Shown here: in pieces, positions 1-64,000 of the stretch
How the letters are laid out: each line of letters opens with the position of its first letter
Numbering within the stretch: position 1 is the first letter of the stretch
Source of the DNA: Promethearchaeota archaeon
Lineage (GTDB): Archaea > Asgardarchaeota > Lokiarchaeia > Sigyniarchaeales > SOKP01
Direction of reading: 5' to 3'
Assembly (NCBI GenBank): GCA_048941015.1
Contig: JBHLNZ010000001.1
Coordinates: 32,001-96,000 of the forward strand
Length of the DNA stretch: 64,000 bases
Program-made: the position numbers and the translations under genes
The notes under the pieces: model-generated
Databases searched by the model: none
What the model was told of the DNA's origin: nothing
Seen by the model: the letters and a program-made list of their open reading frames with translations, nothing else

Positions 1-189
1 AATCCGTTCTGATTTTAATCCCTCTTTGATAATGATTGGTGCTGTTTCTTTCTCATCATGCTTAATTGTTTTTACGATTTTATATTCATCTGTTTTTGGA
101 TCTAACTCAAATTCCTTGTCACATGCTTTACAGTATAGTTTTTTATTCTTGGGTATTAGAATATTGTCACATTCTGGGCAAAATTTCAT
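1..189 (-). CDS. RNA polymerase subunit M / TFS-like N-terminal zinc-ribbon protein (runs off window edge)
   Basis: Manual minus-strand translation MKFCPECDNILIPKNKKLYCKACDKEF... with two CxxC motifs; GGTGA upstream; not in ORF track. Confidence 0.8.
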   Translation of the reverse strand, partial: MKFCPECDNILIPKNKKLYCKACDKEFELDPKTDEYKIVKTIKHDEKETAPIIIKEGLKSERI

Positions 190-500
190 ATTCGACAATC
201 ACCGACCACTTACTCCTTTAATAACTTTACGTTTTTGTTCAATTCTTTTTCTCAGAAATAATAAAATAAACATCGCTTTATAAATTTAATGGAAACCAAT
301 TGTAATGTGACTCAATCAGATATTTAAATTTTATTAATCGAATTTGTACAAAATAATTTTGTATTAATAAATTTAGATTTTCTTCATAATCCAAAATAGA
401 TTCTGACGAGTCTATTTTTTGATAAAATAAGAATTTATACAAAAAAAAATATTTATTCTATGGGTTTTTTTTGAAGTAATTTTATTAAATAATCGAAAAA

Positions 501-1223
501 ATGTATAATAAAAAATTTCTAGTTTTTGGTCATCGTGGAGCAAATAGTATTGCTCCTGAAAATACACTAAAAGCATTCAAAAAAGCAATTGAATTAAAAG
601 CTGACTTCATTGAATTTGATGTTCAAATGTCTCGAGACGGAAAACTTGTTATAACTCATGATTTAGATATCGAGAGATTAACCGGAGAAAAGAGAAATGT
701 TATAGACATGACTCTAGAAGAGTTGAAAAGTAAAGATTTTGGGGATGGTGAGAAAATTCCAACCTTAGAAGAGTTGATTAATGAAACTAAAGGAAAGATT
801 GGTCTTAACTGTGAAATAATTGTTAAAGGAATTGTTAAAAAGGTTGTGGAAATGTTAAGGAAATATGACATAATTAAGACCACTATTGTGAGTTCCTTTA
901 AACATGAAGAATTATTAAAATTTCAGGAATTAGAGCCTGGTTTGAAACTTGCTTCTTTAGAGCCAACAGAGTATTTATCTGAATATGAATGGGATTTAAA
1001 AGAACAAATGATAAAATTTTGTGTGTCCAACAATCTATACGCAATCAATCCGTTTTATCCCATAGTTGATCAACAATTTGTAGATTATGCTCATAAGTAT
1101 AATATTAAAGTATTTCCATGGACAGTAGATTCAAAACCTTCAATAAGAAAGTTGATTAAATATGGTGTTGATGGAATAATTACTAATGATATCACAAGGG
1201 TTAAAGGGATTCTTAAAGGTTAA
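501..1223 (+). CDS. Glycerophosphodiester phosphodiesterase (GDPD family)
   Basis: GHRGA..PENT, EFDV, WTVD, GVDGIITN motifs. Confidence 0.92.
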   Translation: MYNKKFLVFGHRGANSIAPENTLKAFKKAIELKADFIEFDVQMSRDGKLVITHDLDIERLTGEKRNVIDMTLEELKSKDFGDGEKIPTLEELINETKGKIGLNCEIIVKGIVKKVVEMLRKYDIIKTTIVSSFKHEELLKFQELEPGLKLASLEPTEYLSEYEWDLKEQMIKFCVSNNLYAINPFYPIVDQQFVDYAHKYNIKVFPWTVDSKPSIRKLIKYGVDGIITNDITRVKGILKG

Positions 1224-1288
1224 AGTTAAAATCTATTAAATTTTATTCAATTTAAAAGGATATTATTTTTCTAAAAATGTGAATTTTC

Positions 1289-2014
1289 ATGAAAAGCAAA
1301 AATGAAGTGTTAATTATAGGCCATAAAGGAGCAAGCAAAACAGAACCAGATAATACATTAAGAGCCTTTCAAAAAGCAATAGAATTAAAAGCAGATTATA
1401 TTGAATTTGATATTCATCAATCTAAAGATGGTGAAATAGTAGTTATGCATGATGATAATACTCTTCAGACAACTGGATATGATGGATATATCAAAGAAAT
1501 GACCCTTGAAGAATTGAAAAAGCTAGACTGTGGTATGGGTGAAAGAATTCCTACACTAAAAGAAGTAATTAAATTATGTAAGGGAAAAATTGGATTACAA
1601 ATTGAGGTTAAAGTAATAAATATTGGAGAAAAAGTTGTTGATTTATTAAAGGAAGCAGATCTTATCGAGTCTTCTATTATTAGTTCATTTATACATAATG
1701 AAGTTATTAAGATTAAAAATTATGAACCTAAAGCAAAAGTCGCAGCCCTTATTCCTTCTCAAATTGAAGATTCTAGTAACTTAAAAAAGGTAGCCAGAAG
1801 ATTGATAAGGAAAGAAAAGTTTTTTGCAATACATCCTTATTTTATAGGAGTAAATAAAGAATTAGTGGATTATTGCTATAAAAATAATTTAAAAGTTAAT
1901 GTTTGGACTGTAAATGAACAAAAAGATATGGAAAATCTTATCAAATCAGGTGTGGATGGAATCATAACTGATGATATTCCCTTACTTAAAAAATTGTTAA
2001 ATAGGAATGATTAG
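1289..2014 (+). CDS. Glycerophosphodiester phosphodiesterase (GDPD family), tandem paralog
   Basis: GHKGA..PDNT, EFDI, WTVN, GVDGIITD motifs. Confidence 0.92.
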   Translation: MKSKNEVLIIGHKGASKTEPDNTLRAFQKAIELKADYIEFDIHQSKDGEIVVMHDDNTLQTTGYDGYIKEMTLEELKKLDCGMGERIPTLKEVIKLCKGKIGLQIEVKVINIGEKVVDLLKEADLIESSIISSFIHNEVIKIKNYEPKAKVAALIPSQIEDSSNLKKVARRLIRKEKFFAIHPYFIGVNKELVDYCYKNNLKVNVWTVNEQKDMENLIKSGVDGIITDDIPLLKKLLNRND

Positions 2015-2136
2015 GTGAAATTAAAATAATCTAAAACTGAAAATACTTCAATAAATACCTATCGATAAAATATTTTAGTTATTCTTAATTATCTTTTGTA
2101 TATTTTAGATTTAAAACAAATAATCGTGATCTTTTT

Positions 2137-3609
2137 CTGAGAGAAGAACAAAAAATTGACTTTGATTCACTTTTTAATCCCAATGCAATAGGTATCATAG
2201 GGGCAAGCCATGATCCCGCAGGTGGAGGCTTTTTTGCCCGAGCCATGAAAGATAGATTTCGTGGTCAAATCTATCTTTTTAATCCCTCGCTAGCTGGAAA
2301 AAAACTATTTGGTTTAGATGTTTATAATTCTATTTTAGACGTATCTAAGCCTATAGATTATGTAATCCTGGCAGTACGAGCAAGCTTAGTACCAAAAATA
2401 TTAGAAGAAATTGGGCAAAAACAAGTTCCTTTTTGTACAATATTTTCATCTGGATTCAGGGAAGTGGGGAAAGAAGATTTAGAAAAAAAAGTTTTAAACG
2501 TAGCTCGAGAATATAAAATTAGAATAATAGGACCCAATTGTTTAGGAGTTTATAATCCTAAAGCTGGTCTTTATTTTGCATTAGAACAATCCCGGAAAGC
2601 AGGAAATTTTGGTGGTATTTTTCAATCCGGAGGAATAGCTCAAAATATATCCCATCTAGCAGTCTCGTATGGACTTTATGTTTCTAAATTCGTTTCTATA
2701 GGTAATTCTTTAGATTTATCACCAGCAGAATTCTTAAATTATTTTCTAACCGATGATTATACTAAAATCATAGGAATTTATATTGAAAATTTGCGATCTG
2801 AAGCCCAGGGAAGGAAATTTATGAATATGGTCAAACTTTGTAACCTTAATAGAAAACCGGTAATATTATGGAGAGCAGGTTATGGTGAAGCAACTAAAAA
2901 GGCAATCCTCTCTCACACTGGAGGTCTTGCAGGTAATAATAAAATCTGGGATGCAGTTAGTAAACAAACAGGAAGTCCTGAAGTTAACAATTCTAATGAA
3001 TTAGCTGCATTAGCATCAGCATTTAATTTAACTCACCTTCCAGATACAAGAAATATAGGTGTTATAGGTATTGGAGGCGGCTCTACAATCGAAGCTATTG
3101 ATATCTTCGAGAAATATAACCTTAAAATTCCCTCTTTATCCGACAAAATAATTAATAAAATGAAGAGATTCATTCCCGATGTTAATACAAATGTAAAGAA
3201 CCCTATAGATCTAGGAGGAATGGGAATTCAGCCAAATATTTATTATCGCACTATTTTAGCATTAGATAAAGATCCCAACATTTCTTCAATAGTATTCATA
3301 AAGGATCCAGAACGTTTTGGAGGTTTTGAAAGTATTCTAGAAGAATTGGGATATGGTGGTTTAGATTTAAATAGAGAATTCATTAGATATATTTCAAAAG
3401 CAAAAAATGTCTGTACTAAACCAATGTATTGTGTAATGCTTAAAATAAACGAGGGTTTTGAAGAATATAAGAGCAGATATAAATTTAAATTGAAACTATT
3501 AAATAGAAACGTTCCTGTATTCGAATCTTTAGAGCTTGCAGCTTCAATTTTAGATAAAGTGAATTCTTATAGAGAATTTCTTCAAAAATATGGAAAATAT
3601 CCAAAATAA
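2137..3609 (+). CDS. Acyl-CoA synthetase (NDP-forming) alpha-type, CoA-binding domain; probable CTG start upstream of the called ATG at 2245
   Basis: IIGPNCLG, QSGG, SHTGGLAG, NPIDL motifs; in-frame upstream extension encodes the family N-terminal motif LFNPNAIGIIGAS. Confidence 0.88.
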   Translation: MREEQKIDFDSLFNPNAIGIIGASHDPAGGGFFARAMKDRFRGQIYLFNPSLAGKKLFGLDVYNSILDVSKPIDYVILAVRASLVPKILEEIGQKQVPFCTIFSSGFREVGKEDLEKKVLNVAREYKIRIIGPNCLGVYNPKAGLYFALEQSRKAGNFGGIFQSGGIAQNISHLAVSYGLYVSKFVSIGNSLDLSPAEFLNYFLTDDYTKIIGIYIENLRSEAQGRKFMNMVKLCNLNRKPVILWRAGYGEATKKAILSHTGGLAGNNKIWDAVSKQTGSPEVNNSNELAALASAFNLTHLPDTRNIGVIGIGGGSTIEAIDIFEKYNLKIPSLSDKIINKMKRFIPDVNTNVKNPIDLGGMGIQPNIYYRTILALDKDPNISSIVFIKDPERFGGFESILEELGYGGLDLNREFIRYISKAKNVCTKPMYCVMLKINEGFEEYKSRYKFKLKLLNRNVPVFESLELAASILDKVNSYREFLQKYGKYPK

Positions 3610-3646
3610 TGAATTAATCTACAATTAAATTTTACTATAATTAATT

Positions 3647-4606
3647 ATGGTGGAACTTAGCACTACTATTTTAGGAATTAGTTTGGCTTTAACCGCTACC
3701 GTTTGTTTTAATTTAGCCTTTATATTACAAAAAAAAGGATTAACTCAAGGGTTACCTGAAATAAATTTTGATGAAGGTATTATAAATGTGTTTAAATCAT
3801 TTATTGCATTTTTTCAAAATAAAACTTGGATAACAGGATTCATATTAGGGATTTTGGGGTGGTTTCCCTATATAATAAGTACGGGTTTGGTTGGGATACT
3901 TGTTGTTCAACCTCTTATGAGTCTAGGTTTAGTTATTTTTGTAATCGCTGCTCATCGGGTATTAAAAGAAAAAGTAACAATCTTAGAAATAATTGCAATA
4001 TGTTTACTCGGAATAGTACCTATATTGATTACAAGTGCTGGAATCTCTGATGTAAATATTGATCTTTATTCTTTCGTCGGACCCTTACTAATATTTTTAG
4101 GAATTACTTTATCTATTGGTTTTTTATGTTTTATAATATCCAAAAGGAAAAGAAAAACACCTTTGGAGGGACTATTCATTTTATTTACTGGTGGAATTTT
4201 CTATGCCTTTGGACTAATTTTTACTAACATTCTTGCACAAGCTATTACTGATGCTCATGTATTTCCTCTCTATTTTTGGGAAATTCTATTTGGAATTTTT
4301 TGGTTTGATTATTACCATTTATGGTTATTCTTAGGATTCTGGGGTATGGTTATTTCTAATATCATAAGTATAACCTTTTATCAGAGCGCTTTTCAGAAAG
4401 GAAAAGCACTAACTATGTATCCAATACTTAATTCATTTATTTTAATAATTCCTCTCTTAGCAGGCTTATTTGTTTTTAATCAAAACTTCATGAATTTTCC
4501 ATTATTTTTTATAGCAGTTTTCATTGTCTTGATAGCAAATATAACTTTAAGTAAATTCCAAGCTCAAATTGAAATTATCGAAGTTTCGAAGAAATCAGAG
4601 AATTAA
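3647..4606 (+). CDS. DMT/EamA-superfamily membrane transporter
   Basis: About 9 hydrophobic helices; LQKKG, VQPL..LGLV, LKEK pattern. Confidence 0.65.
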   Translation: MVELSTTILGISLALTATVCFNLAFILQKKGLTQGLPEINFDEGIINVFKSFIAFFQNKTWITGFILGILGWFPYIISTGLVGILVVQPLMSLGLVIFVIAAHRVLKEKVTILEIIAICLLGIVPILITSAGISDVNIDLYSFVGPLLIFLGITLSIGFLCFIISKRKRKTPLEGLFILFTGGIFYAFGLIFTNILAQAITDAHVFPLYFWEILFGIFWFDYYHLWLFLGFWGMVISNIISITFYQSAFQKGKALTMYPILNSFILIIPLLAGLFVFNQNFMNFPLFFIAVFIVLIANITLSKFQAQIEIIEVSKKSEN

Positions 4607-4667
4607 GAAAAATCTTAATATTTTTTGTTATACAAAACTAAAATAAATAAAATTATCTAAAACCTTT

Positions 4668-5480
4668 TTACTGTTTAGAATTTTTTAAATGATTTACTTC
4701 AATTGGACGTCCAGGACTGCCTTGATAATAATATTTATCAAGTTTTCCCCTCCAATTTTTATGTAAAACTGAATTGGGAAATATTACATTATTATCTGTC
4801 GTCATAGCATTGGGGCCTGCTATAATACCTGGATAAAAAGTGGTATTATTTCCTAATTTAAGTTCCATCATAGTTATTTTACCAAATATAGTATTAACAG
4901 CATGACTAGATAAAGCAGAAGTAGGATATATAAAAACATTACTACCTAGATTAGTTAATTCTAATCCAGCATAACCATCACAATATATAACATTCTTAGC
5001 GATTTTGTTATGGCTAATTCTTTTTAGTGCACGATTTAATAACCATGGAAAAGGAGATTTCGATGTCATCCACACTGGCATTTTTATTATAAAACCTCTT
5101 TTATGGTAGTATTTCATCATCTTCCCTTCTTCACTGTTTAAATCATCTAAAACTCTTTTAAAGACACCTTGTTTTGGCGGAGATTTTTTATTCCATCTAC
5201 GTGCCCAAAAGGCAGTAAACTCAATTAATAATATCAAATACAAGTAGGACAAGAATAAGAGAAATGCGGGTAGAATTAAAATATTAAATATAAAAGGAAT
5301 CTTAAATAGGATGATAAAATCGTATTCAAATAAGAGAAATATACCTAAACAAGGATAAAGTGGTAGAATAAAGCTTATTAAATTTATTTTAAAAAAATCT
5401 AATGCTGGTAATTCAACAACTTGCTTCTTTTTTTCTTCGAATTCTGTTTTAATTCTTTCTCTTACATCTTCCTCTACCAT
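4668..5480 (-). CDS. Membrane-anchored protein with C-terminal left-handed beta-helix (acyltransferase-like) region
   Basis: Two N-terminal TM segments, hexapeptide-like repeats, terminal QGSPGRPI. Confidence 0.55.
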   Translation of the reverse strand: MVEEDVRERIKTEFEEKKKQVVELPALDFFKINLISFILPLYPCLGIFLLFEYDFIILFKIPFIFNILILPAFLLFLSYLYLILLIEFTAFWARRWNKKSPPKQGVFKRVLDDLNSEEGKMMKYYHKRGFIIKMPVWMTSKSPFPWLLNRALKRISHNKIAKNVIYCDGYAGLELTNLGSNVFIYPTSALSSHAVNTIFGKITMMELKLGNNTTFYPGIIAGPNAMTTDNNVIFPNSVLHKNWRGKLDKYYYQGSPGRPIEVNHLKNSKQ

Positions 5481-5567
5481 AGTATTAATATTATTGTTCT
5501 GTTATTAAAAATTATTTGTTATTAATGGAATCAAATAATTAAGTTAAAAAAAATCCTACAAGTCTTT

Positions 5568-6830
5568 CTAAGCTGCTTTAAAGGTCTTTGGATTATCCTC
5601 TTCTATTATATAGTCCAATTTGTGAATATCTGAAAATATCCAGATCAAAATAGCAATAATTATAGCAATTAATATGTTTATAAGGTATACTGCTTTAAGG
5701 TTGATCAGTTCTGCTAAAAATCCTCCTGTTAATGAGCCTAAAGGTATAATCGCAAATGTTATTGAATGATCTAAAGAGACGATTCTCCCAACTTTATCCT
5801 TAGGAACAGCAATTTGTAAAATAGTCATATAATTAATCAATATAAAATTAAATGAAAGTCCTGAAATAAATAGTCCAATTCCCACAATTATAAAAAATCT
5901 ATACGGAGAAAAAACCAGAAAAGAGTATCCACCAAATATAGAAATACTTCCAATCATTATAATCAATGTTTTCCGTTTCCATTCTTTCTTAAATGAATTA
6001 ATAAAACTTCCAACAATATTTCCTACTGACATAAAAGAACTAATAAATGCTAATTCAATGGCAGTTCCATTATGAATCTTTTTAACAAATAGTGGTAACA
6101 AATCTGAGAATGGGCGGTTTAAAAAGTTTAATAACATCGCTAAAAAAATTAAACTCAATAAACCTGGAGCAGATTTTACAGCTTTTAATCCTATTTTAAA
6201 TTCTTTAAAAAATGAAGTTTTTTCTTTATGATCTTTTGGTAATCCTACTCTAGGAATTGTAATAATCAAGATAGGAACTAATGCAATTATAAAAGTTATA
6301 ATATCTATCATAAAAATTTGATTGATTGGAAAAAATTCGTAAAGTGCTCCTGCTAAAATTGGACCAATGGTATAAATCAAACTTGAAAAAAATAAGTTTA
6401 TTGAATTAACCCTATTTAATCTCTGTTTTGGAACCATAGAAGGGATAATTGCATTAAAGGTGGGAACGTGAAAAGATTGAAGAACGCTGCGGCTGGTATT
6501 GACAATTAAAACAAGCCAAATGTCAGCAAGATTAAACGTAAATAATATAAATAATCCAAAAGTAACAACCGCTTGAAATGAATCAACTAATATAATGATA
6601 AACTTCCGACTTATTTTATCTGATAAAACTCCCGCAATCGGAGCAATAATTATTTGGGGTAGGAAATATAATACTGATGAAATTGCAAGATAAAAAGCAC
6701 TATCGGTCTCAACAGCAATCCACCAACTAATTATAAAATATACTATTGAAGAACCTAATAATGAAAATTCTTGTCCCAAAAGAAAATAATAGAAATTTCT
6801 ATAGGTTTTTCGATCTTCCACTTTTATCAC
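5568..6830 (-). CDS. MFS transporter (DHA3/MefA-like)
   Basis: GQEFSLLGS, AGVLSDKISRK, ~12 TM. Confidence 0.88.
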   Translation of the reverse strand: MIKVEDRKTYRNFYYFLLGQEFSLLGSSIVYFIISWWIAVETDSAFYLAISSVLYFLPQIIIAPIAGVLSDKISRKFIIILVDSFQAVVTFGLFILFTFNLADIWLVLIVNTSRSVLQSFHVPTFNAIIPSMVPKQRLNRVNSINLFFSSLIYTIGPILAGALYEFFPINQIFMIDIITFIIALVPILIITIPRVGLPKDHKEKTSFFKEFKIGLKAVKSAPGLLSLIFLAMLLNFLNRPFSDLLPLFVKKIHNGTAIELAFISSFMSVGNIVGSFINSFKKEWKRKTLIIMIGSISIFGGYSFLVFSPYRFFIIVGIGLFISGLSFNFILINYMTILQIAVPKDKVGRIVSLDHSITFAIIPLGSLTGGFLAELINLKAVYLINILIAIIIAILIWIFSDIHKLDYIIEEDNPKTFKAA

Positions 6831-6874
6831 AGTTTCAAATTTTCAAAATTTTATTAAATTACCGAATAAAAAAG

Positions 6875-8164
6875 TTATAATTCTTGATTTTCGAGTTTTA
6901 TTACTTCTTGCTTTGTAATCGGCTCGAAAGTTAGGTTTTCGATGCAATCTAAATATCTAATTTTTGTAAAGTACCAGATTATTATAGGATTAATAATTCC
7001 TGCTAATGAACATATAAAGAATAATGGAATAACTCCAATTAGTTCTGCAGCAGGACCTGTAATTAAAGCGCCAATTGGTGCAATTGCCATTGAAATTGTA
7101 TGGTCAATGGACATTACCCTTCCAATTTTATCAGATGGAACAATAGTATGAAAGATCGTTAAATATGTAGCTACTGTAATTGGGAATATTATGGCTCCCA
7201 AAAACCCGCCAATATACATAAGATAAAAGTTTCGATATGGAGCAAAAATTATTAGAAAATAAGCAGTAAATAGAAACATTTCTCCGGCAAGATTTATCTT
7301 TATCTTATTTTTCCAATTTTTTTTAAACGAGGTTATTAATGAACCAAGGACATTACCAATTTGCATTGAGCCAAAAAGAAAAGCTAGGTTAAAAGCTGTA
7401 CCATCATGGATAATCTTTATATAATAAGGCCATAAGACGTTAAAAGGGCGAAATATAAAATTAAAGATCATCGCAAATATTATTAAACTTAACATGCCTG
7501 GAATAGCTTTAACAATTAAGAAACCCTCTTTTAATTCACGAGAAAATGATCTTTTCTTAATAAACTCTATTTCCTTTTTTTGGTATGGAATTTTAATTAA
7601 AATTAATGGTATAAGAGCTATTGCAAAAGTTATTACATCAATTAAACAAATGTAAGAGATTGGAAACAACTCCAAAAGAATAGCTGATAAAACAGGGCCA
7701 ATCATGAAAATTATTCCATTAAAAAGAAAATTAGTACCATTTATTCTACTTAGTTTATCTTTGGGGACCATTGAAGGAATAATTGCTTGAAATGTAGGGA
7801 CGTGAACCGCAAAAAGAATATTTCGAAAAGTGTGTATCGTTAAAATTAACCAAATATTAATTATGCCAACAAAAAACAATAAAAATAACAAAAAAGTTAA
7901 AAAAGCTTGAAGAGAATCAACTACAGCGATAATTAACTTTCGGTTTAATCTATCAGATAATACTCCGGCAAAAGGGGCAACAATTACTTGAGGTAAAAAT
8001 ATCAAAAAAGAAGCAATTGAAAGATACAAAACGCTTCCTGTCTCAATTGTAATCCACCATGTGATTACAAATCCAATGATACCCGAGCCTAACAATGAAA
8101 ATTGTTGGCCAAACATAAAATAAAGGTAATGAGTAAAGCTTTTGTTTGTTGGTAACTCTTCCAT
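6875..8164 (-). CDS. MFS transporter (DHA3/MefA-like), tandem paralog
   Basis: GQQFSLLGS, AGVLSDRLNRK, ~12 TM. Confidence 0.88.
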   Translation of the reverse strand: MEELPTNKSFTHYLYFMFGQQFSLLGSGIIGFVITWWITIETGSVLYLSIASFLIFLPQVIVAPFAGVLSDRLNRKLIIAVVDSLQAFLTFLLFLLFFVGIINIWLILTIHTFRNILFAVHVPTFQAIIPSMVPKDKLSRINGTNFLFNGIIFMIGPVLSAILLELFPISYICLIDVITFAIALIPLILIKIPYQKKEIEFIKKRSFSRELKEGFLIVKAIPGMLSLIIFAMIFNFIFRPFNVLWPYYIKIIHDGTAFNLAFLFGSMQIGNVLGSLITSFKKNWKNKIKINLAGEMFLFTAYFLIIFAPYRNFYLMYIGGFLGAIIFPITVATYLTIFHTIVPSDKIGRVMSIDHTISMAIAPIGALITGPAAELIGVIPLFFICSLAGIINPIIIWYFTKIRYLDCIENLTFEPITKQEVIKLENQEL

Positions 8165-8361
8165 AATTAATTTTACTCGAATTAGTTATTTAGGATTAGT
8201 GTTAGTTCCATAAATAGATTTAGTTGAGAAACTTCATTAAAAGTATGAATTAAGTCTGAAGTAATTAGAAAAAAATAATTTGAAAATAAATGGATTTTTA
8301 AATCTGTAAGATGAATTAGTAATTACTATTTCACTTAATATACAGAAAACTGGAACAAAAA

Positions 8362-8934
8362 ATGTCGAGTAAATCAATTTTAGTGAGCATTCTAGGATCT
8401 GCAGTTATTATAGGATTATTAGGCTTCTTTTTGTTACCATTCCTTTTTCCCGCTGTAAATTCAAATTCCATAGTATTACAATCCAGCTATAGAGAATGGA
8501 ACAGTGAAGCTTATATATTCGATGATGATACCTTAGATTATGTGAAAATGAATGATACTGAACTATCTATCTCAATTAAACAAAATTCTCAGCTTTCAAT
8601 AACATTTTCAGCAATTGCTCTTTTATCACTTGATCCAGATTTCACTATTAAAAACTCTTATAATATTTCTATAGTAATTTTAGGCATCTACAATTACACC
8701 TTCACAGTAGGTTATTATGATGATACTCCCGCTTCAGGTCTATACATTAGACAGTTAACTTTCAACTTATTCAGCAACTTTTTGTCTCAACCATTACCTG
8801 CTGGTACCTATACAGTTGTAGTTTTTTGGAAATCAAACTTTGATGCCAATGGATTAAATTCTTTAAGTGTCTGTCATACCCCAACTTGGATTCGTACTCG
8901 CAGCTTATACATTCAAGAAATAAAACAGGTTTAA
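8362..8934 (+). CDS. Hypothetical membrane-anchored or secreted beta-rich protein
   Basis: N-terminal hydrophobic helix, LPAGTYTV motif. Confidence 0.6.
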   Translation: MSSKSILVSILGSAVIIGLLGFFLLPFLFPAVNSNSIVLQSSYREWNSEAYIFDDDTLDYVKMNDTELSISIKQNSQLSITFSAIALLSLDPDFTIKNSYNISIVILGIYNYTFTVGYYDDTPASGLYIRQLTFNLFSNFLSQPLPAGTYTVVVFWKSNFDANGLNSLSVCHTPTWIRTRSLYIQEIKQV

Positions 8935-9025
8935 ATTAATTTTAAATTTTTTTTTATTAAATTCTTTAGTTCTGAATTTAATGCGGTTTATTTAAATTTT
9001 ATCCCACTCTAAGGGTGGTATAAAT

Positions 9026-9706
9026 TTACCAAATAAGTGGAATTAATTTTTTCTTGGTTCTTTGAGCATATTCTTTATATCCCTCAAGTTCTTTATGAAG
9101 CATTCGATCTTCTAAAATTGTGCGTATCACTATTCCAGCAATACCAAGTGCAGCAGGAATTAATGAAAAAAGAGAACCAAGGGCTAAACAATAAAAGATT
9201 ATAAATAGAATAAATCCTAAATACATTGGATGCCGTACAATTCGATAAGGGCCAGAAGTAATTACTGTATGGCCTCGATCTTTTTGAATCTCCACTGCTT
9301 TTGATAAAAAGGTATTTTCTTTCATAACTAAGAATATTATTACCAATCCCAATGACATTCCTATAAATCCAATTATTTCCACTAAAAGAGGAACACTTGA
9401 CCAACCATATTTCTTTTCAAAACCAGGAATTATAAATGTTGGAAAAAAGCCAAATCCCATGAAAAGCATGACAATCTTATCCCACTTTTCTTTAAATTGT
9501 GGTTTAGCCCTCTTTTGAAGCATCTCGGGGTCATGTTTACTAAAATATAAAATATAGCTCGTAAAGAAGGTAAAAAATATTCCAAGATAAATCCATACTT
9601 CAAGCCAAAAAAAACTTCCAAAAGGGATAAATAACCCTAATCCAAGGAAAGCTGTAACTAATACAACAAGACTAATTAAAATCGGTTTAGATATTTTTTT
9701 AGGCAT
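9026..9706 (-). CDS. Isoprenylcysteine carboxyl methyltransferase / PEMT family membrane protein
   Basis: GPYRIVRHPMYLG motif, EDRML..EL.GY.EY. Confidence 0.88.
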   Translation of the reverse strand: MPKKISKPILISLVVLVTAFLGLGLFIPFGSFFWLEVWIYLGIFFTFFTSYILYFSKHDPEMLQKRAKPQFKEKWDKIVMLFMGFGFFPTFIIPGFEKKYGWSSVPLLVEIIGFIGMSLGLVIIFLVMKENTFLSKAVEIQKDRGHTVITSGPYRIVRHPMYLGFILFIIFYCLALGSLFSLIPAALGIAGIVIRTILEDRMLHKELEGYKEYAQRTKKKLIPLIW

Positions 9707-9750
9707 AAATACAAGAAATTTTTATCTTATTTAATTTTTCTAATCTTTTT

Positions 9751-10791
9751 TTAGATATTTCGTAATCTTGGATCTAGTGCATCCCTTAATCCATCGCCCA
9801 AAAGCATAAATCCAAGAACTGTAATTAATATCATCAATCCCGGCCAGAACACTGCCCAAGGTGCGTCAAATAAACGAGCCATAGAAATCCAAATTTCCTT
9901 TCCCCAATCTATTAACCCTGGATCAGTAAAACCAAGAAATGCTAAGCCTGCTAAGTTTAAAATAACTGATCCAATGTCAAAAGTCACCGAAATTATAATT
10001 GGATTAATAACATTAGGAATTATATGTTTAAACATTATTCTACGGTTGTTAGCACCGACAACTTTAGCTGCTTGTACATATGGCAATTCTTTTGCTTGTA
10101 GGACCGAAGCTCTGATTAATCTTGCATAAGATGGTACTCCTATTATACCAAAAGCGAACATAAAAGCTTCAATTCTTTGTCCTATTATTGCTACAAACAC
10201 TAACGCAAGAATCAAACCTGGAAAGGAAAGAAGTACATCCATTATTCTCATCAAGATCAAATCTAACCAACTACCAAAATATCCTGCCATAGTACCAAGT
10301 AAGATTCCTACTATTACACTAAAACCAACAGCAGGAAATGCTATTACTAATGAAGCCCTTGCCCCATAAATTATTCTTGACAAAACGTCTCTTCCTAAAC
10401 TAGTAGTACCTAATAGATGTTCTGGAGATGGTGGTTCATATGAACCTAAAAACATTCCCATAGTTTGGCTTTCAAAACTATAAGGAGCAATCCATTGGCC
10501 AAAAATCGCAAAGGTAATTACCACAAAGATAATAATTATTCCAACTAAAGTTAAAAATGATTTCAGTCGCCGAATAAATTTCCGCTTACTAATCGTTTTT
10601 TCATATTCAAACTCTCTTTTTGACAATTCTTCTAATCGAGAACCCGGCACAAATAAGAATTTTATGTTTTTAAAAATCCATCGCAAGATAATTATTAATG
10701 TATTCTGCTTTTCCTCTTCCTCTCTCGACTCCTCTGTTTCGATCTCCTTAAATTCAATAGTTTCTTCTAATTCCGTCATTTCTTTAACCAA
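9751..10791 (-). CDS. oppC: Dipeptide/oligopeptide ABC transporter permease (OppC/DppC), orphan
   Basis: HLLGTTSLGRDVLSRIIYGAR, YVQAAKVVGA (EAA loop), GDGLRDALDPR. Confidence 0.92.
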   Translation of the reverse strand: MVKEMTELEETIEFKEIETEESREEEEKQNTLIIILRWIFKNIKFLFVPGSRLEELSKREFEYEKTISKRKFIRRLKSFLTLVGIIIIFVVITFAIFGQWIAPYSFESQTMGMFLGSYEPPSPEHLLGTTSLGRDVLSRIIYGARASLVIAFPAVGFSVIVGILLGTMAGYFGSWLDLILMRIMDVLLSFPGLILALVFVAIIGQRIEAFMFAFGIIGVPSYARLIRASVLQAKELPYVQAAKVVGANNRRIMFKHIIPNVINPIIISVTFDIGSVILNLAGLAFLGFTDPGLIDWGKEIWISMARLFDAPWAVFWPGLMILITVLGFMLLGDGLRDALDPRLRNI

Positions 10792-10809
10792 TTATTATAT
10801 CTTTCTTTT

Positions 10810-11472
10810 TTAGAATGTGAAAATCACGTCAAAGGGAAATTTATCAAAATTTTTTTCTAAGGTTCTTTTAAATCCCTCTGAAATTGGCTCAAATCCTTTT
10901 CCAATATAATTTCCAATTGAAATATAATCAGGTTTTATGTCTAAAAGAAAATTCTTTAAACTTTTTAAGTTATCAACATTATCATTAATCCCCCTAAAAA
11001 ACATTATATAAATTCCTAAATGACCTTTGTAAGTCCTCTTGAATCTGACCATCCCGTCTAATAACTCTTCTAAACTTAAATCAACACAACAAGGATTCAC
11101 CCTTCCAAAATTTGAAGGCTCGATACTATTAATATTAACTGCTATGAAATCACATTCTAACAATCCTTTTTGCGCTAATTTATTACATAATATGGAGCAA
11201 TTTACATACGTCCCAATTTTTTGATTTGGGTGAGCTTTCTTAATAAGATTGATTAAAAATTTTAATCCATGGAATATATATTGATCATTTGGAATTCTCA
11301 ACCATATATAGTCAGGACTTCCATTTTGGAATAAAAAATGATTTACTTCTCCAATGATTTCCTCGGTAGGAAAATCTTTTACTGAGATTGACTTCAGCGA
11401 ATCAAAATGAATTGGCATTATTATACCAAATCGCTTGTCATGCTGAATTTCATTAATATATTTATATTCCAT
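10810..11472 (-). CDS. Degenerate radical-SAM-like barrel protein lacking CxxxCxxC
   Basis: YVNCSIL, FGRVNP, MFFRGINDN, IKPDYI resemble the C-terminal part of small Fe-S oxidoreductase radical SAM proteins; no cluster motif. Confidence 0.5.
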   Translation of the reverse strand: MEYKYINEIQHDKRFGIIMPIHFDSLKSISVKDFPTEEIIGEVNHFLFQNGSPDYIWLRIPNDQYIFHGLKFLINLIKKAHPNQKIGTYVNCSILCNKLAQKGLLECDFIAVNINSIEPSNFGRVNPCCVDLSLEELLDGMVRFKRTYKGHLGIYIMFFRGINDNVDNLKSLKNFLLDIKPDYISIGNYIGKGFEPISEGFKRTLEKNFDKFPFDVIFTF

Positions 11473-11512
11473 TTACTTTTCCTAAATAAAAATATAATTT
11501 TGTTTAATATCT

Positions 11513-14449
11513 CTAATCCTCGCTTACATCTTTAAAAAGTAGTCTTTCTGAAGGCAATTTCTTAGATTTTATCTTATCTATCCTTTCAAAACATTGTTTT
11601 GCTTTCTCATCATTACCTAGTGCCTGATAAGTTCTTCCCAGCTTTCTATATGTATCAAATACATACCATCCTGTAGGATTTAATTCTAAAGCCGTCTTGA
11701 ATTCTTTGATTGCTTCTTCATATCGCCTAGCCCACATTAAAACTTCTCCATACGTATCGTGATAATTACCAACATCTTGACCAATAGTAACTAACTTTTT
11801 ACCTGTTTCTAATGCTTCCTCTATTCTATTAAGCCTTCCTAAGAAAATTGTTTTATTATTAAGCATATCAAATTCATCGGGGTACTTATCGAGTGCAGTT
11901 TCACAAACTTCCAATCCTAAATCATCCTCACTAATCTCATATGCAATTAAGGATTTAAGTTTAAGAAGAGTTATCTCTTCCTTAGGAAATTCCAATATTA
12001 GTTTATCTAGTAGCATTAAAGATTCATTTGGTTGTTCGGATGAAAAAAGAAGCCAACATTTGTGCCTTTTGTAATCTAGAAGTATAGGTACTAATTCAAT
12101 CGCTTTATCGATCGCTTTTATTGATTCTTCATGCATTCCTATTTGTTCCATTACCATTGATTTTAGGTCATAATATCTCGCTTGATTTAGCTTATTTTGA
12201 TCCAATGATATAGTCATATCAATCTCGGTAAGAAATTTATCTGGTTTTATTTGTGCTTCACTGAAATTGTAGATAAGATCGTAACCATTAACTAAAGCTC
12301 CTGCTAAAGTTGCGATCGGATGATTTGAATGGCGATCTTGAACAGATCTAGCTACTTCTAAGGCTTTATTGAACTTCCCTTGCGTTAAATAAGAATAAAT
12401 TAAGATGAATGATACGGAAGTCTCCAATTTCGGATTCTTATCAAAAAGATTAATAATAATATCTTTTTTTATTATTCTCTTTGCCTCTTTATACCTATGG
12501 ATTATGCTGAGTAAAATTGCTTTTAGAATATAAAACTGTTTATCCTTAGGATTTAATTTGATTATTTTATCTATTAGTTCAAAATCTTCTTCATGAGATA
12601 TAACGCAACATTTCCTATTATACATTATAAAAATAATTTTTGTTTTTAATGCTAAAAGATTCTGTGAATCGCTTTTTAATATATTATCAACAATTTTAAC
12701 TGCTTTTTCATAATCGCCTTTATAAAGCAAGATATATGCTTTTTCGCATAATAATGAGGGATTACTTGCTATTTCCAAGCCTTCATCAATAATATAATCC
12801 GCCTCATCAAATTCTAATAAATAAAACAACGTAATTGATTTCAAAAGATAACCAATATACACTTCAGGATATTTCCTAATAAGTTCTTCTGATAATCTAA
12901 TTGCCTCTATTAAATCAAAAGAATTTGTTGCTACAAGATCTCTTACGATTAAATCTTCTAAATCATTAAACTTCTCTTTATTTTTATTATAAACAGATTT
13001 AATTTTCGATTTTTTACCCTTTAAGAGTAATTCATTTATTTCGTCAAAAATGTCTGCATTTTCATGATTATATAATTTCTTGAATTCAATGGTTGTCAAA
13101 AAATCTGATTTGGTTAATTGCATCACATCTAATGCTTTAAAAATTGAATCATCTATACTATAGTAATATTCATCTTCCATTGATTCTTGTTTTATTATCG
13201 AAGGTTCAAATGATTGAAACTCCTCAAATATATTCTGCCATATAAACCCTTCTCTTTTAGCATCATCTGAAATTAATTTCTTTTCTGTTCCAATTTTATA
13301 AGCGAGATATTTAATATATTCGGGTAAAAATTTTCGCAATGAATCTTTTAATTCATTAACAAAAATATTTTCACATATTTCATTAATAATGTTGTTTAAA
13401 AGGCTAGAAACATTAAATCTTGAACTTATTTCTCTCTCATAACCTGCTAATTTATTTAAGTATGTATATTTTGTAATATAATCATCAATAATTGCTCTTA
13501 ATATACGTTCTAACTTTTCATTTGCTTGAAAATAAAATTCTTTATCAGGAAATACGTCTAATCTGAAAAATTTCACAGGGTACAAATCCTCATCTACTAT
13601 TTTCTCGATAAAGAAATCAAGGGTAGTTTGTTTAATATTATACTTCTTTGCAAACGCCTGAGGAGAAACATACTCTGGATATTGATCTGGATGATTAATT
13701 GAAAGAAATAATAAGATCTTATTGAAATCCTCCTCTTCTTCTAACATATTTTCTACTTTTGAATAACTCATCTTTAGAGTATTGTTTAAAAATCGAAATT
13801 TGATATTATCATCTATAATGTCATATTTATCGTAGAAATCATTTGTATACATGGTTATTTCTTCTATTCGCTTGCTTTCCTCCTCCAAAATTGATTGGCG
13901 ATCTAGATCATAGGTTTTCAGCATCCTAAAGTACTCTACTTTACCAGTAGAAGTTATATAATATTCTTTATTCTCGTTCTTAATGAAACCCTTATCAATC
14001 AAAAAATTTTTACTCTTGGATAATGAGGATTGATTAATACCTAATGGTGGCTCTCGAAAATCGGACCATTTGCAGGATTCATTATTATATAACATCCATA
14101 AAATCCAATGATCATAATTCCTCTTTCTCAAAATTGCTTTTGGAGGATATACTAATTTCGGTCTTCCCAATTCCTCATCATAGGAAATCTCATTAAAATG
14201 GGATCTACCTTCAGTTGTTATCCTATAATGTCCCCTTTTAAATCTATCAATATAATCTTTATTAATTAGATCATTGATATAATTTGAAAGAGTTGATTCA
14301 CTGATCTCTGATTCTTCTGTAAAATCCCGCCATTCGCAATATTCATTATTAGAAAGCATCCAAAGAATTATATATTCATAATTTGGATTTGTTCCAGGAG
14401 GAGATAATATCTCTTTTGGGGGTAAAATTAAATTTTTTGAGCTGCTCAT
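11513..14449 (-). CDS. Tandem winged-helix + TPR-repeat protein (putative transcriptional regulator / peptide receptor), copy 1
   Basis: Two internal repeats NY(E/D)x(I/W)ILWMLxNNExCxWxDF..S(T/S)LS..L..K..I....Y.IT..G; C-terminal TPRs (e.g. YHDTYGEVLMWARRYEEAIKEFKTALELNP); paralog at 45186-47681. Confidence 0.85.
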   Translation of the reverse strand: MSSSKNLILPPKEILSPPGTNPNYEYIILWMLSNNEYCEWRDFTEESEISESTLSNYINDLINKDYIDRFKRGHYRITTEGRSHFNEISYDEELGRPKLVYPPKAILRKRNYDHWILWMLYNNESCKWSDFREPPLGINQSSLSKSKNFLIDKGFIKNENKEYYITSTGKVEYFRMLKTYDLDRQSILEEESKRIEEITMYTNDFYDKYDIIDDNIKFRFLNNTLKMSYSKVENMLEEEEDFNKILLFLSINHPDQYPEYVSPQAFAKKYNIKQTTLDFFIEKIVDEDLYPVKFFRLDVFPDKEFYFQANEKLERILRAIIDDYITKYTYLNKLAGYEREISSRFNVSSLLNNIINEICENIFVNELKDSLRKFLPEYIKYLAYKIGTEKKLISDDAKREGFIWQNIFEEFQSFEPSIIKQESMEDEYYYSIDDSIFKALDVMQLTKSDFLTTIEFKKLYNHENADIFDEINELLLKGKKSKIKSVYNKNKEKFNDLEDLIVRDLVATNSFDLIEAIRLSEELIRKYPEVYIGYLLKSITLFYLLEFDEADYIIDEGLEIASNPSLLCEKAYILLYKGDYEKAVKIVDNILKSDSQNLLALKTKIIFIMYNRKCCVISHEEDFELIDKIIKLNPKDKQFYILKAILLSIIHRYKEAKRIIKKDIIINLFDKNPKLETSVSFILIYSYLTQGKFNKALEVARSVQDRHSNHPIATLAGALVNGYDLIYNFSEAQIKPDKFLTEIDMTISLDQNKLNQARYYDLKSMVMEQIGMHEESIKAIDKAIELVPILLDYKRHKCWLLFSSEQPNESLMLLDKLILEFPKEEITLLKLKSLIAYEISEDDLGLEVCETALDKYPDEFDMLNNKTIFLGRLNRIEEALETGKKLVTIGQDVGNYHDTYGEVLMWARRYEEAIKEFKTALELNPTGWYVFDTYRKLGRTYQALGNDEKAKQCFERIDKIKSKKLPSERLLFKDVSED

Positions 14450-14497
14450 TTTTTAAAATTCCTCTTGTAACTTCATTTAACTCCTATAATAACGTAT

Positions 14498-14596
14498 AGT
14501 TCGAAGTTATATTTATACTTTACACTTCGAAATAAAGTATGAACCATTGCCGAAGTTCAAACTTCACTGCGAAGTTCGAAGTACAAACCTATAAAT
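14498..14596. promoter_or_regulatory. Divergent promoter region with repeated GAAGT/ACTTC operator-like sites and TATA box
   Basis: AGTTCGAAGT at 14498 and 14573, ACTTCGAA 14524, palindrome GAAGTTcaAACTTC 14552-14565, TATAAAT 14590-14596. Confidence 0.6.
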
Positions 14597-14678
14597 GAAT
14601 TATTATCCTAATAAAAATTAATAACAAAAAAGAAAAAACGAGAAAGAAACACAAAAAAAAGTTAAGAGGTTATAAAAA

Positions 14679-14918
14679 ATGGCACAAGTAGAATTAAGAA
14701 AAGTTGAGCCAAAAAAATGTGTTGATATAGAATTAATAAAATTAGATGAACTCCCTGTTCCCGAAGTCATAGAAGAAAAGGAAGAGGAGATTATAAAGAA
14801 AAAAGGATTGAAAGGCATTATAAATAAATTTCGTAATCATGCCAAATATCATGAAGAATTCATAAATATTGAAAAAGTTAAACGTCAATTAATTTATAGG
14901 AACTTTGGAGTTAATTAA
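14679..14918 (+). CDS. Small protein (79 aa), CVDIE...YRNFG family, copy 1
   Basis: GAGGT at 14666-14670; shares CVDIE and NIxxVKxQxxYRNFG with 47857-48132. Confidence 0.85.
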   Translation: MAQVELRKVEPKKCVDIELIKLDELPVPEVIEEKEEEIIKKKGLKGIINKFRNHAKYHEEFINIEKVKRQLIYRNFGVN

Positions 14919-14960
14919 AATTTTTTCAAGTAAGATTATGTTAAAAATTGATGATAAAAA

Positions 14961-15044
14961 ATGAGTTTAAAAGAAAAAATAAAGGTATGGGTTTGTAGAC
15001 ACTTCTGTTCTGCGTCATGCCGAGCGGAAATCTGCGCTGAATGA
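14961..15044 (+). CDS. 27-aa Cys-rich peptide MSLKEKIKVWVCRHFCSASCRAEICAE
   Basis: Manual translation; inside the small-ORF operon; GC-rich relative to flanks; Cx3Cx3Cx4C. Confidence 0.55.
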   Translation: MSLKEKIKVWVCRHFCSASCRAEICAE

Positions 15045-15082
15045 AATTATAATTAAAATAAAAAAAAAGAGGTACAAAAAAA

Positions 15083-15148
15083 ATGGCAAGAAAAGAAAGA
15101 TTGATAATAATTAGAAATGATGAGTTTAACTCGAGATATTTTAGATAA
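15083..15148 (+). CDS. 21-aa peptide MARKERLIIIRNDEFNSRYFR (conserved peptide family)
   Basis: GAGGT at 15069-15073; ungapped similarity to peptides at 15206 and 48177. Confidence 0.8.
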   Translation: MARKERLIIIRNDEFNSRYFR

Positions 15149-15205
15149 TTAATTTCAAAATATAAAAATATATTCAAAATAAAAATTAAAAAGAGGTAGA
15201 AGGAA

Positions 15206-15274
15206 ATGAACGAGAAAAAAAGAATAATTGTGTTAAAAAACGCGAGCTATAACGTAAAATATTTCAAATGGTAA
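15206..15274 (+). CDS. 22-aa peptide MNEKKRIIVLKNASYNVKYFKW (conserved peptide family)
   Basis: GAGGT at 15193-15197; ungapped similarity to peptides at 15083 and 48177; followed by T-tract. Confidence 0.82.
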   Translation: MNEKKRIIVLKNASYNVKYFKW

Positions 15275-15285
15275 TCAAATTCACA

Positions 15286-15298
15286 TTTTTTTATTTTT
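15286..15298 (+). terminator. Oligo-T tract after the peptide operon
   Basis: TTTTTTTATTTTT; equivalent T8 tract at 48252-48259 in copy 2. Confidence 0.4.
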
Positions 15299-15317
15299 AA
15301 GACGTATTAAACAAATC

Positions 15318-15406
15318 CTCCAATTTGTTTGAAGCTTTCCGTACAATCACTTAATAGGATGATACCCACGCACCTGGGCAGACGAGTGCTCAGGTGCATT
15401 CCATCC
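15318..15406 (+). ncRNA. Conserved structured non-coding element, copy 1 (function unknown)
   Basis: 54/64 nt ungapped identity to 48283-48346; stem GCACCTGGGCA/TGCTCAGGTGC with a G-U pair; outer GGATG/CATCC. Confidence 0.6.
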
Positions 15407-15652
15407 ATCAACAATTAATGCAACCATAATTTCATAAAATTCTGATCATTTATGACTCCTGCAGCCGTCTTCTTTGTTGGAATAATCATCCCAAATCTGT
15501 TAATAGTCTTAATAGATGGGTTTGGTGGAGTCATCTTTTAAAATAAACATAAATTTTTTAGAGTTGTTTTTTCCTTTTTTCGATTTTTTTTTTAAATATA
15601 TACGATAAAACCAGACTATATTTCCTGAACTATTTATTAAAGGTTAATTAAG

Positions 15653-17095
15653 TTGAATACTTCAGAATTGTATGAGCTTTTTAGGCACACTCAAAAAATA
15701 AGTGAAGATTTTAAAGTCAATTTGAAGAAAAAAAAGACATTTCAAACGCTTTTTTTCCTCTATTTCATGATATATGTTTTTATAGGTATTTTACCTGCGA
15801 ATATTGATAATTTACTTATTACACTTCCTCAAACTACTAAGATGGGTATTGGGATCATAATTACAAGTAGTCTTTTTACAGGTATAATTAGTGTATTAAT
15901 ATTTGGTTATGTTGGTGATAAATTATCCTACAAAGCTTCACGTAAAAAGCTTTTTATTGTTACAAACTTGTTATGGATAATTGGATATGGCCTCTTTTCA
16001 TTATCGTTAAACTATATCTCTTTATTGATTTTAACCGTTATAGCTGCTATAGGCACTGGAGCATTTTTACCTATAGGTTTTTCATTTATAAGTGATTTAT
16101 TTCCTTCAGATAAACGGGGTAGTAAATTCGGGACAATGCAATTTGGAATGATTGTAGGTAATGGTACTGGAATCATTTTTGGAGCAATTTTAGGGACTCT
16201 TTTAAACTTTAATGGTTGGAGACTTGCATATGGAATAAGCTTTTTCCTTGGTGTAATTGCTATTTTAATGTATGTAAGTAAAGCGCAAGCTCCTATTCGT
16301 AAAAGGACAGAACCAGAATTAGCAAATTTTAATGTCGACTATAATTATAAAATTACGTTTGCCTCTATTTTTCAATTATTTCGTATAAAATCAATTATGG
16401 CAATCTTCCTTGCTGTTTTCTGTTCAGGGATAGCGCTATCCACACTTGGAAACTGGGCTATATTCTACTTATCCATAAAAATTTCCAGTTCAAATGCAGA
16501 GGGTTTAGCTACAGTTATTTATCTTTTGGTAGGATTAGGAGCCCTTCCTGGAACGATCATCGGAGGCAAAATGGGAGATTCTTCTTTGCGTCAGGGAAAA
16601 ATTAGAGGGCGAATCGTAATCTCAATAACTGGTCTTATTTCTGGAGTTTCATTAATGATGATTTTTTATATTTTTCCCTTTTTCACATACCATTCTATAT
16701 TCGTATTGATTTTCTGGATTATTTTTATTACTCTGGGTTTTATAGGATATTGCTTTTCTTATTTTTCTATGGGAAATCAATTTGCAATATATTCAGAAGT
16801 GTGTATTCCTGAGCTAAGGAGTACTGCCAATGCCATCAATGGACTAATGTTAAATATCGGAGGGATAATGGGTAACCTCATAATCTCTTCTCTTATTCAA
16901 AGCAATCTCGGTTTATTACCTTTTGCTATATTTTCAGTGTTAGCAATTTGGTTGTTTGGTTCCTTTTTATGGTTTATTGCTTACTCACAATATCCTAAAG
17001 ATGTCCTTAATCGAAGAAATGTTTTATTAGGAAGAAGAGAAGTGTTAAATCAGCAAATAAAGTCCCCTAAGCTTCATGAAGTTCTTAGAGCTTAA
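15653..17095 (+). CDS. MFS transporter
   Basis: FGYVGDK..RKK, SDLFPSDKRG, ~12 TM. Confidence 0.85.
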   Translation: MNTSELYELFRHTQKISEDFKVNLKKKKTFQTLFFLYFMIYVFIGILPANIDNLLITLPQTTKMGIGIIITSSLFTGIISVLIFGYVGDKLSYKASRKKLFIVTNLLWIIGYGLFSLSLNYISLLILTVIAAIGTGAFLPIGFSFISDLFPSDKRGSKFGTMQFGMIVGNGTGIIFGAILGTLLNFNGWRLAYGISFFLGVIAILMYVSKAQAPIRKRTEPELANFNVDYNYKITFASIFQLFRIKSIMAIFLAVFCSGIALSTLGNWAIFYLSIKISSSNAEGLATVIYLLVGLGALPGTIIGGKMGDSSLRQGKIRGRIVISITGLISGVSLMMIFYIFPFFTYHSIFVLIFWIIFITLGFIGYCFSYFSMGNQFAIYSEVCIPELRSTANAINGLMLNIGGIMGNLIISSLIQSNLGLLPFAIFSVLAIWLFGSFLWFIAYSQYPKDVLNRRNVLLGRREVLNQQIKSPKLHEVLRA

Positions 17096-17252
17096 AAAAG
17101 TTGCTATATATCAATCGAAAATGTCATTTAATTCTAATTTTACCTTTTTTTTCTTTTAAAATGACTCACCTATTTGATAAATAACTGATATTTGCAGATC
17201 AGAAGCGATTTTAAATACACTAATTAGTTTACTATATTGAGTTAATTATTTT

Positions 17253-17624
17253 TTAATCTCCTGTTGGAATTATAGTGCTCTTTTCTATCAATAAAATTGA
17301 AGTACGGGTAGGAGCTCTAGTACGATGTGTTACGCCCTTTGGAACTGTAAACCCTTGATTTTTCTTTAGTTCAATCAGTTTTTCTTCTAAATCAATTAAA
17401 AGGAGTCCATCGATAACGAAAAAAAATTCATCTTCTTTTTCATGTTTGTGCCAATGAAATTCTCCCTCGATGACGGCAAGTCTGACAACAGAATCATTAA
17501 CTTCACAAAGCGATAAATTCTGCCATTTTTTCTTACAACCTACGATTAATTTTGGTATGTCAATAACTTCTAATGGCATAAATTTTATTTGAAGATCGAT
17601 TGAATATTTATTATTTTCACTCAT
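17253..17624 (-). CDS. Cupin-domain protein
   Basis: GEFHWHKHEKEDEFF, VPKGVTHR. Confidence 0.88.
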   Translation of the reverse strand: MSENNKYSIDLQIKFMPLEVIDIPKLIVGCKKKWQNLSLCEVNDSVVRLAVIEGEFHWHKHEKEDEFFFVIDGLLLIDLEEKLIELKKNQGFTVPKGVTHRTRAPTRTSILLIEKSTIIPTGD

Positions 17625-17825
17625 TTATTATCCCTCTTGTTAAAGAGTAATTCATTTTAAAATTAATGATTAATCACAATATCTGTCAATAATTTATTAA
17701 AAGTATAACTATTTTCGAAAAGTTTCCCTTAATCTTTTTAAAAAAAGTATATAACAAAAATCATACTATTAGAGTCGATAAAAATTGATAAAGTTATTAA
17801 ATGTAAATTTTTTTCCTTTTCATCC

Positions 17826-19316
17826 TTATGCTTTAAAATCTTTCTCTCTTAATTCTTTTTCAGCATTAATATAGATTTCATTAATTCTTTGTTGGATATT
17901 TTCTATTAATGGCATTGGTTGATGTGTTTCAAGAATATTTAATGTTATATGGATCAAATTTTCTCTGTAATCTTTTTTACCTTTTTTAATCCAAGTTTCT
18001 GGATCATCGCGATTAAAGAATTCTGGACGCCAAAGTTCTTCTCGAAAGTGTTTTAATGTATGTTTTTCTGAAAGAAATTCTCCACCTTGACCAACCTTTC
18101 GAATTATATCAATAGCAAGTTTTTCTCTATTCAATTTAAATCCATTAACAAATCTTTTAATATAACTTATAATTTCATTACACATAATAATAGAAGCCGG
18201 ATTTCCTAGTAATCCTTGTCCTAGGTATCCAATATCGTGAATCAAATTTGCACCATCAAGAGTAGCCAATAATGTTGCTACACCATGTTCAAACGCTGCT
18301 TGTTGATCAAGTGAAAATGAATCAGAGCCTACTGTAGACCACATAGGAAGATTATAATAGTGAAATAGATCAGCAAAAGCAGAATTAGCAATTCGAAATT
18401 CAGGAGCACCGTATAAAAAAGTCGATAATCTCATATCTAGTGGTACCAGAGCAAAACCAGAAATAATAGGAGCACCCTTTTTCTTAAGTTGATGTAAAAC
18501 AATACCACTTAAAGCTTCAGCATTTGCTTGAGCAATTCCTCCTGCTAAAGTTACTACTGCAGTTGCTCCCATAATATCTCCTGGAGTGTAACAAATTGGT
18601 ATACCTTTTTCAGCACAAAGAAAAAGTTTCCTAATAGCTCCATATGAATGCGATAGGGGTGCGGTTGGTTCAGAGTAATGTATAATAAAGGGCTTATATT
18701 TAAGTTGCTCTGCCCCACCAGCGATTAATTCTGCCATTTCAATAATAAATGCAAGGTCTTCTCTCCCAGCTGCAGTAAAGAAAATTGGTTTGACTGAGTT
18801 TTCCATCATAGCTTTCACACAATTGATATACATTAAATTAGTTGGAACATCAGAAGGTAATGCAAATGATGCAATGAAGTCAATATTTTGACAAAAATCA
18901 GCAATTCGAGCCGCATTTTTTACATCTTGTAATACAGATAATCTGATTTGACCTGTTTTTAAATCCTGAGTACGTATTAAGTCAGTTCCCAACCCAAAAT
19001 AATTATTGTGATTTTCTAACCTCATTGCTTCCTGTCCCTCTCTATTGTAAATAGTAATACGGGAAGGAGCACTGTGAATACTTTCTTCGACTAACCAATT
19101 TGGGATGTGTACGATATCATCATCCTCAATTGTACAACCCGCTTTTTCTAAGAGTTTTACACCTTCTTTAAGAGATACACGAACTCCAATATTTTCTAAG
19201 ATCTCCAAACTTGCTAGATGGATTTTTTTAATTTGTTTTTCTGATAAAAACCTATAATGTGGTCTACAATTTTTTTCAATTGAATCTACCATTTTATTTT
19301 TACCCTCAATTTTCAT
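17826..19316 (-). CDS. mttB: Trimethylamine methyltransferase (MttB) superfamily, non-pyrrolysine
   Basis: IHLASLEILENIGV, TLAGGIAQANAEALSG, DMR...YGAPE, GANLIHDIGYL; no in-frame amber codon. Confidence 0.9.
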   Translation of the reverse strand: MKIEGKNKMVDSIEKNCRPHYRFLSEKQIKKIHLASLEILENIGVRVSLKEGVKLLEKAGCTIEDDDIVHIPNWLVEESIHSAPSRITIYNREGQEAMRLENHNNYFGLGTDLIRTQDLKTGQIRLSVLQDVKNAARIADFCQNIDFIASFALPSDVPTNLMYINCVKAMMENSVKPIFFTAAGREDLAFIIEMAELIAGGAEQLKYKPFIIHYSEPTAPLSHSYGAIRKLFLCAEKGIPICYTPGDIMGATAVVTLAGGIAQANAEALSGIVLHQLKKKGAPIISGFALVPLDMRLSTFLYGAPEFRIANSAFADLFHYYNLPMWSTVGSDSFSLDQQAAFEHGVATLLATLDGANLIHDIGYLGQGLLGNPASIIMCNEIISYIKRFVNGFKLNREKLAIDIIRKVGQGGEFLSEKHTLKHFREELWRPEFFNRDDPETWIKKGKKDYRENLIHITLNILETHQPMPLIENIQQRINEIYINAEKELREKDFKA

Positions 19317-19335
19317 ATATTATAAATCATATATA

Positions 19336-19983
19336 TCAATTTTTTATCAAGGTTTTTACTACTTTGACAGCAACTATGGCATTTTCAGCATAACCATCAG
19401 CACCACATTCTTCAACCCATCTTTCTGTTACAGGTGCCCCCCCTAAGATTACTTTGAATTTGTCTCTAATTCTTTTATCTATAAGAAGTTCTACAACGCG
19501 TTTCTGTTTCACCATTGTTGTTGTTAAAAGAGCAGAAACCGCAATGATATCTACATCTTTTTTAATTGCTTCCTCAATAATTACTTCGGGTTGAACGTCT
19601 ACCCCTAAATCATAAACCTCAAATCCATAAGCTTTAAGCATTGTACCAACAATTGTCTTTCCTATTGAATGAATATCACCTTCTATAGTTGCGATTACTA
19701 CTTTGCCCAATACTTTCCGTGTTTCACCAGATTGAAGATGTGGTATGAGAACATCCGTGCATTCTTCCAATATTTTTCCACCCATCATCAATTCGGGCAA
19801 GAAATAATCTCCATTTTCCCATAATTCTCCTACAATTTTTATTCCTTCTCCAAATCCTCTTTCGAGAATATCTAATATATCCATCTTTTTATTAATTGCT
19901 CTTTTAGATAATTTTAATGCTTCCTCTCGGTTCAGACTTTTTATTGAATTTTTGATTTCAATTATTAAATCTTCCGTTGACAT
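19336..19983 (-). CDS. Corrinoid (B12-binding) protein, MttC-like
   Basis: GDIHSIGK, DLGVDV, SALLTTTM, GGAP, GADGY. Confidence 0.93.
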   Translation of the reverse strand: MSTEDLIIEIKNSIKSLNREEALKLSKRAINKKMDILDILERGFGEGIKIVGELWENGDYFLPELMMGGKILEECTDVLIPHLQSGETRKVLGKVVIATIEGDIHSIGKTIVGTMLKAYGFEVYDLGVDVQPEVIIEEAIKKDVDIIAVSALLTTTMVKQKRVVELLIDKRIRDKFKVILGGAPVTERWVEECGADGYAENAIVAVKVVKTLIKN

Positions 19984-19995
19984 AAACCTCTCACT

Positions 19996-21177
19996 TTATT
20001 CTTTAACTTTATTTAAAAAATTTTGATCTATATATTGAGAAATATACTCTCTTAATTTGGGATCATAACCCTTTAGAAGTGCTTTAAGTTTTAGTAATGC
20101 TTTATTTGGATTCTCATCCAACAAAGTAATTTCACAGCCGGGTCCAGGAATATATCTCCCTTCCTTTTCAATATCCCTATTTACTAATTGCATAAGGATT
20201 GATTTGCGAAATATTTCACGTTCATCATCAAGAAATAGTGCTTTATTATTAGAGTTTCCAATTAATACTTTATCTCTGATAAGTTTAGAAAATTGTTTTA
20301 ATGAAACTTCTTCATCTAAACTAAAAGCATCAACTTCTTTTAGTTTTGCAAAGGAATTGAATAACATTGTAGTATTTCCACAAGCATGAAAAATAACTGA
20401 ACTATTATTAGTTTTAATCAATTTTATTAAACTATTTAATGGATTCAGTAAATAATTCTGGAATCTAGCATTATCAAGATATATTGCATTTGGTTCTAGG
20501 ATGCAAAATACTTCAAAACCTAATTTTAATAAATATTTCGCTAGAATTTTTGAGCATTCTGTGGTGTAATCAATCCATTTTTTCAGAATTGAATTTCTAG
20601 TATTCTCATGTTTATTTTTAACAGACAGCAATAACATTTTTTCAGGACTGATTAATTGAGCCAAAAGTGATGCAGGACCAGGAATATATCCCATTAAGAG
20701 CTTATCACTTAAAATCGGGGAAGAACGAACCAATTTTACAAAGATCTCATTTTGACATAAAATTTTATCCTTTTCTAATATTGGGTACTTCATCTGATCG
20801 TTGAGTATCAGATCATGATCAAAGAATGATTTGATGGCTGTTTCTCCCGTAGGGAAATTCTTAATAACGATACCTTTACCATTAACCAATGCTACTGATT
20901 GAGCAAGGTTATTTAAATCCATAAATGTACTTATTATTGGAATAGATACATCTAAATTTTCCAATTCACCGTAAATCCATTCCAATATTTCGACTTGAAG
21001 CTCATAATCACTTCGCATCACTTTTTCAGAGTGATATTTTTCTTTTTCCCCTTTAAATTTATATATGTTGAAATTTTTTAAGATTGCTTCGATTGCAATT
21101 AGGAGAATTGTGATATTCTTCTTAAATTTTGATCGTTGATTTGCCAAATCCCTTAATGTTATCGGTTCATCCACCAT
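19996..21177 (-). CDS. UroD/MtaA-MtbA-family methylcorrinoid methyltransferase
   Basis: GPASL, FHACG (HxC Zn ligands), LIGN, PGCE; adjacent to corrinoid gene. Confidence 0.72.
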   Translation of the reverse strand: MVDEPITLRDLANQRSKFKKNITILLIAIEAILKNFNIYKFKGEKEKYHSEKVMRSDYELQVEILEWIYGELENLDVSIPIISTFMDLNNLAQSVALVNGKGIVIKNFPTGETAIKSFFDHDLILNDQMKYPILEKDKILCQNEIFVKLVRSSPILSDKLLMGYIPGPASLLAQLISPEKMLLLSVKNKHENTRNSILKKWIDYTTECSKILAKYLLKLGFEVFCILEPNAIYLDNARFQNYLLNPLNSLIKLIKTNNSSVIFHACGNTTMLFNSFAKLKEVDAFSLDEEVSLKQFSKLIRDKVLIGNSNNKALFLDDEREIFRKSILMQLVNRDIEKEGRYIPGPGCEITLLDENPNKALLKLKALLKGYDPKLREYISQYIDQNFLNKVKE

Positions 21178-21259
21178 GAAATTGCTTCTTCATATTTCTT
21201 CTATTTTTGAAAAAAATTTCTCATAGACTATGCAGTTATACTTGATATAAAAAACTAAC

Positions 21260-21556
21260 TGAATAATATTCAAAAAGCCCCTAAGAAAAATATGTATTTA
21301 CTGAATAATATTCAAATATTAATCTCTTTATAAAAAAAAATTAAAACACTTAAAATACTAAAATGCAGTCTTGATATTTATCGTGTAAAGAATGAGAATC
21401 CAATTTACACAAGGTGTTACCATAATAATCAAATCATTATATTGCATCTATCTAAATCATTTAAAAATAATTTTTATAATATTTTCTTGAACAATAAACA
21501 ATTTTTTATAAAGTTATTAAATACTTTTTGAATAATCTTCAAGAAATATTTATATA
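21260..21556. promoter_or_regulatory. Repeated palindromic operator TGAATAATATTCA (4 copies) plus BRE/TATA
   Basis: Exact at 21260-21272 and 21302-21314; variants 21488-21500 and 21529-21541; TTTATATA 21549-21556. Confidence 0.7.
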
Positions 21557-21598
21557 CCTAATTATAATCAATGTATTTGGTAAACAACTTTAGTAGTA

Positions 21599-22834
21599 GT
21601 GATTAAAATGTATGTATTAAAAGGAAGAATTATTGATGGAACGGGAAGAGATCCTATAGAAAATGGTCTTGTTGTGGTTGAAGGTAATAAAATTACAGAG
21701 GTCTGTAAACAAAATGAATTCACAATTCCTGATAAAGCAGAAATCATAGAAATTAAGGATGGTACCATAATGCCAGGCTTTATTGAACAACACGTGCATT
21801 TAGGTATAGGTTCAGTAAACCCACAAATTATGTTTGAGTATACGATACAAGAGAGGACCTGTCAAGCAATCTATGATCTCCAGAAACTAATCGAAGCGGG
21901 TTTTACGAGTGTCCGAGAACCTGGAGGTTTTGGGTATTTATTGAAAGAACCGATTGCTAAAGGACTAATAAATGGTACTAGAATTTGTTCTGCTGATGTT
22001 ATCACTCAAACTGGAGGTCACTTTGATATGTATCAAAAATATCCTACAGAATGGCTTAAACAACGTGCTAGTGGTGCGGGGCTAATTTTAGCAGATGGTA
22101 AAGAAGAAGTCCGAAAAGCCTCACGAATATCGCTCCGAAACGGATCTGAATTCCTCAAAATCTGTACAACTGGGGGAATTACATCACAAGGAGATATAAA
22201 TACAAATAGTCAATATAGTTTAGAAGAAATCAAGACCTTTGTTGAAGAAGCGGAAATGCATGATACTTATGTATCTAGTCATGCCCAAGGAACCGCAGGG
22301 ATTAAAAACGCCTTGTTGGGCGGAGTAAAAAGTATTGAACACGGAATATTTATGGACGATGAGTGTATTGAATTAATGATCGAAAAAGGAGCTTGGGTAG
22401 TCCCTACATTCACCATCTGTCAAGTTTACATGGATTTTATCAAATTAGTACCTAAATGGATAGTGCCTAAGATTGAAGCATCTTATCCAGCCCATTATGA
22501 ATCCATAAAGAAATGCTACAAGGCAGGGATTAAAATTGGCTTGGGTGCTGACCTTTTGGGTGATCCAAGGGTATGTCCATATGGAATTAATGGAAGGGAA
22601 TTCGAGAAATTAACCCAGATCGGAATGAGTCCGATGGAAGCTATTGTCGCAGGGACAAAAACGGGTGCAGAAATTATTATGCGCGAAAATGAATTGGGGA
22701 CTCTCGAACCAGGCAAGTTGGCAGATATCACCATTTGTGAAGGGAATCCTTTGGAAAAAATTAAAATTTTAGCAAAGGTCAAAAAAATCAAATTTGTTAT
22801 GATTGATGGAAAAATCAAAAAGCATATTGAATAA
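21599..22834 (+). CDS. Metal-dependent amidohydrolase (Xaa-Pro dipeptidase-like subgroup)
   Basis: MPGFIEQHVH, TGGH, SHAQG, SIEHG, GTLEPGKLADI; start probably ATG at 21608. Confidence 0.9.
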   Translation: MIKMYVLKGRIIDGTGRDPIENGLVVVEGNKITEVCKQNEFTIPDKAEIIEIKDGTIMPGFIEQHVHLGIGSVNPQIMFEYTIQERTCQAIYDLQKLIEAGFTSVREPGGFGYLLKEPIAKGLINGTRICSADVITQTGGHFDMYQKYPTEWLKQRASGAGLILADGKEEVRKASRISLRNGSEFLKICTTGGITSQGDINTNSQYSLEEIKTFVEEAEMHDTYVSSHAQGTAGIKNALLGGVKSIEHGIFMDDECIELMIEKGAWVVPTFTICQVYMDFIKLVPKWIVPKIEASYPAHYESIKKCYKAGIKIGLGADLLGDPRVCPYGINGREFEKLTQIGMSPMEAIVAGTKTGAEIIMRENELGTLEPGKLADITICEGNPLEKIKILAKVKKIKFVMIDGKIKKHIE

Positions 22835-23124
22835 CATTACTGAAGAAAAATCTTGGTTCTTTTTGGATATTCTTTGATGAATTACTTTTTAAACTTTAAT
22901 AACAATTTCTTTTTTTTTAATATTTTTTTGAATATAAAAATCATCATCATTACGTTATCAACTTTAATAATCAAAATAATTGGAAAAGAAATTGAAATAA
23001 CTAATTTAATATCGCTTAGCTCTAATGAGACAAGAGTAGAATATATAATATATATTAAATAAACATGCGTTTTGAAATTGCACTACTTTAAACATTTAAA
23101 AACAATAATTTTATTCTTTTAATT

Positions 23125-24570
23125 ATGAAAAATAAATATATATCTTGGATTGATACGAATAAAGAACGGTTAATAGAAATTAGTAATGAGATCTGGAAAT
23201 TTGCTGAAATTGGCTTAGAAGAGTACGAATCTTCGAAATTATTAATAGAAACATTAAAAGGTACTGGATTTAGAATTCAAGGCGGAGTAGCTGATATGCC
23301 AACTGCATTTGTCGCGAGTTATGGAGTTGGCAAACCGATAATAGCAATTTTAGGTGAATATGATGCGTTACCAGGGCTAAGTCAGATCGCTGAGCCCGTG
23401 AAGAAACCATTAAAGGAGGGGGCTCCAGGACACGGATGTGGTCATAATTTATTAGGAGTGGGAGCTTTAAGTGCAGTTTTAGCCGTTAAGGAGGCAATTG
23501 ATGCTGGTGACGCTAAGGGAACAATTAGATACTATGGATGTCCAGCAGAAGAAAAATTTAATAGCAAGGGCTACATGATCAAACCTGGAGGCTTATTCGA
23601 TGATGTCGATATTGCACTTACTTGGCATCCGGCTTATTTAAATGCCGTGGTTAGTATAACTGCATTAAGTTTAAACCATGTATTCTTCAAATTTAATGGC
23701 AGAACAGCACATGCATCAGTAGATCCGTTTAATGGACGAAGCGCGCTTGATGCTGTTGAATTAATGAATGTTGGTGCAAATTACATGCGGGAGCACATTA
23801 TTCCTGATGCAAGACTCCATTATGTAATAACAAATGGTGGTAAAGCGCCTAACGTTGTTCCTGATGAGGCAGAGGTTTATTATTATGTCCGAGCACCTGA
23901 AAGGTATCAAGTAGAGGAAATCTATGATCGATTAATCAAAATTGCAGAAGGCGCAGCATTAATGACTGAGACTAAATTTGAAATAGAATTTATTGGTGGA
24001 GTATATAATATAATCCATAATGAAGTGATTACTGAAGTTTTAGCAGAAAAATTGAAAGAAGCCCGTCCACCTAAATTTGATAAAGAAGAACAAGAATTTG
24101 CTAAGGAAATTAAAAAGACATTACCGCCACATTCACATCATCAATATAAAAAATTAATTCCTCCTAAATTCTTGGATTTAGCAATGCAGGTTTTGAGCCA
24201 ACCATTATGTCCCCCAATGGTATTTCCTAACCCGGGTAAGAGCGTAATATTTCCGGGATCAAGTGATCTTGGTGATATATCTTGGAATGTACCTTTAGGT
24301 CAATTTAGTACTGCCTGTCATGTAATGGGCTCACCAGACCATTCTTGGCAAAATGTAGCAACATCTGGAATGAGTATTGGGCATAAAGGAATGCTCTCGG
24401 CAGCAAAAACTCTTGCATTAACCGCTATAGAATTCATGAATAATCCCGATTTAGTTGAAAAAGCACAAAAAGAATTTAAAGAAGCTACTAAAGGTAGACC
24501 ATATAAATCCCCATTTCCAGAAAGTTATCAGATCCCCTTTGAAAGGCTTAAAAAGCATCTAAATGTTTAA
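23125..24570 (+). CDS. M20 amidohydrolase (AbgB-like)
   Basis: LGEYDALPG, GHGCGHNLLG, GCPAEE, GSSDLGD. Confidence 0.92.
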   Translation: MKNKYISWIDTNKERLIEISNEIWKFAEIGLEEYESSKLLIETLKGTGFRIQGGVADMPTAFVASYGVGKPIIAILGEYDALPGLSQIAEPVKKPLKEGAPGHGCGHNLLGVGALSAVLAVKEAIDAGDAKGTIRYYGCPAEEKFNSKGYMIKPGGLFDDVDIALTWHPAYLNAVVSITALSLNHVFFKFNGRTAHASVDPFNGRSALDAVELMNVGANYMREHIIPDARLHYVITNGGKAPNVVPDEAEVYYYVRAPERYQVEEIYDRLIKIAEGAALMTETKFEIEFIGGVYNIIHNEVITEVLAEKLKEARPPKFDKEEQEFAKEIKKTLPPHSHHQYKKLIPPKFLDLAMQVLSQPLCPPMVFPNPGKSVIFPGSSDLGDISWNVPLGQFSTACHVMGSPDHSWQNVATSGMSIGHKGMLSAAKTLALTAIEFMNNPDLVEKAQKEFKEATKGRPYKSPFPESYQIPFERLKKHLNV

Positions 24571-24597
24571 AAAGCTATTAAAAATTCAATTTTTTTT

Positions 24598-26343
24598 TCA
24601 ATCATCTAAATTATTTTTTCCTGCCTCCTCACGAAGCGCTCTTTTTAATACTTTACCTACAACGGTTAATGGTAGTTCCTCACGGAATTCCCAGATTTTC
24701 GGATTCTCATATTTAGAAAGAAATTCTGAAGCATACTTTTTTAAGTTTTTTTTTACAGTTTCTGTAGCTTGCAGACCTTCCCTTAATTTCACGACTGCTT
24801 TTACTATTTCACTTCCAGGACGATCTGGATCTGGCAAACCAATTATAGCAACTAATTCAATATCGGGATTTTTTGTCAAGAGGTCTTCCACATGAACGCT
24901 ATATACCTTAAATCCACTTACAATTAGCATATCCTTTGTCCTATCAACAATCTTAATGTATCCATCTTCATCCATTATACCTACATCCCCTGTGTGGAAC
25001 CAGCCATTTATAATGGTCTGCGCATTTGCCTCAGGTTTATTATAATATCCTCTCGTGACATTTGGACCCTTGCAAATAATCTCTCCAGCTTGTCCAAGTG
25101 GTACCTGTTCTCCTGTTTCCACATTAATGAGGCGTAAATCAACGTCTGGAACAGGTAACCCTACAGTACCTATTTTTTTCATACCTCGATATGGATTCAT
25201 TGTAATAATTGGTGATGTTTCTGTCATTCCATACACTTCAAGAAGCTTATTCTCAGCTTTCATAGCCTTTTCAAAATCTCTGATAGCTTCAGCAGGAAAA
25301 GGTGCGGCACCTGAAGCATAAATTTCAACACTTTCTAAACCTGATTCTGAAAATTCCTTCACTTTTGGACTATTTTTTATATTTAAATATAATGTAGGAA
25401 CATTTGCAACTATTCGAGGCTTTTTCTCGATCATTTCCTTAATAATATGTTTTGTATCTCGAGGGTTTGCAATTAGAACTTGACTACAAGACATAAATAA
25501 AGCTACCATAGACATTTGTAATCCTGCTAAATGAAAAAGGGGAAAGGCAGATAAAATTACCTTGCCCTCGTCTTCTTCTTTAAAATCAAGCCAATTTTTT
25601 ATTTGAATTAAATTTGCTATAATGTTAGCATGGGTGAGTTCAGTACCCTTTGGCAAGCCGGTTGTTCCACCAGTATATTGAAGCAAAGCAAGATCTTTAT
25701 CCACATCAATTGAAACATGTTTTAAATCAATCTGATTTTCCATTATGCTTTTAAAATTAAGTATAGTTTTTCCTGAATAAGGTATGACTTTTCCTTTTGG
25801 TATCTTTTTTAACAATTTACCAAGAACAACCTTGAATTTTGGGAATCCCATGTAATCAGCGATATTTGACGTAATGATGCATCTAAGATTTGGTAAATTA
25901 TCCAGTATTTTTATTAAAGCCTTATCATAGATTGCATCCAGGGTTACGAAGAATTTTGAACCGCTATCATTTATTTGATACTCTAGTTCATTAGGACTCA
26001 TGAGAGGGGAACATCCCGAAGCTACACCGCCAGCTAATAAAGTCCCAAAGTGAGCGACCAGATATTGAGGACAATTTGGTAAATTGATAGCAACACGATC
26101 TCCTTTTTGTAATCCATTCTTTTGTAAGAATGTCGCAAACCTATGAACCATCTCTCTTATTTCTTTAAATGAAATCTTCTTTTCCATGAAATAACAAGCA
26201 GGAATATCAGAATATTTTGCCATTGCATCATCAAATAGCTTCCCAAGACTTTCTTTAGGATAAATTAATTTTGGTTTAACGTGAGAATCGTAAGATTTTA
26301 TCCATATCTTTTGATCATATGGACTTAATTCTTGTTCTTGCAT
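24598..26343 (-). CDS. Long-chain-fatty-acid--CoA ligase (AMP-forming)
   Basis: YTGGTTGLPKG, YGMTE, TGD, DRTKD. Confidence 0.93.
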   Translation of the reverse strand: MQEQELSPYDQKIWIKSYDSHVKPKLIYPKESLGKLFDDAMAKYSDIPACYFMEKKISFKEIREMVHRFATFLQKNGLQKGDRVAINLPNCPQYLVAHFGTLLAGGVASGCSPLMSPNELEYQINDSGSKFFVTLDAIYDKALIKILDNLPNLRCIITSNIADYMGFPKFKVVLGKLLKKIPKGKVIPYSGKTILNFKSIMENQIDLKHVSIDVDKDLALLQYTGGTTGLPKGTELTHANIIANLIQIKNWLDFKEEDEGKVILSAFPLFHLAGLQMSMVALFMSCSQVLIANPRDTKHIIKEMIEKKPRIVANVPTLYLNIKNSPKVKEFSESGLESVEIYASGAAPFPAEAIRDFEKAMKAENKLLEVYGMTETSPIITMNPYRGMKKIGTVGLPVPDVDLRLINVETGEQVPLGQAGEIICKGPNVTRGYYNKPEANAQTIINGWFHTGDVGIMDEDGYIKIVDRTKDMLIVSGFKVYSVHVEDLLTKNPDIELVAIIGLPDPDRPGSEIVKAVVKLREGLQATETVKKNLKKYASEFLSKYENPKIWEFREELPLTVVGKVLKRALREEAGKNNLDD

Positions 26344-26472
26344 TTTTTATTTCACTTTATCGTTTTTATTATTTTTTTTAATTTATAGAATGTAAGTTTA
26401 GAATATAAATGAATATAGAAGAGTTATGTTTATGAAATTCATAACATCTCCAAATTTAATAAAATAAAGAAG

Positions 26473-26964
26473 TTATTCTGTTACATCACTTTCTGGAATT
26501 AAAGTATACTCAGATTTTAGCTGTCTAATAGAAATCATACTATTTACTTTTATGATAGGGACATCTTTTATAACATTTTGAAGCTTTACCCAATATTCAT
26601 CCTGATCTTGCGCACGAATTTTTACTATAAATTCCCATTCTCCTGTAACTACATCGACACTTTCCACGGCTTCATTACTAGCTAGCATTTTACCAAATTT
26701 ATTCCAAGAATCCAAATCTTCATAATATTTACCATCTAATTTCATTAATGCAAAAGCGCAAAACCCACGTTTTACTTTTTTATAATTAAAGACGGCTTTA
26801 TAACCAAGAATTTTACTCTGTTCTTCCAACTTCTTAATATTATAATGTATTGTTGAATTTGCTATATTTAATTTTGAAGCTAAATCCGCTATTTTAGGAC
26901 TACAACTATCAATTTTTGATAATTCAGAGATTAAAATCATTTTTTTAATTTGTTTTTCTTTCAT
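26473..26964 (-). CDS. Lrp/AsnC family transcriptional regulator
   Basis: HTH LASKLNIANSTIHYNIKKLEE, C-terminal VTGEWEF. Confidence 0.9.
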   Translation of the reverse strand: MKEKQIKKMILISELSKIDSCSPKIADLASKLNIANSTIHYNIKKLEEQSKILGYKAVFNYKKVKRGFCAFALMKLDGKYYEDLDSWNKFGKMLASNEAVESVDVVTGEWEFIVKIRAQDQDEYWVKLQNVIKDVPIIKVNSMISIRQLKSEYTLIPESDVTE

Positions 26965-27011
26965 ATTTTTTAAATATTCTTCGAAAATTAATAATTTATG
27001 GTTAATTATTT

Positions 27012-27294
27012 TGAATATACTTCAAATATTAAAAATTAATTAGAAAAAATAATATAAACATTTTTACTAAAAAGCAACGTCTTCTTTTCTAATTAGAATA
27101 TTCTAATATTTTCCTATTATTAACAGAATTAGAATAAAGAGGCTATTACTGGCAAGAAATTAGAAAGATAGTGAAGTAAATTTTGATATTAATTCTATAA
27201 TACATTCTTTAAAAATTATATTTTTCGAATAATAGACAGTTTTTTATAAAATTATTAAGCATTTTTCGAACAATATTCAAGAAATATTTATATA
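27012..27294. promoter_or_regulatory. Operator/promoter module homologous to 21488-21556
   Basis: TGAATATACTTCA 27012-27024; CGAATAATAGACA 27226; CGAACAATATTCAAGAAATATTTATATA 27267-27294. Confidence 0.65.
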
Positions 27295-27532
27295 TCATGA
27301 GATAATAACATACTTGATTTGATTATATGTTCCCAATATATATTTATGTTAAATTGAGATTAGATTAAAAAGCCTGTTTAACAATGTTTAGATTTATTTT
27401 ACATATTGTTTGTAAAACCATAAACAAATTATTGACTGATCGCCTTTTTGGTTCTTTACTATTAATAATACATTATGGAATTAGAATATCAAATTCTATA
27501 TTTTTAAAAGTTAGAATAATTCAGGGATATTT

Positions 27533-28459
27533 ATGAGCAATTATTTTGAGAAAATGGAAGAACTAAAATATATAGAGATAAATAAAGTAAATACAGACGA
27601 AAAAAACCGTATTCGTACAACTTCTGGAAATAATATTAACAGTATTAAGGATTCTATTAAAAATTTAGGTCTTTTCCACCCTATTATTATTAACAAAAAT
27701 AACAAACTTATCGCAGGTTACAGAAGATTAAAAGCATGTAAGGAACTCGGTTGGAATTTAATACCTGTTTTCATAAAAGAAAATATAAACGAATTAGAAG
27801 AAGTTAACATTGAAATTCAAGAAAATTTGCGAAGAAAAAATCTTTCTCCGTATGAAATTGATATTGCTGTTGCGAAATGGAAAAGAATTTATGAAAAAAT
27901 ATATCCGGAAACAAAATATTTAGCACATGTTAAATCGGGTAGAAGGGACTCTAAAGGACGAATTCAAAGTTTCACCCAAATGGCAGAATCTTCCTCTTGG
28001 ATAAATGAATCAAGAAATGAAGATGATGAAAATGAATCCCTAGACAAAATCAAACGATTCACTAAAATAGCTAGTGAATTAGCTAATGTGTCAGAACGTT
28101 CGATAAGAGATAGAGTCCGAGTTGGAGAAGCTATTCTATTGAAAAAATTTAATGAAAAAGAAATAGAAGATTATGAAAATGGAATTATTACTCACACTGA
28201 AATGCTTGAAAAGGAAAAAAAAAGGCGTAAAAATAATAAGAAGGGAAAAAGAAAAAAAGGTTATAATAATAATTCTAAACCCTCTAACACCTTTGGAAAT
28301 AATCTTATTGAATTTGATAAATATAGATTTTGTAATGACTGTAAAAATGCAGTTTTTTCGTGCTGTCCTGAATGTGGTAAGCAAATAATAATATGCGATA
28401 AAGGTTATTTAATTTTAAAAGGTAAATGCTCAGAGATATGTGAAAAATTTGTTCAATAA
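27533..28459 (+). CDS. ParB/Srx N-terminal domain protein with HTH and C-terminal 8-Cys region
   Basis: SIKNLGLFHPII, LIAGYRRLKAC, ENLRRKNLS; ASELANVSERSI HTH; CNDC..CCPEC..C..C..C. Confidence 0.85.
   Translation: MSNYFEKMEELKYIEINKVNTDEKNRIRTTSGNNINSIKDSIKNLGLFHPIIINKNNKLIAGYRRLKACKELGWNLIPVFIKENINELEEVNIEIQENLRRKNLSPYEIDIAVAKWKRIYEKIYPETKYLAHVKSGRRDSKGRIQSFTQMAESSSWINESRNEDDENESLDKIKRFTKIASELANVSERSIRDRVRVGEAILLKKFNEKEIEDYENGIITHTEMLEKEKKRRKNNKKGKRKKGYNNNSKPSNTFGNNLIEFDKYRFCNDCKNAVFSCCPECGKQIIICDKGYLILKGKCSEICEKFVQ
27944..28004. repeat. Imperfect palindrome within the ParB-like gene, with an inverted copy at 32332-32392
   Basis: 29-bp exact reverse-complement match (27976-28004 vs 32332-32360); 53/61 over the extended match. 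Confidence 0.8.
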
Positions 28460-28809
28460 AAAAGCCTAGATCTTATTCTTGATTAAATTACATTTTTTCT
28501 CCCAAAGAAGATCTTGAATTCGAGGTTTGAATTGGTATAATAAAATCTAAATTCTTAATTTAATTGAATTCTATTATGTTTTTCTTTAATATTTTCCTGA
28601 ATCTAAAGAAAGGATTATGGATGCTCATGATATCATCGATTTTATCACCACATTACTTTAAAATTTCGTAGTGCTGTATTTAGATTTCTTATTCTTTTCC
28701 TTAGAGAAACCATTCAATAAAGCATAGTTTGAAGATAAATTTTTAAATATCTCAATATGTCTCATTAAATCATATTTAAAACTTATGAAAGAACTAGTAG
28801 GTAATCTAA

Positions 28810-30216
28810 ATGAGAAGAAAAGTAGTTGAAATGATTGAAAATTTAATAATTAACATCATGAAACAAATGCAAATTCCTGGATTGACCATTGCAATTATTC
28901 AAGATGGAGAATTGGTATATTCAGGTGGATTTGGTGCTAGAAATTTGGAAATCAATCTCCCCATGACCGAAAATACTTTATTTGGAATTGGATCAATTAC
29001 TAAATCCTTTACAGCTCTAGCAATAATGCAACTTGTGGAGCAAGGAAAAATAGAACTCAATAGCCCGTTGAATAAGTACATTGATTTTAAATTGGGCTCA
29101 AAGAGAAATCCGATTACAATTCATCATGCTCTTTCCCATTCATCGGGTATTCCAGATTTAAATGGTGCGGTTTTAGCGATAGCAAAAGGTTCCGGTTTTA
29201 TGGATCCATTATATCCTATGAGTAGTCGAAAAGATTTTTTATTACACCTTAACGGTGCATTTAAAGAGATTCTTTATGAACCAGATAAAAATTTTCTTTA
29301 TAATAATGATCTGTTTACATCACTCGGATTAATCATTGAAAGCATAACTGGCATGGAATATGATGTTTACATAAAAGAAAACATTTTAAAACCTCTTGGA
29401 ATGAATAAATCTTTTTTTTCAAGAGATGAATTTGAAAGAGAAGATAATAAAGCCACAGGTTATGTTTCTATAAAGAAGGATGAGCCTCTAAAAGGAATAG
29501 AGCATCTTTGTGATTTTCTCTTATATGCTCCAGGGGGATTAATAACGACAGTAACTCAAATGGTTAACTATATGAAAGGATTGATGAATGGTGGAGTATT
29601 TGAGGGAAATCAAATTATTAAAAAATCATCATTAGAGCAGATGTGGAGTCACCACATTGAGATCCCAGAGAATAATAGATATAGTGTTGCTACAAAAGGA
29701 TGGTATGGTTATGGTTGGATTACAGAAGACTTTTTTGATCATGTATTGATTCACCATGGAGGCAGTATTCCTGGTATATCTGCGATATGTGCCATGATTC
29801 CAGAAAAAAAGTTAGGCATTGTAGTTGGAATAAACCGGGACCTAGGAGAAATGCGTAAAATTCTAATTAGTACTTTAATTGCATTACTTTTAGGAATCAA
29901 TGTGAATGATGCTAATCCAATATTAAATATTCAGAAATTAGTAAAAAAACTTATTGGTAACTATCGATTATACAACAACTTCATGGCTTGTGCAGTATAT
30001 ATTAAAGATGGAATTCTTTATGTTAGAGCAAAATTTCCAATCCCAGGTTATCCTCAAATAAATGCACCAATTGTTGCCCAGAACCTCGATGAATTAAAAT
30101 TCTATATTCCTGTGATATTTCCGGGGTTTAAACTAAACGTTCAGTTTTTCATTGATGAAAATTCGGGAATAGTTCATTTAGTAATAGATAGATATTATTT
30201 TCATAAAATAGAATGA
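28810..30216 (+). CDS. Beta-lactamase-family serine hydrolase (AmpC/D-peptidase-like)
   Basis: GSITK (SxxK), YNN (YxN), HGG motifs. Confidence 0.88.
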   Translation: MRRKVVEMIENLIINIMKQMQIPGLTIAIIQDGELVYSGGFGARNLEINLPMTENTLFGIGSITKSFTALAIMQLVEQGKIELNSPLNKYIDFKLGSKRNPITIHHALSHSSGIPDLNGAVLAIAKGSGFMDPLYPMSSRKDFLLHLNGAFKEILYEPDKNFLYNNDLFTSLGLIIESITGMEYDVYIKENILKPLGMNKSFFSRDEFEREDNKATGYVSIKKDEPLKGIEHLCDFLLYAPGGLITTVTQMVNYMKGLMNGGVFEGNQIIKKSSLEQMWSHHIEIPENNRYSVATKGWYGYGWITEDFFDHVLIHHGGSIPGISAICAMIPEKKLGIVVGINRDLGEMRKILISTLIALLLGINVNDANPILNIQKLVKKLIGNYRLYNNFMACAVYIKDGILYVRAKFPIPGYPQINAPIVAQNLDELKFYIPVIFPGFKLNVQFFIDENSGIVHLVIDRYYFHKIE

Positions 30217-30449
30217 CAGAATTGAAAAGTATGCTGAAAGAGTTATTAGGATAAGTTCTAACTTACAATTTAGGCAATATTTATTGATTGGAGTTCCTAG
30301 ATTTATTAATTCCAATTCTCCCATAGAATTAAATTTTTTTCAGTTCTTTTTTACCCATTAAACTCTTTTTATTTATTCTTAATTTAAAAATTACAGATAA
30401 ATGATTCTAAGTAAAAAATAGAAATATAATAATAAAAAAAAAAATTTGA

Positions 30450-31853
30450 TTAAAGATTATGCTCCATTAAAAACTTCTTATTCATTTCTACTTTATCAGG
30501 AGTTAGATCATAGATAAAGAGTATGATTAAACCTCCAATTATATAGCAAATTATGGGAATTAAGGCCATTATCACTCTAATACCCCATATGGCTAGAGGA
30601 GCTTGACTTTCAGCGCCAGGTTCGTAAAGCGTTAACTGATGTACTACTGCGAAAATTAAACCTTGAGAAACATATGCTATACGACCTATGAATGTTCTAA
30701 CTCCAGTATAAATGCCCTCTTTCCGTTTCCCTGACTTGACAACAACGTCATCTATGACCTCAGAAAATCCTGGATATGTAAAGATTAATATAGAACCAAA
30801 ACCGAAACCTATAAGCATTATGCTTATAAAGGAGGAAATAATATCTGAAATAAATAATAATGGAATCATTAATATCGAAATCAAGAACATTCCATAAATG
30901 TAAACTTTCCGATTGCCAATTTTTCTCCCAAATTTAAACCAGAATGGTATGGATATTATAGAACCGATGAGAAAAGAACCAGTTATAAGTGTTTCTACAA
31001 GCGGCTCGTTTGATTCCAAAACATATCTTGTCCAAAATGAAACAGAAGGAATCACCAGAGCTGTAAACATTTGAATCATAAGATAAAACACGACGTAAGA
31101 CATGAAATTTTTTTCCTTTATAGCAAATTTTATCGTTTGCCAATACGATTCTCGTTCTTTTTCCTGTTTTTCAATAATGCGGAGTTCTCGAGAGATCAAT
31201 TCCTTATCTTCCTTCATTCCAGGAATGCTAAATATAGTAAAAACAGCTAGTGTAATTGCAACTACTATTGCTGCAGAAATATAAGAGTTTTTATTCCCAT
31301 AAGTAATAAAAATTGGACTTATTATAAAAGCGAGAGTATTTCCGATGATATTCCATATAGTTGTGATTGCTCCGACTTTAGTTCGCTCTTTATGAGAACG
31401 AAACTTGTCTGGCATAAGTGAAAGCCAACTAATTTGCCAAAGAGAATAAGAAAATTCGTAGAGGAGGATGATAATCAAGAGCCAGATGAACATCACTGAT
31501 TGATCGCTAGAAGGTACAGTATACACAAGGATATAGATTAGACTCAGCGAGAATGCTCCTATTATAAACCATGGAAAACGTCTTCCCCATTTTTCCGTAA
31601 ATCTTGTTCTTCTATCTGATAACCATCCTATTAAAGGGTCATTAATCATATTCCAAAATCCATAGATCCCGAACGCAATCCCTATTAATGTAATAGAAAG
31701 GAGCCATTCATTTTCATAAAAAAATATAACTTTCAAGTTAAATGATGTTATTATGAAAGAATCTAGAAATCCCCCTATTCCATATGACCAATGGATCTTA
31801 GAGGAATATTTTACTTCATCATTTTCAGTTGAATTGTTTTGAGTTGATTTCAT
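30450..31853 (-). CDS. GPH (MelB-like) MFS symporter
   Basis: NDPLIGWLSDR..WGRRFPW, EVIDD..GKRKEG. Confidence 0.9.
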   Translation of the reverse strand: MKSTQNNSTENDEVKYSSKIHWSYGIGGFLDSFIITSFNLKVIFFYENEWLLSITLIGIAFGIYGFWNMINDPLIGWLSDRRTRFTEKWGRRFPWFIIGAFSLSLIYILVYTVPSSDQSVMFIWLLIIILLYEFSYSLWQISWLSLMPDKFRSHKERTKVGAITTIWNIIGNTLAFIISPIFITYGNKNSYISAAIVVAITLAVFTIFSIPGMKEDKELISRELRIIEKQEKERESYWQTIKFAIKEKNFMSYVVFYLMIQMFTALVIPSVSFWTRYVLESNEPLVETLITGSFLIGSIISIPFWFKFGRKIGNRKVYIYGMFLISILMIPLLFISDIISSFISIMLIGFGFGSILIFTYPGFSEVIDDVVVKSGKRKEGIYTGVRTFIGRIAYVSQGLIFAVVHQLTLYEPGAESQAPLAIWGIRVIMALIPIICYIIGGLIILFIYDLTPDKVEMNKKFLMEHNL

Positions 31854-32331
31854 TCTATACCGCCATTAGAAAATTTGTATTAAAAACATTAAGAATACTA
31901 AAACAAAATGTTCTTATTATTTTTATAAATTTTATTAATAGTTAGAATTGTTCTCCTTATTATAAATATCCTAAAAAGAATTTTACTGGAATAATTTTGG
32001 AGCATATTTAAATAATAAATTAAATTAATTTTGAATTCATGGAACTCGATCTTCCACAATAAAGTTCCCACGTATAATTCTTCTTATCCAAAAAATCTAT
32101 CTTATTAATTGTATAATGTTCTGCCAAACTTTTCCAGACCTGCCGTTAAAAGTCCTATGTGAAGATGATTTCTAACTCTATTAAGGACAGATATCGTGAT
32201 ATTCGAATAGCTCTGTAATAGATTCCTTAAGAATAGTTAATGACCACCAAATTTGATTTAGTTCTATATCTATTGAACTTGATTGAATCAAAATCTTCAT
32301 TCATAAATATTTATAGGAAATCTAATTAAAG

Positions 32332-32392
32332 TTATCCAAGAGGAAGATTCTGCCATTTGGTTAAAACTTAGGAGTTGTCCTTTAAAGTCTCT
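32332..32392 (-). repeat. Intergenic inverted copy of the internal ParB-gene palindrome region
   Basis: Reverse complement translates as RDFKGQLLSFNQMAESSSWI vs RDSKGRIQSFTQMAESSSWI in the ParB-like gene. Confidence 0.8.
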
Positions 32393-32553
32393 AAATATAA
32401 TTTAAATTGTATCCTTTAAAAAATTAATTAAAGGAGGTTCTTAAAATAACCAAGAAATTTATTTTCTGAATAACTTTATACAAATGCATTAAATTCTTAT
32501 AATTTACAATACAAGCTAGTTATTAATTATCTCTATTTCAAGATTTAAAACTT

Positions 32554-33318
32554 TTAAATGATACCTACGAACGATTGGCGAACCACAGCATTGTATACCC
32601 AGTAAATTAACGTAATAAAATCAAAAATGGGGAGTTTAACTGCATTTTGAATTGCTCTAGCATAAGGGGGCATGTCACTACATTCGAGTAGGATAGCTGC
32701 AACTTGAGGATTATTTTTTATCAATTGTTTGGAAAGATCTACTAATTGGGTTTCAAGCTTATTGCTATTAAAATTACCCTTACATTTGAGTATATTTTGA
32801 AATTCAGGTAAATCTTGAGCACCAACTATAACAATTCGAGATTCATCTTTAATTCCACAAGAGTTAAGTATTTTTGGAGTTAAACTATCATCAACAGCAC
32901 ATAGAATTCCAACCTTTTGTTTTGGCTTAAGAGACTGAACAATAATGGGAACTTGCAATAAACTGGAAAGAAAAACAGGCACATTAAGTGCTCTTGCCGC
33001 TTCCTTTTGATAGAATCCAAAATAACCACATGAACCTATAATTGCTCGAACCCCTTGTTCCACTAGTTCATTACCTCCCTCAATTACTTTGTTTAATATG
33101 GCTGGATCGGCATTTAAAATTTCGATGCCAGCCCCTTTAAGAATCTTGTATAAAACTGGAAAATTAAAACTGCAAGCATTTGCAACATTGCCAGGAATTA
33201 AAGGATACCAGAGATCTAGTACGAGAATCCCAATAGCAAAACCTCCTATTGCTCTACCTTCAGGTACATAAATCTGAGTATTTGGTTGTGTAGGACCTAA
33301 TATATAAGGATCGTTCAT
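32554..33318 (-). CDS. Aspartate/glutamate racemase-superfamily protein
   Basis: IGILVLD..YPLIPGNVANA, GSCGYF, LECSDMPPY (two-Cys pattern). Confidence 0.82.
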   Translation of the reverse strand: MNDPYILGPTQPNTQIYVPEGRAIGGFAIGILVLDLWYPLIPGNVANACSFNFPVLYKILKGAGIEILNADPAILNKVIEGGNELVEQGVRAIIGSCGYFGFYQKEAARALNVPVFLSSLLQVPIIVQSLKPKQKVGILCAVDDSLTPKILNSCGIKDESRIVIVGAQDLPEFQNILKCKGNFNSNKLETQLVDLSKQLIKNNPQVAAILLECSDMPPYARAIQNAVKLPIFDFITLIYWVYNAVVRQSFVGII

Positions 33319-33735
33319 AATTTGTCTTCATCTTTTCAATTTAAAAATATTCAGATTTTATTCATAACCTATCACTTTCATTTCTTCTTCTATTGATTAA
33401 TCTTCTGAAAAGCCAGTATATATAAAAGATATTAACAATAAACGAACCTTTGAAAAATTCTAGGATTTTTCGAACTTGATAAAAAATTTTATTATTTTCA
33501 TTTAACCTCTACTGCATTGTTTTTCCCTTTACTATGTTCTTTTAATTAATAAGCAACAAAAACAGAGGGAAAAAATGAAAAAAGCACAATTCTAAAATCG
33601 GATTTCTTCACTAAGAAATAGTTCAAAACATTTAAATTAATAAATAATCTACTTATCAATTAAATCTTTAAATGGCTTAAGAGATTTGAAAATTAAAAAT
33701 TGATATTATAAAAAGAAATTTAAAAAGATGATTAA

Positions 33736-34872
33736 ATGAATGAAGTAAGTGATAGAGTTAATAAAATTTTAGATTCAAGCATTATAATAGATTCACTTAG
33801 CCATGGTCCTCTTTTATGGACACAAGATCTCATTAAGCGTTCTGATGAGATGTTAGCTTTAGAAATGAATGTTTGGGATATTTTACCTGATCTTTCTTTA
33901 CAATACGCACGAAATGTTGCATCTGATGATAATTATTTTGCGAAATATGTTGATGCTTGGAAAGAGTCAGGAGTGACTTGCGTGAGCTATACACTTGGAC
34001 CGATATATCCAAAACCTTATTCACTTGAGGGTGTTTACCATAATCATGCCTTCATGACACACATGCTTGATCAAAGAAAAGACTTTTTTGTCAAGGTATT
34101 AAAGGCTGAAGATATTGAAAGAGCTTATAAGGAGAAAAAGAAAGCTATCATTTTAAACTTTCAGAGCTTAGAACATTTAGGTACTAATATTAATTTTGTG
34201 GAATTAGGCTATATGCATGGATTCAGAATAATGCAATTAACTTATAATACGAAAATCCCTGTGGGTACTGGTTGTACGGCAAGAAGAGATAGAGGATTAA
34301 CCGAATTTGGATTAGAAGTTGTTGAAAAGATTAATAAACTCGGGGCTCTTGTAGATATCTCTCATTGTGGAGTCCAAACTTCCAAAGATGCCGTAGAACA
34401 CTCTAAAGATCCAATTATGGTTTCCCACACTGGCTCAAAAAAATTATATGAACATGTAAGAAACAAGGATGACGATCTTCTGCAAGCCGTTGCAGAAAAG
34501 GGGGGATATATAGGAGTTTTTGTCGTTCCCTTTTTATCGAGTGACTATAAAAATAATACAGTTGATGATTGGGCTGACCATGTTGAATACATCGTGAATC
34601 TTATAGGAATTGATCATGTAGGCATCGGATCTGATTTTTACGGTTACTCAATACCAACTAATCTAGCGATGAAAGTTGATGAACAAATGGGAGTAATGGG
34701 CTTCCGACCTGAGGATAGAGCAACATTTACATATAAGGTGAAAGGATTCGAGGAATATAGGAAATTCCCTAATCTGATCAAAGCCTTGGTCTCACGAGGA
34801 TACAGTGATCAAGAAATTAAGAAAATTGCAGGTGAAAATTTCTTACGGGTGTTTAGAAAGGTAGTTGGATAA
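33736..34872 (+). CDS. Membrane dipeptidase (peptidase M19) family
   Basis: QLTYN, GLTEFG, DISH, SHTG, RNKDD, DHVGIGSDF, IAGENFLRV. Confidence 0.9.
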   Translation: MNEVSDRVNKILDSSIIIDSLSHGPLLWTQDLIKRSDEMLALEMNVWDILPDLSLQYARNVASDDNYFAKYVDAWKESGVTCVSYTLGPIYPKPYSLEGVYHNHAFMTHMLDQRKDFFVKVLKAEDIERAYKEKKKAIILNFQSLEHLGTNINFVELGYMHGFRIMQLTYNTKIPVGTGCTARRDRGLTEFGLEVVEKINKLGALVDISHCGVQTSKDAVEHSKDPIMVSHTGSKKLYEHVRNKDDDLLQAVAEKGGYIGVFVVPFLSSDYKNNTVDDWADHVEYIVNLIGIDHVGIGSDFYGYSIPTNLAMKVDEQMGVMGFRPEDRATFTYKVKGFEEYRKFPNLIKALVSRGYSDQEIKKIAGENFLRVFRKVVG

Positions 34873-35040
34873 AAATAAAGTGTCTTTGAGAGGGGATTAT
34901 ATAGAAAAAATCTTTAAGATTTGATTCAAATCTCCCATTAAATTTCGTTCTTTTTTTTTCCCTTATATAAACAATACACTATTTGGGTTTATTTTTACAG
35001 ATAAGAGTTGTCAAACTTTTCAGAAACGTTAAAATAGTTG

Positions 35041-36663
35041 TCATGTTGGACGTCTAATAACCATACCAGGATATTTTTTCCTTAACTTACCATTTTCAAC
35101 GACCACAACACCATTAACAATTACATGAAGAATTCCTTCTGGTAATTGATATGGATTTTCATAAGTGCCTACATCTCTAACCGTATTAAGATTAAAAAGC
35201 ACAATGTCTGCCCAGTTACCTTCTAAGACAAGACTTCTATCCCTTAGCCCAAGTCTCTGAGCAGGAAAAGAAGTCATCTTACGAATTGCTTCTTCTAATG
35301 TTAATAATTTATCTTCTCGAACGTATTTTTCAAGAATTCGTGGGTATGTTCCAAAACATCTGGGATGGAGAGCTCCAAACCTAAATGAGGCAGGAAGTCC
35401 AAAACCGTCTGTACCAATCATGCTATAATGACTTGTCATAATTCGACGAATATCATCTTCTGCCATGCTTTCGATTGTAATCATAACTTTTAGATCATTT
35501 TCGATTAGCAATTTAAAACAAGTTTCCCAATCGTTAGAGAATCCCCTTATTTTAGTAATTTCAGGGATATTTTTGCCTATAATATCCTTCCATTCAACCT
35601 TGTCAACAGAAACGATATACATATTTTTAAAGCCCTCATCCCGAATCCAATTTTCCCAATCTTTAGAGTTTGATTCGACTTCTTTCCTAATCTTCTCTTT
35701 TATTTCAGGTTGTTTAATGCGTTCCAATATATCTTGATTTTCCCCTTCACGAACCCACGATGGAAGGGCAGTAATAAGATTAGACATTTTTCGATTATAA
35801 GGATATTGATCACAACTGATATTTATACCACGTTGATTAGCTTCTTTCATGAGTCGTACAGTTTCTCTACTCCTTCCCCAATAATTTTCACCACAAATTT
35901 TATGATGAGCAATTTGACCTCCAGCACATCCTGATTTCTCAACAATTTCTATCAATTCCTCAACGGCTTTTATAACAGTTTCACCTTCACCTCTAATATG
36001 TGAAAAATATAATCCCCCATACTCTGCAATTACTTTCGCTAGCTCAACTAATTCTTCGGTAGTTCCAAAAACCTGAGGTGCATAAATTAATCCTGTACTC
36101 ATACCAAACGCCCCCGCTTCCATTGCCTCTCGTAAATATTTCTTCATAATTTCGAGCTCTTCTTTATTAGCAGGTCTATTTTCTACCCATTGTCCTCCTG
36201 CAAATCGTAGATTTTTATATCCGACCATGAAAATTAAATTTGCTGTATTTTTTAATTTATCAATGTAGTTTAAATACTCATCAAACGTATGGTATGGATA
36301 CTCTAATTGTTCAAAAATACGATTTCTTTCCCCCATCATTTTCTTGAATTCTTCTTCTTGTCCATAAGGAATGGGTGCATTTCCCTCTCCACACATAGCT
36401 ACGACACTCGTAGTGATCCCTTGACATAGGGTTGATTCCTGACTTCTATTTACTGGCAAAATCCAATCTGTGTGAGAATGCATATCTATAAAACCTGGGC
36501 ATACAATCAATCCAGTGGCATCTATATGTTTTTGAGCTTCATCATTAATTTTGTATCTAATTTTAGCTATTTTCCCATTTTTTATAGCAATTTCACCGGA
36601 ATAACTAGGATTACCCGTACCATCAATAATTTTCCCATTTTTAATAATTATATCATAACTCAT
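35041..36663 (-). CDS. N-acyl-D-amino-acid deacylase (D-aminoacylase)
   Basis: PGFIDMHSH, GAFGMSTGLIYAP, SHIRGE, HPRCFGTYPR. Confidence 0.9.
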   Translation of the reverse strand: MSYDIIIKNGKIIDGTGNPSYSGEIAIKNGKIAKIRYKINDEAQKHIDATGLIVCPGFIDMHSHTDWILPVNRSQESTLCQGITTSVVAMCGEGNAPIPYGQEEEFKKMMGERNRIFEQLEYPYHTFDEYLNYIDKLKNTANLIFMVGYKNLRFAGGQWVENRPANKEELEIMKKYLREAMEAGAFGMSTGLIYAPQVFGTTEELVELAKVIAEYGGLYFSHIRGEGETVIKAVEELIEIVEKSGCAGGQIAHHKICGENYWGRSRETVRLMKEANQRGINISCDQYPYNRKMSNLITALPSWVREGENQDILERIKQPEIKEKIRKEVESNSKDWENWIRDEGFKNMYIVSVDKVEWKDIIGKNIPEITKIRGFSNDWETCFKLLIENDLKVMITIESMAEDDIRRIMTSHYSMIGTDGFGLPASFRFGALHPRCFGTYPRILEKYVREDKLLTLEEAIRKMTSFPAQRLGLRDRSLVLEGNWADIVLFNLNTVRDVGTYENPYQLPEGILHVIVNGVVVVENGKLRKKYPGMVIRRPT

Positions 36664-36931
36664 TTATACCAACTCCTAAATTTAAGTAAAAATAATAATT
36701 TAAACTTTAAAAAAAAAATGACAAATCTTAAGGGTAATATTTAGATTTCATGAAAAAATTCCCTATTACTTTAAAAATTTTGGGCAAATTGAATATATAA
36801 AAAATATGATATAAATAAGCTTAATTTGAATTAGATAAATTGAATGCATAAATCCTCTGGTAAAAATATTGATTTATTAGATGTAATCATTTACTGTACA
36901 TAATAATAAAATATTATAGGAGTAGTTAAAT

Positions 36932-38011
36932 TTGGACAAAAATTGGAAAGATAAGATACCCACCCCTGCACTTGTTCTTAACTATGATATTATGCAGAAA
37001 AATATTGAAATTATGGCAAAATTCGCAAAACAAAATAATGTAAATTTAAGACCTCACTTGAAGACAGCTAAATTACCTATTATTGCGCATATGATTTTAA
37101 AAGCAGGAGGGGCAAAGGGGATTACGGTTGCTAAAGTTGGAGAAGCAGAAGTTTTTGTTCAAGCTGGTATCGATGATATATTAATTGCCAATCAAGTCAT
37201 CGATCCAGACCATATCAAGAGGTTAGTAATGTTAAATAAGTATGCATCAGTCAAATGTGCGGTAGACTCTAAGAAAAATGTTTTAGATCTGAGTAAATTC
37301 GCAACCGAAGCAAAAATTAAACTCGAAGTCTTACTTGAGATTAATATTGGATTAGGACGGGCTGGAGTGGAACCAGGTGAACCTGCATTAGAGCTGGCTA
37401 ATTTTATAAGGGAAAAATCAGGAGTAAAGTTAATAGGGCTACAAGGGTATGAGGGCCATTTAACTCCGATGATGAATATGGAAAAAAAAGAACTAATGAC
37501 GAATGAATGTATGGAAAAAATTATTGATACTAGGAAGCTTTTAAACAAAAATGGTTTTGATATTAGATATATTTCAACTTCTGGCTCCGGGACATACATG
37601 TATGCTGCTAAATTTGACGATATAACTGAAATTCAACCTGGTACTTATGTTTTTTCTGATGATCATTTATTTAAAGTAAATCCTATTTTTTTACCTGCCG
37701 TAACAGTTTTGAGCACAGTTCAGAATCAAACTGGAACTACAGAATTTACTATTGATGCAGGTACAAAAGCAATTGCAATTGGTGATGGAAAACCTATAAT
37801 TAAAGGACATCCTAAAGTTACGTTTATCGTCATGAGCGAAGAGAATACACAACTTAATGCTATTGGTTCTAGTTTTGAGATTGGACAGAAGATTGAACTA
37901 ATTCCCGCCCACATATGTATCACTATTAATCTTTATGATTATATACATGTTGTAAAAAATAACGAATATATAGGTAGTTGGAAAATTCTCGCTAGAGGAA
38001 AAAATTATTAA
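36932..38011 (+). CDS. Fold-type III PLP enzyme, D-serine dehydratase/D-threonine aldolase (DSD1) family
   Basis: TPALV, RPHLKTAK, GYEGH, EIQPGTYVFSD, DAGTK, IPAHICITINL. Confidence 0.9.
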   Translation: MDKNWKDKIPTPALVLNYDIMQKNIEIMAKFAKQNNVNLRPHLKTAKLPIIAHMILKAGGAKGITVAKVGEAEVFVQAGIDDILIANQVIDPDHIKRLVMLNKYASVKCAVDSKKNVLDLSKFATEAKIKLEVLLEINIGLGRAGVEPGEPALELANFIREKSGVKLIGLQGYEGHLTPMMNMEKKELMTNECMEKIIDTRKLLNKNGFDIRYISTSGSGTYMYAAKFDDITEIQPGTYVFSDDHLFKVNPIFLPAVTVLSTVQNQTGTTEFTIDAGTKAIAIGDGKPIIKGHPKVTFIVMSEENTQLNAIGSSFEIGQKIELIPAHICITINLYDYIHVVKNNEYIGSWKILARGKNY

Positions 38012-38029
38012 TATATTGATGAGAAGTTT

Positions 38030-38224
38030 ATGTCGGAAAATGAATACATTAATCTGGGAACTCCTGTTGCTGGTCCTTATACTCCTGGTGTCAAGAGTGG
38101 AGGTTTCTTGTTTATATCTGGTCAAGGTGCTAAACATTATTTTTTCTTTATTTTAATTTTGAAATTCAATATCTCAATTTCCTATTTGATCTATAACTTT
38201 AAATTACCCAAAAGAAAACCTTAA
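38030..38224 (+). pseudogene. ridA: Truncated RidA/YjgF family gene
   Basis: First ~33 codons PVAGPYTPGVKSGGFLFISGQ match the RidA N-terminus, then degrade into AT-rich non-homologous sequence. Confidence 0.7.
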
Positions 38225-38357
38225 TTGAAACTTTTTAGAGTTTTACTTTATATAGCAACACTTAGATTGATATATGCGTATAGTAGAAATTCATCTTAAA
38301 TCTTTAATTTAAATTCTTCTTAAAATTATTTAATAAAAATTAAAAGTATATAAAACG

Positions 38358-38804
38358 ATGTCTAAAACTTTTAGTTCTAAAGAATTAGAAGAGATAAAGT
38401 CTATAAAAATAGGAAAATGGGATATTATCTCTGAATATCATCGTATTGATTGGCTTAAAGCCGGGTATAGTGAAGAAGAAGCAAAAATTCATGGTATAGT
38501 TATTGCTGTCGTTGGATATCAAGCCCGCTTAGGAAAAGAACCTCAAAAATATAAGTTAGAACAAAAAGGGAAAGAGAAAGGTGTTTCAGTAACCCATAGA
38601 AAACAAGAGAAGTGGATTACAATTGCGGATTTTGATAAAATTATTAATAAAATTGGCGATAAGTATTACAAGAAGGTATTTTCTCCCGCAATTGAGAATT
38701 TATACAATAAGGGTTATTCTTATGATGAGGTTAAGAAAACGGTTGATATTCCATCAAAAATAGGTGCTAAAGTATCTCTAGATAAATTTATACCTTACTT
38801 GTAA
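38358..38804 (+). CDS. Hypothetical protein
   Basis: 148-aa ORF with normal composition; no motif recognised. Confidence 0.65.
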   Translation: MSKTFSSKELEEIKSIKIGKWDIISEYHRIDWLKAGYSEEEAKIHGIVIAVVGYQARLGKEPQKYKLEQKGKEKGVSVTHRKQEKWITIADFDKIINKIGDKYYKKVFSPAIENLYNKGYSYDEVKKTVDIPSKIGAKVSLDKFIPYL

Positions 38805-38916
38805 TAACTCTTAGAATAAAGAGCATTTAACTATTGCGTCAATTTTTCACTTTTAAATTAAAAGTAAAGATGTATTAAATAATTTAGAGGTAATAAAAAT
38901 AGATCCCAGACAGAAA

Positions 38917-39096
38917 ATGCTGATAATTTTAATTATAATATTTATCATTAGCATTAGTCAATTTATATTCTTTCTATTAGTGGTTAGTTTCGGTTTAATT
39001 AGTAGTAGTATTTTATTTCCTTCTGGGTTTTCTGCTATTTTCCTTGGAACAGTTGTAATTATTGTATTCTTAAAGATTAAGAGAGAGAGTGTATAA
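38917..39096 (+). CDS. Small 2-TM membrane protein (59 aa; possibly starts at ATA 38899)
   Basis: MLIILIIIFIISISQFIFFLLVV...KIKRESV; GAGGT at 38887; ends 7 nt before next gene. Confidence 0.5.
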   Translation: MLIILIIIFIISISQFIFFLLVVSFGLISSSILFPSGFSAIFLGTVVIIVFLKIKRESV

Positions 39097-39103
39097 TTCT
39101 TAA

Positions 39104-39775
39104 ATGCCTTTATTTAAATTCATGAGGGATTTGCAAGCAAAGTTAGAAGCAATTCCTAGTCCTGGTGCCATTGTATATAATGCACTCGTAAAAAAAATTT
39201 TAAGAAAACCGGAATTAAGAATTGCTCAAGATGTTGTTCAAAATATGGATAATGGGGTTTTAATAGACATAGGATCAGGTACAGGATTTTTATCAATAGA
39301 GATAGCGAAAAGAGCACCCCACCTTAATATTATTGGTATAGATTTAAGCAATAAAATGGTTGAGATTGCAAGGGGTAATGCAAAAGGTTTGGAAAATGTG
39401 AAGTTTAAATTAGCAAATGCTAAAGATCTACCTTTTGAAGACAATTCCATTGACTTTATTGTCAGTACAGGATCGTTTCATCACTGGAAGAAACCAATTC
39501 AAGTTTTTAATGAATTATATCGTGTTTTGATTATTAATGGAGACGCATGGATATACGATGGATGTTCTGGTCCTCCTAAACATGAAATTCTTAAATTGAA
39601 ACAAAATTATGGTGCTTTCAAATATCAACTTCTAAGTCAAATCCAGAAAGCGCATGGTTTTCCTTGGGAAACATATAACACCAGAATTAAAAGACTTCTT
39701 GAATTGTCAAAGTTCAAAAAGAATTATCAAATGGTATTAACAGATGGTTGGATGAAAATTGTTCTCAAGAAATAA
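39104..39775 (+). CDS. Class I SAM-dependent methyltransferase
   Basis: DIGSGTG, GIDLS, LPFEDNSIDF. Confidence 0.9.
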   Translation: MPLFKFMRDLQAKLEAIPSPGAIVYNALVKKILRKPELRIAQDVVQNMDNGVLIDIGSGTGFLSIEIAKRAPHLNIIGIDLSNKMVEIARGNAKGLENVKFKLANAKDLPFEDNSIDFIVSTGSFHHWKKPIQVFNELYRVLIINGDAWIYDGCSGPPKHEILKLKQNYGAFKYQLLSQIQKAHGFPWETYNTRIKRLLELSKFKKNYQMVLTDGWMKIVLKK

Positions 39776-40549
39776 TCATTGAAGAAAATTCCTCTTCGTT
39801 GGGTAAGCGACTTCAGGGCGTTTCATGATAAAAGAATCATCTAGATCATTAGCCATACGATTAGCAATATCGAATGGAATACCCATAGATAAATAATTCT
39901 TAGGAAACCAATAATTTCCTGTAGGATCAGTGGGGCCAATAATTACATAATTTTTTGGATTATTTTCAGTCAAACTTGCTGGATAGGTGATAAAGGAAGC
40001 ACACGAGGGTCCCCAAGGAACTTTAATCATAAAATCTTTCTCTGGTCTAAAGAATGCTAAAGAACAAAGATTTCGTATTTGCTCCGCATTACCAAAACAA
40101 AGAAACGACTTTACGTTGATATCGTCATCTATAGAATCTGTCTTTTGAATTACTGTATAATTACCCATAGGTGTTATTTTACCCATAGATTTCAACTGTT
40201 GTTCTGCGAGTTCTGGATTAGCAAGTAAGAACTCAGCAGCTCCTCCTCGAAAGTCTTCTGAACCTGTTGAGACAAAATATTTTAGTCCAGGAAAGAATGA
40301 TTTATATCCTAACCAGGCTTGTCCTCCTGGGCAACAACCCTCTAAAGCATCATTTCCGATATATGCTGAATTAAAATTTTTATGTATTGATAAAGTAAAT
40401 ATTGCATTAGCAATACAACGATTAATTTCCTTAATGGGAACAGCATTCTCAGGAACTTGTTCTGATCCATATATGCTTAATGGATTTGAATCTAATTTTC
40501 CTGCTTGTTTCAATTTACTACCGATATCTTTAACAATCAGATGAGCCAT
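39776..40549 (-). CDS. DUF169-like protein
   Basis: CCPGGQAWLG, NAEQIRNL, GPSCA. Confidence 0.65.
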   Translation of the reverse strand: MAHLIVKDIGSKLKQAGKLDSNPLSIYGSEQVPENAVPIKEINRCIANAIFTLSIHKNFNSAYIGNDALEGCCPGGQAWLGYKSFFPGLKYFVSTGSEDFRGGAAEFLLANPELAEQQLKSMGKITPMGNYTVIQKTDSIDDDINVKSFLCFGNAEQIRNLCSLAFFRPEKDFMIKVPWGPSCASFITYPASLTENNPKNYVIIGPTDPTGNYWFPKNYLSMGIPFDIANRMANDLDDSFIMKRPEVAYPTKRNFLQ

Positions 40550-40581
40550 AAGTATTCTTAATGATTATTAGCTTTATTATA

Positions 40582-40959
40582 TTAACTTTTTTTATTGTTT
40601 TTCTTGTCTATTTTTAATGCTATATAAGTCCATAATCCAAATCCAAAATCAATGAATCCAAAAAGAACTAAAACCCAATTTGCCCAACCTAACAAATAAA
40701 ATGTGGTCAAGAAAATTGGTATTGTAAATCTTTCTTGTGCAGTAATTAGATAGAATGCTTCTAAACCGTCCTTAAAACTTGTTCGGATGTAAATATAGGA
40801 AAAAATTAAAAAGATCATACCAGTCATCCGAGACATTAAATCAGGTGATGTAATTACTCCTAAACCAGTCAAAACGAACTCTGGGAAAAATAAACAGAAA
40901 ATTCCAATGACTCCTACATAGATACCACAAACTAACATACTTAATGATGATTTATTCAT
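40582..40959 (-). CDS. Hypothetical 4-TM membrane protein
   Basis: Four hydrophobic segments. Confidence 0.65.
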   Translation of the reverse strand: MNKSSLSMLVCGIYVGVIGIFCLFFPEFVLTGLGVITSPDLMSRMTGMIFLIFSYIYIRTSFKDGLEAFYLITAQERFTIPIFLTTFYLLGWANWVLVLFGFIDFGFGLWTYIALKIDKKNNKKS

Positions 40960-41079
40960 AGTTTTACCCTCAAAAATCCGTTTTTTTTAATTGTAACCTT
41001 TTAATTTATTAGTGTTTTTAAGGTTAACCTCAAAAATTTAATAAGATTTTTCAAAATAAAAAAAAATAGAAAATAAATT

Positions 41080-42492
41080 TTAAGTTTCTTGTTTTCTAAT
41101 ATGCTCTAAATAAGCTTTTTCCTTTTCTAAATGAATTCTGTGTAACTCTTCTTTTTTCTTCCTCCATTCTGGACCGCTAAGAGGGAAGTATCTAATAAAA
41201 AAAGCACTTATTAAGATTAAAATCGCTGGTATAAGCGTAAAAGCAATCATGATACCTAATTTTACAGATTCTTCTTGTACTGCTCCCGGGGTATTGTTAA
41301 ATCCAAATAAAGTTATAACAGAAAGTAAAATCCAAGGACCTAATGAATTTGTTGGCTTAGTTACCAAAGCATTCATTCCAGCATAACTAGTCTCTCTTCT
41401 TTTACCTGTTAATATCTCATCATTATCAATTACATCTGCCATAACTAACTGATTTGTTATATAATAGCCGGATATACCGATCCCAATTAATACCATTGCT
41501 ATAAAAGAAGTATAAAGATTCCATGCTATAAAGAAGCTAATTATAAATGAAACACCAGTGAAAATGAGTACCAGTTCAAAAGTCCTTTTTAATCCATATT
41601 TTATAATTAATTTATTATAGATTGGAAAGAATAGAAAGACCACTACAAAAAAAACCAGTAATGGGAGCATTGCCATGAACCCTGATAATCCAAGCACAAA
41701 ATCCACCCAGTAAAGAACCCCATTCGTTAAAATGAATTGAGCAATTAAAAAGAAGATATTTGACACTTCGAATATTATAAAAGATCGATTTTTAAATGTT
41801 TCCACAATACTGTCTTTAATACCAAGTGGCTCTTCAAGTATGGTGTACTTATTTTGCTTAATATAAAAGCTACTTATATATAATATAATAGCTCCAATAA
41901 CACCTATGAAGAATACAGTAAAAAGAAATATTGGAAAGTTTGGATCACTGCTCGCTGGTTGATCACCCGTTAACAATAAAGCTGGGATCATAAAAGACAG
42001 TAATAACGATAATGCATTTCCAAAAGAACCAAACACATTTAAACTCGAACGTGCAGTACTTGTAATAGCCATTTCAGCCGGTAATGAGTATGAAATTAAT
42101 CCGACCATCGTAAACAACGTATCAAAAGCAAAAAGCATAATTAGCATATTTAAAAATAATCCAAATTGATTATCACTGCTCACAAATGGGATCCAACTTA
42201 GGATAAATAAAAAAGCATATACTATTCCTCCAAAGCGTATGTATGGGACCCTCCTGCCATACTTTTTTGATTTAGTACGGTCCTCAATAAATCCCAGCAG
42301 TGGATCGTTTATTGTATTCCAAAATATAAAAATCAACCAAGCTAATCCGGTCCAATATGCATCTAATCCGAGTTTTACATTGTAGAAGTAAGTAAAAGAC
42401 GTTGCTAAAACTAAGCTGTTGAAGATTCCACTTGTAAAATTAATTCCTCCATAAGCAAGTTTTGAGCTTCTAGGTACAAATTCTTCAGACAT
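41080..42492 (-). CDS. GPH (MelB-like) MFS symporter
   Basis: NDPLLGFIEDR..YGRRVPY, ADVIDNDE..GKRRE. Confidence 0.9.
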   Translation of the reverse strand: MSEEFVPRSSKLAYGGINFTSGIFNSLVLATSFTYFYNVKLGLDAYWTGLAWLIFIFWNTINDPLLGFIEDRTKSKKYGRRVPYIRFGGIVYAFLFILSWIPFVSSDNQFGLFLNMLIMLFAFDTLFTMVGLISYSLPAEMAITSTARSSLNVFGSFGNALSLLLSFMIPALLLTGDQPASSDPNFPIFLFTVFFIGVIGAIILYISSFYIKQNKYTILEEPLGIKDSIVETFKNRSFIIFEVSNIFFLIAQFILTNGVLYWVDFVLGLSGFMAMLPLLVFFVVVFLFFPIYNKLIIKYGLKRTFELVLIFTGVSFIISFFIAWNLYTSFIAMVLIGIGISGYYITNQLVMADVIDNDEILTGKRRETSYAGMNALVTKPTNSLGPWILLSVITLFGFNNTPGAVQEESVKLGIMIAFTLIPAILILISAFFIRYFPLSGPEWRKKKEELHRIHLEKEKAYLEHIRKQET

Positions 42493-42765
42493 AGTTAACC
42501 TACCAATTAAAAATTTTTTAAGATTTACTTATTTATCAATTAAGAAATTAATTAATAATTAACTCTAAAAACTATAAAAATATTTAACTTTGATTAAAAA
42601 AAAGCACTTTTCAAATTCTCTAATCATATTTTTTATTTAACAAAAATATTTTATAAGTGAACTGTACAAAGACAAGATAAACTATAAAAACTATTGTATA
42701 CAATTTAAGGTAATAATTTAATTAGGTTGATTTAGAGATATACTAGAAATTGAGGCATAAATTTT

Positions 42766-43266
42766 ATGAAGCATACAACAGGAATTACTTTATTAATTAT
42801 TGGCGGAATTTGCATGATTGTTAGTTCTGTGGCTGGAAGTATTCAAATATTTGAAAGTCTATATTTGATAATTGCGACTGAATGGCCAGAATTCGAACCA
42901 CTTGCTAATATAATCATCAACGTGATTTTTAGATGGATTGCGGATTTAGGCGGTATTGCTATAATTATTGGAGCAATATTGATAGCAGTAGGGACAGTGA
43001 GGTTTGGTAAATTTATAATTTGGATTGGCTTAGCTTTTGGAACCATAGCTTTAATTATTTGGGTAGTTACACAAATAGTACGCCTGACAGGAATTATAAC
43101 TGATCCAGCAATAGTTTTTTATCTAGAAGAACTATATAATCGATTCAACTATGGCACAGGATTAGGATTTGCGGGTGTAGTTATCGCAATAATAGGGAGA
43201 GCATTTGTGAGAAGGGTAAAAATAGTAGAAGTTGTTGAAGAGAAAGAATACTTATTTGAAGAGTAA
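42766..43266 (+). CDS. Hypothetical membrane protein
   Basis: About 4 TM segments, GAGG upstream. Confidence 0.65.
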   Translation: MKHTTGITLLIIGGICMIVSSVAGSIQIFESLYLIIATEWPEFEPLANIIINVIFRWIADLGGIAIIIGAILIAVGTVRFGKFIIWIGLAFGTIALIIWVVTQIVRLTGIITDPAIVFYLEELYNRFNYGTGLGFAGVVIAIIGRAFVRRVKIVEVVEEKEYLFEE

Positions 43267-43299
43267 TAAAAAAATCATTATTTTTTTTATACTTTTTCT

Positions 43300-43803
43300 T
43301 TAATCCATGTATTTAACTAGTTCTTCAAAGGATTTTCTTGGTCTTGGTTTAGGTATTGAGCCTTTTGGATATCCTAGAGGCATTACTGTCATTAAATAAT
43401 CCTTTTCAGTAAGATTTAATAATTTATGTATGACATCACGGTTAAAAATTCCAATCCAACATGTTCCAATACCAAATGCCCATGCTGATAATGCTAATTG
43501 TAAAGTCACAAAACTTAAATCATGAATATACCAATCAGGTTGAATCTCTTTATTACCTACAACAGCAACCAGAACAGGTGCTTGAGACGCGAACGGGCCT
43601 GTTGTACATTCCATTACTATTTTTTGTATTAATTCTTTATTTCGGATTACAATAAAACTCCAAGGCTGTCTATTCACAGCACTAAAACACCATTTGGTGG
43701 CTTCAAATATGTCTTTCAATATATTTTCCTCAATTGGACGTTCATCATAACTTCGAATACTTCTTCGTGTTTTTAAAAGTTCTAATCCTGAAATTTCAGA
43801 CAT
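43300..43803 (-). CDS. Nitroreductase family protein
   Basis: RRSIRSY, SAVNRQPW, GIGTCWIG, PLGYP. Confidence 0.92.
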   Translation of the reverse strand: MSEISGLELLKTRRSIRSYDERPIEENILKDIFEATKWCFSAVNRQPWSFIVIRNKELIQKIVMECTTGPFASQAPVLVAVVGNKEIQPDWYIHDLSFVTLQLALSAWAFGIGTCWIGIFNRDVIHKLLNLTEKDYLMTVMPLGYPKGSIPKPRPRKSFEELVKYMD

Positions 43804-43992
43804 AATTTTATCAATTTTTATAATGTCAATTTAAATTCAAAGAATATCAAAAATAAAGAAAGATATCATTTAAACATTTACCGAATAATTAGATTGAGCT
43901 TTCTAACCCTACTTTTAAATGATTTATAGAAATAGTATATGGATCTACCTTCTTGTTAAATTTTAATAAACTGTTTTTTTGAAAAAAAAATT

Positions 43993-44898
43993 TTAATAAA
44001 TATTATTTCTATCATTTTCTAGGCATTCACGAACTTTTACTAGAAAGCTACGTTTATTATATTCTAATTCAGTTTCAGGAAAAGCTAATAGACTCCAGTA
44101 ATACGCGAGAATCTCTTCTGGATGCAGTCTATGTTGATTATTATAGGGATCAATTTCTTCACATAAATCATATAATGCTTGAGGGGCATTAATGAATTTA
44201 GGTTGACTATTTTTGTATACGGGATAACAGATACTGTCTTTCAATTGAATAGTAAGAAAGCAAAATCGGAAGTATCGAAAGAAATACCCACCTTTATATG
44301 GTTGTTCTGAATAAAGAAATGGAGCTGCTTTTGTTTCACTCCCATTAAAATCTCTGAATTCTACATAGCAATTTTTTTTAACTGTATCAGGATTAGTAAC
44401 ATATAATTCTCGATACTCTTCTGGCATTTTTAATTCGGGACATGAAGTAAACCCCAATTTGGCATACAGATTATTTCTAAATTTGGGATAAAATGTACTT
44501 ATTATATGAAAAAGTTCATGTGTGATTAATTCTTTTAATTCATTGTAAGGCCAGCGAATCATTGAATTTGGCATATAAATACAACTCTTTCTGGTATATG
44601 CAGCATCACCTTCATCTAATCCTGTAGTTTTTATTAGCAGAATCTCAGCTGGTAAGATCTTTTGATATTGCTTATAAGCATTTTCAATCTCTTCAAAAAT
44701 TTTTTCGATTCTATCTTTCTCAATTTGAGTCCAATCAATAGTTTGCTGGGACAGAAATGTGATTAAATCCTCTTTTGATACTTCTTCCGAAGTTCCTAAT
44801 CGGGATTGTAAATCAAATTTACTAAAATTAGCGATATAATCATCTTTTTGAGCAATTAGTTTCGAACCTGGAATACTATCAATTAATTTAACTTTCAA
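43993..44898 (-). CDS. Putative zincin-type metallopeptidase
   Basis: AAYTR, HELFH (HExxH), NPD, HPEEILA. Confidence 0.65.
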   Translation of the reverse strand: MKVKLIDSIPGSKLIAQKDDYIANFSKFDLQSRLGTSEEVSKEDLITFLSQQTIDWTQIEKDRIEKIFEEIENAYKQYQKILPAEILLIKTTGLDEGDAAYTRKSCIYMPNSMIRWPYNELKELITHELFHIISTFYPKFRNNLYAKLGFTSCPELKMPEEYRELYVTNPDTVKKNCYVEFRDFNGSETKAAPFLYSEQPYKGGYFFRYFRFCFLTIQLKDSICYPVYKNSQPKFINAPQALYDLCEEIDPYNNQHRLHPEEILAYYWSLLAFPETELEYNKRSFLVKVRECLENDRNNIY

Positions 44899-45081
44899 AT
44901 TGAAATCTCCCTCTTAAGTTAAAAACAGCTTAACTATCTAATTTTTGTCTTTTTTAAATTAGGATTGGGTGATTAAATTATTATTGAGCATAATATTTAA
45001 GAGGTTAGAGGCTACTAAATTTTAATATATTAAAAATGGCTAATTGAATTTATTGATCTTTTCTCTTAATGATAAAATTTA

Positions 45082-45155
45082 GGGGTGGTAGTCCAGCTTG
45101 GTAGGATTCTTGGTTCGGGATCAAGAGGTCGAGGGTTCAAGTCCCTCCTACCCCA
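45082..45155 (+). tRNA. trnP: tRNA-Pro (anticodon CGG), intronless, CCA not encoded
   Basis: Acceptor GGGGTGG/CTACCCC + A; anticodon arm CTTGG-TTCGGGA-TCAAG; T arm GAGGG-TTCAAGT-CCCTC. Confidence 0.95.
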
Positions 45156-45185
45156 TTATAATGTTTTGTATCCTACACTTTTTAT

Positions 45186-47681
45186 TTATTCTAAAAACTC
45201 CTTAACTTCGATTATACTGTTCCTTGCTCTTTCTTTCCATTCATCCATATTCTCAAAATCACAGATACATCTCGCTGCGTGATCTAAGCCCTTCTCATAA
45301 CTCTCTTTTGCTTTTTCATACTCTTCAAGGGCTCTATAAGCATCTCCCATCTTGATAGCAGTTTGATAGCAGTACCATCCATTAGGCTCTATTTCCATAG
45401 CTTTCTGGAATTCTTGGATTGCTTGTTTGTATTTTCCAAACCATAACAAGATTTCACCATATGAATCATGATAATTTCCCTCATCAGGAGCAATTTCTAT
45501 TAATTTCTTACCGATCTCAATTGCTTCTTCTTTTTGGTTTAATTTTCCAAGTTCGTACAATTTACTATTGAAAAGTTCTGGATCAGAGGGTTCTTTTTCC
45601 AATAATTCATTAGTGATCTTTAGACTTTCACTATAATCTCCCATCCAATAGAGAAATGAAGACTTCTTTTGTAAAATCTTCTTTTCCTGATCTGGAAATT
45701 GTTTTAACAATTCATCCGTTAATCTAATTACCCCTTCAAAATCTTTTTCAAATTTCATTAATATTTTTATTTTCGAGAAATACAACCAAAGACTTTTTGG
45801 TTTTAAATTATTGATCTCATTTGTTTCTTCAAGCGCTTCTTGATATCTTTTTAATTCTTGTAATACAAAGCTCTTTAATTGATGGATAAGGGCTTTATTA
45901 GTATTATCAGTTTCTAATGAAATAGCTTTATCGGTAACGCTCAAGAAATCCTTATCTATATCCGACTTTCCTTTCTCAAAGTTATAAATTAAATTATATC
46001 CATGAACTAGTGCTTTTGCAAGATATGCTATTGAGTTTTTAGGGTGATCCTGTAGTAACTCATTAGCAACTCTTAATGCTTTCTTAAATTTACCTTGATT
46101 CAAATATATGAATGTAAAAATAAAAGAGCGACTTAGAGCTAACTGAGAATTAACAGAGACGATTGATTGATCAACTCCTTCTTTTAACAATTTTTCGGCT
46201 TCTTTATGTCTATTCAAATAGCAAAGAAGAATTGATTTAAGTATAATTAAATTTTGATTTTCTGCCTCCTTTTGTAGTTCTGATTCAGCTATCTCTAACG
46301 CTTCTTTTAGTTCCCAATCATCAATTAATTCCTGGATTTTGATGATTTGCTTATTCTCAGAAATATAAATCGATTCTAAAATACCTAAAATACTTGGATA
46401 TAAAAAGAAATAAGGATCACTATGATTTATTTGTAAATTTTCAAATTCGTTCATAAATTCTTGTATCGCAATTCCTCTGAGTTTATCATCTGTTTCGATC
46501 AATCTTCTTTGCTTTTCGATTTTATATGCTAAATGTTTGATATATTCTGGTAAAAATCTTTTTAACGCTTCTCTCATCTCTCCATTAAAAATATGATCAC
46601 AGATTTCATTTAATACTTGATTAACAACAATTGAGATATACATAACAGGAGGTTCACTAGAAGTATTATCGTAAAATTCATTTAAGTAAGTGAATTGTGT
46701 AATATAATCATCAACAATAGCTCTTAAAACTCTTTCAATTTTCTCACCAGCTTGGAAATAATAAGTACGCCCCTCATCATCTTCTAATTTGAAGAATTTA
46801 ATGGGAAATATTTTTTCGTCAATAATTTTCATGATAAAAAACTTCAATATCTCTTCTCTAATATTGAATTTTAGACAAAAGTCTTTAGCGGAAATGTAAT
46901 TAGGATACTGATTTGGATGATTAATTGCGATATATAATAAAATCTTGTTAAAATCTTCTTCAGCTATAAAGTTTTCAGATTTAGAATAATCTAATTTTAA
47001 TATATTGTTTAAAAGGCGAAACTTTATACCATTATCATCAATATTATACTTCTCAAAGAATTTACTCATTTTGTCAGTAATCTCTTTTACTCTTTTACGC
47101 TCTTCATCTAAAATAGATTGACGATCTAAATCGTACTCCTTTAAGATTTCAGCATAGGCAATCTTACCAGCATTAGCAATTCTATATTTATTATTCTCTT
47201 TTTTTATCAATCCATCCTCTTGTAAAAAATTCAAATTCTTCGATAATGAAGAATTGTTAATAAAAATTGGATTATCATCTCCTTGAAAATCCGACCATTT
47301 GCAATAATTATTATTATAGCATATCCATAAAATCCAATGGTAATAATTACGTCTTTTTAAGATAGTTTTTGGAGGATAACTTAATTTACGTTTAATTTTT
47401 CTCGATTTTGATAACTGTCTAAACCTTTCTTCACCCTCAGGGGTAATCTGATACTTTCCTCGTTCCTCATTGATGATAAATCCTTTATTTATTAACTTGT
47501 TTCTATAATTTGAGAATGTACTTTGACTAATATTAATTGGATCGTCTAGAAAGTCTGACCATTCACATTCCTCGTTATTAGATAACATCCAAAGAATAAT
47601 ATGTTCATAGTTTTTTCTTTCTGCATCCAGGATTTCTTTTGGTGGATAATTGGTTATTGCTGTTTTACTCACAAAAATCAC
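45186..47681 (-). CDS. Tandem winged-helix + TPR-repeat protein, copy 2
   Basis: NYEHIILWMLSNNEECEWSDF, YPPKTILKRRNYYHWILW, YDLDRQSIL, GNYHDSYGEIL shared with 11513-14449; fewer TPRs. Confidence 0.85.
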   Translation of the reverse strand: MIFVSKTAITNYPPKEILDAERKNYEHIILWMLSNNEECEWSDFLDDPINISQSTFSNYRNKLINKGFIINEERGKYQITPEGEERFRQLSKSRKIKRKLSYPPKTILKRRNYYHWILWICYNNNYCKWSDFQGDDNPIFINNSSLSKNLNFLQEDGLIKKENNKYRIANAGKIAYAEILKEYDLDRQSILDEERKRVKEITDKMSKFFEKYNIDDNGIKFRLLNNILKLDYSKSENFIAEEDFNKILLYIAINHPNQYPNYISAKDFCLKFNIREEILKFFIMKIIDEKIFPIKFFKLEDDEGRTYYFQAGEKIERVLRAIVDDYITQFTYLNEFYDNTSSEPPVMYISIVVNQVLNEICDHIFNGEMREALKRFLPEYIKHLAYKIEKQRRLIETDDKLRGIAIQEFMNEFENLQINHSDPYFFLYPSILGILESIYISENKQIIKIQELIDDWELKEALEIAESELQKEAENQNLIILKSILLCYLNRHKEAEKLLKEGVDQSIVSVNSQLALSRSFIFTFIYLNQGKFKKALRVANELLQDHPKNSIAYLAKALVHGYNLIYNFEKGKSDIDKDFLSVTDKAISLETDNTNKALIHQLKSFVLQELKRYQEALEETNEINNLKPKSLWLYFSKIKILMKFEKDFEGVIRLTDELLKQFPDQEKKILQKKSSFLYWMGDYSESLKITNELLEKEPSDPELFNSKLYELGKLNQKEEAIEIGKKLIEIAPDEGNYHDSYGEILLWFGKYKQAIQEFQKAMEIEPNGWYCYQTAIKMGDAYRALEEYEKAKESYEKGLDHAARCICDFENMDEWKERARNSIIEVKEFLE

Positions 47682-47752
47682 AATTAGTTCTTTAATACCG
47701 TTATAATATAATTATTGAAACTACAATTTAAAGTTACTTATACAAAATCTAA

Positions 47753-47818
47753 TAATGAACTTTCATTAAACTACATAGTTCATCTGAACTATATGTAGAA
47801 TAACTATAAATCGAAGTA
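47753..47818. promoter_or_regulatory. Divergent promoter with inverted-repeat operators and TATA box
   Basis: TAATGAActTTCATTA 47753-47768; ATAGTTCAtcTGAACTAT 47775-47792; TATAAAT 47805-47811; TCGAAGTA 47811-47818. Confidence 0.6.
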
Positions 47819-47856
47819 TATCTTATAATTAATTAAGAAAAAAAAAGTGATTAAAA

Positions 47857-48132
47857 ATGGTAGAAGCAAACTTAAACGGATTAGAAACAAAGAATAATAT
47901 TAATTGTGTAGATATCGAAAAGATAATCAAAGAATGTGTTTCAGAACTACAAGAAGAGAAGGCTAAAGTCTCAGTGATAAAAGATAATAATAAGAGTCGC
48001 TTGGATTCAAAATCAAGATCACTTAGAAGGCAATTAAATAAAAGTAAACATAATAATAAATACATTAACGAATTAAAAAATATAAAATATGTGAAGAGCC
48101 AGGTTCATTACAGGAATTTTGGCACCTATTAA
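47857..48132 (+). CDS. Small protein (91 aa), CVDIE...YRNFG family, copy 2
   Basis: GTGAT RBS at 47847; shared motifs with 14679-14918. Confidence 0.85.
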   Translation: MVEANLNGLETKNNINCVDIEKIIKECVSELQEEKAKVSVIKDNNKSRLDSKSRSLRRQLNKSKHNNKYINELKNIKYVKSQVHYRNFGTY

Positions 48133-48176
48133 TAAATCAAAAATAAAAATAAAAAAATGAAAGAGATGGAAACAAA

Positions 48177-48245
48177 ATGAAAAAATTTGAACGAATAATT
48201 ATGATAAAGAACGCAGGGTATAATACACAATATTTCAGATTCTAA
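48177..48245 (+). CDS. 22-aa peptide MKKFERIIMIKNAGYNTQYFRF (conserved peptide family)
   Basis: Manual translation; ungapped similarity to 15083 and 15206 peptides; GAGATGG upstream; T-tract downstream. Confidence 0.82.
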   Translation: MKKFERIIMIKNAGYNTQYFRF

Positions 48246-48282
48246 ATTAAATTTTTTTTCTAATATTTTTATTAAATTTATT

Positions 48283-48378
48283 CTCCAATTTGTGTAAAAC
48301 TTTCCAATCGATCACTTAATAGGATGATACGCACATACCTGGGCAGAGAAGAATGAATGCTCAGGGGCGTATCATCTT
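48283..48378 (+). ncRNA. Conserved structured non-coding element, copy 2 (function unknown)
   Basis: Stems AGGATGATACGC/GCGTATCATCTT and CCTGGGCA/TGCTCAGG; homologous to 15318-15406. Confidence 0.6.
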
Positions 48379-48504
48379 ACAAAACTTTGTAAATGTTTCC
48401 CTTAATATTTGTAGTAGAAATTTTCTAATTTTTTTCCGGAAAAGAAGAAATTTATAAATAGAAGGGAAGTATAGTTATTCATTAGAAATCATACGTAGAA
48501 GATC

Positions 48505-49086
48505 ATGAAAATAGATCAGAAACTTCTTCTAATATCAGCAGTTGTAACTGTTTTTACGATTATCTTTCTCCCTTTGTTTTTATGGGGTGAACCTAAACAT
48601 GGGGAGCTAATCCTGATGCCCCAGTTTTTTGGATGGGGCCCAAATTTCTTTTTTAATTTTTTTAGTCAAGCTCCATTGGAATTTTCTTGGTTAGTCGAAT
48701 ATGTAGGAACTGGAGAAGCAATCTTATATCTCATTTTGGTTGTTTTTTTTGGTATCTTCCTTTTTTCATGGATACTTCAATTGATTGGTATTATAAGCAA
48801 GAAAGGGGCAAAAATAATAGGTACTTTTGGTTCTATAATAGTATTGATTGCTGGGATTCTATTTTTACTTTTCGAAATTCATATCCCCATTAGTGAAATC
48901 GTTGACCTAAATCAAATGGGACAATTTCTATTTAGGCATCAAATAATACCATATGTGTACCCCCCAATTCCTTTCCCAATTAGAATTTTGAAAATTTCTC
49001 TAGGGATCTATACTTTGCTTGGTAGTGGAATAGTTGGATTTATAGCATTCGAAAGATTTATAGCATTCAGAAAGATCTATACTTGA
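48505..49086 (+). CDS. Hypothetical membrane protein
   Basis: About 4 TM segments. Confidence 0.65.
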   Translation: MKIDQKLLLISAVVTVFTIIFLPLFLWGEPKHGELILMPQFFGWGPNFFFNFFSQAPLEFSWLVEYVGTGEAILYLILVVFFGIFLFSWILQLIGIISKKGAKIIGTFGSIIVLIAGILFLLFEIHIPISEIVDLNQMGQFLFRHQIIPYVYPPIPFPIRILKISLGIYTLLGSGIVGFIAFERFIAFRKIYT

Positions 49087-49335
49087 AGTAAAAAGAATAT
49101 AAATATCTCTTCTTATATCAAAGAAAAATATGGATTATTACCTTAAAAAAAGAATTTTTTTAAAAGTATTGGGGATGAAGAAAGGTGGAAAAAACTGAAT
49201 TCTTAAATTTAGCAATGCTAACTAATTTCGTTCTTACGGGATATATTACTTTATTTTGCTAAAATTTAAAAATTTCTAATTTATTATTCATTGAGGAGAA
49301 AGCTAATCAATTTTCGTAAAACGAAATTGTAATTT

Positions 49336-50754
49336 TTGATGGCAATGGTCTATTTTCAAGTTAGTCGAATTGGGTTTAATTGCGGACGTGAAAAAGAAAA
49401 TTGCAGTTCTTATCCAGATCACTGTAGAGAATGTATTACATCATATTTTGTAAATGTTGGTATTGATGTTAGCCAACATATGAAATTTTCCGAAATAGAT
49501 TCTGAAGAGAAACGAATTCAGATGCAGCAAACCTTAATTTGGCACAAATTTTTAGACGTATTAAATATCAAGCATATAATTTTATTAACTAAAGAATCCG
49601 GTCTCCTAATAGTAGATTATCCTGTATCAAGTGAAGGTTTAAATATAGAGTTATTAATAGGTTTTATACAAGCAAACATCTCATTTTCAACTTCTAAAAC
49701 ATCTTTAGAAACAGGGGCAATAAGGGGTGATACAGGGAATGCTAAATCAAGTGCAATGAAGAAACATAAGTTTTATGAGTTTCAATATGAAACATTTGAT
49801 ATCCTTTTGAAGAGTGGCAATTATATTAGAGTATGTTTGGTATTAGATCAGAAAGCCTCACCTGGTCTAAAGGATCGTGTATCTAAATTTTTGCATGAGT
49901 ATGAATTGTCATATCAGAAGAAGATTGAAGATTTACTAACAAACGGATTACACAATTTTAATGACACAGTCCATTTTATCATTGAAGCCTTCAATATTAA
50001 GCTTCTTTTTCCCATGATTCTTACTTATACCTTATTACCAAGCGATTTAGATGAAATCAATAAAAATCCAATCCAAAAAGCTATAATTGATTTTGCTAAT
50101 GAACTCTTAATATCCAAAAAGTTCTTTTTCATTCATAATCTTCTTAATAGAGTTCAATCTGTCCTTAATTCAAAGCCTCACATTATACTTTATGAGATAT
50201 ATCAATTTTTAGAGAAGAACATCATCATTCCTTCTAATCTTGAAGTGGTTGAGAATGAAGTAAGAATATTTCAAGAAGTTCGCGCGAAACGAATTGCTGA
50301 TAATGAACTGATATCACCCATAATAGCAAACGATGACGCGATAAACGATTTGAAAGAAAAAGTACGTACAATGAATGTCGAAGAAGCTAAAAAGTTGATG
50401 AATACGTATATTAAAAAAGGAGAGACTGCGGAAAAAGCACTAGTTTTTAAAGAAGCTCAAAAGGAATATGAGAAAGCACTATATTTAGCAACAGGATTTA
50501 ACCTTGAGTTAGAAATTGGCAGAATCTCATTCATGGTGCTCGAACTTGACAAAAAGATTAAAACTCTCGAAATTAGTAATGCATTAGAAATGGGAGAAAA
50601 AGCAGAGAAGAGAAAGGATTATGTCAATGCAATCCAACATTTCCAGCAAGCAATCGCCTATTTAAGCGATAATGGATTGATAAATGTAAATGGGAATGAA
50701 GCAAAAGTTAGGAAGCTAAAAAAGCGAATATTATCCCTCCAAAAACAACTCTAA
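49336..50754 (+). CDS. Cys-rich N-terminus + longin/roadblock-like domain + C-terminal TPR/MIT-like helices
   Basis: HIILLTKESGLLIVDY..LLIGFIQANISF, KSGNYIRVCLVL; GETAEK..EAQKEYEKAL, GEKAEKRKDYVNAIQHFQQA. Confidence 0.6.
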   Translation: MMAMVYFQVSRIGFNCGREKENCSSYPDHCRECITSYFVNVGIDVSQHMKFSEIDSEEKRIQMQQTLIWHKFLDVLNIKHIILLTKESGLLIVDYPVSSEGLNIELLIGFIQANISFSTSKTSLETGAIRGDTGNAKSSAMKKHKFYEFQYETFDILLKSGNYIRVCLVLDQKASPGLKDRVSKFLHEYELSYQKKIEDLLTNGLHNFNDTVHFIIEAFNIKLLFPMILTYTLLPSDLDEINKNPIQKAIIDFANELLISKKFFFIHNLLNRVQSVLNSKPHIILYEIYQFLEKNIIIPSNLEVVENEVRIFQEVRAKRIADNELISPIIANDDAINDLKEKVRTMNVEEAKKLMNTYIKKGETAEKALVFKEAQKEYEKALYLATGFNLELEIGRISFMVLELDKKIKTLEISNALEMGEKAEKRKDYVNAIQHFQQAIAYLSDNGLINVNGNEAKVRKLKKRILSLQKQL

Positions 50755-51116
50755 AATTGTGAACTATTAAAACATACTTTCGTTCCCAGATTTATCCGTA
50801 AAAATATAATCAAAACAATTCCATCTATCTATTTTAAATTTCTAATCTTTAATTACAAGCTTGTAATATCCATGTCTCTCTTGTCTTTGTTCTAGATTTT
50901 AACTCCTCAAGTATATATTTCGGAACTTTGCTAAGCCATTTTCTAGAACTGACTTTTATAGGAGGAACTTCAATTTTTTTATAGATCTCAAAACCACAAT
51001 CTGCAAAGATTGTGAGGTAAGTCGGTATCAGTCCAAATATATTATTTAAAAAAAGAAATAAAATTTCAAAACGAATCATTAATTAATGAAATATTGAACT
51101 TGAAAATGATGATATT

Positions 51117-51281
51117 ATGGATGATAAGAATTATACAGATAATGAACTAGAAGAAGAATTAGATAAAGCTTTTAAAGCTGAAAAGAAACCAAATGTATTT
51201 AAAATTATTAGAAATGAAAAAACTGCTTTAGATGGGAAAGAAAAGAGATTAAAAGCAAAAATTAAACCTAAAAAACAATGA
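51117..51281 (+). CDS. Small charged hypothetical protein (54 aa)
   Basis: Manual translation MDDKNYTDNELEEELDKAFKAEKK...KPKKQ. Confidence 0.35.
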   Translation: MDDKNYTDNELEEELDKAFKAEKKPNVFKIIRNEKTALDGKEKRLKAKIKPKKQ

Positions 51282-51387
51282 GATAAAACAGATAAATTTT
51301 GCTATTTAAATTGCAAAATTGGTTAAAATTTTATGTGGTTTGAATCTTTGACTAGTTTTAATTTAAAAAAAAAATTAAAGTTTGAGA

Positions 51388-52134
51388 TTAGAGTCCTAAT
51401 AAAGAACTCATGCTTTTAACAATTGTATCTATTTCAGAATCAAACACTTTAACTTGATTAAAAAAAACGTTATTTACTTGAATTAATTGCTTTATCACGT
51501 ATTCTGGTGATTGAGTGATCTGGTTAGCCAGATTAACCGCTTCATTTAATACTTCTCCTTTTTCAACTAATTTATTGACAATATTTAATTTATAGGCTTC
51601 CTCAGCATTAAGAAATGTTTCCTTGGTTGCTGTATTTAATGTAATTTCAAGTGCTTTCCCACGACCTACAAGAGTCATATACGGGAAGAATAGAGGACAA
51701 GCTCCGAATCTTATTTCTGGATGTCCAAAAAGAGCTCCTTTTGAAGCAACCCGAAGATGGCAAATAACCATAAGATCAAAAGCTCCTGCAAGAGCGTATC
51801 CATTCACAGCAGCAATCAGTAATTTGGGGAATTCAAAAATTCTCTGATGAAAAAGGTGATTAGAATCAATAAATTTCTGATAATCCCCTTTTCCTTGGAC
51901 AACGGCTTGTACTTCATCTCTGTCAAACCCAGCGGAAAAAAATTCTTCTCCACCATAAAAAATAACCGCTTTAACTCTTTTTTCGTCCTTAAGAGAATTT
52001 AGAGAGTCTATAATTTCTGCCCTCATTTCTTCACTTAAAGCATTTTTCTTCTCAGGGCGATTAAACTTAATTATTGCTCTTTTGCCCTTTTTCTCAACAT
52101 TAATAAATTTATATTTTCGTTCCATATTTTCCAA
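51388..52134 (-). CDS. Enoyl-CoA hydratase/isomerase family
   Basis: FNRPEKKNAL, FSAGFD, AAVNGYALAG, FGHPEIRFG. Confidence 0.92.
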   Translation of the reverse strand: MENMERKYKFINVEKKGKRAIIKFNRPEKKNALSEEMRAEIIDSLNSLKDEKRVKAVIFYGGEEFFSAGFDRDEVQAVVQGKGDYQKFIDSNHLFHQRIFEFPKLLIAAVNGYALAGAFDLMVICHLRVASKGALFGHPEIRFGACPLFFPYMTLVGRGKALEITLNTATKETFLNAEEAYKLNIVNKLVEKGEVLNEAVNLANQITQSPEYVIKQLIQVNNVFFNQVKVFDSEIDTIVKSMSSLLGL

Positions 52135-52564
52135 CTCAAGATATATTAAATTGAATTATTTAAGAATTAGATACTTATACTTAAATTTCTTATACTTATA
52201 TCAACAGAGACTTAATAAACTAACAAAAATCAAATTCAATATCATTTTAAAGCATTTATGGAAGGTGAATTGAAAGAAAATGCTATTGTAGATCCAACTT
52301 ATAGCGCTTTGGATAAGATTTTTTTAAGTGAATAATGCCTGATATAACTATTCAAGACTTACCCTATTCTGAAAATATAAGTGTCTATATTAATGTTTCT
52401 GAGACTTGTTTTAATTTATTTCTCTCGCAAAAATTTTATATATAGGCAATTAATTCTAATCATCAACAAATTTTAAGAAGTTATAATAAATTTAGTAAAT
52501 GTTTAAATAAACTAAATTTCTACATATATGTGGCTTTATACAAAAATGAAAATTAAAATTAGAT

Positions 52565-52744
52565 GTGATCTATATAAGGCTTAAAGTATGCTTCAAATGT
52601 CGTGAATACATAACTCTTCTTGCTGATGATTTTCTTAATAATAAAAACATAGCACAGTTTGATTCAGTACATTCTGGTCATCCTGTTCAGATTGTAAATA
52701 AAGAAGAGTTAGAGGATATAACACAATGGAAAAAATCTTTCTAG
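52565..52744 (+). CDS. Small CxxC...HxxH zinc-binding protein (up to 59 aa)
   Basis: Manual translation ..RLKVCFKCREYITLL..FDSVHSGHPVQIVNKEEL; below ORF-track cutoff. Confidence 0.6.
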   Translation: MIYIRLKVCFKCREYITLLADDFLNNKNIAQFDSVHSGHPVQIVNKEELEDITQWKKSF

Positions 52745-52883
52745 ATTGAATTATTTAAGCCAAAAGAACGAATCTACCTAATTAATATAAATATAATTTA
52801 AAATCAACTTTTTCTACAAATAAAAAATCTTTCTAAAAATAAATAAGAAATATTTATAAGTTATTTTAAACTAATTCGATATA

Positions 52884-52907
52884 GAACTATTTAGTTCGAT
52901 TTCGAAC
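52884..52907. promoter_or_regulatory. Overlapping palindromes upstream of the MarR operon (candidate operator)
   Basis: GAACTAttTAGTTC 52884-52897 and GTTCGAttTCGAAC 52894-52907. Confidence 0.55.
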
Positions 52908-52936
52908 CTTTTAAAAAAAAAAGGAGTAAACAAATT

Positions 52937-53281
52937 ATGGATGAAATGATTGTATATTGTGGTATTAATTGCATGGAATGCCCTGCTTATATTGCTACCC
53001 AAAGAGATAATAGAAAAGAAATTGAGAAAGTTGCTAAAGATTGGTCAAATGAAACAATGTCTTTTACTCCAGATGAGATATATTGTGATGGGTGTAATGC
53101 AAATGGAAGGATCTTTAGTTGGTGTGAGAAATGTGATATAAGGAATTGTTGTAGAGCAAAAGGATTTATGAATTGCGCGTATTGCGATGAATATATCTGT
53201 GATAAATTAAAAATTATGTTTGAAAAGACGCAATCTGCGAAAGATAATTTGGAAAAAATTCGAAAGGCAATAAAAAAATAA
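52937..53281 (+). CDS. Cys-rich DUF3795-like protein
   Basis: YCGINCMECPAY, CDGC, CDIRNCC, CAYC. Confidence 0.8.
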   Translation: MDEMIVYCGINCMECPAYIATQRDNRKEIEKVAKDWSNETMSFTPDEIYCDGCNANGRIFSWCEKCDIRNCCRAKGFMNCAYCDEYICDKLKIMFEKTQSAKDNLEKIRKAIKK

Positions 53282-53315
53282 AATTATTTAAAAAATAGAA
53301 AATTGTGAAAGGAAG

Positions 53316-53777
53316 ATGGACTTAAAAGAAGTAAAAGATACAAGTATAGAATTGATGGAGACCTCTAAAGCGGCTTATTTAACAACTATTGATTCTGATG
53401 GATTTCCAATTACAAGAGCGATGTTCAATCTTAAGAATAAAACTCAATTTCCAGAATTTTCTGATTTTTTCTCAAAAGAAGAAAATAGATTTACCATATA
53501 TATTTCTACAAATACTTCTTCTTCCAAAGTTAATCATATCAAAGAAAATCCTAAAGTTTGTGTTTATTATTGCGATCCAGATGCTTTTAAAGGAGTAATG
53601 TTTGGTGGGATGGTAGAGTTTATAGAAGACATAAATATTAAAAAAACTTTATGGTTAGATTGGTGGACCAAGTATTATAAAGAAGGAGTAAACGACCCAG
53701 ATTATACTTTACTCCGATTAAGACCTAAACAAGGAAGATTTTATCACAAACTAAATCAAGTTGTCTTTGTGCCATGA
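53316..53777 (+). CDS. Pyridoxamine 5'-phosphate oxidase-like FMN-binding protein
   Basis: TIDSDGFPITRAM, STNTSSSKV, GVNDPDY. Confidence 0.85.
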   Translation: MDLKEVKDTSIELMETSKAAYLTTIDSDGFPITRAMFNLKNKTQFPEFSDFFSKEENRFTIYISTNTSSSKVNHIKENPKVCVYYCDPDAFKGVMFGGMVEFIEDINIKKTLWLDWWTKYYKEGVNDPDYTLLRLRPKQGRFYHKLNQVVFVP

Positions 53778-54235
53778 AAGGAGTAATGAAAGGTCAAAAG
53801 CAGGGAGGTTTTCTAATTTCAAAAATCCATCAACTTTCTCAGCGTATCTTTTCTAGAATTCTAAGAGAAAATGATCTTAATGAATTTAATCCTTCTCAAG
53901 GGAGGATTATGTTTGTATTATGGCAGAAGGACAATATCGCTATTCATGAACTTGTGGAAAAAACTCAGTTGGGAAAATCAACGATAAGTTTTCATTTAGA
54001 TAATCTTGAAAAAGCAGGACATATTAAACGAATATCTTCTAAAAGAGATAAGCGAGAATTCACTATAGTTTTAACTGATAAGAATAAAGGACTCCAAGAG
54101 AAGTATGTAAAAGTTTCGCAGGAAATGACAAAAATATTCTATAATAGATTTACTGACGATGAAATACAGGAATTTGAAGCCTATTTGATAAGACTTTTAG
54201 ATAATTTAATGCAATTCAAAAAGAAGAGCAAGTAA
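53774..54235 (+). CDS. MarR family transcriptional regulator
   Basis: QGRIMFVLW, KSTIS..LDNLEKAG, DKRE. Confidence 0.9.
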   Translation: MKGVMKGQKQGGFLISKIHQLSQRIFSRILRENDLNEFNPSQGRIMFVLWQKDNIAIHELVEKTQLGKSTISFHLDNLEKAGHIKRISSKRDKREFTIVLTDKNKGLQEKYVKVSQEMTKIFYNRFTDDEIQEFEAYLIRLLDNLMQFKKKSK

Positions 54236-54257
54236 TTGAATCATGCTCTAAAAAAGA

Positions 54258-54587
54258 TTAATTCTTTATATAATTTGCTTTTATTTTTTTTAGAAAATCT
54301 TTTCTTCTAGGATAAAATATATCTAACATTACAAATGGTTCATTACCTATACATGTGTCGCTGTGAGGAGTATTTAAAGGTATATAGTAAAAATCACCTT
54401 TTTTTACAACTCTTTCTTCATTTCCTATTCGTAATTTCGCTTCTCCAGTATATACCATTCCTAATTGTTCATGTTTATGAGAATGCATAGGTATAGTATG
54501 ATTTGGTAAGGTTGCATTAAGAGTCATCATCATTTTTTCCCCGGATAAACCTGTAAGAATTGTGGTTTCTAATCCTTCCATTTGCAT
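54258..54587 (-). CDS. Cupin-domain protein
   Basis: PMHSHKHEQLG, IPLNTPHS, LDIFYPRR. Confidence 0.88.
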   Translation of the reverse strand: MQMEGLETTILTGLSGEKMMMTLNATLPNHTIPMHSHKHEQLGMVYTGEAKLRIGNEERVVKKGDFYYIPLNTPHSDTCIGNEPFVMLDIFYPRRKDFLKKIKANYIKN

Positions 54588-54742
54588 AAATTTCTGAGCA
54601 TTTTTAACGTTGATAAAATATCGACTTTTTTTTTGAAGTATTAATATCGTCTCCTTTAATTTTTATTCAATACTATCTAAATAATAACTTAAGATGAATA
54701 GTTATCTTATAATTCAGAAATATTGAAATTATTAAAATTTTC

Positions 54743-55408
54743 GTGAGGTTATTTGATACGCTTAGTTGTTTTGAGCTAATGATTAACATTTTTGGAGTGT
54801 GGATAATTTCAGCGATTATTTACATAATTTTGAAAATTTTTATGAGAAATAAACTACCACCTGGTTCAATAGTTATTTTGAATCCTATTCCCACTGGTTT
54901 TAATAAATTACCTGCTAATAAGTTAACACGTATTATGACTACATTAGGATTAGGTTCAAGCTCATTTTGGTTCATGGTGATTATTTTATCGTGTATTTTT
55001 AACTTTTGGTTTTATATTTCAGATCTTTTTGCTTTTAACCTTCCAACGTGGCTTAATTGGGTTGGTGTCATTGGTATATGGTTCTGTTATGGATGGGGTG
55101 TTTTAGTTATGTATTATAACGTTAACTATAAAGCATTATTTAAACCAATGAAAGGGCAATATATATTAGCAACCGGAGGTCCCTATAGATTTATTCGACA
55201 TCCTATGTATACTGAAAAAATAATTGTTTTAATTTTCCTATTTTTGGCAACTGGAGTTTGGTTAATATTAATAGGACTATTAGGATTCATTTGGCTTCCA
55301 AAACAAGCAAAAGGAGAAGAAATTCTACTGTTAGAGCTGTTTGGAGAGCAATATTTAGATTATATAAATAAAAGTGGACGCTTTTTACCAAAAATTCAAT
55401 CAAAATAA
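54743..55408 (+). CDS. ICMT/PEMT family membrane methyltransferase
   Basis: GPYRFIRHPMY, EEILLLELFGEQY. Confidence 0.85.
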   Translation: MRLFDTLSCFELMINIFGVWIISAIIYIILKIFMRNKLPPGSIVILNPIPTGFNKLPANKLTRIMTTLGLGSSSFWFMVIILSCIFNFWFYISDLFAFNLPTWLNWVGVIGIWFCYGWGVLVMYYNVNYKALFKPMKGQYILATGGPYRFIRHPMYTEKIIVLIFLFLATGVWLILIGLLGFIWLPKQAKGEEILLLELFGEQYLDYINKSGRFLPKIQSK

Positions 55409-55419
55409 AATTTTATAAC

Positions 55420-55869
55420 TTAATTTTTTTTATAGATTCCTATAATTCCTCCTATAAGTATTAAAAAGGGATCAACAAAGATATATGTCATTGATAATTT
55501 GACTGCTGGTAAGGGTATTATAATATCTGATCCTAAATCTAATAAGACTACTGAGCGAATAGGGATAAACATTGAAATAGATGCAATTATACCAACTATA
55601 ACCAGCATAATATTCCCAAAAAGTAAAGATTTCTGTTTTATTTTAATCGCTATTAGTGCAATAATTCCCCACATGAAAGTTAGAAAGACACTTACCCCAT
55701 AAGCATTAAGGTGTCCTGAACTTATGACATACTCGCGAAAAGCTATTATAATTTGGCTGTTGTTGGGCAAGAGACCTTCCAAAAAGCCCCAAAAGATTAT
55801 AGCAATAATCCCAGTAATGAATAGTAAGCTTCCACCTATATAACCTAAGGTAGATCCAATGCTTTTCAA
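55420..55869 (-). CDS. Hypothetical membrane protein
   Basis: Four hydrophobic segments. Confidence 0.6.
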   Translation of the reverse strand: MKSIGSTLGYIGGSLLFITGIIAIIFWGFLEGLLPNNSQIIIAFREYVISSGHLNAYGVSVFLTFMWGIIALIAIKIKQKSLLFGNIMLVIVGIIASISMFIPIRSVVLLDLGSDIIIPLPAVKLSMTYIFVDPFLILIGGIIGIYKKN

Positions 55870-56019
55870 TTTTTTATCACTCTCAGAGGGATTTCATTAT
55901 CTTAACTTAATTTAATATATGTAGTGTTTACTAATAATTAAACTTAAATATATATGAGTAATCTTTAATACTTGATAATCCTATGGACATAAAAAAAAGT
56001 TAAATTTAAACAGTTAAAT

Positions 56020-56325
56020 ATGCCAGATTGCTTAAAATGTGGATTAAGTCTTACAGATGACGAATTTGAGAATTTTGAAGGTTATTGCCCAAGCTGTAAT
56101 GAGAAAGAAGATAAAGACATTACTTACAAATCTTTTTATATTTTGTTATTAGGGATATTTGGGTTAATTTCGATAATTACAACAGCATTCCAAATAATTT
56201 GGACTCTAATTTTAAATTTTGATATCATAAGCAGCGTTCTTTTATATCTGATCCCACCAAGTATCTTTTTAATTCTTTCAATAATACTCTCTACTTATTG
56301 TTTTAAACGATTAAAACGTCTTTAA
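56020..56325 (+). CDS. Zinc-ribbon + 2-TM membrane protein
   Basis: CLKCG ... YCPSC then two TM helices. Confidence 0.65.
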   Translation: MPDCLKCGLSLTDDEFENFEGYCPSCNEKEDKDITYKSFYILLLGIFGLISIITTAFQIIWTLILNFDIISSVLLYLIPPSIFLILSIILSTYCFKRLKRL

Positions 56326-56357
56326 GTAAATTTTCTTCATATTTTTCCTAAATTAAA

Positions 56358-56846
56358 TTATCCTTCCGCTTTTTCTTCTTTTCCCGTAATTTCATTGATG
56401 TCTAATCTTAGCATTCCTGAGTTTTCATAAGCGCCTTCTTTTTTTAAGAATTTTTTTTTTATGCCATCAGGATTTTTTTCTAAATGGTTTATTAAGATAT
56501 CAAACCCAGATTTTTTTTCTTGTAATTCTTCTACAATAACCATTTTTCCTCTAAAAATGACTGAACGAAACGTTTGACCGCATCCTTCTTGATAACCATT
56601 TTCTTCGATAACGGTACCACAAACAAAAGGATTTGCTTTTATAAAATCAATTTTTTGTCCTTCTTTCGCGCAGTGAAAATAAAGACATTTTTTAGAATCG
56701 TCATATCCATAGCTTAAAGTTACGAGATACGGCTCATCTTTTTTACACATGGATATTGTTGCATATTTTCCGGCTTTTAGAATTTCAATTTTCTCTTCTT
56801 CATCAGAAATCTGTTTTTCAATCCTTCTCATATGATATTTTGCCAT
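56358..56846 (-). CDS. Pyridoxamine 5'-phosphate oxidase-like / NimA family flavin-binding protein
   Basis: MRRIEK, PYLVTLSYGY, YFHCAKEGQK, SVIFRG. Confidence 0.85.
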   Translation of the reverse strand: MAKYHMRRIEKQISDEEEKIEILKAGKYATISMCKKDEPYLVTLSYGYDDSKKCLYFHCAKEGQKIDFIKANPFVCGTVIEENGYQEGCGQTFRSVIFRGKMVIVEELQEKKSGFDILINHLEKNPDGIKKKFLKKEGAYENSGMLRLDINEITGKEEKAEG

Positions 56847-57053
56847 ATTAATACTACCTAAGCAAAATTTTTATTTATAATTTTTAAATTTCTGACAAAT
56901 TATAAAGTTCTGGATAAGCAGTAATATTTTAAAATAAAAATTAAAATAATACTTTTAAGATGATCTATTGAAGAATTATTTTTCTATGTGATTTTAACAT
57001 TAATTTTTTATAACTTAATTTTCTTCTAATTCAAAAAGGATATTTCTAAAATT

Positions 57054-57407
57054 ATGGATAGAAATAAAGATTACTATAAAATCCTTGGAATTGAAAAAGA
57101 TGCTTCTGAAGCGGAAATCAAATTAGCATATCGAAAGTTAGCAAAAAAGTATCATCCAGATTTAAATAAAAATGATCCAAAAGCTAAAGATAAATTCATA
57201 GAATTAAAAGAAGCATATGATACTTTAATAGATCCTTTGAAACGTAGAATCTATGATCAAGCAGGTTATAATCCTCGCAATATTGATATGGCCGATCTTT
57301 TTGGGAGATATAATTTTAGAAATATAAGGGAAATTTTGGCAGAGATTTTCGCTAAAAATTACAGAAATGTATCGTCCAAGCCCCCTCCCGAGGGTATGTA
57401 TATCTGA
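57054..57407 (+). CDS. Stand-alone J-domain protein
   Basis: [30 protein letters not shown]. Confidence 0.9.
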
Positions 57408-57582
57408 TTTGAATTTATTTTTCCAAAGTGTTTGAGATATTATTATTTATTTACTTCAATCGAGATTCATACTTCATGGTTAGTTCATAATTTTAATCTA
57501 TAAATACTTTCAAAAAATGATTATATGTAGAGCATCCTTTTAATTAAATTTTGAATCCTTAAAACAAATCGGATAAAGTAAT

Positions 57583-58473
57583 ATGAAAACTAAAATTTTA
57601 TTTAGAACTTTCTTAATAATGTTTGTTTTCTCAGTAATTTTACCATTCAGTTTTGAATTTTCAACATCTCAAGAGTATGATGATTTACAAGGAATCGATG
57701 TTGCTATCTATAATGATTCAGGAACGGAAAGTCTACCTGAAAGTTATACTGCGCTAAGAAGTATGTTTGAATGGATGAATGCTTCAGTTGATTATATTTC
57801 TGTTGATCAGATTCAAGATGGAGACTTAAAAAATTATGATTTTTTATGTATGCCTGGAGGAGACCCTTATGATTATTATTATTCCCTTGAGAGCAAAGGA
57901 AAAAATAATATTCGTAATTTTATAAGATTTGGAGGCTGCTACTTTGGAATCTGTGGAGGATCTATATTTGGTACAGAAAACTTCTTAAATATTTTTAAAG
58001 GAAGACTAACTTCTCCTATTCCTGAGATTGGCCCAGGTATTAAAATGCATAATATGACAATAAATAGAAACTCAGAAGGACCAGATCTTTCTAATCAACC
58101 TGAGAACTGCACTACATTATACTGGAGTTCTGGATACTTTATAGCTACTGATATGTCTAAAATAATTCCCATAACATTTTATCCCGGAAGTGATGAATCA
58201 GGAATGATCGCATTTAAATATGGGAGTGGAGCAGTTTTTTTAAGTAGTCCTCATCCAGAATTTGAAGAAAACGACAATAGAGATAGTACTACTATATTTG
58301 ACTCTTATGATGATCCCGATTCTGAATGGGATTTATTATTGCAGGTTTCAATATGGCTTGTAAATACGTCTTGGGATATGAGACCTCTTATTTGGCTTAG
58401 TATTATCGTTGGAATAGTTGGAATTGGAGTAGTCATTACTTTAACCATTTACTTACAAAAAAGAAAAAATTAA
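57583..58473 (+). CDS. Secreted, membrane-anchored class I glutamine amidotransferase-like (BPL_N) protein
   Basis: Signal peptide, MPGG, GICGG, SPHPE, C-terminal TM anchor. Confidence 0.75.
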   Translation: MKTKILFRTFLIMFVFSVILPFSFEFSTSQEYDDLQGIDVAIYNDSGTESLPESYTALRSMFEWMNASVDYISVDQIQDGDLKNYDFLCMPGGDPYDYYYSLESKGKNNIRNFIRFGGCYFGICGGSIFGTENFLNIFKGRLTSPIPEIGPGIKMHNMTINRNSEGPDLSNQPENCTTLYWSSGYFIATDMSKIIPITFYPGSDESGMIAFKYGSGAVFLSSPHPEFEENDNRDSTTIFDSYDDPDSEWDLLLQVSIWLVNTSWDMRPLIWLSIIVGIVGIGVVITLTIYLQKRKN

Positions 58474-58510
58474 ACAATAATAAAATAAAAATAAGAAAGT
58501 AATTAACTAT

Positions 58511-59941
58511 TTATCCAGTTACCCTTGATTTCTTTTCTTGATGAATTTCCTCTAATTTCTCTTTTATTATATCTAGTTGTTCCTTATCTAAAGGAAATTT
58601 ATACATCATCAAGATAATAATTGCTAATGCTATCGCTGGAAAAACAAAGGCTAAAATTCTTAATCCTAAAATTACTGCTTCTGTTGTACCTAAAATTGGG
58701 TCAAAATCGCCCCAACCGGCATAGCTAAAAACGAGACTTATTGAAAAATACACGAAAATATTCGTTATCCTTAGAAAGAAGATGTAAAATCCAAAAAAGC
58801 TTGCCTCACGTCGCGTACCATGTATAACCTCATCTTCATCAATAATATCTGATAAGGTTATATCGGGGAAATATAATCCTCCTGCAATTCCTACTCCTAC
58901 AAATATAAATGCAATTAATCCGAACCATCGTTCTTGAAGAAATAGGAATGGTATAAGTGATATAAGCCAAAGGAGCGAAGATAGCATCCAACCTTTTCTT
59001 AATCCTATTTTTTTTGTTAGCGGTTTCCATAGTATAGTAATAAAAATAGCTGCAGAGATAAAGGATAAACCAAGCATTAAAGATAAAAATAAAGTTTCCC
59101 CTTCTCCAATATCAAGTACAAATTTTCCGTATAAAGGAACAATTGTCGTAAGCATCAAATTAACATACATATTTGCCATAACTGCAGGTATAAACCAACG
59201 AAAAGATTTATTTTTAAGACATAGTTTAAATGATTGTACGAAATTTGGCATCGTCTGATATTCTTGTTGAAATTCTAATCTCTCTTTTGGTGAAAACTTA
59301 AGAAATATAATTCCTACAATGATAATTATTATTGTAATAGTGATTCCAAATATCTGATACTGAGGTAATGACTCTTCAGCTGAATAATCAGATATAAATA
59401 AACCCGGTAATACGTAAGCAAAAATCAATCCAAGTATAGCAAAAACTTGCCTTACATTGTTTGCTTTCATTCTGTCTTCTTTAGTTATGAAAAGTTCAGG
59501 AAATAGTGATGTGAGATTAATATCATAAATAGTATAGCATAGTTCGAATATTAAAATAATAACAATAAAATAAACAAAATTTCCAGATTCATTAGCTAAT
59601 CCAAAAGCACGAGGGGGTGAGAATAAGAAAAACATTGCTAAAGCTAATGGTACTAAACCAATCATGATATAAGGACGTCTTCGGCCCCATTTTGTATGAG
59701 TTTTATCTGAGATATATCCTATAAGTGGATCATTGAAGGCGTTCCAAATTGACCAGAGTAGAAATCCAATTGAAATTAAATTAACATTAATTCTTATAAC
59801 AGCATAATAAAATGTGAAGACAAGAAATGAAAAACTTTGATTTGCAGTAATTAGAGAAACTTGCCCGAAACTATATCCCGCGGCATTTGTAAATGTATAC
59901 CCTTCTTTTCTTGAGTTTTTATTTTTACTCATCTTAATCAA
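58511..59941 (-). CDS. GPH (MelB-like) MFS symporter
   Basis: NDPLIGYISDKT..WGRRRPY, SDIIDEDE..GTRRE. Confidence 0.9.
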   Translation of the reverse strand: MIKMSKNKNSRKEGYTFTNAAGYSFGQVSLITANQSFSFLVFTFYYAVIRINVNLISIGFLLWSIWNAFNDPLIGYISDKTHTKWGRRRPYIMIGLVPLALAMFFLFSPPRAFGLANESGNFVYFIVIILIFELCYTIYDINLTSLFPELFITKEDRMKANNVRQVFAILGLIFAYVLPGLFISDYSAEESLPQYQIFGITITIIIIIVGIIFLKFSPKERLEFQQEYQTMPNFVQSFKLCLKNKSFRWFIPAVMANMYVNLMLTTIVPLYGKFVLDIGEGETLFLSLMLGLSFISAAIFITILWKPLTKKIGLRKGWMLSSLLWLISLIPFLFLQERWFGLIAFIFVGVGIAGGLYFPDITLSDIIDEDEVIHGTRREASFFGFYIFFLRITNIFVYFSISLVFSYAGWGDFDPILGTTEAVILGLRILAFVFPAIALAIIILMMYKFPLDKEQLDIIKEKLEEIHQEKKSRVTG

Positions 59942-60113
59942 TTTTTTTAAATTTAAGATATAAATGAAAAATTTATTCCTAAATATAAATTTATAATAAA
60001 AAGTAAAACGATTAACAATAAATAATTATAAAATAGTTTAAGAAGGATAATCAACTTTTAATTTTAGATTAGGGAATATCATAAGGTTTAAACATAAAAA
60101 TAATTTAAAGGTT

Positions 60114-61355
60114 TTGAGAGATCAAACTTTGAGTGGTAAAGATAATAATAGGAGGTTTTTCAAATATCGAACTCTAATGCCTTTATGGATTGCCGTCTTT
60201 ATTGACATTATAGGCTTCTCTATGATTTTACCAATGGCACCTTATATCGCTGACGATTTCAATATAGAATATTTTCTAATGGGGATAGTACTCTCTGTAA
60301 ATGCTATATTTTCATTTATTTTTGGACCAGTATTAGGAAAGTTAAGTGATAAGTATGGGAGAAAACCTTTACTTTTAATTTCGCAGGCAGGCACCTTTTC
60401 AGGATTTTTAATGTTAGCTTTTTCTAATTCAATTTGGATGATTATTATATCACGCATAGTCGATGGCGTTTTTGGTGGCAATTTTCCGATTGCAAAAGCA
60501 ATTATTGGTGACGAGGTACCACCTAAAGACAGGAGTATTCAAATGGCAAATGTAGGCGTTGCACATGTATTAGCTTCTCTTTTTGGACCGGCCTTAGGGG
60601 GAATTCTCTACGATATTGGTGGAATTCTACTCCCTGGTTTATTTGCTGCTGGCTTATCTGTTTTTACTATGATAATTACAATTTTTATATTAGAAGAAAC
60701 TTGGCCTAAATCGAAACGTCAACAACCTCATATAATGAAAACAAAGATTATAATTAAAATTCGTAAAAATAAAGGTGCTATGTTTTACTTAACGTTATTT
60801 GGGTTCCATAGTGCTTCATTCATGGTTGCAATGTCATCATTAGCACTTTTTGCTAAAATTGTATTTGGAATGGAATCTTCTGAAATTGGGATGTTATTAA
60901 TGATTTCTGGAATATTTCGAGCCACAATAAGATTTACTCTTTTTAAACCTGCTATAAATAAATTAGGAGAAAATAATGCTATATTACTTGGTTTAGGTAT
61001 GTTTTTAGTCTCATTTCTAATTGTAGGCTTTTCTTTTTCAGTAATTATGTTTTTTATCTTAATATTAATTATTAGTTTTGCTGCCTCTTTAACACGCGGT
61101 CCATTAAATAGTAAAATTAGTCAATCTGTATCACCAAGAGAACAGGGTAAGATTAATGGCTATTCATCTGGATTAGATAGTTTCTCTCAAATTATAGGAC
61201 CTTTAATTGGTTATTTTATGCTTAGCTTTTTTGCTCCTTACTTCTTAAGCTTTGTAATTGGTACAATCGCCTTAGTACCTTTTCTAATGGGATTTAAAAA
61301 AATAGAAAAGAAAAAGAGCAGAATAACAAATCGAGAATTAACTTTCGAAATGTAA
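60114..61355 (+). CDS. MFS drug:H+ antiporter (TetA-like, DHA1)
   Basis: GKLSDKYGRKP, SRIVDGVFGG, GPALGG. Confidence 0.88.
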   Translation: MRDQTLSGKDNNRRFFKYRTLMPLWIAVFIDIIGFSMILPMAPYIADDFNIEYFLMGIVLSVNAIFSFIFGPVLGKLSDKYGRKPLLLISQAGTFSGFLMLAFSNSIWMIIISRIVDGVFGGNFPIAKAIIGDEVPPKDRSIQMANVGVAHVLASLFGPALGGILYDIGGILLPGLFAAGLSVFTMIITIFILEETWPKSKRQQPHIMKTKIIIKIRKNKGAMFYLTLFGFHSASFMVAMSSLALFAKIVFGMESSEIGMLLMISGIFRATIRFTLFKPAINKLGENNAILLGLGMFLVSFLIVGFSFSVIMFFILILIISFAASLTRGPLNSKISQSVSPREQGKINGYSSGLDSFSQIIGPLIGYFMLSFFAPYFLSFVIGTIALVPFLMGFKKIEKKKSRITNRELTFEM

Positions 61356-61422
61356 TGCTCGACCACCAGATGAGATAGTTTCAAATAAATAACAGAGGTT
61401 AACTTTTTCAAAATCTTTATTT

Positions 61423-62274
61423 TTAACACTTTAAGAATTCAAGAATAAGTTGATTTACTTCAGGAGCAGATTCTAAAGTAAACCAATGTCCTCCTATGAT
61501 AATTTTTAACTTACTATTAGGAATTCTTTGATGCATAGCTTGACCTGAAATTAATGGAGCAAGCCTATCTTTTTCACCGACAAGAATTAATGTTTGATTT
61601 TTTATTTTATGAAGATGTTCTAAAGTATTATGATTTATAATAGAATGAATTAAATTCATAATATCTTGCGATTTGGATGTCCCTTTAGTATTTTCAAACC
61701 GCATTAATTCTTCAGTCGTGAAAAGATTATGAAATTTTTCCTTCGGATTTTCAACCATTTTCTTATAGAATCCTCTTGTAAACCTCTGTTTAACTTTATC
61801 ATAAAATGCTTTTGTTGGGTCCTTCACTTTTGCTTCATAATTTGCGAGTTGACTATTTTTGTACATTTCAAAACCCGACTTATCTAAAGGCAACTTTGCA
61901 AATGTTCCTAATAAAACAAGTTTATTCAAACGTTCTGGATGTTTGATCGCAAATCTTTGAGCAATCATTCCACCCAATGAATGACCTCCAATATGAGCTT
62001 TTTCGATCTCTAAGTAATCCATTAAGCTATTCACATCATCTGCCATATCCTCAATATTATACGGTTCACTAAGATGATCTGAAGCACCGCATCCGCGATT
62101 ATCAATTATTATTACCTTGAAATGCTCTGATAGTGGATTGATTTGTCCAATCCAATATTCTTTATACATAGCAAATCCATGTAAAAGGATTAAAGTTTCA
62201 CCTTTACCATGGATTTCATAACATATTTTAATTCCATTAACTTCTGCAAACAATTCACTCATAATAATAAGCAA
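61423..62274 (-). CDS. Alpha/beta hydrolase
   Basis: HGF, DNRGCG, GHSLGG. Confidence 0.9.
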   Translation of the reverse strand: MLIIMSELFAEVNGIKICYEIHGKGETLILLHGFAMYKEYWIGQINPLSEHFKVIIIDNRGCGASDHLSEPYNIEDMADDVNSLMDYLEIEKAHIGGHSLGGMIAQRFAIKHPERLNKLVLLGTFAKLPLDKSGFEMYKNSQLANYEAKVKDPTKAFYDKVKQRFTRGFYKKMVENPKEKFHNLFTTEELMRFENTKGTSKSQDIMNLIHSIINHNTLEHLHKIKNQTLILVGEKDRLAPLISGQAMHQRIPNSKLKIIIGGHWFTLESAPEVNQLILEFLKC

Positions 62275-62302
62275 TTAAATTCAGTTAAAATATAATATAA
62301 AC

Positions 62303-63151
62303 TTAAGATTGTAAAAAATCAACAATATATTTATTTATCTCTGGAGCTCTTTCTATTGGTGATCCATGACCAGCTTTCTCAATAATTATTAATTTACTAT
62401 TTCGTATTTTTTCATGTATTAATTCATTCATAGATTGAGGTGTTGAACGATCATGACTACCACAGAGAATTAGAGTCTTGTTCTTAATATGTGGTAACTG
62501 TTCAAGAACATTATAAGTTCCTAACGCATGAGTGTAATTTTCTATATCTTGAACTGTTATAGGGTTTACTTTATCTTTTTCAATTAAATCTTCTGCTGAA
62601 AAAAGTCCATGAATCTTTTCTTTTGGTTTTTCCAATAATAATTTCTTAAATTTTCTTGAAAACCCTGGGGTAGCAGAATCGTAAAACGCTTTTACTGGAT
62701 CATCCTTTACTGCTTTTAAAGCATCAATCTTACTTTGCTTGTACATATGCAGTCCAGTTTCTTCACCAGGCCAATAAGGAAGTGTATTTATTAACACTAA
62801 TTCATTTACTTTTTCAGGATAATTTAAGGTGAATACTTGGGCAATCATTCCGCCAACTGACCAACCAACTATATGTGCTTGCTCAATTTCTAAGCTATCC
62901 ATCAATGCTTTAAGATCATCAGCAAACAATTTCATTGTGTATGGTTCATCTGGATGATCAGATTTACCTGCTCCTCTATTATCATACCTTATTACTTTAA
63001 AATCTTCAGATAAAGGAATAAATTGTCCAATCCATTCTTCTTTAGTGACTCCAAATCCATGAATAAGAATTAAAGGATATCCCTCACCACGAATTTCATA
63101 ACAAATTCTAATTCCATTTGCTAAAATATATTTTTCACTCATAAATATCAC
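62303..63151 (-). CDS. Alpha/beta hydrolase
   Basis: HGF, DNRGAG, GWSVGG, AGH. Confidence 0.9.
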   Translation of the reverse strand: MIFMSEKYILANGIRICYEIRGEGYPLILIHGFGVTKEEWIGQFIPLSEDFKVIRYDNRGAGKSDHPDEPYTMKLFADDLKALMDSLEIEQAHIVGWSVGGMIAQVFTLNYPEKVNELVLINTLPYWPGEETGLHMYKQSKIDALKAVKDDPVKAFYDSATPGFSRKFKKLLLEKPKEKIHGLFSAEDLIEKDKVNPITVQDIENYTHALGTYNVLEQLPHIKNKTLILCGSHDRSTPQSMNELIHEKIRNSKLIIIEKAGHGSPIERAPEINKYIVDFLQS

Positions 63152-63155
63152 GTAT

Positions 63156-63989
63156 TTACTTTAAAAACTCAATTATAGTGTTATTCACTTCTGAAGCTCT
63201 TGATAATGGCGAGTTATGACCTGCTTTTTCGATCATTTTTAATCTACTATTTGGAATTGCTTCATGCATCTGAATCATAGTATTGCTAGAAGTTAATCTA
63301 TCATGAGATGATGCTATTAATAGTGTTGGAGTTTTTAATGTTTTCAGATCATCATAAGTGAATGTCTGAATTAAAGCAGCAGATTGATAGGTTATATCTT
63401 GTGGTGTTGGAGGGCTAAAATTTTGGAATTCTATTAGATCATCAACTGACCAGAGACCGTAAAATTTTTTCTTAGGATTAGCTTTCATTTCTTTTCTAAA
63501 TTTGAAATAAAAGCCTAGACGTGCATCATCCCAAAAACATTTAACCGGATCTTTCTTTCTGTCTTCTAGTTCTTTTATATGATTGTTCTTTATCAAATCA
63601 ATACCTTGTTTATCCGGAGCTCCAAGTACAGTATTAATTAACACTAATTTCTTTAACCGCTCTGGATATTTTAAGGCAAATTTTTGTACTATTATGCCTC
63701 CCATCGACCAACCTATAACGTGAGCTTTAGTAATACTTAAATAATCCATCAAGCCTCTAACATCATCAGCAAGCATTTCCATAGTATTTGGTTGTTTAGG
63801 TCTGTCTGATTCCCCACCATTTCTGTTATCAAATCTTATTACTTTAAAATGCTCAGATAGCGAATTCCATTGGGCTATCCATCCCTCTTTATTACCTCCA
63901 AAACCATGTACTAGAATTACAGGCTCCCCTTCACCTTTAATTTCATAACATAATTTTATCCCATTTACGTTAGCATATTCTTTGACCAT
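63156..63989 (-). CDS. Alpha/beta hydrolase
   Basis: HGF, DNRNGG, GWSMGG, AGH. Confidence 0.9.
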   Translation of the reverse strand: MVKEYANVNGIKLCYEIKGEGEPVILVHGFGGNKEGWIAQWNSLSEHFKVIRFDNRNGGESDRPKQPNTMEMLADDVRGLMDYLSITKAHVIGWSMGGIIVQKFALKYPERLKKLVLINTVLGAPDKQGIDLIKNNHIKELEDRKKDPVKCFWDDARLGFYFKFRKEMKANPKKKFYGLWSVDDLIEFQNFSPPTPQDITYQSAALIQTFTYDDLKTLKTPTLLIASSHDRLTSSNTMIQMHEAIPNSRLKMIEKAGHNSPLSRASEVNNTIIEFLK

Positions 63990-64000
63990 GATTAATTCTC

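Follow-up and report, generated by a model that had tools for sequence, protein, structure and literature searches.

Two copies of a winged-helix TPR regulator with divergent small genes and an RNA hairpin in a Loki-type Asgard archaeon

Introduction

Receptors of the RRNPP type (Rap, Rgg, NprR, PlcR, PrgX, AimR) combine a TPR-like domain, whose fold groups with the family, with an N-terminal XRE-type HTH, the latter missing from Rap. The peptides belonging to them are exported by means of a Sec signal or as hydrophobic SHP-type peptides, processed and re-imported, and the mature peptide alters the activity of the regulator by binding the TPR groove. Regular TPR superhelices, as found in OGT, Tom70 and LbcA, bind extended peptides or protein tails. 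Within the Bacillota, the Rgg/SHP, ComR/ComS and PlcR/PapR systems pair a cytoplasmic regulator, DNA-binding at its N-terminus and TPR-type at its C-terminus, with divergent short peptide genes. The Rgg/SHP-type peptides comprise about 21-25 codons with basic N-termini, and one genome may carry many paralogous cassettes, each having an operator of its own. In streptococci, Rgg/SHP control extends to radical-SAM RiPP operons (streptide, tryglysin and relatives; PMC13361665, PMC8092268, PMC9389541), where TPR regulator, short peptide genes and radical-SAM enzyme share one neighbourhood. Large cytoplasmic activators with a winged-helix head, a C-terminal TPR sensor and binding sites directly upstream of the core promoter are represented by the AfsR-type SARPs (PMC10936776) and the MalT/LAL-type STAND regulators.

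The module described here shares with the Rgg/SHP-type systems the regulator layout, the divergent genes for short peptides of similar length with basic N-termini, and the multitude of paralogous cassettes with own operators. It differs in that its regulators match no such family and carry three winged helices instead of an XRE-type HTH, that the TPR part is modelled as a long regular superhelix nearest to OGT and SPY, that the peptides are hydrophilic and lack an export-competent segment, that a basic protein of about 80 aa, an RNA hairpin and a putative radical-SAM relic are added, and that the host is an archaeon using a TATA-box promoter. As in the streptococcal RiPP operons, a putative radical-SAM homolog is found in the neighbourhood; in 28 of 31 loci, however, it appears to be a dead relic, an exporter is lacking, and the enzyme gene is predicted to be co-transcribed with the regulator and not with the peptides. 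The winged-helix head, the TPR part and the (here predicted) position of the binding sites are held in common with the large SARPs and STAND regulators, whereas BTAD and NB-ARC/NOD ATPase domains are missing and the winged helices are archaeal, MarR/Sso10a-like and present in three copies. No publication describing the module was found in the searchable literature, in line with an earlier sequence-only reading which knew of no such system.

Two copies of the module

The window, i.e., the whole 64,000-nt stretch of DNA that was analysed, holds two copies of a module which is composed of a large predicted DNA-binding TPR protein, a back-to-back operon of tiny genes and an RNA hairpin. Upon re-examination, all features that had been proposed for either copy were recovered at their positions. 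Copy 1 comprises:

10810-11472, minus strand: 220-aa companion gene, co-directional with regulator 1 and 40 nt after it
11513-14449, minus strand: regulator 1, 978 aa, with N-terminal Pfam wHTH matches (HTH_45, HTH_34, MarR) and matches to many TPR families
14450-14678: control region with a candidate operator array (14497-14576), the cassette TATA box (near 14588-14597) and, behind it, an A-rich leader
14679-14918, plus strand: SP80 copy 1, a basic protein of 79 aa, found by the family HMM
14961-15044, plus strand: four-Cys peptide (Cx3Cx3Cx5C), 27 aa, with conserved orthologs
15083-15148, plus strand: micropeptide A, 21 aa, own GAGGT ribosome-binding site, family HMM E = 3e-7
15206-15274, plus strand: micropeptide B, 22 aa, own GAGGT ribosome-binding site, family HMM E = 4e-8
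15286-15298: T-tract after micropeptide B
15317-15411, plus strand: non-coding element with a conserved 5' segment of ~40 nt, then an imperfect hairpin (15358-15405)

Copy 2 comprises:

45186-47681, minus strand: regulator 2, 831 aa, with the Pfam architecture of regulator 1 and a shorter TPR part
47682-47856: control region with a near-palindrome (47771-47798, half-site of TGAACTA type) and a TATA box (47802-47811)
47857-48132, plus strand: SP80 copy 2, a basic protein of 91 aa, identified by tblastn and orthologs
48177-48245, plus strand: micropeptide C, 22 aa, with orthologs sharing a conserved core
48252-48259: T-tract after micropeptide C
48282-48382, plus strand: non-coding element with hairpin 48323-48376 (fold z = -3.5)

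The gene order claimed to recur was confirmed, with the two regulators being 41% identical and the non-coding elements 85% identical over 65 nt. A search of the whole 3.59-Mb genome found no copy of any module part beyond these two modules; as the parts occur nowhere else and the micropeptides head the family HMM ranking (see below), the resemblance between the copies exceeds chance. The module is distributed within a single family of Loki-type Asgard archaea.

Co-occurrence of regulator and small genes, which had been proposed as a check, was assessed in 80 distinct homologous loci having at least 1 kb upstream and came out positive: 55 of them carry the ~80-aa gene (50 loci) and/or a family micropeptide gene (29 loci), throughout on the divergent strand. 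At the remaining 25 loci neither family was detected with the HMMs of this analysis, hence the output of the switch is variable or has partly escaped detection. Across the homologous loci, no conserved transporter was found beside the module and no protease was consistently linked to it. In the window, MFS genes and a gene for an OppC-like permease (9751-10791) are found nearby, conserved no further than the closest ortholog, and a putative HExxH peptidase recurs beside some modules.

The regulators

In regulator 1, a helical linker connects three winged-helix domains to a long TPR solenoid. The sequence-only reading had assigned winged helices in place of an XRE HTH, which holds, but had counted two repeats, while the AlphaFold model of residues 1-410 (pLDDT 80) gives three, at 24-77, 112-165 and 239-308. 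For regulator 2 (pLDDT 83.6) AlphaFold likewise predicts three winged-helix domains, followed by about 22 helices over residues 429-830. Neither a BTAD domain nor a P-loop NTPase family was matched by the regulators in Pfam, and the modelled linker between winged helices and TPR part is all-helical, without a beta-sheet core. Within the genus, 34 of 36 genomes contain members of the family, a single genome having as many as 14 matches. For regulator 2, the database search gave at least 791 relatives (E <= 1e-20), all of them Asgard MAG proteins annotated as TPR, wHTH or hypothetical and nothing more.

Foldseek comparison of the TPR part listed OGT, SPY, consensus TPR, APC subunits, TTC7B and Tom70 as best matches, and judging by the model the solenoid resembles a regular superhelix of the OGT/SPY/APC type. 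Among the 50 matches listed for this part no RRNPP receptor is found. Membership in the RRNPP receptors was considered and rejected, as neither Pfam nor NCBIfam returned an RRNPP/Rgg model, the matches being generic TPR and winged-helix ones that in NCBIfam fall below the family cut-offs. The N-terminal 410 residues gave RPC62/C82, TFIIIC tauB and the C-terminal tandem winged helices of SelB as best Foldseek matches (E = 4e-4 to 6e-3), with TM-scores of 0.13-0.19 only. All of these are chains of several winged helices; the likeness lies in this repetition, from which no shared function follows.

Divergent control regions

The palindrome-rich divergent promoter that had been noticed in copy 1 proved to be more than an impression. 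Its array consists of palindromes of GAAGTTCG type built from GAAGTT, AACTTC and TTCGAA units, and the hexamers CGAAGT, AGTTCG and GTTCGA are 24- to 35-fold enriched in 52 homologous intergenic regions, where they sit just upstream of the conserved TATA box and leader. When four or more such hexamers within 120 nt were searched for, the copy 1 array was the sole cluster in the whole genome. The copy 1 control region is almost unchanged in the orthologs L055 and L056. In copy 2 the near-palindrome adjoins the TATA box on its upstream side, and this block is conserved in L048, L050, L051 and L054. The half-sites differ between the paralogs, each possessing its own operator variant, and among the orthologs compared conservation is higher in the intergenic regions than in the coding flanks.

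Small genes of the divergent operon

The SP80 family of basic proteins of about 80 aa (median pI 9.5) was matched 71 times on the cassette strand and never antisense in about 100 homologous loci, usually starting 150-250 nt from the regulator start. The 91-aa protein of copy 2 is 34.8% identical to the 79-aa protein of copy 1 (tblastn E = 1.5e-5), and its orthologs, 60-78% identical, invariably run divergently from the regulator gene. For the micropeptide family the corresponding HMM yielded 50 matches, all of them on the cassette strand, and of the 24,715 small ORFs that the genome contains micropeptides A-C rank as the top three (E 4e-8 to 6e-6, the fourth match having 0.004). The claim of two related 21/22-aa ORFs with a GAGGT site each was substantiated, the sites being strong and located 7-9 nt before micropeptides A and B.

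Towards its ortholog in L055, micropeptide A shows one synonymous and one conservative codon difference, and micropeptide B four synonymous and three non-synonymous ones. Micropeptide C keeps a 16-residue core in L048, L050 and L051, with up to nine synonymous versus 3-5 non-synonymous differences. The four-Cys peptide is single copy in the genome; L055, L056 and L006 encode it as well, likewise in cassette orientation, and its Cys core was retained across 8-10 synonymous codon changes. Judged from such comparisons, all small ORFs are real genes, and the peptides, whose residues are kept through synonymous changes, are under purifying selection.

With a median GRAVY of -0.67 and hydrophobic runs of at most five residues, the basic peptides are hydrophilic, hence no signal-peptide-like or SHP-like segment is present; by sequence features, no transmembrane or signal segment was found in them. 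Peptide subtypes follow the regulator subclades. F, Y or W is the last residue in 48 of 65 SP80 proteins and in 36 of 48 micropeptides, and no profile similarity between micropeptides and SP80 tails was found (hhalign E = 0.22). The close ortholog L056 lacks both micropeptides and retains regulator, operator, SP80, Cys peptide and RNA element.

RNA element and companion gene

In the hairpin of copy 1 (-33.4 kcal/mol) the inner stem pairs 15370-15380 with 15387-15397, including a G.U pair, and compared to shuffles z is -4.7 for the plus strand versus -1.7 for the minus strand. Covariance-model scores are 111.9 bits for copy 1 and 102.5 bits for copy 2. The element is barely altered in L055 and L056. 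Of the copy 2 orthologs, L048 and L051 preserve the stems around another loop and show G.U to A-U changes, and L050 retains the 5' segment alone. Pairing is found in 84% of the cells, as compared to 25-43% for slid partners; covariation in the seven full elements is weak, with two pairs changed on both sides, a count reached by 77 of 500 shuffles. No Rfam family was matched at gathering score, and relaxed thresholds gave chance-level matches only (E about 0.6). The core hairpin recurs inside the ~80-aa gene in other subfamilies; its stem is 46-fold enriched in cassettes, at two different positions and in 19 of about 100 loci, with G-C, C-G and A-U all seen at one pair and G.U in sense orientation only. 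The earlier view that the element accompanies the regulator applies to both copies but not to the family at large, as the full element is restricted to close relatives of both copies and two other species; it is real but lineage-restricted.

The 220-aa companion has no Pfam or NCBIfam match, and neither the cluster-binding motif CxxxCxxC nor the GxGEP (GGE-type) SAM-binding motif is present in it. Its homologs directly follow the regulator in 31 loci, and the motifs are intact in three of these (L097, L023 and L024). Identity between the companion and the intact L097 enzyme amounts to 31-42% over full length, and a profile of 20 companion homologs matched the pyruvate formate-lyase activase 3can_A at no better than E = 0.0033. 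The companion is thus classified from its sequence as a putative radical-SAM relic having lost its Cys motif. Copy 2 has no companion gene.

Discussion

The explanation that we consider best, to which we give an even chance, is that each copy represents a lineage-specific activator/autoregulator switch, self-contained at least in this genome, driving a cytoplasmic microprotein operon. The winged helices of the presumably cytoplasmic regulator would bind their own variant of the palindromic operator array; this array immediately precedes the TATA box of the divergent operon and would overlap the promoter of the regulator. Binding would turn on the operon, whose products would be a basic protein of ~80 aa together with one to three peptides of 21-27 aa, each with its own ribosome-binding site, and would at the same time autoregulate the regulator gene; it is the position of the operator, and this position only, that suggests activation rather than repression. 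The TPR solenoid may serve as input or partner-binding part, for which the microproteins, presumed to be cytoplasmic, or the putative radical-SAM relic, presumably co-transcribed with the regulator, would be obvious candidates for intracellular feedback through a possible contact with the TPR part. The RNA hairpin may add a post-transcriptional layer, e.g., stability, processing or protein binding. In favour of this explanation speak the strand-bound linkage of the small genes and their residues kept through synonymous changes, the enriched operator hexamers with their unique cluster in copy 1 and the differing half-sites of the paralogs, the winged-helix and TPR architecture, the lack of transmembrane or signal segments in the peptides, and the hairpin statistics; the 25 loci where neither small-gene family was detected and the weak covariation of the full elements speak against it.

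Peptide sensing analogous to RRNPP, as originally proposed, stands as regards the divergent layout and the adjacent short peptide genes, but not as regards homology, export signal and a conserved transporter, and the loss of the micropeptides in L056 speaks against it as well. True quorum sensing, in which the peptides would leave the cell, perhaps undergo processing and be sensed by the TPR part after re-import, is very unlikely: layout and peptide length correspond to Rgg/SHP, the N-termini are basic, and permease, MFS and putative peptidase genes occur nearby, yet the peptides possess no hydrophobic or signal segment, the transporter neighbours are not kept beyond the closest ortholog, and no RRNPP membership of the regulators shows up by sequence or, among the Foldseek matches listed, by fold. 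Intracellular autoinduction, a peptide-receptor loop without export in which the TPR groove of a regulator would be occupied by its own micropeptides and/or by the SP80 tail, with a change in DNA binding as the result, would fit the peptide-binding relatives of the regular TPR superhelix, the match of peptide subtypes to regulator subclades, the many paralogous pairs per genome and the aromatic ends, being a possible common C-terminal tag. We nevertheless hold it to be unlikely, given that L056 dispenses with both micropeptides while keeping all else, that about a third of the loci are without detectable family members and that micropeptides and SP80 tail show no profile similarity.

That the peptides are or were precursors for a radical-SAM enzyme, the regulator being a pathway-specific activator, appears quite improbable. 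The homolog following the regulator in 31 loci, the three intact cases, and the short peptides with conserved C-terminal cores, the four-Cys peptide included, are consistent with such a RiPP-type relic, for which streptococci provide a precedent of regulator, short peptides and radical-SAM enzyme (PMC13361665, PMC9389541). Yet the cluster Cys and SAM-binding motifs are lost in 28 of 31 loci including copy 1, the enzyme gene is absent from copy 2 and the peptides remain conserved all the same, transporter or protease are not consistently linked, and the enzyme belongs to the predicted transcription unit of the regulator, apart from the peptides. The hairpin might finally be the real target, whereby the tandem winged helices would bind the stem as RNA or as DNA inverted repeat, so that the protein would act either through the cassette transcript or through a second site further downstream. 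SelB, with a tandem winged helix that recognises an RNA hairpin, is one of the best matches, and the stem is enriched in cassettes and sits at two positions, which points this way, but with the low TM-scores, RNA polymerase III and MarR-type DNA binders ranking equally, the stem confined to 19 loci and the promoter palindromes being far more general, we regard it as extremely improbable.

Beyond the activator/autoregulator switch preferred here, it is conceivable, though doubtful, that the family evolved its own peptide-receptor signalling independently of RRNPP, each winged-helix TPR paralog recognising its own peptide of 21-26 residues, cell-autonomously or between cells, with the structured RNA and the disabled radical-SAM protein as further parts of the circuit. 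If this were true, these two would be unprecedented circuit parts.

Layout of the two modules

Within the window (G+C content 30%), all features listed by the sequence-only reading were found at their coordinates in both copies of the module. In copy 1, a 229-nt intergenic region separates the regulator gene from a 79-aa ORF, which is followed by a 27-aa ORF with four cysteines (the Cys peptide), a pair of related ORFs (micropeptides A, 21 aa, and B, 22 aa), each preceded by a GAGGT motif, a T-tract and a structured non-coding element.

Features of the two modules and their surroundings (window coordinates)
9751-10791, minus strand: lone OppC-like ABC permease gene
11513-14449, minus strand: regulator 1, 978 aa
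14497-14576: candidate operator array of copy 1
43993-44898, minus strand: HExxH protein, 301 aa, weak match to DUF5700 (putative Zn peptidase)
45186-48382: copy 2, ordered as copy 1, with one micropeptide (C, 22 aa) and without the Cys peptide
47771-47798: near-palindrome of copy 2, with a different half-site, kept in four orthologs

Beyond these two modules, no further copy of any module part was found in the 3.59-Mb assembly. Pfam searches matched both regulators to winged-helix families and to many TPR families and gave no match for the small ORFs of either copy, while NCBIfam gave no family-level assignment for the regulators. A tRNA-Pro(CGG) gene (45082-45155, plus strand) separates the HExxH gene from regulator 2 (831 aa, copy 2), whose stop codon lies 30 nt away, and a methyltransferase set encoding an MttB-family protein, a corrinoid-binding protein and a URO-D-like methyltransferase (17826-21177, minus strand) lies 2 kb from copy 1, with no apparent link to the module.

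Regulator family and domain architecture

Of the 36 genus genomes searched, 34 contain the regulator family, as does a single genome from a sister family; a genome gave at most 14 matches (a count of matches, not of gene copies), and searches of other families of the order, four single-contig genomes included, found none. Family members fall into length classes of about 640, 830 and 990 aa, whereby the first 410 residues are common to all. The AlphaFold model of residues 1-410 (pLDDT 80) comprises three winged helices, of which the first two are canonical and are separated from the third by a long helix, and a helical bundle; the pair of winged helices claimed by the sequence-only reading was hence recovered as to the fold, their number in the head being three rather than two. 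The best Foldseek matches of this N-terminal model, all with low TM-scores, were RPC62, TFIIIC tauB, the SelB mRNA-binding tandem, SarS and MarR-type regulators. The model of full-length regulator 2 (pLDDT 83.6) adds about 22 helices of a regular TPR superhelix, for which OGT, SPY, consensus-TPR designs, APC subunits, TTC7B, Tom70 and LbcA were the closest among the Foldseek matches listed; no RRNPP receptor was among the best 50 matches of this part, and no NTPase domain is present in the regulator. A complex prediction for regulator 2 and its 91-aa neighbour, both supplied as alignments, gave a score of 0.00, in a run without controls and with an uncertain partner fold, and hence speaks neither for nor against their contact.

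Small genes of the divergent operon

About 110 homologous regulator loci were gathered, 30 of them from genomes of the same genus and 80 from metagenome contigs, complemented by close copy-2 orthologs retrieved via the 91-aa protein. An HMM that started from a few micropeptides was iterated over every ORF of 14-45 codons in the upstream regions and converged at 50 matches, all of which reside on the strand divergent from the regulator, the opposite strand of these regions giving none; a likewise built HMM for the family of about 80 aa (to which the 79-aa and 91-aa ORFs belong), run over ORFs of 46-140 codons, gave 71 matches, again all on the divergent strand. The co-occurrence of regulator and small genes proposed before was borne out on 80 distinct loci that offer 1 kb or more of upstream sequence: the ~80-aa gene was present in 50, a family micropeptide in 29 and either of them in 55, whereby the mutual relatedness of the sampled loci makes these counts overstate their independence and the HMMs may overlook divergent peptides. 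Three orthologs keep the 16-residue core of micropeptide C and show as many as nine synonymous codon differences as compared to three to five non-synonymous ones, and the Cx3Cx3Cx5C core of the Cys peptide is kept through 8-10 synonymous changes (four loci). Furthermore, micropeptides A, B and C were the top three family-HMM matches among the 24,715 small ORFs of the genome. Considering the strand-exclusive matches, the cores kept through synonymous changes and this genome-wide ranking, the small peptides are, as judged by their sequence conservation, real, translated genes, every micropeptide among them being omitted by standard annotation.

The micropeptides are basic (median pI 9.7) and hydrophilic (GRAVY -0.67), their longest hydrophobic stretch does not exceed five residues, and in 36 of 48 the last residue is F, Y or W. 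The idea that they represent the C-terminal tail of the ~80-aa protein in free-standing form was rejected, as hhalign returned E = 0.22 and aligned a different region; the aromatic last residue is the only thing both have in common. Some cassettes carry a tandem pair of ~80-aa family members (L003, L006, L057, L087, L115, L117, L131) and others a single-pass membrane protein of about 113 aa after the first small gene (L002, L015, L017, L019), so that the cassette cargo is modular. Outside the window, an orphan 26-codon ORF (G000 contig C58:122005-122085, minus strand) qualifies as a weak micropeptide-family member (E = 0.0036). It is preceded by the same A-rich leader and by sequences resembling the copy-2 operator, and is divergent from a 500-aa membrane/zinc-ribbon ORF, with no regulator adjoining.

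Control regions

Across 52 intergenic regions the hexamers CGAAGT, AGTTCG and GTTCGA were 24- to 35-fold enriched as compared to the genome, which agrees with the palindrome-rich divergent promoter described from the sequence alone. These hexamers build palindromes immediately upstream of the conserved TATA box and A-rich leader of the small-gene operon, and one additional site overlaps the probable promoter of the regulator gene. The copy-1 array is nearly invariant in orthologs whose regulators are 76-83% identical, and it is the only place in the genome with at least four such hexamers within 120 nt; a wider copy-1 regulon in this genome was rejected, as no second operator cluster was found genome-wide. 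Since the candidate operator lies upstream of the TATA box, we infer that the winged-helix head activates the divergent operon, and since one site falls on its own promoter the regulator would also control itself.

The non-coding element and its hairpin

With a covariance model built on three copies, the full element was found only in the two window copies, in close orthologs (L055, L056, L048/L049, L051-L053) and in one other species (G032), where it adjoins duplicated LRR genes; G036 has partial forms, and the copy-2 ortholog L050 possesses the 5' segment only. Rfam gave no family match, relaxed thresholds included. Fold z-scores were -4.7 and -3.5 on the cassette strand and -1.7 and -1.6 on the opposite strand, and among seven full elements 84% of the pair cells are standard pairs as compared to 25-43% for slid partners; only two pairs are altered on both sides, a count reached by 77 of 500 shuffles. 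The conserved RNA element of the sequence-only reading was thus upheld as a structure and narrowed in its distribution. A multi-copy MITE-like repeat was rejected, as among 42 genus genomes the 5' segment is rare, with two occurrences in this genome, one in G032 (besides a copy at a contig edge) and none in the others. A C/D-box sRNA or K-turn was rejected by inspection, the candidate box being one arm of a perfect helix, and so was a small ORF within the element, as all six frames contain stops or differ between the two copies.

The core stem (GCACCUG plus two or three more pairs, loop and complement) was found also inside the ~80-aa gene of another subfamily, where it encodes a conserved A-P-E-V ... 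P-Q-V motif. Core stems number 19 in 149 kb of cassette DNA, a 46-fold enrichment over the genome rate of 0.0028 per kb per strand. Over all 24 instances, one stem pair takes the forms C-G, G-C and A-U and a second the forms A-U or U.G; wobble pairs are confined to the sense orientation. At L099 both arms changed together despite altering two amino acids, and in the stem GAG and CAG are used throughout, whereas these genes elsewhere favour GAA and CAA. The hairpin is read as a putative RNA-level cis element of the operon transcript, a case of nucleotide-level constraint shaping a protein motif.

In the RNAalifold model (15317-15375 and 48282-48340) the hairpin's 5' shoulder is the pairing partner of the conserved 5' segment, and one pair is exchanged from U-A to G-C; this alternative pairing, being exclusive of the outer stem, hints at a two-state RNA. 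In G032:C194:1-3653 (L039/L040) the element resides at the contig edge, adjoining the two duplicated LRR-protein genes, with an inverted 5'-segment copy 200 nt off and a 3'-half hairpin fragment after the second LRR gene, an arrangement which may be the trace of recombination at the element.

Neighbouring genes

A 220-aa ORF lies 40 nt downstream of regulator 1, and homologs hold a like position in 31 loci. Three of these are intact radical-SAM enzymes (CxxxCxxC and GxGEP motif), all beside regulators of 830-850 aa, whereas the remaining 28, the window's included, have lost both motifs via an in-frame deletion of about 18 residues. The profile of these putative relics still matches a pyruvate formate-lyase activase (E = 0.0033), and they would provide a clean example of an enzyme retained after loss of its catalytic cluster. 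Copy 2 possesses no such companion, its downstream neighbour being the HExxH protein, homologs of which adjoin modules in L054, L010 and L011 on differing sides. A transporter or permease as conserved partner was rejected, as none of the neighbouring OppC-like, MFS, ICMT-like and TM genes recurs in other loci; no OppB, OppD, OppF or binding-protein gene was found among the neighbouring genes scanned around the OppC-like gene.

Proposed mechanism and relation to known systems

The module is most likely a self-contained switch. The winged-helix head would bind paralog-specific palindromes and, when bound, turn on the divergent microprotein operon, with the regulator gene being autoregulated; the TPR solenoid would take the input of the switch, and the peptides would be cytoplasmic products. 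Their feeding back on the TPR part of the regulator is conceivable, if unlikely. True quorum sensing by the peptides is less probable still: the RRNPP-like peptide sensing proposed by the sequence-only reading retains its Rgg/SHP-like layout, but the peptides possess no export-competent segment, a transporter conserved beside the module was not found, the copy-1 ortholog L056 is devoid of both micropeptides yet keeps regulator, operator, ~80-aa gene, Cys peptide and RNA element, and about one third of the loci have no detectable family member. The linkage of a radical-SAM gene to the regulator would fit a degenerate RiPP-type cluster; here, however, the enzyme decayed while the peptides stay conserved, which leaves this origin improbable.

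In layout, Rgg/SHP cassettes are the nearest counterpart of the switch proposed here and, once the radical-SAM gene is counted, so are the streptococcal radical-SAM peptide operons under Rgg/SHP control (PMC13361665, PMC8092268, PMC9389541), while AfsR-type SARPs (PMC10936776) are likewise winged-helix and TPR activators; on the tested defining features the module belongs to none of the three. In full-text searches of the literature neither archaeal RRNPP-like systems nor the module's architecture in Asgard archaea were found, in line with the sequence-only reading, to which no described system of this kind was known.

Significance

Asgard archaea are the closest prokaryotic relatives of eukaryotes and, to our knowledge, almost nothing is known about their gene regulation and small proteins. 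The family described here is among their most expanded regulator families; its candidate operator is precise, its target operon is defined, and dozens of unannotated yet clearly real micropeptide genes accompany it. As a consequence, the circuit is testable, whereby a winged-helix head, a 30-bp DNA site and 22-residue peptides would suffice to probe whether archaea possess peptide-responsive transcription factors.

Follow-up and report, generated by a model that had tools for sequence, protein, structure and literature searches.

The window, the 64,000-nucleotide stretch analyzed here of DNA from an Asgard archaeon of the Promethearchaeota, carries three micro-peptide genes that sequence comparison supports as real and that form part of an unannotated and apparently undescribed superfamily. 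The peptides are carried by two paralogous cassettes, A and B, each with a divergently transcribed gene for a winged-helix TPR protein; no third cassette was found in the genome. The three ORFs are the following.

15083 to 15148, plus strand: micro-peptide 1 (locus A), 21 aa, with AGAGGT 9 nt 5′ of the ATG
15206 to 15274, plus strand: micro-peptide 2 (locus A), 22 aa, with AGAGGT 5′ of the ATG and an oligo-T run right after the stop codon
48177 to 48245, plus strand: micro-peptide 3 (locus B), 22 aa, with GAGATGG 5′ of the ATG and an oligo-T run after the stop codon

In locus A as in locus B, the oligo-T run is directly 3′ of the last ORF. The first-pass annotation had proposed these ORFs as one family, and its coordinates, translations, ungapped alignment and invariant residues (M1, R6, I8, N12, N16, Y19, and F20) were borne out. 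So was the synonymous codon variation: in peptides 1, 2, and 3, respectively, Arg6 is encoded by AGA, AGA, and CGA, Asn12 by AAT, AAC, and AAC, Asn16 by AAC, AAC, and AAT, and Phe20 by TTT, TTC, and TTC. The net charges of the three peptides range from +3 to +5.

The source assembly (3.59 Mb, 29% G+C, 144 contigs) was searched as 142,368 stop-to-stop frames. In leave-one-out searches, profiles built on two of the peptides returned the third as the top non-training match, with E values of 1e-4 to 1e-6, and the next match came only at E ≥ 0.013. With an independent profile made from 22 peptides of other genomes, the window peptides ranked 1 to 3 among the same 142,368 frames (E values of 1.7e-5, 7e-4, and 0.014, with micro-peptide 3 as the top match), and the fourth-ranked frame had an E value of 0.46. 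The leave-one-out recovery and the ranking with the independent profile indicate that the similarity of the three peptides goes beyond chance. They are the only family members in the whole assembly, all of them within the window. Their description as unannotated also held, as none of seven family members tested was present in a collection of 15 billion proteins.

The wider peptide family and its coding status

By their profile matches, the window peptides are members of a lineage-specific superfamily of 21 to 32 aa, whose layout comprises a Lys/Arg/Glu-rich start, an aliphatic run closing in Asn, and a tail that varies and is often aromatic. It has dozens of divergent members instead of the three initially recognized. 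Of the consensus proposed for those three, the R-h-I-h-h-[KR]-N half applies family-wide, whereas the Y-N-x-x-Y-F-[RK] half is confined to one subfamily. The nearest relatives of micro-peptide 1 are peptides beside orthologous receptors of ~990 aa, and in the alignment that contains them (A8) the Ile and Asn of the aliphatic half are invariant. When subfamilies are compared, the tail varies and the rest of the peptide, N-terminal and central, is conserved; within ortholog groups, conservation extends over the full length. The peptides are polar and mostly basic, some subfamilies being near neutral or acidic, and their aliphatic run spans 4 to 5 residues. No signal sequence or hydrophobic C-terminal half was found in the family's peptide sequences.

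An HMM search with the three peptides, the check that the first-pass annotation had suggested, yielded only weak partial matches in 41 congeners because the family is too divergent, but a broader profile did find homologs. As a remedy for this divergence, peptides were harvested from the divergent flanks of orthologous receptor loci, where a 70- to 95-aa ORF is followed by one to three micro-ORFs of 22 to 29 aa in conserved order. An alignment of 25 harvested peptides (A3), used as a profile on 42 genomes of the genus, gave 35 matches in 16 of them. Further homologs with intact frames thus exist, internal stops being present in none of the 35 genus-wide matches. For at least 27 of the 35, a divergent receptor gene starts no more than ~1.1 kb away on the opposite strand, and receptor flanks represent less than 1% of the genome as target space (5 to 15 receptor genes per 3- to 5-Mb genome). 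More divergent members were found in 78 related loci from other assemblies, with nearly all profile matches at the same receptor-flank position. An apparent outlier (L083:11495-11575) fits this pattern, since its contig carries a second receptor gene and the peptide lies about 500 nt upstream of it.

Coding tests were conducted on five ortholog/paralog groups totaling 30 sequences. GAGGT, GGAGG, or a one-base variant of these motifs is found 7 to 10 nt 5′ of the ATG in all 30 members examined. In the best-sampled group, 131, 79, and 246 substitutions were counted at codon positions 1, 2, and 3, respectively, and the corresponding figures were 101/87/125, 148/181/186, 23/21/30, and 34/29/51 in the other groups. 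The claim of selection at the protein level, initially based on synonymous codons, was strengthened by these analyses, as third-position changes dominate, pN/pS is between 0.44 and 0.68 in the five groups, and members differ in length by whole codons only. In aligned arrays, gaps occupy 4% of the ORF columns versus 15% of the spacer columns, and the start and stop positions are preserved over dozens of genomes. If the ORFs were untranslated, their conservation would have to come from RNA or DNA elements or from chance. The fact that ORF columns are barely better conserved than the AT-rich spacers (76% versus 70% identity) would fit such an account, but the ribosome-binding motif at every copy, the restriction of indels to in-frame events, the excess of third-position changes, the scarcity of gaps in the ORFs, and the maintenance of starts and stops make it very improbable. 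The three ORFs are most probably translated micro-protein genes.

The regulator and its radical-SAM neighbor

In both cassettes, the order is a minus-strand receptor gene, intergenic palindromes, a plus-strand ORF of 79 or 91 aa, the micro-ORFs, the oligo-T run, and a non-coding block of ~100 nt. The regulator genes, the palindromes, and the genes beyond regulator A are located as follows.

5568 to 8164, minus strand: two tandem MFS_3-type transporters; the copy at 6875 to 8164 matches Pfam MFS_1/MFS_3, and the other copy is 48% identical
10810 to 11472, minus strand: radical-SAM-fold protein without the Fe-S loop, 220 aa, directly downstream of and co-directional with receptor A
11513 to 14449, minus strand: receptor/regulator A, 978 aa, three winged helices and ~14 TPRs
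14497 to 14587, no strand assigned: palindromes/repeats AGTTCGAAGT (twice) and GAAGTTCAAACTTC, locus A, 5′ of CTATAAAT
45186 to 47681, minus strand: receptor/regulator B, 831 aa, a paralog of A with the same Pfam families
47775 to 47792, no strand assigned: palindrome ATAGTTCA-tc-TGAACTAT, locus B, 5′ of CTATAAAT

The palindromes of both cassettes are found just 5′ of the TATA-like box of the operon, CTATAAAT, in the shared promoter region. Receptors A and B are 41% identical in their N-terminal part and 38% in their TPR part. Their Pfam matches are HTH_45, HTH_34, MarR, TrmB, and TPR_1/2, and their NCBIfam matches are Sso10a and Sta1. The AF2 model of receptor A (pLDDT 82) shows winged helices at residues 24 to 89, 112 to 177, and 239 to 308, each a helix-helix-helix-hairpin unit, followed by a helical linker and then ~14 TPRs from 462 to 961. 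Using the whole 978-aa model as a query, the neighbors listed by Foldseek are long TPR solenoids (APC/C subunits, OGT, TTC7, and Tom70), and no RRNPP receptor is among the matches listed. Of 68 genomes sampled from the Promethearchaeota family to which the window belongs, 56 gave a match to the N-terminal half of the receptor, compared with a single one of 233 other genomes of the phylum. The receptor is paralog-expanded, with 3 to 16 matches per genome in the genus. Between these paralogs, the N-terminal halves are 50 to 57% identical and the TPR halves 29 to 38%, and a faster divergence of the TPR half is expected if that half sets specificity. A viral or mobile-element origin was considered and rejected, since no relatives of the receptor were found in the viral contigs of IMG/VR. 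A gap of 31 nt separates the 3′ end of receptor B from a tRNA gene (45082 to 45155, plus strand, Rfam 60 bits), beyond which is a weak DUF5700 peptidase-like ORF (43993 to 44898).

The tight link between the peptides and a TPR protein extends across loci, with a divergent receptor adjoining the peptides. Peptides accompany all four receptor length classes (~990, ~850, ~840, and ~640 aa) and the radical-SAM gene only two, which makes the receptor the constant partner of the peptides.

The 220-aa protein encoded downstream of receptor A matches no Pfam family, and its profile gives a weak match to radical-SAM structures. Its AF2 model (pLDDT 90) is a partial TIM-barrel radical-SAM fold, for which Foldseek returned PFL-activating enzyme, lipoyl synthase (LipA), SuiB (5v1q/5v1t), and NifB with E values of 6e-7 to 3e-5 (6e-7 to 9e-6 for the first three). 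A gene for a 220- to 238-aa protein of this fold follows the receptor in 33 of the 78 related loci. It is associated with two receptor clades, in a canonical form in one and without the Fe-S loop in that of the window. The C-x3-C-x2-C motif is kept in nine homologs, all beside receptors of ~850 aa, and a 12-residue deletion removes exactly this loop in the window copy and in 25 other homologs. With its Fe-S loop deleted and yet intact in 26 genomes, the gene at 10810 to 11472 is a candidate for a pseudo-enzyme or a peptide-binding subunit. No radical-SAM homolog was found at locus B, and no such gene is present within 6 kb of the receptors in the ~640- and ~840-aa clades, which do have peptides. 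A canonical copy at locus L105 matches Pfam Radical_SAM at 1.7e-16; ATC_hydrolase-like, DJ-1/PfpI, and 4Fe-4S ferredoxin-domain genes are found 3′ of it (L105:9299-11826), as well as an MFS_3 transporter gene, a group that looks like a small biosynthetic cluster. MFS_3 homologs are located no more than 6 kb from the receptor in 21 of the 78 related loci, in several clades. Between the cassette and the MFS_3 genes, the window also contains genes for a solitary OppC-type permease and an ICMT/PEMT-family methyltransferase (9026 to 10791, minus strand). Both were rejected as parts of the system, as they are neighbors in 1 and 0 of the 78 loci, respectively.

Possible functions of the cassettes

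The cognate peptides may be sensed by the TPR regulator, in a manner analogous to but not homologous with RRNPP/Rgg-SHP systems, a proposal that we find plausible but short of probable. The peptides are encoded in a short operon that runs divergently from the regulator gene, and the regulator, with its three winged helices and ~14 TPRs, would be a transcription factor. We infer that it recognizes the palindromes of the common promoter region and controls the micro-ORF operon; its TPR domain would sense the peptides encoded alongside, either in their original form or once exported or modified. Each paralogous cassette would then constitute its own peptide-dependent autoregulatory circuit, with the logic of RRNPP/Rgg-SHP evolved independently. 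Export may be possible, given the recurrent MFS_3 exporter-type gene near the cassette in several clades. The absence of a signal sequence, of a hydrophobic half, and of a conserved importer (OppC-type in 1 of 78 loci) speaks against peptide sensing. Furthermore, it is unusual for a pheromone system to have as many as three distinct peptides, fixed in order, for one receptor, and the radical-SAM gene beside the cassette suggests that the peptides are modified instead. Descent of each cassette as a unit is enough to explain the co-variation of peptide and receptor with no contact between them. Prediction of a complex between the orthologous L073 receptor (residues 25 to 986) and its 32-aa peptide ORF gave a score of 0.01 (mark, 0.32), which counts neither way. 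In a more ambitious and rather doubtful version, the cassettes would be Asgard communication or self-sensing modules, with each winged-helix TPR paralog reading its own exported micro-peptide; they would derive, independently of RRNPP, from a radical-SAM peptide-modification cluster, and the enzyme would later have become a catalytically dead peptide-binding subunit.

The linked radical-SAM gene lends weight to a different reading, that the peptides are RiPP precursors. The leader would be the conserved basic/aliphatic half, and the core would be the variable aromatic half, modified by the radical-SAM protein and other enzymes and exported by MFS_3; the winged-helix TPR protein would be a mere cluster regulator or scaffold. 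In RiPP systems, tandem arrays of related precursors with a conserved-then-variable layout are typical, and the micro-ORF arrays resemble this when compared across subfamilies. The frequency of the radical-SAM-fold gene after the receptor (33 of 78 loci), the nine copies that retain the Cys motif, among which that of L105 has a clear Radical_SAM match, and the hydrolase-like, DJ-1/PfpI, ferredoxin-domain, and MFS_3 genes 3′ of it are in line with this reading, as is the presence of the RiPP maturase SuiB and the peptide-binding PFL-activating enzyme among the structural neighbors. Nevertheless, the Fe-S loop of the window enzyme is lost at locus A and the enzyme itself is missing at locus B, and two receptor clades have peptides with no radical-SAM gene within 6 kb. 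The window does not qualify as a radical-SAM RiPP locus because its Cys triad is missing, C-x3-C-x2-C being found only in the paralogous clade of ~850-aa receptors. In addition, no PqqD/RRE family is among the Pfam matches (E ≤ 0.01), the winged helices match DNA-binding families, and the entire peptide is conserved within ortholog groups rather than the N-terminal half alone. We consider it somewhat unlikely that the peptides are RiPP precursors in this sense, but this reading is compatible with sensing, as a pheromone that undergoes modification is a RiPP.

The peptides might also be the regulated output of the cassette, i.e., small effectors such as cationic antimicrobial, archaeocin-like peptides or intracellular modulators, with the TPR domain sensing something else. 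The positive charge of the window peptides and the nearby MFS_3 exporter-type genes would agree with this idea, and in the enzyme-less cassettes, which consist of the regulator and micro-ORFs alone, the micro-ORFs would have to be the payload. However, not all subfamilies are basic, several being acidic or close to neutral, the cassettes show no evident immunity gene, and peptides of 21 to 25 aa with an aliphatic run of just 4 to 5 residues are, to our knowledge, not a typical membrane-active design. An effector function appears unlikely.

HTH-TPR peptide pheromone-receptor circuits have been described for Bacillota and their mobile elements only (PMC12700828). In the literature, we found no peptide-sensing or micro-peptide system for Asgard archaea, nor this peptide family. 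The cassettes provide concrete, sequence-defined candidate ligand/receptor pairs in dozens of paralogous copies, which can be directly tested with synthetic 22-mers and recombinant TPR domain, with no need for culturing. They also show that standard annotation overlooks a whole conserved gene family in these genomes, and they document a candidate radical-SAM pseudo-enzyme, conserved despite the loss of its Fe-S cluster.

By layout, the closest known systems are the RRNPP(A) systems of Bacillota (Rgg/SHP, RopB/leaderless peptides), in which a cytoplasmic HTH and TPR protein is encoded next to a tiny, often divergent peptide gene and which include the LCP class, whose peptide is produced without a leader (PMC12700828, PMC10518010). 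Common to both are the cognate small peptide gene adjoining the receptor and the many paralogous pairs per genome; the 3 to 16 receptor matches per genome are reminiscent of the multiplicity of Bacillota peptide-receptor pairs (PMC7425212). The differences are numerous. Here the DNA-binding part consists of three winged helices in place of the N-terminal XRE-type HTH of these receptors (which Rap lacks altogether), and the TPR part is a canonical solenoid of ~14 repeats whose listed fold neighbors are APC/C, OGT, and TTC7 and no RRNPP receptor. There are up to three peptides per receptor, polar or basic rather than hydrophobic, and the host is archaeal. Neither secretion nor Opp import is evident, an OppC-like neighbor being present in 1 of 78 loci. 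The resemblance to SHP/ComS precursors put forward in the first-pass annotation is limited to size and gene position, as the peptides are polar, mostly basic, and devoid of a hydrophobic C-terminal half. For SHP, ComS, and LCP alike, the size of 21 to 32 aa fits, whereas the hydrophobic C-terminal part containing aromatic residues has no counterpart here.

Other likenesses are more partial. The streptococcal streptide clusters, which are radical-SAM RiPP clusters under shp/rgg control, group an HTH-TPR regulator, short peptide genes, a radical-SAM enzyme, and a transporter, all four of which are shared. In contrast, the enzyme here is a minimal barrel of 220 to 238 aa without RRE or SPASM domains, co-transcribed with the regulator and not with the peptides, and without an Fe-S site in the clade of the window. 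PqqA-type RiPP precursors are ~22 to 24 aa long, with a basic N terminus, a hydrophobic strand, and an aromatic residue near the C terminus. Size and the basic-hydrophobic-aromatic layout are common to both, but the sequences are unrelated, and both a PqqD/PqqE-type partner and the conserved Glu/Tyr pair are missing here. The regulator also resembles peptide-clamping TPR solenoids (APC3 with the IR tail, Tom70/Hop with EEVD, and OGT with its substrates) in its long canonical superhelix, a type of surface that binds extended peptides. Those proteins are eukaryotic scaffolds without DNA-binding domains, whereas the present regulator would combine DNA binding with a putative peptide-binding function.

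Companion ORFs and the conserved non-coding block

The remaining elements of the two cassettes are the following.

14679 to 14918, plus strand: first gene of the divergent operon, locus A, 79 aa; paralog at 47857 to 48132 and 70- to 95-aa counterparts in orthologous loci
14961 to 15044, plus strand: four-Cys micro-ORF, 27 aa, in the locus A array between the 79-aa ORF and the peptides
15309 to 15410, plus strand: conserved non-coding hairpin block, locus A, after the terminator/oligo-T run
47857 to 48132, plus strand: first gene of the divergent operon, locus B, 91 aa, 35% identical to the 79-aa protein
48275 to 48378, plus strand: conserved non-coding hairpin block, locus B, after the oligo-T run

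The two non-coding blocks are 82% identical over 78 nt, and the DNA around them is unalignable. No further copies were found in the rest of the genome or in the related loci. The fold of the block has a GGATG/CATCC stem at its base, then an internal loop, and above it an 8-bp stem that includes a G-U pair on the plus strand; ACA is located 11 to 14 nt past the upper stem, an H/ACA-like geometry. A search of Rfam returned nothing at the gathering threshold, the match to the H/ACA RNA snR85 being at chance level (E value of 0.86). A coding function was rejected, since the two copies do not share their reading frames, which soon run into stops.

The 79-aa protein has no Pfam family above cut-off and is annotated merely as hypothetical. 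The tails of the 79- and 91-aa proteins were considered as a fourth copy of the peptide motif and rejected, as the best E values with the peptide profiles were 0.1 to 0.2. The four-Cys micro-ORF (C-x2-F-C-x3-C-x4-C, 27 to 29 aa) recurs in the same place in at least two other genomes (L080/L004 and L094), the L080 copy being at L080:5158-5238 on the minus strand. Two extra micro-ORF families were observed in the arrays, one zinc-ribbon-like, of 31 to 32 aa (C-x-K-C ... C-x2-C), and the other of 24 to 30 aa with the core L-G-D-[FY] ... N-P-x-K-Y. They were seen upstream of receptors of ~990 aa (L069, L073 to L076, L081, L104, and L067) or ~640 aa (L126, L134, L136, L138, L139, and L113).

Follow-up and report, generated by a model that had tools for sequence, protein, structure and literature searches.

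A small structured RNA element predicted at the end of regulator and micro-peptide cassettes in an Asgard archaeon

Introduction

The arbitrium systems of Bacillus phages are ordered aimR-aimP-operator-aimX: an HTH/TPR receptor gene and a peptide gene come first, then a control site and a small unit for the output (PMC6536502, PMC9232636). AimX has since been described as a small protein (PMC10769878). Hairpin modules behind small genes form another group of described systems, which includes bacterial REP and intercistronic hairpins, 3'UTR sRNAs and mRNA-stabilising hairpins. Archaeal termination does not depend on hairpins and is most effective at sites with two U4+ tracts, and an aCPSF1 ortholog from Lokiarchaeota shows the same behaviour (PMC8716108).

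Here we describe a conserved element found twice in a window from an Asgard, Hodarchaeales-type archaeon, the window being the whole stretch of 64,000 nucleotides that was analysed (GC ~30%). Each copy closes a cassette of the same order: a minus-strand regulator gene, a divergent promoter, an ORF of 79 or 91 aa, genes for 21-22-aa peptides, U-tracts and then the element. The two regulators carry winged-helix domains and TPR repeats (copy 1, 978 aa, 11513-14449; copy 2, 831 aa, 45186-47681; both minus strand). Two regulators of this kind are encoded in the host's own genome and up to eight in other species of the genus.

The likeness of this locus to arbitrium is one of layout alone, together with the portability of both modules. 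There is no sequence relationship, the receptor gene here is divergent from the peptide genes and encodes tandem winged-helix domains, and the element has no conserved ORF, whereas AimX is a protein (PMC10769878). With bacterial REP/intercistronic hairpins and 3'UTR sRNAs the element shares a GC-rich sense hairpin after a small, probably highly expressed gene. It also shares with them, as with mRNA-stabilising hairpins, a pairing that is kept while the loop drifts, and in two of its lineages the hairpin lies within the peptide 3'UTR and is not preceded by a terminator. The differences are that the element occurs in 2-3 copies per genome rather than in hundreds, that its stem sequence is conserved across species alongside an invariant 27-nt unpaired box, and that a strong U-tract terminator precedes it in this genome. 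By analogy, the element would be closest in kind to sRNA or 3'UTR hairpin modules, and would approach the operator-plus-output part of RRNPP/arbitrium systems by layout only.

Results

Two copies of one element close the two cassettes

A preliminary description of the window had reported a ~90-nt hairpin element behind both peptide operons, with 54/64 ungapped identity between the copies and a shared exact 20-mer. Both observations were reproduced. Positions 15318-15381 and 48283-48346 are identical at 54/64 sites without gaps, and shuffled versions of the two intergenic regions reached at most 36 matching sites over 64 nt (mean 33). The 20-mer ATCACTTAATAGGATGATAC occurs in the window only at 15346-15365 and 48311-48330, against a chance expectation of ~0.01 matches even with 3 mismatches permitted. 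In a MAFFT alignment the copies match from the peptide stop codon onwards, through the T-rich stretch and the whole hairpin, and similarity is lost past its 3' end. The host's own genome (3.59 Mb, 144 contigs, 95% complete) contains exactly two copies, each at the end of one of its two cassettes, which bears out the proposed linkage to the peptide module. The element is real and forms a hairpin, but the ~90 nt proved to comprise a 27-nt box and, past a 16-nt linker, a 50-57-nt hairpin as a second block. The parts of each copy are as follows.

Copy 1
15286-15298, plus strand: double U-tract T7-A-T5, 3' of the 22-aa peptide gene's stop codon; probably terminates the peptide operon
15305-15312, plus strand: TATA-like TATTAAAC, 8 nt upstream of the CTCC of the box; putative promoter element
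15314-15340, plus strand: 5' box AATCCTCCAATTTGTTTGAAGCTTTCC, predicted unpaired, with the core TCCAATTTGTTTGA at 15319-15332
15341-15356, plus strand: variable linker, 69-75% identical to those of lineages L110 and L143
15357-15406, plus strand: hairpin, as folded; conserved in lineages L110, L141 and L143
15357-15361 and 15402-15406, plus strand: lower stem GGATG/CATCC
15362-15369 and 15398-15401, plus strand: internal loops
15370-15380 and 15387-15397, plus strand: upper stem GCACCTGGGCA/TGCTCAGGTGC
15381-15386, plus strand: apical loop GACGAG, 6 nt
15653, co-directional: next gene, an MFS transporter

Copy 2
48252-48270, plus strand: U-tracts T8 then T5, 3' of the stop codon of the 22-aa peptide gene
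48270-48277, plus strand: TATA-like TATTAAAT, in the same register as in copy 1
48279-48305, plus strand: 5' box TATTCTCCAATTTGTGTAAAACTTTCC, 24/27 identical to lineage L109/L114 against a background of 64-86%
48306-48320, plus strand: linker, 69% identical to that of L109 when scored over 48306-48321
48321-48378, plus strand: hairpin, as folded; homology to L109 ends at 48379
48321-48332 and 48367-48378, plus strand: lower stem of 12 bp, AGGATGATACGC/GCGTATCATCTT
48338-48345 and 48358-48365, plus strand: upper stem CCTGGGCA/TGCTCAGG
48346-48357, plus strand: apical loop GAGAAGAATGAA, 12 nt
48505, co-directional: next gene, a 193-aa membrane protein

These parts agree with what had been noted at first sight: the stem CCTGGGCA/TGCTCAGG with a G-U pair in both copies around loops of 6 and 12 nt, outer stems using GGATG (GGATG/CATCC in copy 1, the 12-bp AGGATGATACGC/GCGTATCATCTT in copy 2), and a position just after a T-tract in both copies (15286-15298; 48252-48270). 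The 5' boxes of the two copies are identical at 22/27 positions. The alignments of L110, L143, L146, copy 2 and L109 contained an equivalent double U-tract upstream of the element. The motif (T/A)ATTAAA(C/T) lies at a constant distance from the box in five lineages, those of copy 1, L110, L143, copy 2 and L109; TATA-like strings are ubiquitous in a genome of 30% GC. On the 3' side, neither window copy has a T4+ run within ~45 nt past the stem, and the nearest T5+ run downstream of the hairpin is ~150 nt away for copy 1 and ~50 nt for copy 2. The string TTAATAGG is found in both copies of the host's own genome, and TTAAAAGG in L109 and L110.

Box and hairpin are conserved beyond their surroundings

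Comparison with related cassettes, including one whose regulator is only 69% identical in amino acid sequence, separated the two blocks from the DNA around them (IGR, intergenic region).

Copy 1 and L110: box 27/27, hairpin 49/50, linker 69%, background ~81% overall, flanking IGRs 81-95%
Copy 1 and L141 (regulator 86% aa identity): box 27/27, hairpin 50/50, linker 94%, flanking IGRs 81-93%
Copy 1 and L143 (regulator 69% aa identity): box 26/27, hairpin 47/50, linker 75%, regulator gene 70%, IGRs 63-72%
Copy 2 and L109: box 24/27, hairpin 72%, linker 69%, genes ~86%, IGRs 64-85%

All three hairpin changes in L143 fall in or beside the internal loop, and across L110 and L143 together the changes to the copy-1 hairpin are confined to the internal-loop region. 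Between copy 2 and L109 the apical and internal loops have changed, and the stems differ by a compensatory C-G to U-A replacement and a G-U to A-U replacement. The variable portions are thus the linker, the loops and the internal loop. DNA 3' of the stem is not conserved (41-57%; the first 36 nt are 78% identical in L110), and pep1, the best-conserved peptide gene, is 97% identical in L143, a level that the box and the hairpin stems equal. Two blocks, the box and the hairpin, are under purifying selection, and the functional unit is a 27-nt box plus a 50-57-nt hairpin with a freely varying 16-nt linker between them.

The hairpin is a probable folded sense-strand RNA

Folding of the plus strand gave -27.8 kcal/mol for copy 1 and -30.6 kcal/mol for copy 2 (z of -3.2 and -4.2, with 0/200 shuffles as good), and the minus strand gave z of about -1.7. 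The upper helix, (GCA)CCUGRGCA/UGCUCAGG(UGC), has 91% of its cells paired over 10 copies, 7 of them distinct, compared to 20-39% when slid 3' partners were used as a control. Three of its pairs show double, compensatory changes (four cells). Only 0-6 of 500 shuffles matched the observed upper-helix values and 1 of 500 the covariation score, in a comparison based on few independent lineages. As is expected of a structured RNA, compensatory changes in the helix exceeded those in the controls, and the covariation among homologs that had been proposed as a check is therefore present, in the upper helix and over 7 distinct sequences. RNAalifold with five full-length homologs returned 19 pairs, two of them compensatory, which is modestly above shuffles.

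The lower stems pair in different species despite differing sequences (GGAUGAUAC/GUAUCAUCC vs AAAUCCAAA/UUUGGAUUU), and the apical loops, 6-12 nt long, are unrelated in sequence with the exception of GACGAG, common to the copy-1 group and the G054 homolog described below. The G-U pair in the middle of the helix is kept in 4/7 distinct sequences and is A-U in two; its counterpart on the opposite strand would be mismatched, as C-A. In 10/12 copies the sense strand folds more stably. These observations favour the sense (cassette) strand as the folded strand, and the plus-strand preference first suggested for the window copies is supported by the conserved G-U and by the folding energies. Since the spacing of the arms varies and changes are compensated, the pattern points to a folded single strand rather than to a fixed double-stranded dimer site.

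The element accompanies related cassettes

A blastn search with the element against 40 relatives returned no genuine match. A covariance model of the two window copies (R1) recovered a single clear homolog at the beginning of contig G054:C194, from a Candidatus Hodarchaeota MAG that carries the element. The box is present twice on this contig. Copy A has lost 16 nt of linker and is followed by T8, and copy B lies on the opposite strand, divergent from an LRR gene, and precedes an unrelated hairpin. The 3' half of the hairpin together with T8 is repeated behind two LRR genes of G054, with the junction inside the hairpin. An exact-motif scan of metagenome contigs added L110, with a copy-1-type cassette, and L109, with a copy-2-type cassette, and the contigs of the closest regulator homologs added L114 (whose element is that of L109), L141/L142, L143 and L146. 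The element is thus present in all five other related-cassette lineages with enough flanking sequence (L141/L142, L110, L143, L146 and L109/L114). A second model (R2) and hairpin patterns located three copies in G043 and one in G021, 3/4 of them on the peptide side of the cassette.

Full copies in genomes of the genus lie just downstream of the peptide side of a cassette in 5/7 cases. The forms differ at their 3' and 5' edges: a U-run directly 3' of the stem is found in G043:C189a (T6) and G054A (T8), and in G043:C189b, a second cassette, and G021:C189 the hairpin lies ~55 nt past the peptide gene with neither U-tract nor 5' box. The strict pattern CCTGNGCA-N4-14-TGCNCAGG matched 3/154 genomes of the order, all of one genus and with 0 control hits there, and the true range is somewhat wider, as the pattern missed the diverged copy in L146. 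We discarded model matches (R1/R2) in L064, L065, L118, L119 and L124, which fall within ORFs, and treated relaxed-pattern matches in L154, L156 and L158, which resemble conserved coding sequence, as chance. A scan of viral contigs for the element was empty, and the hairpin pattern across all species genomes gave chance matches in GC-rich bacteria only. The element is part of the cassette and forms its right-hand boundary.

One cassette subfamily (L022, L023, L025, L027, L044) has a different element, here called type B, in the same position after the peptide gene and U-tracts. Like the window element, it consists of an unpaired conserved block (CACGxGTACxTTTTCATTTCC) that ends in TTTCC and is followed after ~13 nt by a GC-rich hairpin, and L023 keeps AATTTGTAAAACTTTC, as copy 2 does. 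It differs in its hairpin, AAGGGAGGGG/CCCTCCCTT, in a ~40-nt loop rich in T-runs and in a T-run after the stem. A type B model matched 7/41 genomes of the genus, mostly adjoining cassettes, and the type B element is absent from the host's own genome. Other cassette subfamilies have no hairpin behind their peptide genes. A structured element behind the peptide genes is thus recurrent, not universal, and its sequence turns over.

The element has no known family

In line with the preliminary description, which recognised no known family in it, the element matches no known RNA family. In the window, tRNA-Pro alone passed the gathering thresholds of Rfam 15. Permissive scans of both regions gave nothing below E 0.04, the best being snR85 in copy 2 only (21.7 bits vs a gathering threshold of 37). 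The element is without a known family and lineage-restricted.

Archaeal H/ACA sRNAs have an ACA box 14-16 nt 3' of the pseudouridylation pocket, an open internal loop and a K-turn or K-loop. The element resembles them in being a single hairpin with an internal loop and, in both window copies, an ACA 13 nt past the upper stem. The ACA is missing, however, in L110 (ACCAAAAA), L109 (AAAUCAU) and G054A, the pocket of copy 2 is closed into the 12-bp stem, and there is no K-turn or K-loop, the upper stem being a regular Watson-Crick helix with a variable loop. H/ACA identity was rejected on the non-conserved ACA, the closed pocket in copy 2 and the absent K-turn. C/D box sRNAs carry a C box RUGAUGA near the 5' end and a D box CUGA near the 3' end. 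This identity was rejected too: GGAUGAUAC is not RUGAUGA and is fully paired, and the sole CUGA (15444-15447) sits where the L110 alignment breaks down. A bacterial-type intrinsic terminator, with a U-run at the stem, is seen only in G054A and G043:C189a and not in the window copies. A dispersed repeat of the MITE/REP type was rejected, as there are two copies in the host's own genome, at most three full copies in any genome searched and no repeats at the cassette ends; the many unlinked copies that would have marked such a repeat were not found.

Candidate roles of the element

The element is very probably a new small structured RNA of the cassette, and very probably acts as a folded sense-strand RNA. 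Our main reading, to which we give a probability of roughly 0.4, is tentative and goes further: the element would be transcribed as a small separate sense-strand unit, located 3' of the double U-tract that would terminate the peptide operon. In the window-type cassettes that were read, the peptide stop codon and the box are separated by tracts of T7-T9 and T4-T5. These tracts would probably terminate the peptide operon, which places the element beyond a probable strong terminator. This terminator, the TATA-like site, the second box of G054, which goes with a different hairpin, and the T8 behind copy A of that contig together favour a small sense-strand unit.

The ATTAAA 8 nt upstream of the box would serve as the promoter element of such a unit, and the first half of the 5' box (TCCAATTTGTTT) as a promoter-proximal or operator stretch. 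With the usual archaeal TATA-to-start spacing, transcription would begin around the G/A that closes TCCAATTTGTTTGA, at ~15331 and ~48296. The RNA would begin ...CUUUCC and continue through the variable linker into the GC-rich hairpin, which would form a stable body and protect the 3' end. Because no conserved U-tract follows the hairpin, we propose that trimming up to the stem would define the 3' end. In this scheme the cassette would have its non-coding output or a control point in this RNA, or in the box as DNA. Two features of the element weigh against a unit of its own: the stem is not followed by a conserved U-tract in the window copies, and the hairpin of G043:C189b and G021:C189 resembles a plain 3'UTR element. 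Predicted RNA duplexes between the unpaired part and the cassette mRNAs were not above shuffles (p 0.47-0.92), and genome sites complementary to the box lie inside ORFs only. A search of the host's own genome for a regulon with the 14-nt box core gave 143 hits at 2 mismatches vs 69 in the control, none of which looks related. Upstream regions of tRNA genes as a promoter model were too few (n=16) and too AT-rich.

A somewhat unlikely alternative is that the element belongs to the 3'UTR or 3' end of the peptide operon, such that read-through isoforms end in the hairpin, which would block 3'-to-5' decay or aid termination and so tune or raise the peptide mRNA, with the box as a protein- or RNA-binding site inside the UTR. 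In every case the element shares the strand of the peptide genes and comes immediately after the last of them, and synteny stops at the hairpin; what all lineages have in common, a sense-strand hairpin at the peptide unit's 3' edge, keeps 3'-end protection viable. No U-tract separates peptide gene and hairpin in G043:C189b and G021:C189, the T6 of G043:C189a and the T8 of G054A sit at the stem as in a classical stem-plus-U terminator, and the 3' half of the hairpin with T8 recurs behind the two LRR genes of G054. Against this, the strong double U-tract before window-type copies leaves little read-through to be expected (PMC8716108), the window copies have no U-tract past the stem, and hairpins are dispensable for archaeal termination. 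A simple stabiliser would also leave the invariant 27-nt unpaired box unexplained, and box B of G054 is not 3' of any peptide gene. The box would find an explanation if it, with or without the imperfect palindrome, were bound as dsDNA by the tandem winged-helix/TPR regulator or another factor, switching the downstream DNA as the AimR operator does between aimP and aimX in phage arbitrium. A stretch of 27 invariant bp is the footprint size that might be expected of tandem winged-helix domains, the regulator/peptide/conserved-site layout is like that of arbitrium (PMC6536502, PMC9232636), the stem sequence is conserved across species beyond its pairing, and in most contexts the gene that follows is read in the same direction, often encoding a membrane or transport protein. 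We consider a DNA control site unlikely all the same: the distance between the palindrome arms ranges over 6-12 nt, helix pairs have changed in a compensatory way and a G-U is conserved, the divergent promoters of the cassettes contain no box-like motif (similarity no higher than in shuffles), and the genes downstream are convergent in L110. Moreover, cassettes with differing promoter palindromes, and with regulators that share only 54% identity across their first 450 residues, have a near-identical box.

That the element could be a 5' leader or attenuator of the downstream membrane-protein gene had been raised in the preliminary description, and in the window both next genes are indeed co-directional and encode membrane proteins (MFS at 15653; 193 aa at 48505). 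This idea has become very improbable. The downstream gene differs in every lineage, with at least six contexts, one of them convergent: an MFS transporter in copy 1 and L141, a convergent cupin gene in L110, where window positions 15443-17250 including the MFS gene are missing, the 193-aa membrane protein in copy 2, a methyltransferase-like gene in L109/L114 and an ABC binding protein in G043 (both by sequence reading only), and a 98-aa ORF in L146. Homology between strains ends at the hairpin or 36 nt past it, and T6, T6, T6 and T10 runs with TATA-like TTTAAATATATA lie between copy 1 and its next gene, as T7 and TATA-like TTTATAAATA do for copy 2. The same right-hand breakpoint, 0-36 nt from the stem, could mark a recombination site or mobile-cassette end, with the hairpin acting as ssDNA in the manner of integron attC or IS200/IS605 ends. 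The cassettes are discrete and have differing flanks in related genomes, the repeated G054 segment has its junction within the hairpin, and a tRNA-Pro gene adjoins the cassette both in the window (45082-45155) and in L110. We nevertheless hold a mobile end to be quite improbable, given that terminal repeats, inverted or direct, are absent from the cassette ends, that the ORFs listed around either cassette include no recombinase, transposase or integrase-like gene, that there are only 2-3 copies per genome, and that, on a reading of the sequence, no attC R/L cores (RYYYAAC ... GTTRRRY) flank the stem. Finally, the conserved block could encode a micro-ORF, such as one from the ATG at 15359 (MIPTHLGRRVLRCIPSINN) or a 20-aa frame on the minus strand. 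The ATG lies within the conserved GGATGATAC and the frame is open through the hairpin in several copies, but the products would be 19, 19, 10, 8 and 27 aa long with unrelated tails, and the conserved hairpin part has no synonymous change at all. Of the changes read between copy 1 and L110, those in the plus-strand frame are non-synonymous, as are most of those in the minus-strand frame, which is also broken by the 16-nt deletion in G054A. A coding role is hardly credible; judged by its sequence the element is non-coding, and we rejected small ORFs on either strand.

Discussion

In our main reading, a small sense-strand unit placed after the peptide operon's terminator, the element would provide a concrete read-out for the cassette. 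A more specific scheme, built by analogy and in our view rather unlikely, would make it the regulated non-coding output of an archaeal peptide-sensing circuit, in which the tandem winged-helix/TPR receptor binds the 27-bp box and switches the hairpin RNA in a micro-peptide-dependent manner.

Conserved non-coding elements are almost uncharted in Asgard archaea, and a full-text literature search for small or non-coding RNAs in these organisms found no paper on the subject. The element described here is as invariant as the best-conserved micro-peptide gene, while the DNA next to it has diverged by 30-40%, it is tied to a cassette family that couples a DNA-binding/TPR protein to 21-22-aa peptides, and it marks the exact right-hand border of this portable cassette. 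Even as a mere 3'-end stabiliser, it would be a sequence-conserved hairpin signal where termination is thought to be U-tract-only. If it is an RNA output or a control site, the read-out comes down to one promoter, an RNA of ~80 nt and a box of 27 bp. If the peptide-sensing scheme is true, the cassette would be an Asgard analogue of the receptor, peptide, operator and output logic of RRNPP/arbitrium systems, and the element would be the first handle for testing peptide signalling in Asgard archaea.

Cassette boundaries and apparently constrained segments

The copy-1 cassette forms a discrete block at window 10807-15442, running from a 220-aa radical-SAM-like gene to the hairpin. On the metagenome contig L110, a cassette of the copy-1 type has different genes on its left and right. 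Window 15443-17250, comprising an MFS gene and its promoter, is missing there, and about 50 nt separate the hairpin from the convergent cupin gene that corresponds to window 17253-17624. Both this cassette and copy 2 have a tRNA-Pro gene nearby, and a search for an att-like repeat of tRNA-Pro at the hairpin end of the cassettes found none.

Features of the cassettes and their flanks
Window 45082-45155: tRNA-Pro gene on the 3' side of the copy-2 regulator gene, at a distance of 30 nt
L110:1789-1865: tRNA-Pro beside the copy-1-type cassette, ~480 nt from its left end
Window 14450-14678 and 47682-47856: divergent promoters of copies 1 and 2, with cassette-specific palindromes
Window 15083-15148: first 21-aa peptide gene of copy 1, MARKERLIIIRNDEFNSRYFR

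The divergent promoter of copy 1 carries the palindromes GAAGTTCAAACTTC and CGAAGTTCGAAG and that of copy 2 carries CTACATAGTTCATCTGAACTATATGTAG, all unrelated to the 5' box of the element and largely retained in the closest related cassettes (L110 for copy 1, L109 for copy 2). The first peptide gene of copy 1 is 97-100% identical in nucleotide sequence to its counterparts in L110, L141 and L143, including at synonymous sites. Identity to L143 is 65-72% in the intergenic regions near this gene and 87% in the second peptide gene. The nucleotide sequence of the first gene thus looks to be constrained in itself, on top of the peptide that it encodes.

Hairpins on contigs of relatives

Three contigs of relatives carry the hairpin in other settings.

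Hairpin-bearing segments in relatives
L106 (G054:C194) 1-243, 995-1089, 2114-2153: repeated box and hairpin segments, Hodarchaeota MAG
L157 (G021:C189) 1-1527: decaying cassette
L129 (G043:C189) 1-1384(-): gene after peptide and hairpin

On G054:C194, two 5' boxes with 91% complementarity point towards each other across 190 nt. The hairpin 3' half, T8 and ~60 nt are repeated downstream of one LRR-repeat gene, the end of which is complementary to DNA past the repeat (31 nt, 81%), and behind a second LRR-repeat gene the hairpin 3' half recurs in diverged form. In G021:C189, two TAA stops interrupt the regulator frame and the peptide gene no longer ends in a stop codon. Despite this decay, the hairpin CCTGAGC...GCTCAGG and the CAGTCTT..TTCTAAATCCA block upstream of it remain intact. 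Judging by its sequence, the gene past the peptide and hairpin in G043:C189 seems to encode a peptide-binding type of ABC substrate-binding protein. No terminator-like T-run separates it from the 17-aa peptide gene, with which it may therefore share a transcript.

A second element type

Cassettes with a ~850-aa regulator have a second, distinct conserved element 3' of their peptide genes, which model R3 of this element finds in 7 of 41 genus genomes.

Copies of the second element type
L022:817-937(-)
L023:778-896(-)
L025:829-949(-)
L027:3407-3525(+)
L044:1093-1211(-)

The motif CACGxGTACxTTTTCATTTCC is followed after ~13 nt by a AAGGGAGGGG/CCCTCCCTT hairpin, which has a T-rich loop of ~40 nt, and then by a T-run.

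Possible parallel change in the two copies

Both copies in the window genome read TTAATAGG (15353-15356 and 48318-48321), whereas L110, of the copy-1 type, and L109, of the copy-2 type, both have TTAAAAGG at these positions. Should a single organism be the source of L109 and L110, the two paralogous copies of the element would be changing together, via gene conversion or a shared partner.

Follow-up and report, generated by a model that had tools for sequence, protein, structure and literature searches.

Paralogous winged-helix–TPR regulator and micropeptide cassettes in a Promethearchaeota genome: a conserved Asgard gene module with a possible autoregulatory sensing role

The window analysed here, a 64,000-nucleotide stretch of a Promethearchaeota archaeon contig (JBHLNZ010000001.1), contains two copies of a regulator–micropeptide cassette, copy 1 at positions 11513-15410 and copy 2, the subject of this study, at positions 45186-48377. 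Copy 2 is composed of the gene for an 831-aa protein, a divergently oriented 91-aa ORF (Y), a 22-aa ORF located only 44 nt behind it, and a stem-loop (Table 1). Copy 1 comprises a gene for a 978-aa protein (11513-14449, minus strand), a 79-aa ORF (14679-14918), a Cys peptide, two short peptides and a stem-loop, which gives four small ORFs beside the large gene versus two in copy 2. The 831-aa and 978-aa proteins share 41% identity over 665 aa (E 8e-147), the 91-aa and 79-aa ORFs 35% identity (E 1e-8), and copy 1 has two ORFs of 21 and 22 aa (15083-15148 and 15206-15274) related to the 22-aa ORF of copy 2. As the sequence-only reading had proposed, the second copy repeats the first in the same order and orientation, lacks the Cys peptide and the second short peptide, and is flanked by different neighbouring genes. 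The module boundary proposed there is independently confirmed at the right-hand end, since similarity to the orthologous locus L145 stops just past the stem-loop. A search of the whole genome (3.59 Mb, 95% complete) recovered the large gene, the 91-aa ORF and the stem-loop in two copies only. The 3' side of the large gene of copy 2 is adjoined by a tRNA-Pro gene, the only Rfam match at gathering thresholds. The copy 1 operon includes an OppC-like permease, and no transporter or peptidase attributable to copy 2 was found at its locus. In both window copies the order is peptide, stem-loop, and membrane-protein or MFS gene.

Table 1. Features of cassette copy 2, in window coordinates.
Feature	Position	Strand	Basis or remarks
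Large gene, predicted regulator	45186..47681	-	831 aa, GTG start; HTH_45 and many TPR families (Pfam)
TPR solenoid, residues 429-830 (~400 aa)	45192..46397	-	Pfam TPR_1/2/8/12/14/19; 22 helices in AF2 model
Third winged-helix-like domain, residues 241-310	46752..46961	-	Helix-helix-helix and beta-hairpin in AF2 model
Two tandem winged-helix domains, residues 25-92 and 113-182	47136..47609	-	AF2 secondary structure; Pfam HTH_45, HTH_34, MarR
Divergent promoter region	47682..47856	.	Between large gene and small-ORF operon
TATA-like box for large gene	near 47726-47733
GAAC/GTTC half-sites between TATA-like boxes	inverted repeat 47775-47782 / 47785-47792
TATA-like box for small-ORF operon	near 47804-47811
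SD-like AGTGAT before 91-aa ORF	47846-47851
91-aa Y protein gene	47857..48132	+	NCVDIE and YRNFG motifs
22-aa peptide gene	48177..48245	+	SD-like GAGATGG at 48163-48169
Oligo-T (T8), probable end of small-ORF transcript	48252..48259	+	Sequence
Conserved 26-nt motif (48280-48305) and stem-loop (48322-48377)	48280..48377	+	Right-hand end of cassette

The AF2 model of the 831-aa protein (mean pLDDT 82) and the Pfam assignments agree on two or three winged helices followed by a TPR solenoid, with no enzymatic domain detected by either. The tandem winged helices are 48% identical to one another, and the N-terminal domains gave weak profile matches to DNA-binding winged-helix proteins (PhiH1 repressor-like, AspA, HxlR and PadR). 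The third winged-helix-like domain sits within the most conserved, middle region of the protein (residues 185-420). The Foldseek PDB matches listed for the TPR solenoid were generic TPR superhelices, among them OGT, designed CTPR proteins and APC subunits. Orthologues of the protein are 89-99% identical and evolve under purifying selection (dN/dS 0.13-0.14). Divergence between the two copies is strongest in their TPR regions and small products, with 38% identity in the TPR part versus 53-54% in the N-terminal 420 aa; in line with this, dN/dS of the large gene is 0.14-0.20 in the TPR part versus 0.07-0.09 at the N-terminus.

In 47 loci of the family, the stretch that separates the divergent TATA-like boxes holds GAAC/GTTC half-sites, whose 6-mers are enriched 8-31 fold, and the promoter region of copy 2 is near-invariant across five orthologues. 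The two copies had been credited with different operator palindromes. The arrangement of the repeats does differ; the half-site type, however, is common to both copies and indeed to all cassettes, so the claim was overstated. In the sequence-only reading the two copies might act as orthogonal, pherotype-like channels; the DNA-reading helices and the operator half-sites are common to both, however, so cross-talk between them at the DNA level is possible.

The small ORFs are, as judged from their conservation, genuine genes that are mostly missed by gene callers. Y proteins share a conserved N-terminus and a YRNFG-type C-terminus around a variable middle (alignment A4, 36 members), the Y gene shows dN/dS of 0.25-0.52 among four orthologous alleles, and the Y profile recovered 107 small proteins, representing clusters of independent metagenome gene calls, among 1.84 billion representatives. 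In orthologues of the 22-aa ORF the frame is kept and changes are conservative or synonymous, and dN/dS in eight peptide groups ranges from 0.12 to 0.46. The third codon position is the most variable throughout the small ORFs. An SD-like word precedes 59 of 64 family peptides versus 59 of 210 other small ORFs, and up to three peptide ORFs stand in tandem at a locus, with such a word for each. Oligo-T acts as a terminator in archaea, and a run of T5 or longer lies at most 40 nt from the last peptide stop in all 42 loci (42/42). The peptides begin with a charged, leader-like stretch, continue with a beta-strand-like run and close on a conserved Asn/aromatic end; copy 1 and locus L093 also contain a Cys-rich peptide. 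The conserved C-terminal tails of the small products are rich in aromatic and basic residues and vary between classes. The 22-aa sequence contains no signal peptide and no hydrophobic or membrane segment, neither Y nor the short peptides belong to a family in Pfam, NCBIfam or PADLOC, and the ESM Atlas held no usable neighbour of the 91-aa protein. Strict YRNFG and peptide regular expressions matched nothing outside the window, because both families are too diverged for them, and the families were found by tblastn and ORF listing.

Of 36 sampled genomes of the genus, 33 encode relatives of the large protein, with 2-8 in each; public genomes yielded 314 such loci, all of them Asgard-labelled. 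A search with the middle region (185-420) retrieved 850 proteins, the listed source names of which are all Asgard-labelled or unnamed metagenome. Across otherwise differing neighbourhoods the small ORFs are the sole constant partners of the large gene. Because they recur beside it in dozens of genomes, with SD-like words, oligo-T ends and dN/dS of 0.1-0.5, the synteny extends well beyond the two window copies, and the earlier view of the module as a conserved, selected unit stands. Large proteins of ~630 aa are accompanied by peptides and no Y, those of ~830-850 aa by Y and exactly one peptide in 23 of 29 loci, and those of ~990 aa by Y and two to three peptides; longer TPR regions thus accompany more small ORFs, a class-level co-variation confounded by shared ancestry. 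Between the window and L145 the Y gene is strongly different and the large protein keeps 92-100% identity up to residue 672, so that Y variation is unmirrored at least through that residue of the putative receptor. In a near-identical strain, an unrelated, oppositely oriented gene follows the stem-loop, and the 22-aa peptide, judged by this gene order, is not tied to any downstream gene. In the ~630-aa class, genes of Ras-family GTPases follow the peptides on the same strand.

The stem-loop element of copy 2 is 84% identical to positions 15315-15382 of copy 1, its plus-strand fold has a z of -2.9 (-3.9 in copy 1), and it occurs at the same position in the orthologues L145, L142 and L147 and in a G036 cassette. 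Six sequences retain an 8-bp upper stem despite one C-G to U-A change and G.U to A-U changes, and the lower stems vary in sequence with pairing retained; in this small sample, such compensatory changes are those expected of a conserved structured RNA element. BLAST with the stem-loop returned nothing in the first 30 related loci and almost nothing in 42 genomes of the genus, and the G036 and G032 copies came to light only through a structure-based pattern. Against Rfam at permissive thresholds the only match was snR85 (21.7 bits versus a gathering score of 37, E 0.87). An H/ACA guide sRNA, which calls for a hairpin with a two-sided pseudouridylation pocket, a K-turn or K-loop and an ACA box behind the stem, was rejected on anatomy: the internal loop measures 8+4 nt in copy 1 and is nearly lacking in copy 2, and ACA triplets stand 3' of the stem at distances that vary. 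The position at the cassette boundary also prompted comparison with integron attC sites; visual inspection revealed none of their consensus boxes.

For the function of the cassette we tentatively favour, at somewhat less than even confidence, a transcription factor that regulates its own gene and senses, through its TPR part, the small products of its cassette, analogous and not homologous to RRNPPA systems such as Rgg/SHP. The 831-aa protein would bind, through its tandem winged helices, the GAAC/GTTC repeats between the back-to-back promoters and would control both its own gene and the divergent operon encoding the 91-aa protein and the 22-aa peptide. The C-terminal solenoid would be the sensor for the operon products, either the peptide or the conserved tail of the 91-aa protein or both, and we infer that binding of such a product would close a feedback loop. 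The peptide may act inside the cell or, after export and re-uptake, as a cell-to-cell signal. This sensor reading is favoured because winged helices are combined with TPRs without an enzymatic domain and the nearest solved relatives of the N-terminal part are DNA-binding winged-helix regulators; because operator-like repeats of one half-site family recur in the 47 loci and are near-invariant in the copy 2 orthologues; because the small ORFs are genuine genes and the peptide is independent of the downstream gene; and because the TPR part, which diverges faster than the N-terminus, is the variable part of the receptor that tracks the small-ORF set. Against it count the lack of a signal sequence in the peptides and of a transporter or peptidase attributable to copy 2, the lack of a sequence match or top structural match to RRNPPA receptors, the Y variation unmirrored in the receptor between the window and L145 together with a co-variation confounded by ancestry, and the tight linkage of a radical-SAM gene in the nearest clade, which fits a different logic. 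A complex prediction for the 831-aa and 91-aa proteins (alignments A6 and A4) returned a score of 0.00, with the fold of the partner uncertain, and bears on binding in neither direction.

The resemblance to the Firmicutes RRNPPA systems (Rgg/SHP, ComR/XIP, PlcR/PapR, NprR, PrgX, AimR) lies in the N-terminal DNA-binding and C-terminal TPR-type sensor parts, in several paralogous receptor–peptide pairs per genome, and in a very short ORF adjoining the receptor gene; the 22-aa ORF takes the place of the adjacent short pro-peptide gene and, as in Rgg/SHP, is divergent, about 22 aa long and basic at its start. The cassette differs in having two or three winged helices rather than one XRE-type HTH, and ~400 aa of TPR with 22 helices, whereas the family is defined by an N-terminal HTH DNA-binding domain and 5-9 TPR motifs (PMC9765709). 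It also differs in its extra partner protein of ~90 aa, in lacking a signal peptide and, at copy 2, Opp, PptAB or Eep genes, and in its archaeal host and promoter layout. Homology to RRNPPA receptors (Rap/Rgg/NprR/PlcR/PrgX/AimR) did not go beyond generic TPR repeats: the large proteins matched solely generic TPR and winged-helix families in Pfam and NCBIfam and generic winged-helix models in PADLOC, and none of these receptors was among the listed Foldseek PDB matches. The N-terminal domains match archaeal winged-helix one-component regulators (HTH_45, MarR/PadR/HxlR-like; PhiH1 repressor-like, AspA), for which binding sites beside the TATA box are likewise expected; unlike these, the cassette proteins carry a tandem duplication of the domain, then a third winged-helix-like domain and a very long TPR part, and at 630-1015 aa are far above the usual size. 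TPR proteins are known to receive C-terminal peptide tails, as in Hop/Hsp70 EEVD and PEX5/PTS1. By pure analogy, the conserved tails of the small products could fit a TPR groove, although they vary between classes.

The divergent promoter with its operator-like repeats indicates co-regulation only, not sensing, and the TPR part might instead respond to a protein partner or a metabolite, with the 91-aa protein and the peptides being regulated products that act on other targets (e.g., membranes, small GTPases or ribosomes). The replacement of the Y allele without a change in the receptor agrees with such an output-only role, as do the Ras-family GTPase genes behind the peptides of the ~630-aa class, which suggest a wider regulon. 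The number and type of the small ORFs, however, track TPR length class, and no other gene is a constant partner of the large one; we consider this alternative rather unlikely.

Downstream of the large gene, at a distance of 28-45 nt and on its strand, the seven loci closest to copy 2 carry a 238-aa radical-SAM gene (PF04055), and copy 1 has a homologue in the corresponding position (31% identity, E 4e-43). In at least 11 loci the gene behind the peptide encodes an MFS_3 "secretion effector" transporter; the MFS gene of copy 1 is not of this recurrent type. Together with the leader-like start, strand-like run and Asn/aromatic end of the peptides and the Cys-rich peptide of copy 1 and L093, these genes are compatible with a RiPP-like locus, an option that the sequence-only reading had not raised for copy 2, in which the 91-aa protein and the peptides would be precursors modified by the radical-SAM enzyme and exported by the MFS pump. 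The large protein would then be a pathway regulator or a peptide-presenting scaffold, given that winged helices can serve as RiPP recognition elements, and in this genome the modification chemistry would have been lost or be supplied in trans. Streptococcal Rgg/SHP regulators are reported to adjoin radical-SAM RiPP operons (PMC13361665), and the cassette relatives likewise pair regulator, peptide, precursor-like ORFs, radical-SAM gene and transporter. However, copy 2 has no radical-SAM gene, with tRNA-Pro in its place, the copy 1 homologue has lost its CxxxCxxC stretch and is degenerate, the intact CxxxCxxC enzyme was seen only in relatives, and most cassettes lack the gene. Where present, and in difference to the streptococcal operons, it is co-transcribed with the regulator and not with the peptides; the enzyme is short, with no SPASM or RRE family matched, and no protease is consistently linked to the cassettes. 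The short ORFs do have a charged start and a conserved end, and match no RiPP precursor family in NCBIfam or Pfam. We regard a RiPP-like function as unlikely.

The gene order shared by both window copies could also suggest leader-peptide (uORF) attenuation, with the short ORF and the stem-loop regulating the downstream membrane-protein gene. This is close to refuted by the oligo-T that directly follows the peptide stop in all 42 loci, by the stem-loop standing 77 nt beyond the stop with more than 120 nt left to the next start, by the unrelated, oppositely oriented gene in the near-identical strain, and by tandem peptides that each have an SD-like word. That the small ORFs are chance frames, of which sequence with 30% G+C yields many, is refuted for practical purposes by the preservation of the frames, by dN/dS values well under 1, by SD-like words and terminators, and by the independent metagenome gene calls of Y.

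The full-text literature search found no peptide-sensing regulator of this kind for archaea, and gene regulation and communication in Asgard archaea are little known. The present data delimit a sizeable family confined to this lineage, with 314 loci in public genomes and 850 proteins in metagenomes, together with its parts, namely regulator, operator-like motif, partner of ~90 aa, peptides of 21-29 aa, terminator and stem-loop. They add micro-proteins under selection, some of whose cassettes are linked to radical-SAM enzymes, MFS_3 pumps or Ras-family GTPases. The two natural paralogues in one genome offer a comparison of specificity, and the predictions can be examined in vitro on synthetic peptides and recombinant domains, so that no culture of the organism is needed. 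A more far-reaching and quite improbable version of the sensor reading is that the cassettes mediate an Asgard-native peptide communication between cells, in which the 22-aa peptides, a processed tail of the 91-aa protein, or both would leave cells by export, be imported again and be recognised by the TPR part of a winged-helix transcription factor, the paralogues in each genome would be channels of diverged specificity, and alleles of the 91-aa protein would be exchanged between strains. If true, they would represent a convergent archaeal counterpart of RRNPPA quorum sensing, wired in some lineages to small Ras-like GTPases.

The second cassette proposed by the sequence-only reading (copy 2), with the same order and orientation of parts as a first one in the window (copy 1), was borne out, all parts being present at the coordinates tabulated below. 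The large proteins of the two copies share 41% identity overall, with 53-54% over the first 420 residues and 38% in the TPR part, while the 26-nt motif and stem-loop are 84% identical, above the surrounding coding parts. The neighbours of the two copies differ, in agreement with the unrelated flanks reported earlier, and the genome-wide count returned each cassette part in two copies only (3.59 Mb, 144 contigs, 95% complete). The window has a G+C content of ~30%, and contig titles of relatives (Promethearchaeota, Promethearchaeia) place it among Asgard archaea of Loki type.

Features of the two cassette copies, their flanks and the 831-aa protein
Feature	Position	Strand	Remarks
Copy 2, large regulator ORF	45186-47681	-	831 aa
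Copy 2, gap between 831-aa and 91-aa ORFs			175 nt
Copy 2, inverted repeat	47775-47792		8+8, GAAC/GTTC type
Copy 2, 91-aa ORF	47857-48132	+	
Copy 2, 22-aa ORF	48177-48245		followed by T8 tract
Copy 2, conserved motif	48280-48305		26 nt
Copy 2, stem-loop	48322-48377		
Copy 2, flank past large gene			tRNA-Pro, 301-aa gene
tRNA-Pro(CGG)	45082-45155		30 nt past 831-aa gene stop, convergent
Copy 2, flank past stem-loop			193-aa membrane protein
Copy 1, cassette	11513-15410		978-aa protein, 79-aa ORF, 27-aa Cys-rich ORF, short ORFs of 21 and 22 aa
Copy 1, four-Cys peptide	14961-15044		27 aa
Copy 1, flank past large gene	10810-11472		degenerate radical-SAM homologue, 220-aa ORF
Copy 1, flank past large gene	9751-10791		OppC-like permease
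Copy 1, flank past large gene	9026-9706		ICMT-like methyltransferase
Copy 1, flank past stem-loop			MFS gene
831-aa protein, winged helices 1 and 2	residues 25-92, 113-182		AF2 model; then a long helix
831-aa protein, third winged-helix-like unit	residues 241-310		AF2 model
831-aa protein, helical region, then disordered linker	linker residues 389-422		AF2 model
831-aa protein, TPR solenoid	residues 429-830		AF2 model

The tRNA-Pro gene is retained in those orthologous contigs that reach that far.

Of 36 other genomes in the genus, 33 encode relatives of the N-terminal 420 residues, at 2-8 per genome; the lone genome representing a neighbouring family gave one more, and 14 genomes from the family of the order's three sampled single-contig genomes gave none. 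With each species represented by one genome, a scan yielded 314 encoding places, and a protein search 850 relatives annotated only as "TPR protein" or generic regulator. Since relatives recur across the genus and in public data, the cassette represents a family and not a coincidence. Its large proteins group by length, at about 450, 630, 830-850 and 990-1015 aa. Interrupted members, namely a large gene broken into 628-aa and 201-aa ORFs in a copy 2 orthologue (L142:1392-3901) and several paralogues of other genomes with a single TAG or TGA in frame, probably represent pseudogenes or sequencing errors.

Two kinds of small ORF recur upstream of, and divergent from, the large genes: one of 70-95 aa, conserved at its start and its tail and containing a basic stretch (alignment A4, 36 members), and one of 21-29 aa, present one to three times per locus, with a charged start, an Ile/Val run and an Asn/aromatic end. 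Peptide ORFs were detected by regular expressions. Among de-duplicated loci with enough upstream sequence, 29 belong to the 830-850 class, of which 20 carry the ~90-aa ORF and 23 a single peptide; in the ~630 class, 9 of 19 loci show peptides and the ~90-aa ORF is nearly always missing. The ~990 class combines the ~90-aa ORF with peptides that mostly number two or three.

These small ORFs are genes. Pooled dN/dS in eight orthologous peptide groups is 0.12-0.46, and in seven of them variation is highest at the third codon position. Orthologous contigs of copy 2 (89-99% protein identity) keep both small ORFs in frame, with dN/dS of 0.25-0.52 for the 91-aa ORF. For the peptide, one pair differs by one non-synonymous and two synonymous changes, and a second pair has pN 0.15 and pS 0.41; Nei-Gojobori estimates of this sort are rough in AT-rich DNA. 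The sequence-only reading had named synteny confined to the two copies, with dN/dS near 1 for the small ORFs across genomes, as the outcome that would speak against it; the synteny recurs in dozens of genomes, and the values found span 0.12-0.52. An SD-like word lies ahead of 59 of 64 family peptides versus 59 of 210 other short ORFs of the same regions, and a run of at least five T lies within 40 nt past the last peptide in 42/42 loci, although the loci are related by descent and such counts and P values therefore overstate independence. The ~90-aa family profile matched 107 clusters in 1.84 billion representatives, nearly all of 60-125 aa and end to end. A close homologue of the four-Cys peptide (copy 1) lies in a cassette of a different genome (L093), as a 27-aa ORF ~790 nt upstream of the large gene there, with the common pattern W.CR.FCSASCRAE.C.E; this peptide, too, thus belongs to a real gene family.

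The AF2 model of the 831-aa protein has a mean pLDDT of 82. Pfam matches comprise HTH_45, HTH_34, MarR and many TPR families, and the closest solved sequences for the N-terminus belong to winged-helix proteins that bind DNA, with weak E-values. Foldseek returned generic TPR superhelices, with no receptor of the Firmicutes peptide-sensing regulators (RRNPPA) among the top matches listed.

The 47 intergenic regions between large gene and ~90-aa ORF share a common plan, in which TATA-like boxes facing both ways enclose repeats of GAAC/GTTC-type half-sites, often arranged as a GAAGTTCGAAC-like palindrome or as direct repeats ~11 nt apart, followed by an A-rich leader and an SD-like word. Half-site 6-mers are 8-31 fold enriched versus flanking DNA. 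The operator palindromes had been described as different in the two copies; since both promoters are built on these half-sites (at least five in copy 1; the inverted repeat plus single sites in copy 2), the operators differ in arrangement, not in motif. The predicted recognition helices are likewise nearly identical. Divergence between the copies lies in the receptor TPR parts and the peptides; the DNA-reading parts and the half-sites have stayed alike. That the two copies act as orthogonal channels is still a hypothesis.

Compared with a near-identical strain contig (L145), the window is 96-100% identical over the large gene and 96-99% over the promoter, whereas the 91-aa ORF (47870-48132 versus L145:1645-1920) shows 68-69% nucleotide identity, pS 0.54 and pN 0.21. 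In this one strain pair, regulator, promoter and peptide stayed 88-100% identical around a diverged allele of the ~90-aa gene, of which five orthologous contigs carry four distinct alleles. The mosaic reflects either allele exchange confined to the 91-aa ORF or a metagenome-assembly chimera, and is reminiscent of pherotype loci.

The stem-loop is positioned past the oligo-T tract. The plus strand gives the better fold; a G.U pair in it would be a mismatch on the other strand. Among copy 2 orthologues, L145, L142 and L147 likewise have the stem-loop after the peptide, as does a different cassette of another species (G036:C189); the upper stem (8 bp) persists through one C-G to U-A replacement and through G.U to A-U changes, and the lower stems differ in sequence with pairing retained. 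Similarity to L145 stops within a few bases past the stem, where a different gene comes next, and the boundary of the cassette is therefore placed at the stem-loop. The element fits no Rfam family; a 3'-end element, a small RNA and a recombination site are candidate roles. Its core also occurs outside regulator cassettes, in L054 (G032:C194, 15-78 and ~960-1036) and L136 (G036:C11, 1480-1543); two of these flank tandem leucine-rich-repeat genes (G032) and one adjoins an ICMT-like membrane protein gene. The 26-nt motif of G032 lies ~150 nt from the stem-loop, and an inverted motif copy comes after the stem-loop.

The best-supported reading, held tentatively and at somewhat less than an even chance, is an autoregulated winged-helix transcription factor: the protein would control its own gene, and its TPR part would sense the small products of the cassette. 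It would work in the manner of Rgg/SHP and other RRNPPA systems, but the cassette regulator does not belong to that family, a test for homology having found none. It is less probable that the small products are no more than outputs of the regulator. In the 830-850 class, at least 11 loci have an MFS_3 transporter gene following the peptide, and in the ~630 class one or two same-strand Ras-family small GTPase genes follow the peptide array (36 genes in 27 of 80 loci), for instance at L087:2632-3183, L097, L108, L110, L112 and L125. An M3-family oligoendopeptidase F gene is convergent with ~630-aa regulators in 12 loci (e.g. L118:5965-7752); a link to peptide turnover would be speculative, as the arrangement may reflect no more than synteny.

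A RiPP-like locus is unlikelier still. The clade closest to copy 2 has an intact 238-aa radical-SAM gene 28-45 nt after the large gene; its homologue beside copy 1 (31% identity, E 4e-43) has lost the CxxxCxxC iron-sulfur motif in a 17-residue deletion, and the copy 2 locus has no radical-SAM gene. The radical-SAM, MFS_3 and GTPase genes all vary in their presence within the family, which leaves the small ORFs as the sole constant partners. Chance ORFs, and a leader-peptide role for the short ORF, are both close to excluded.

A full-text literature search found no account of such a system in archaea. Circuits of a regulator and an adjacent micro-peptide are of a kind already known; here, one would be built from unrelated parts, in Asgard archaea.
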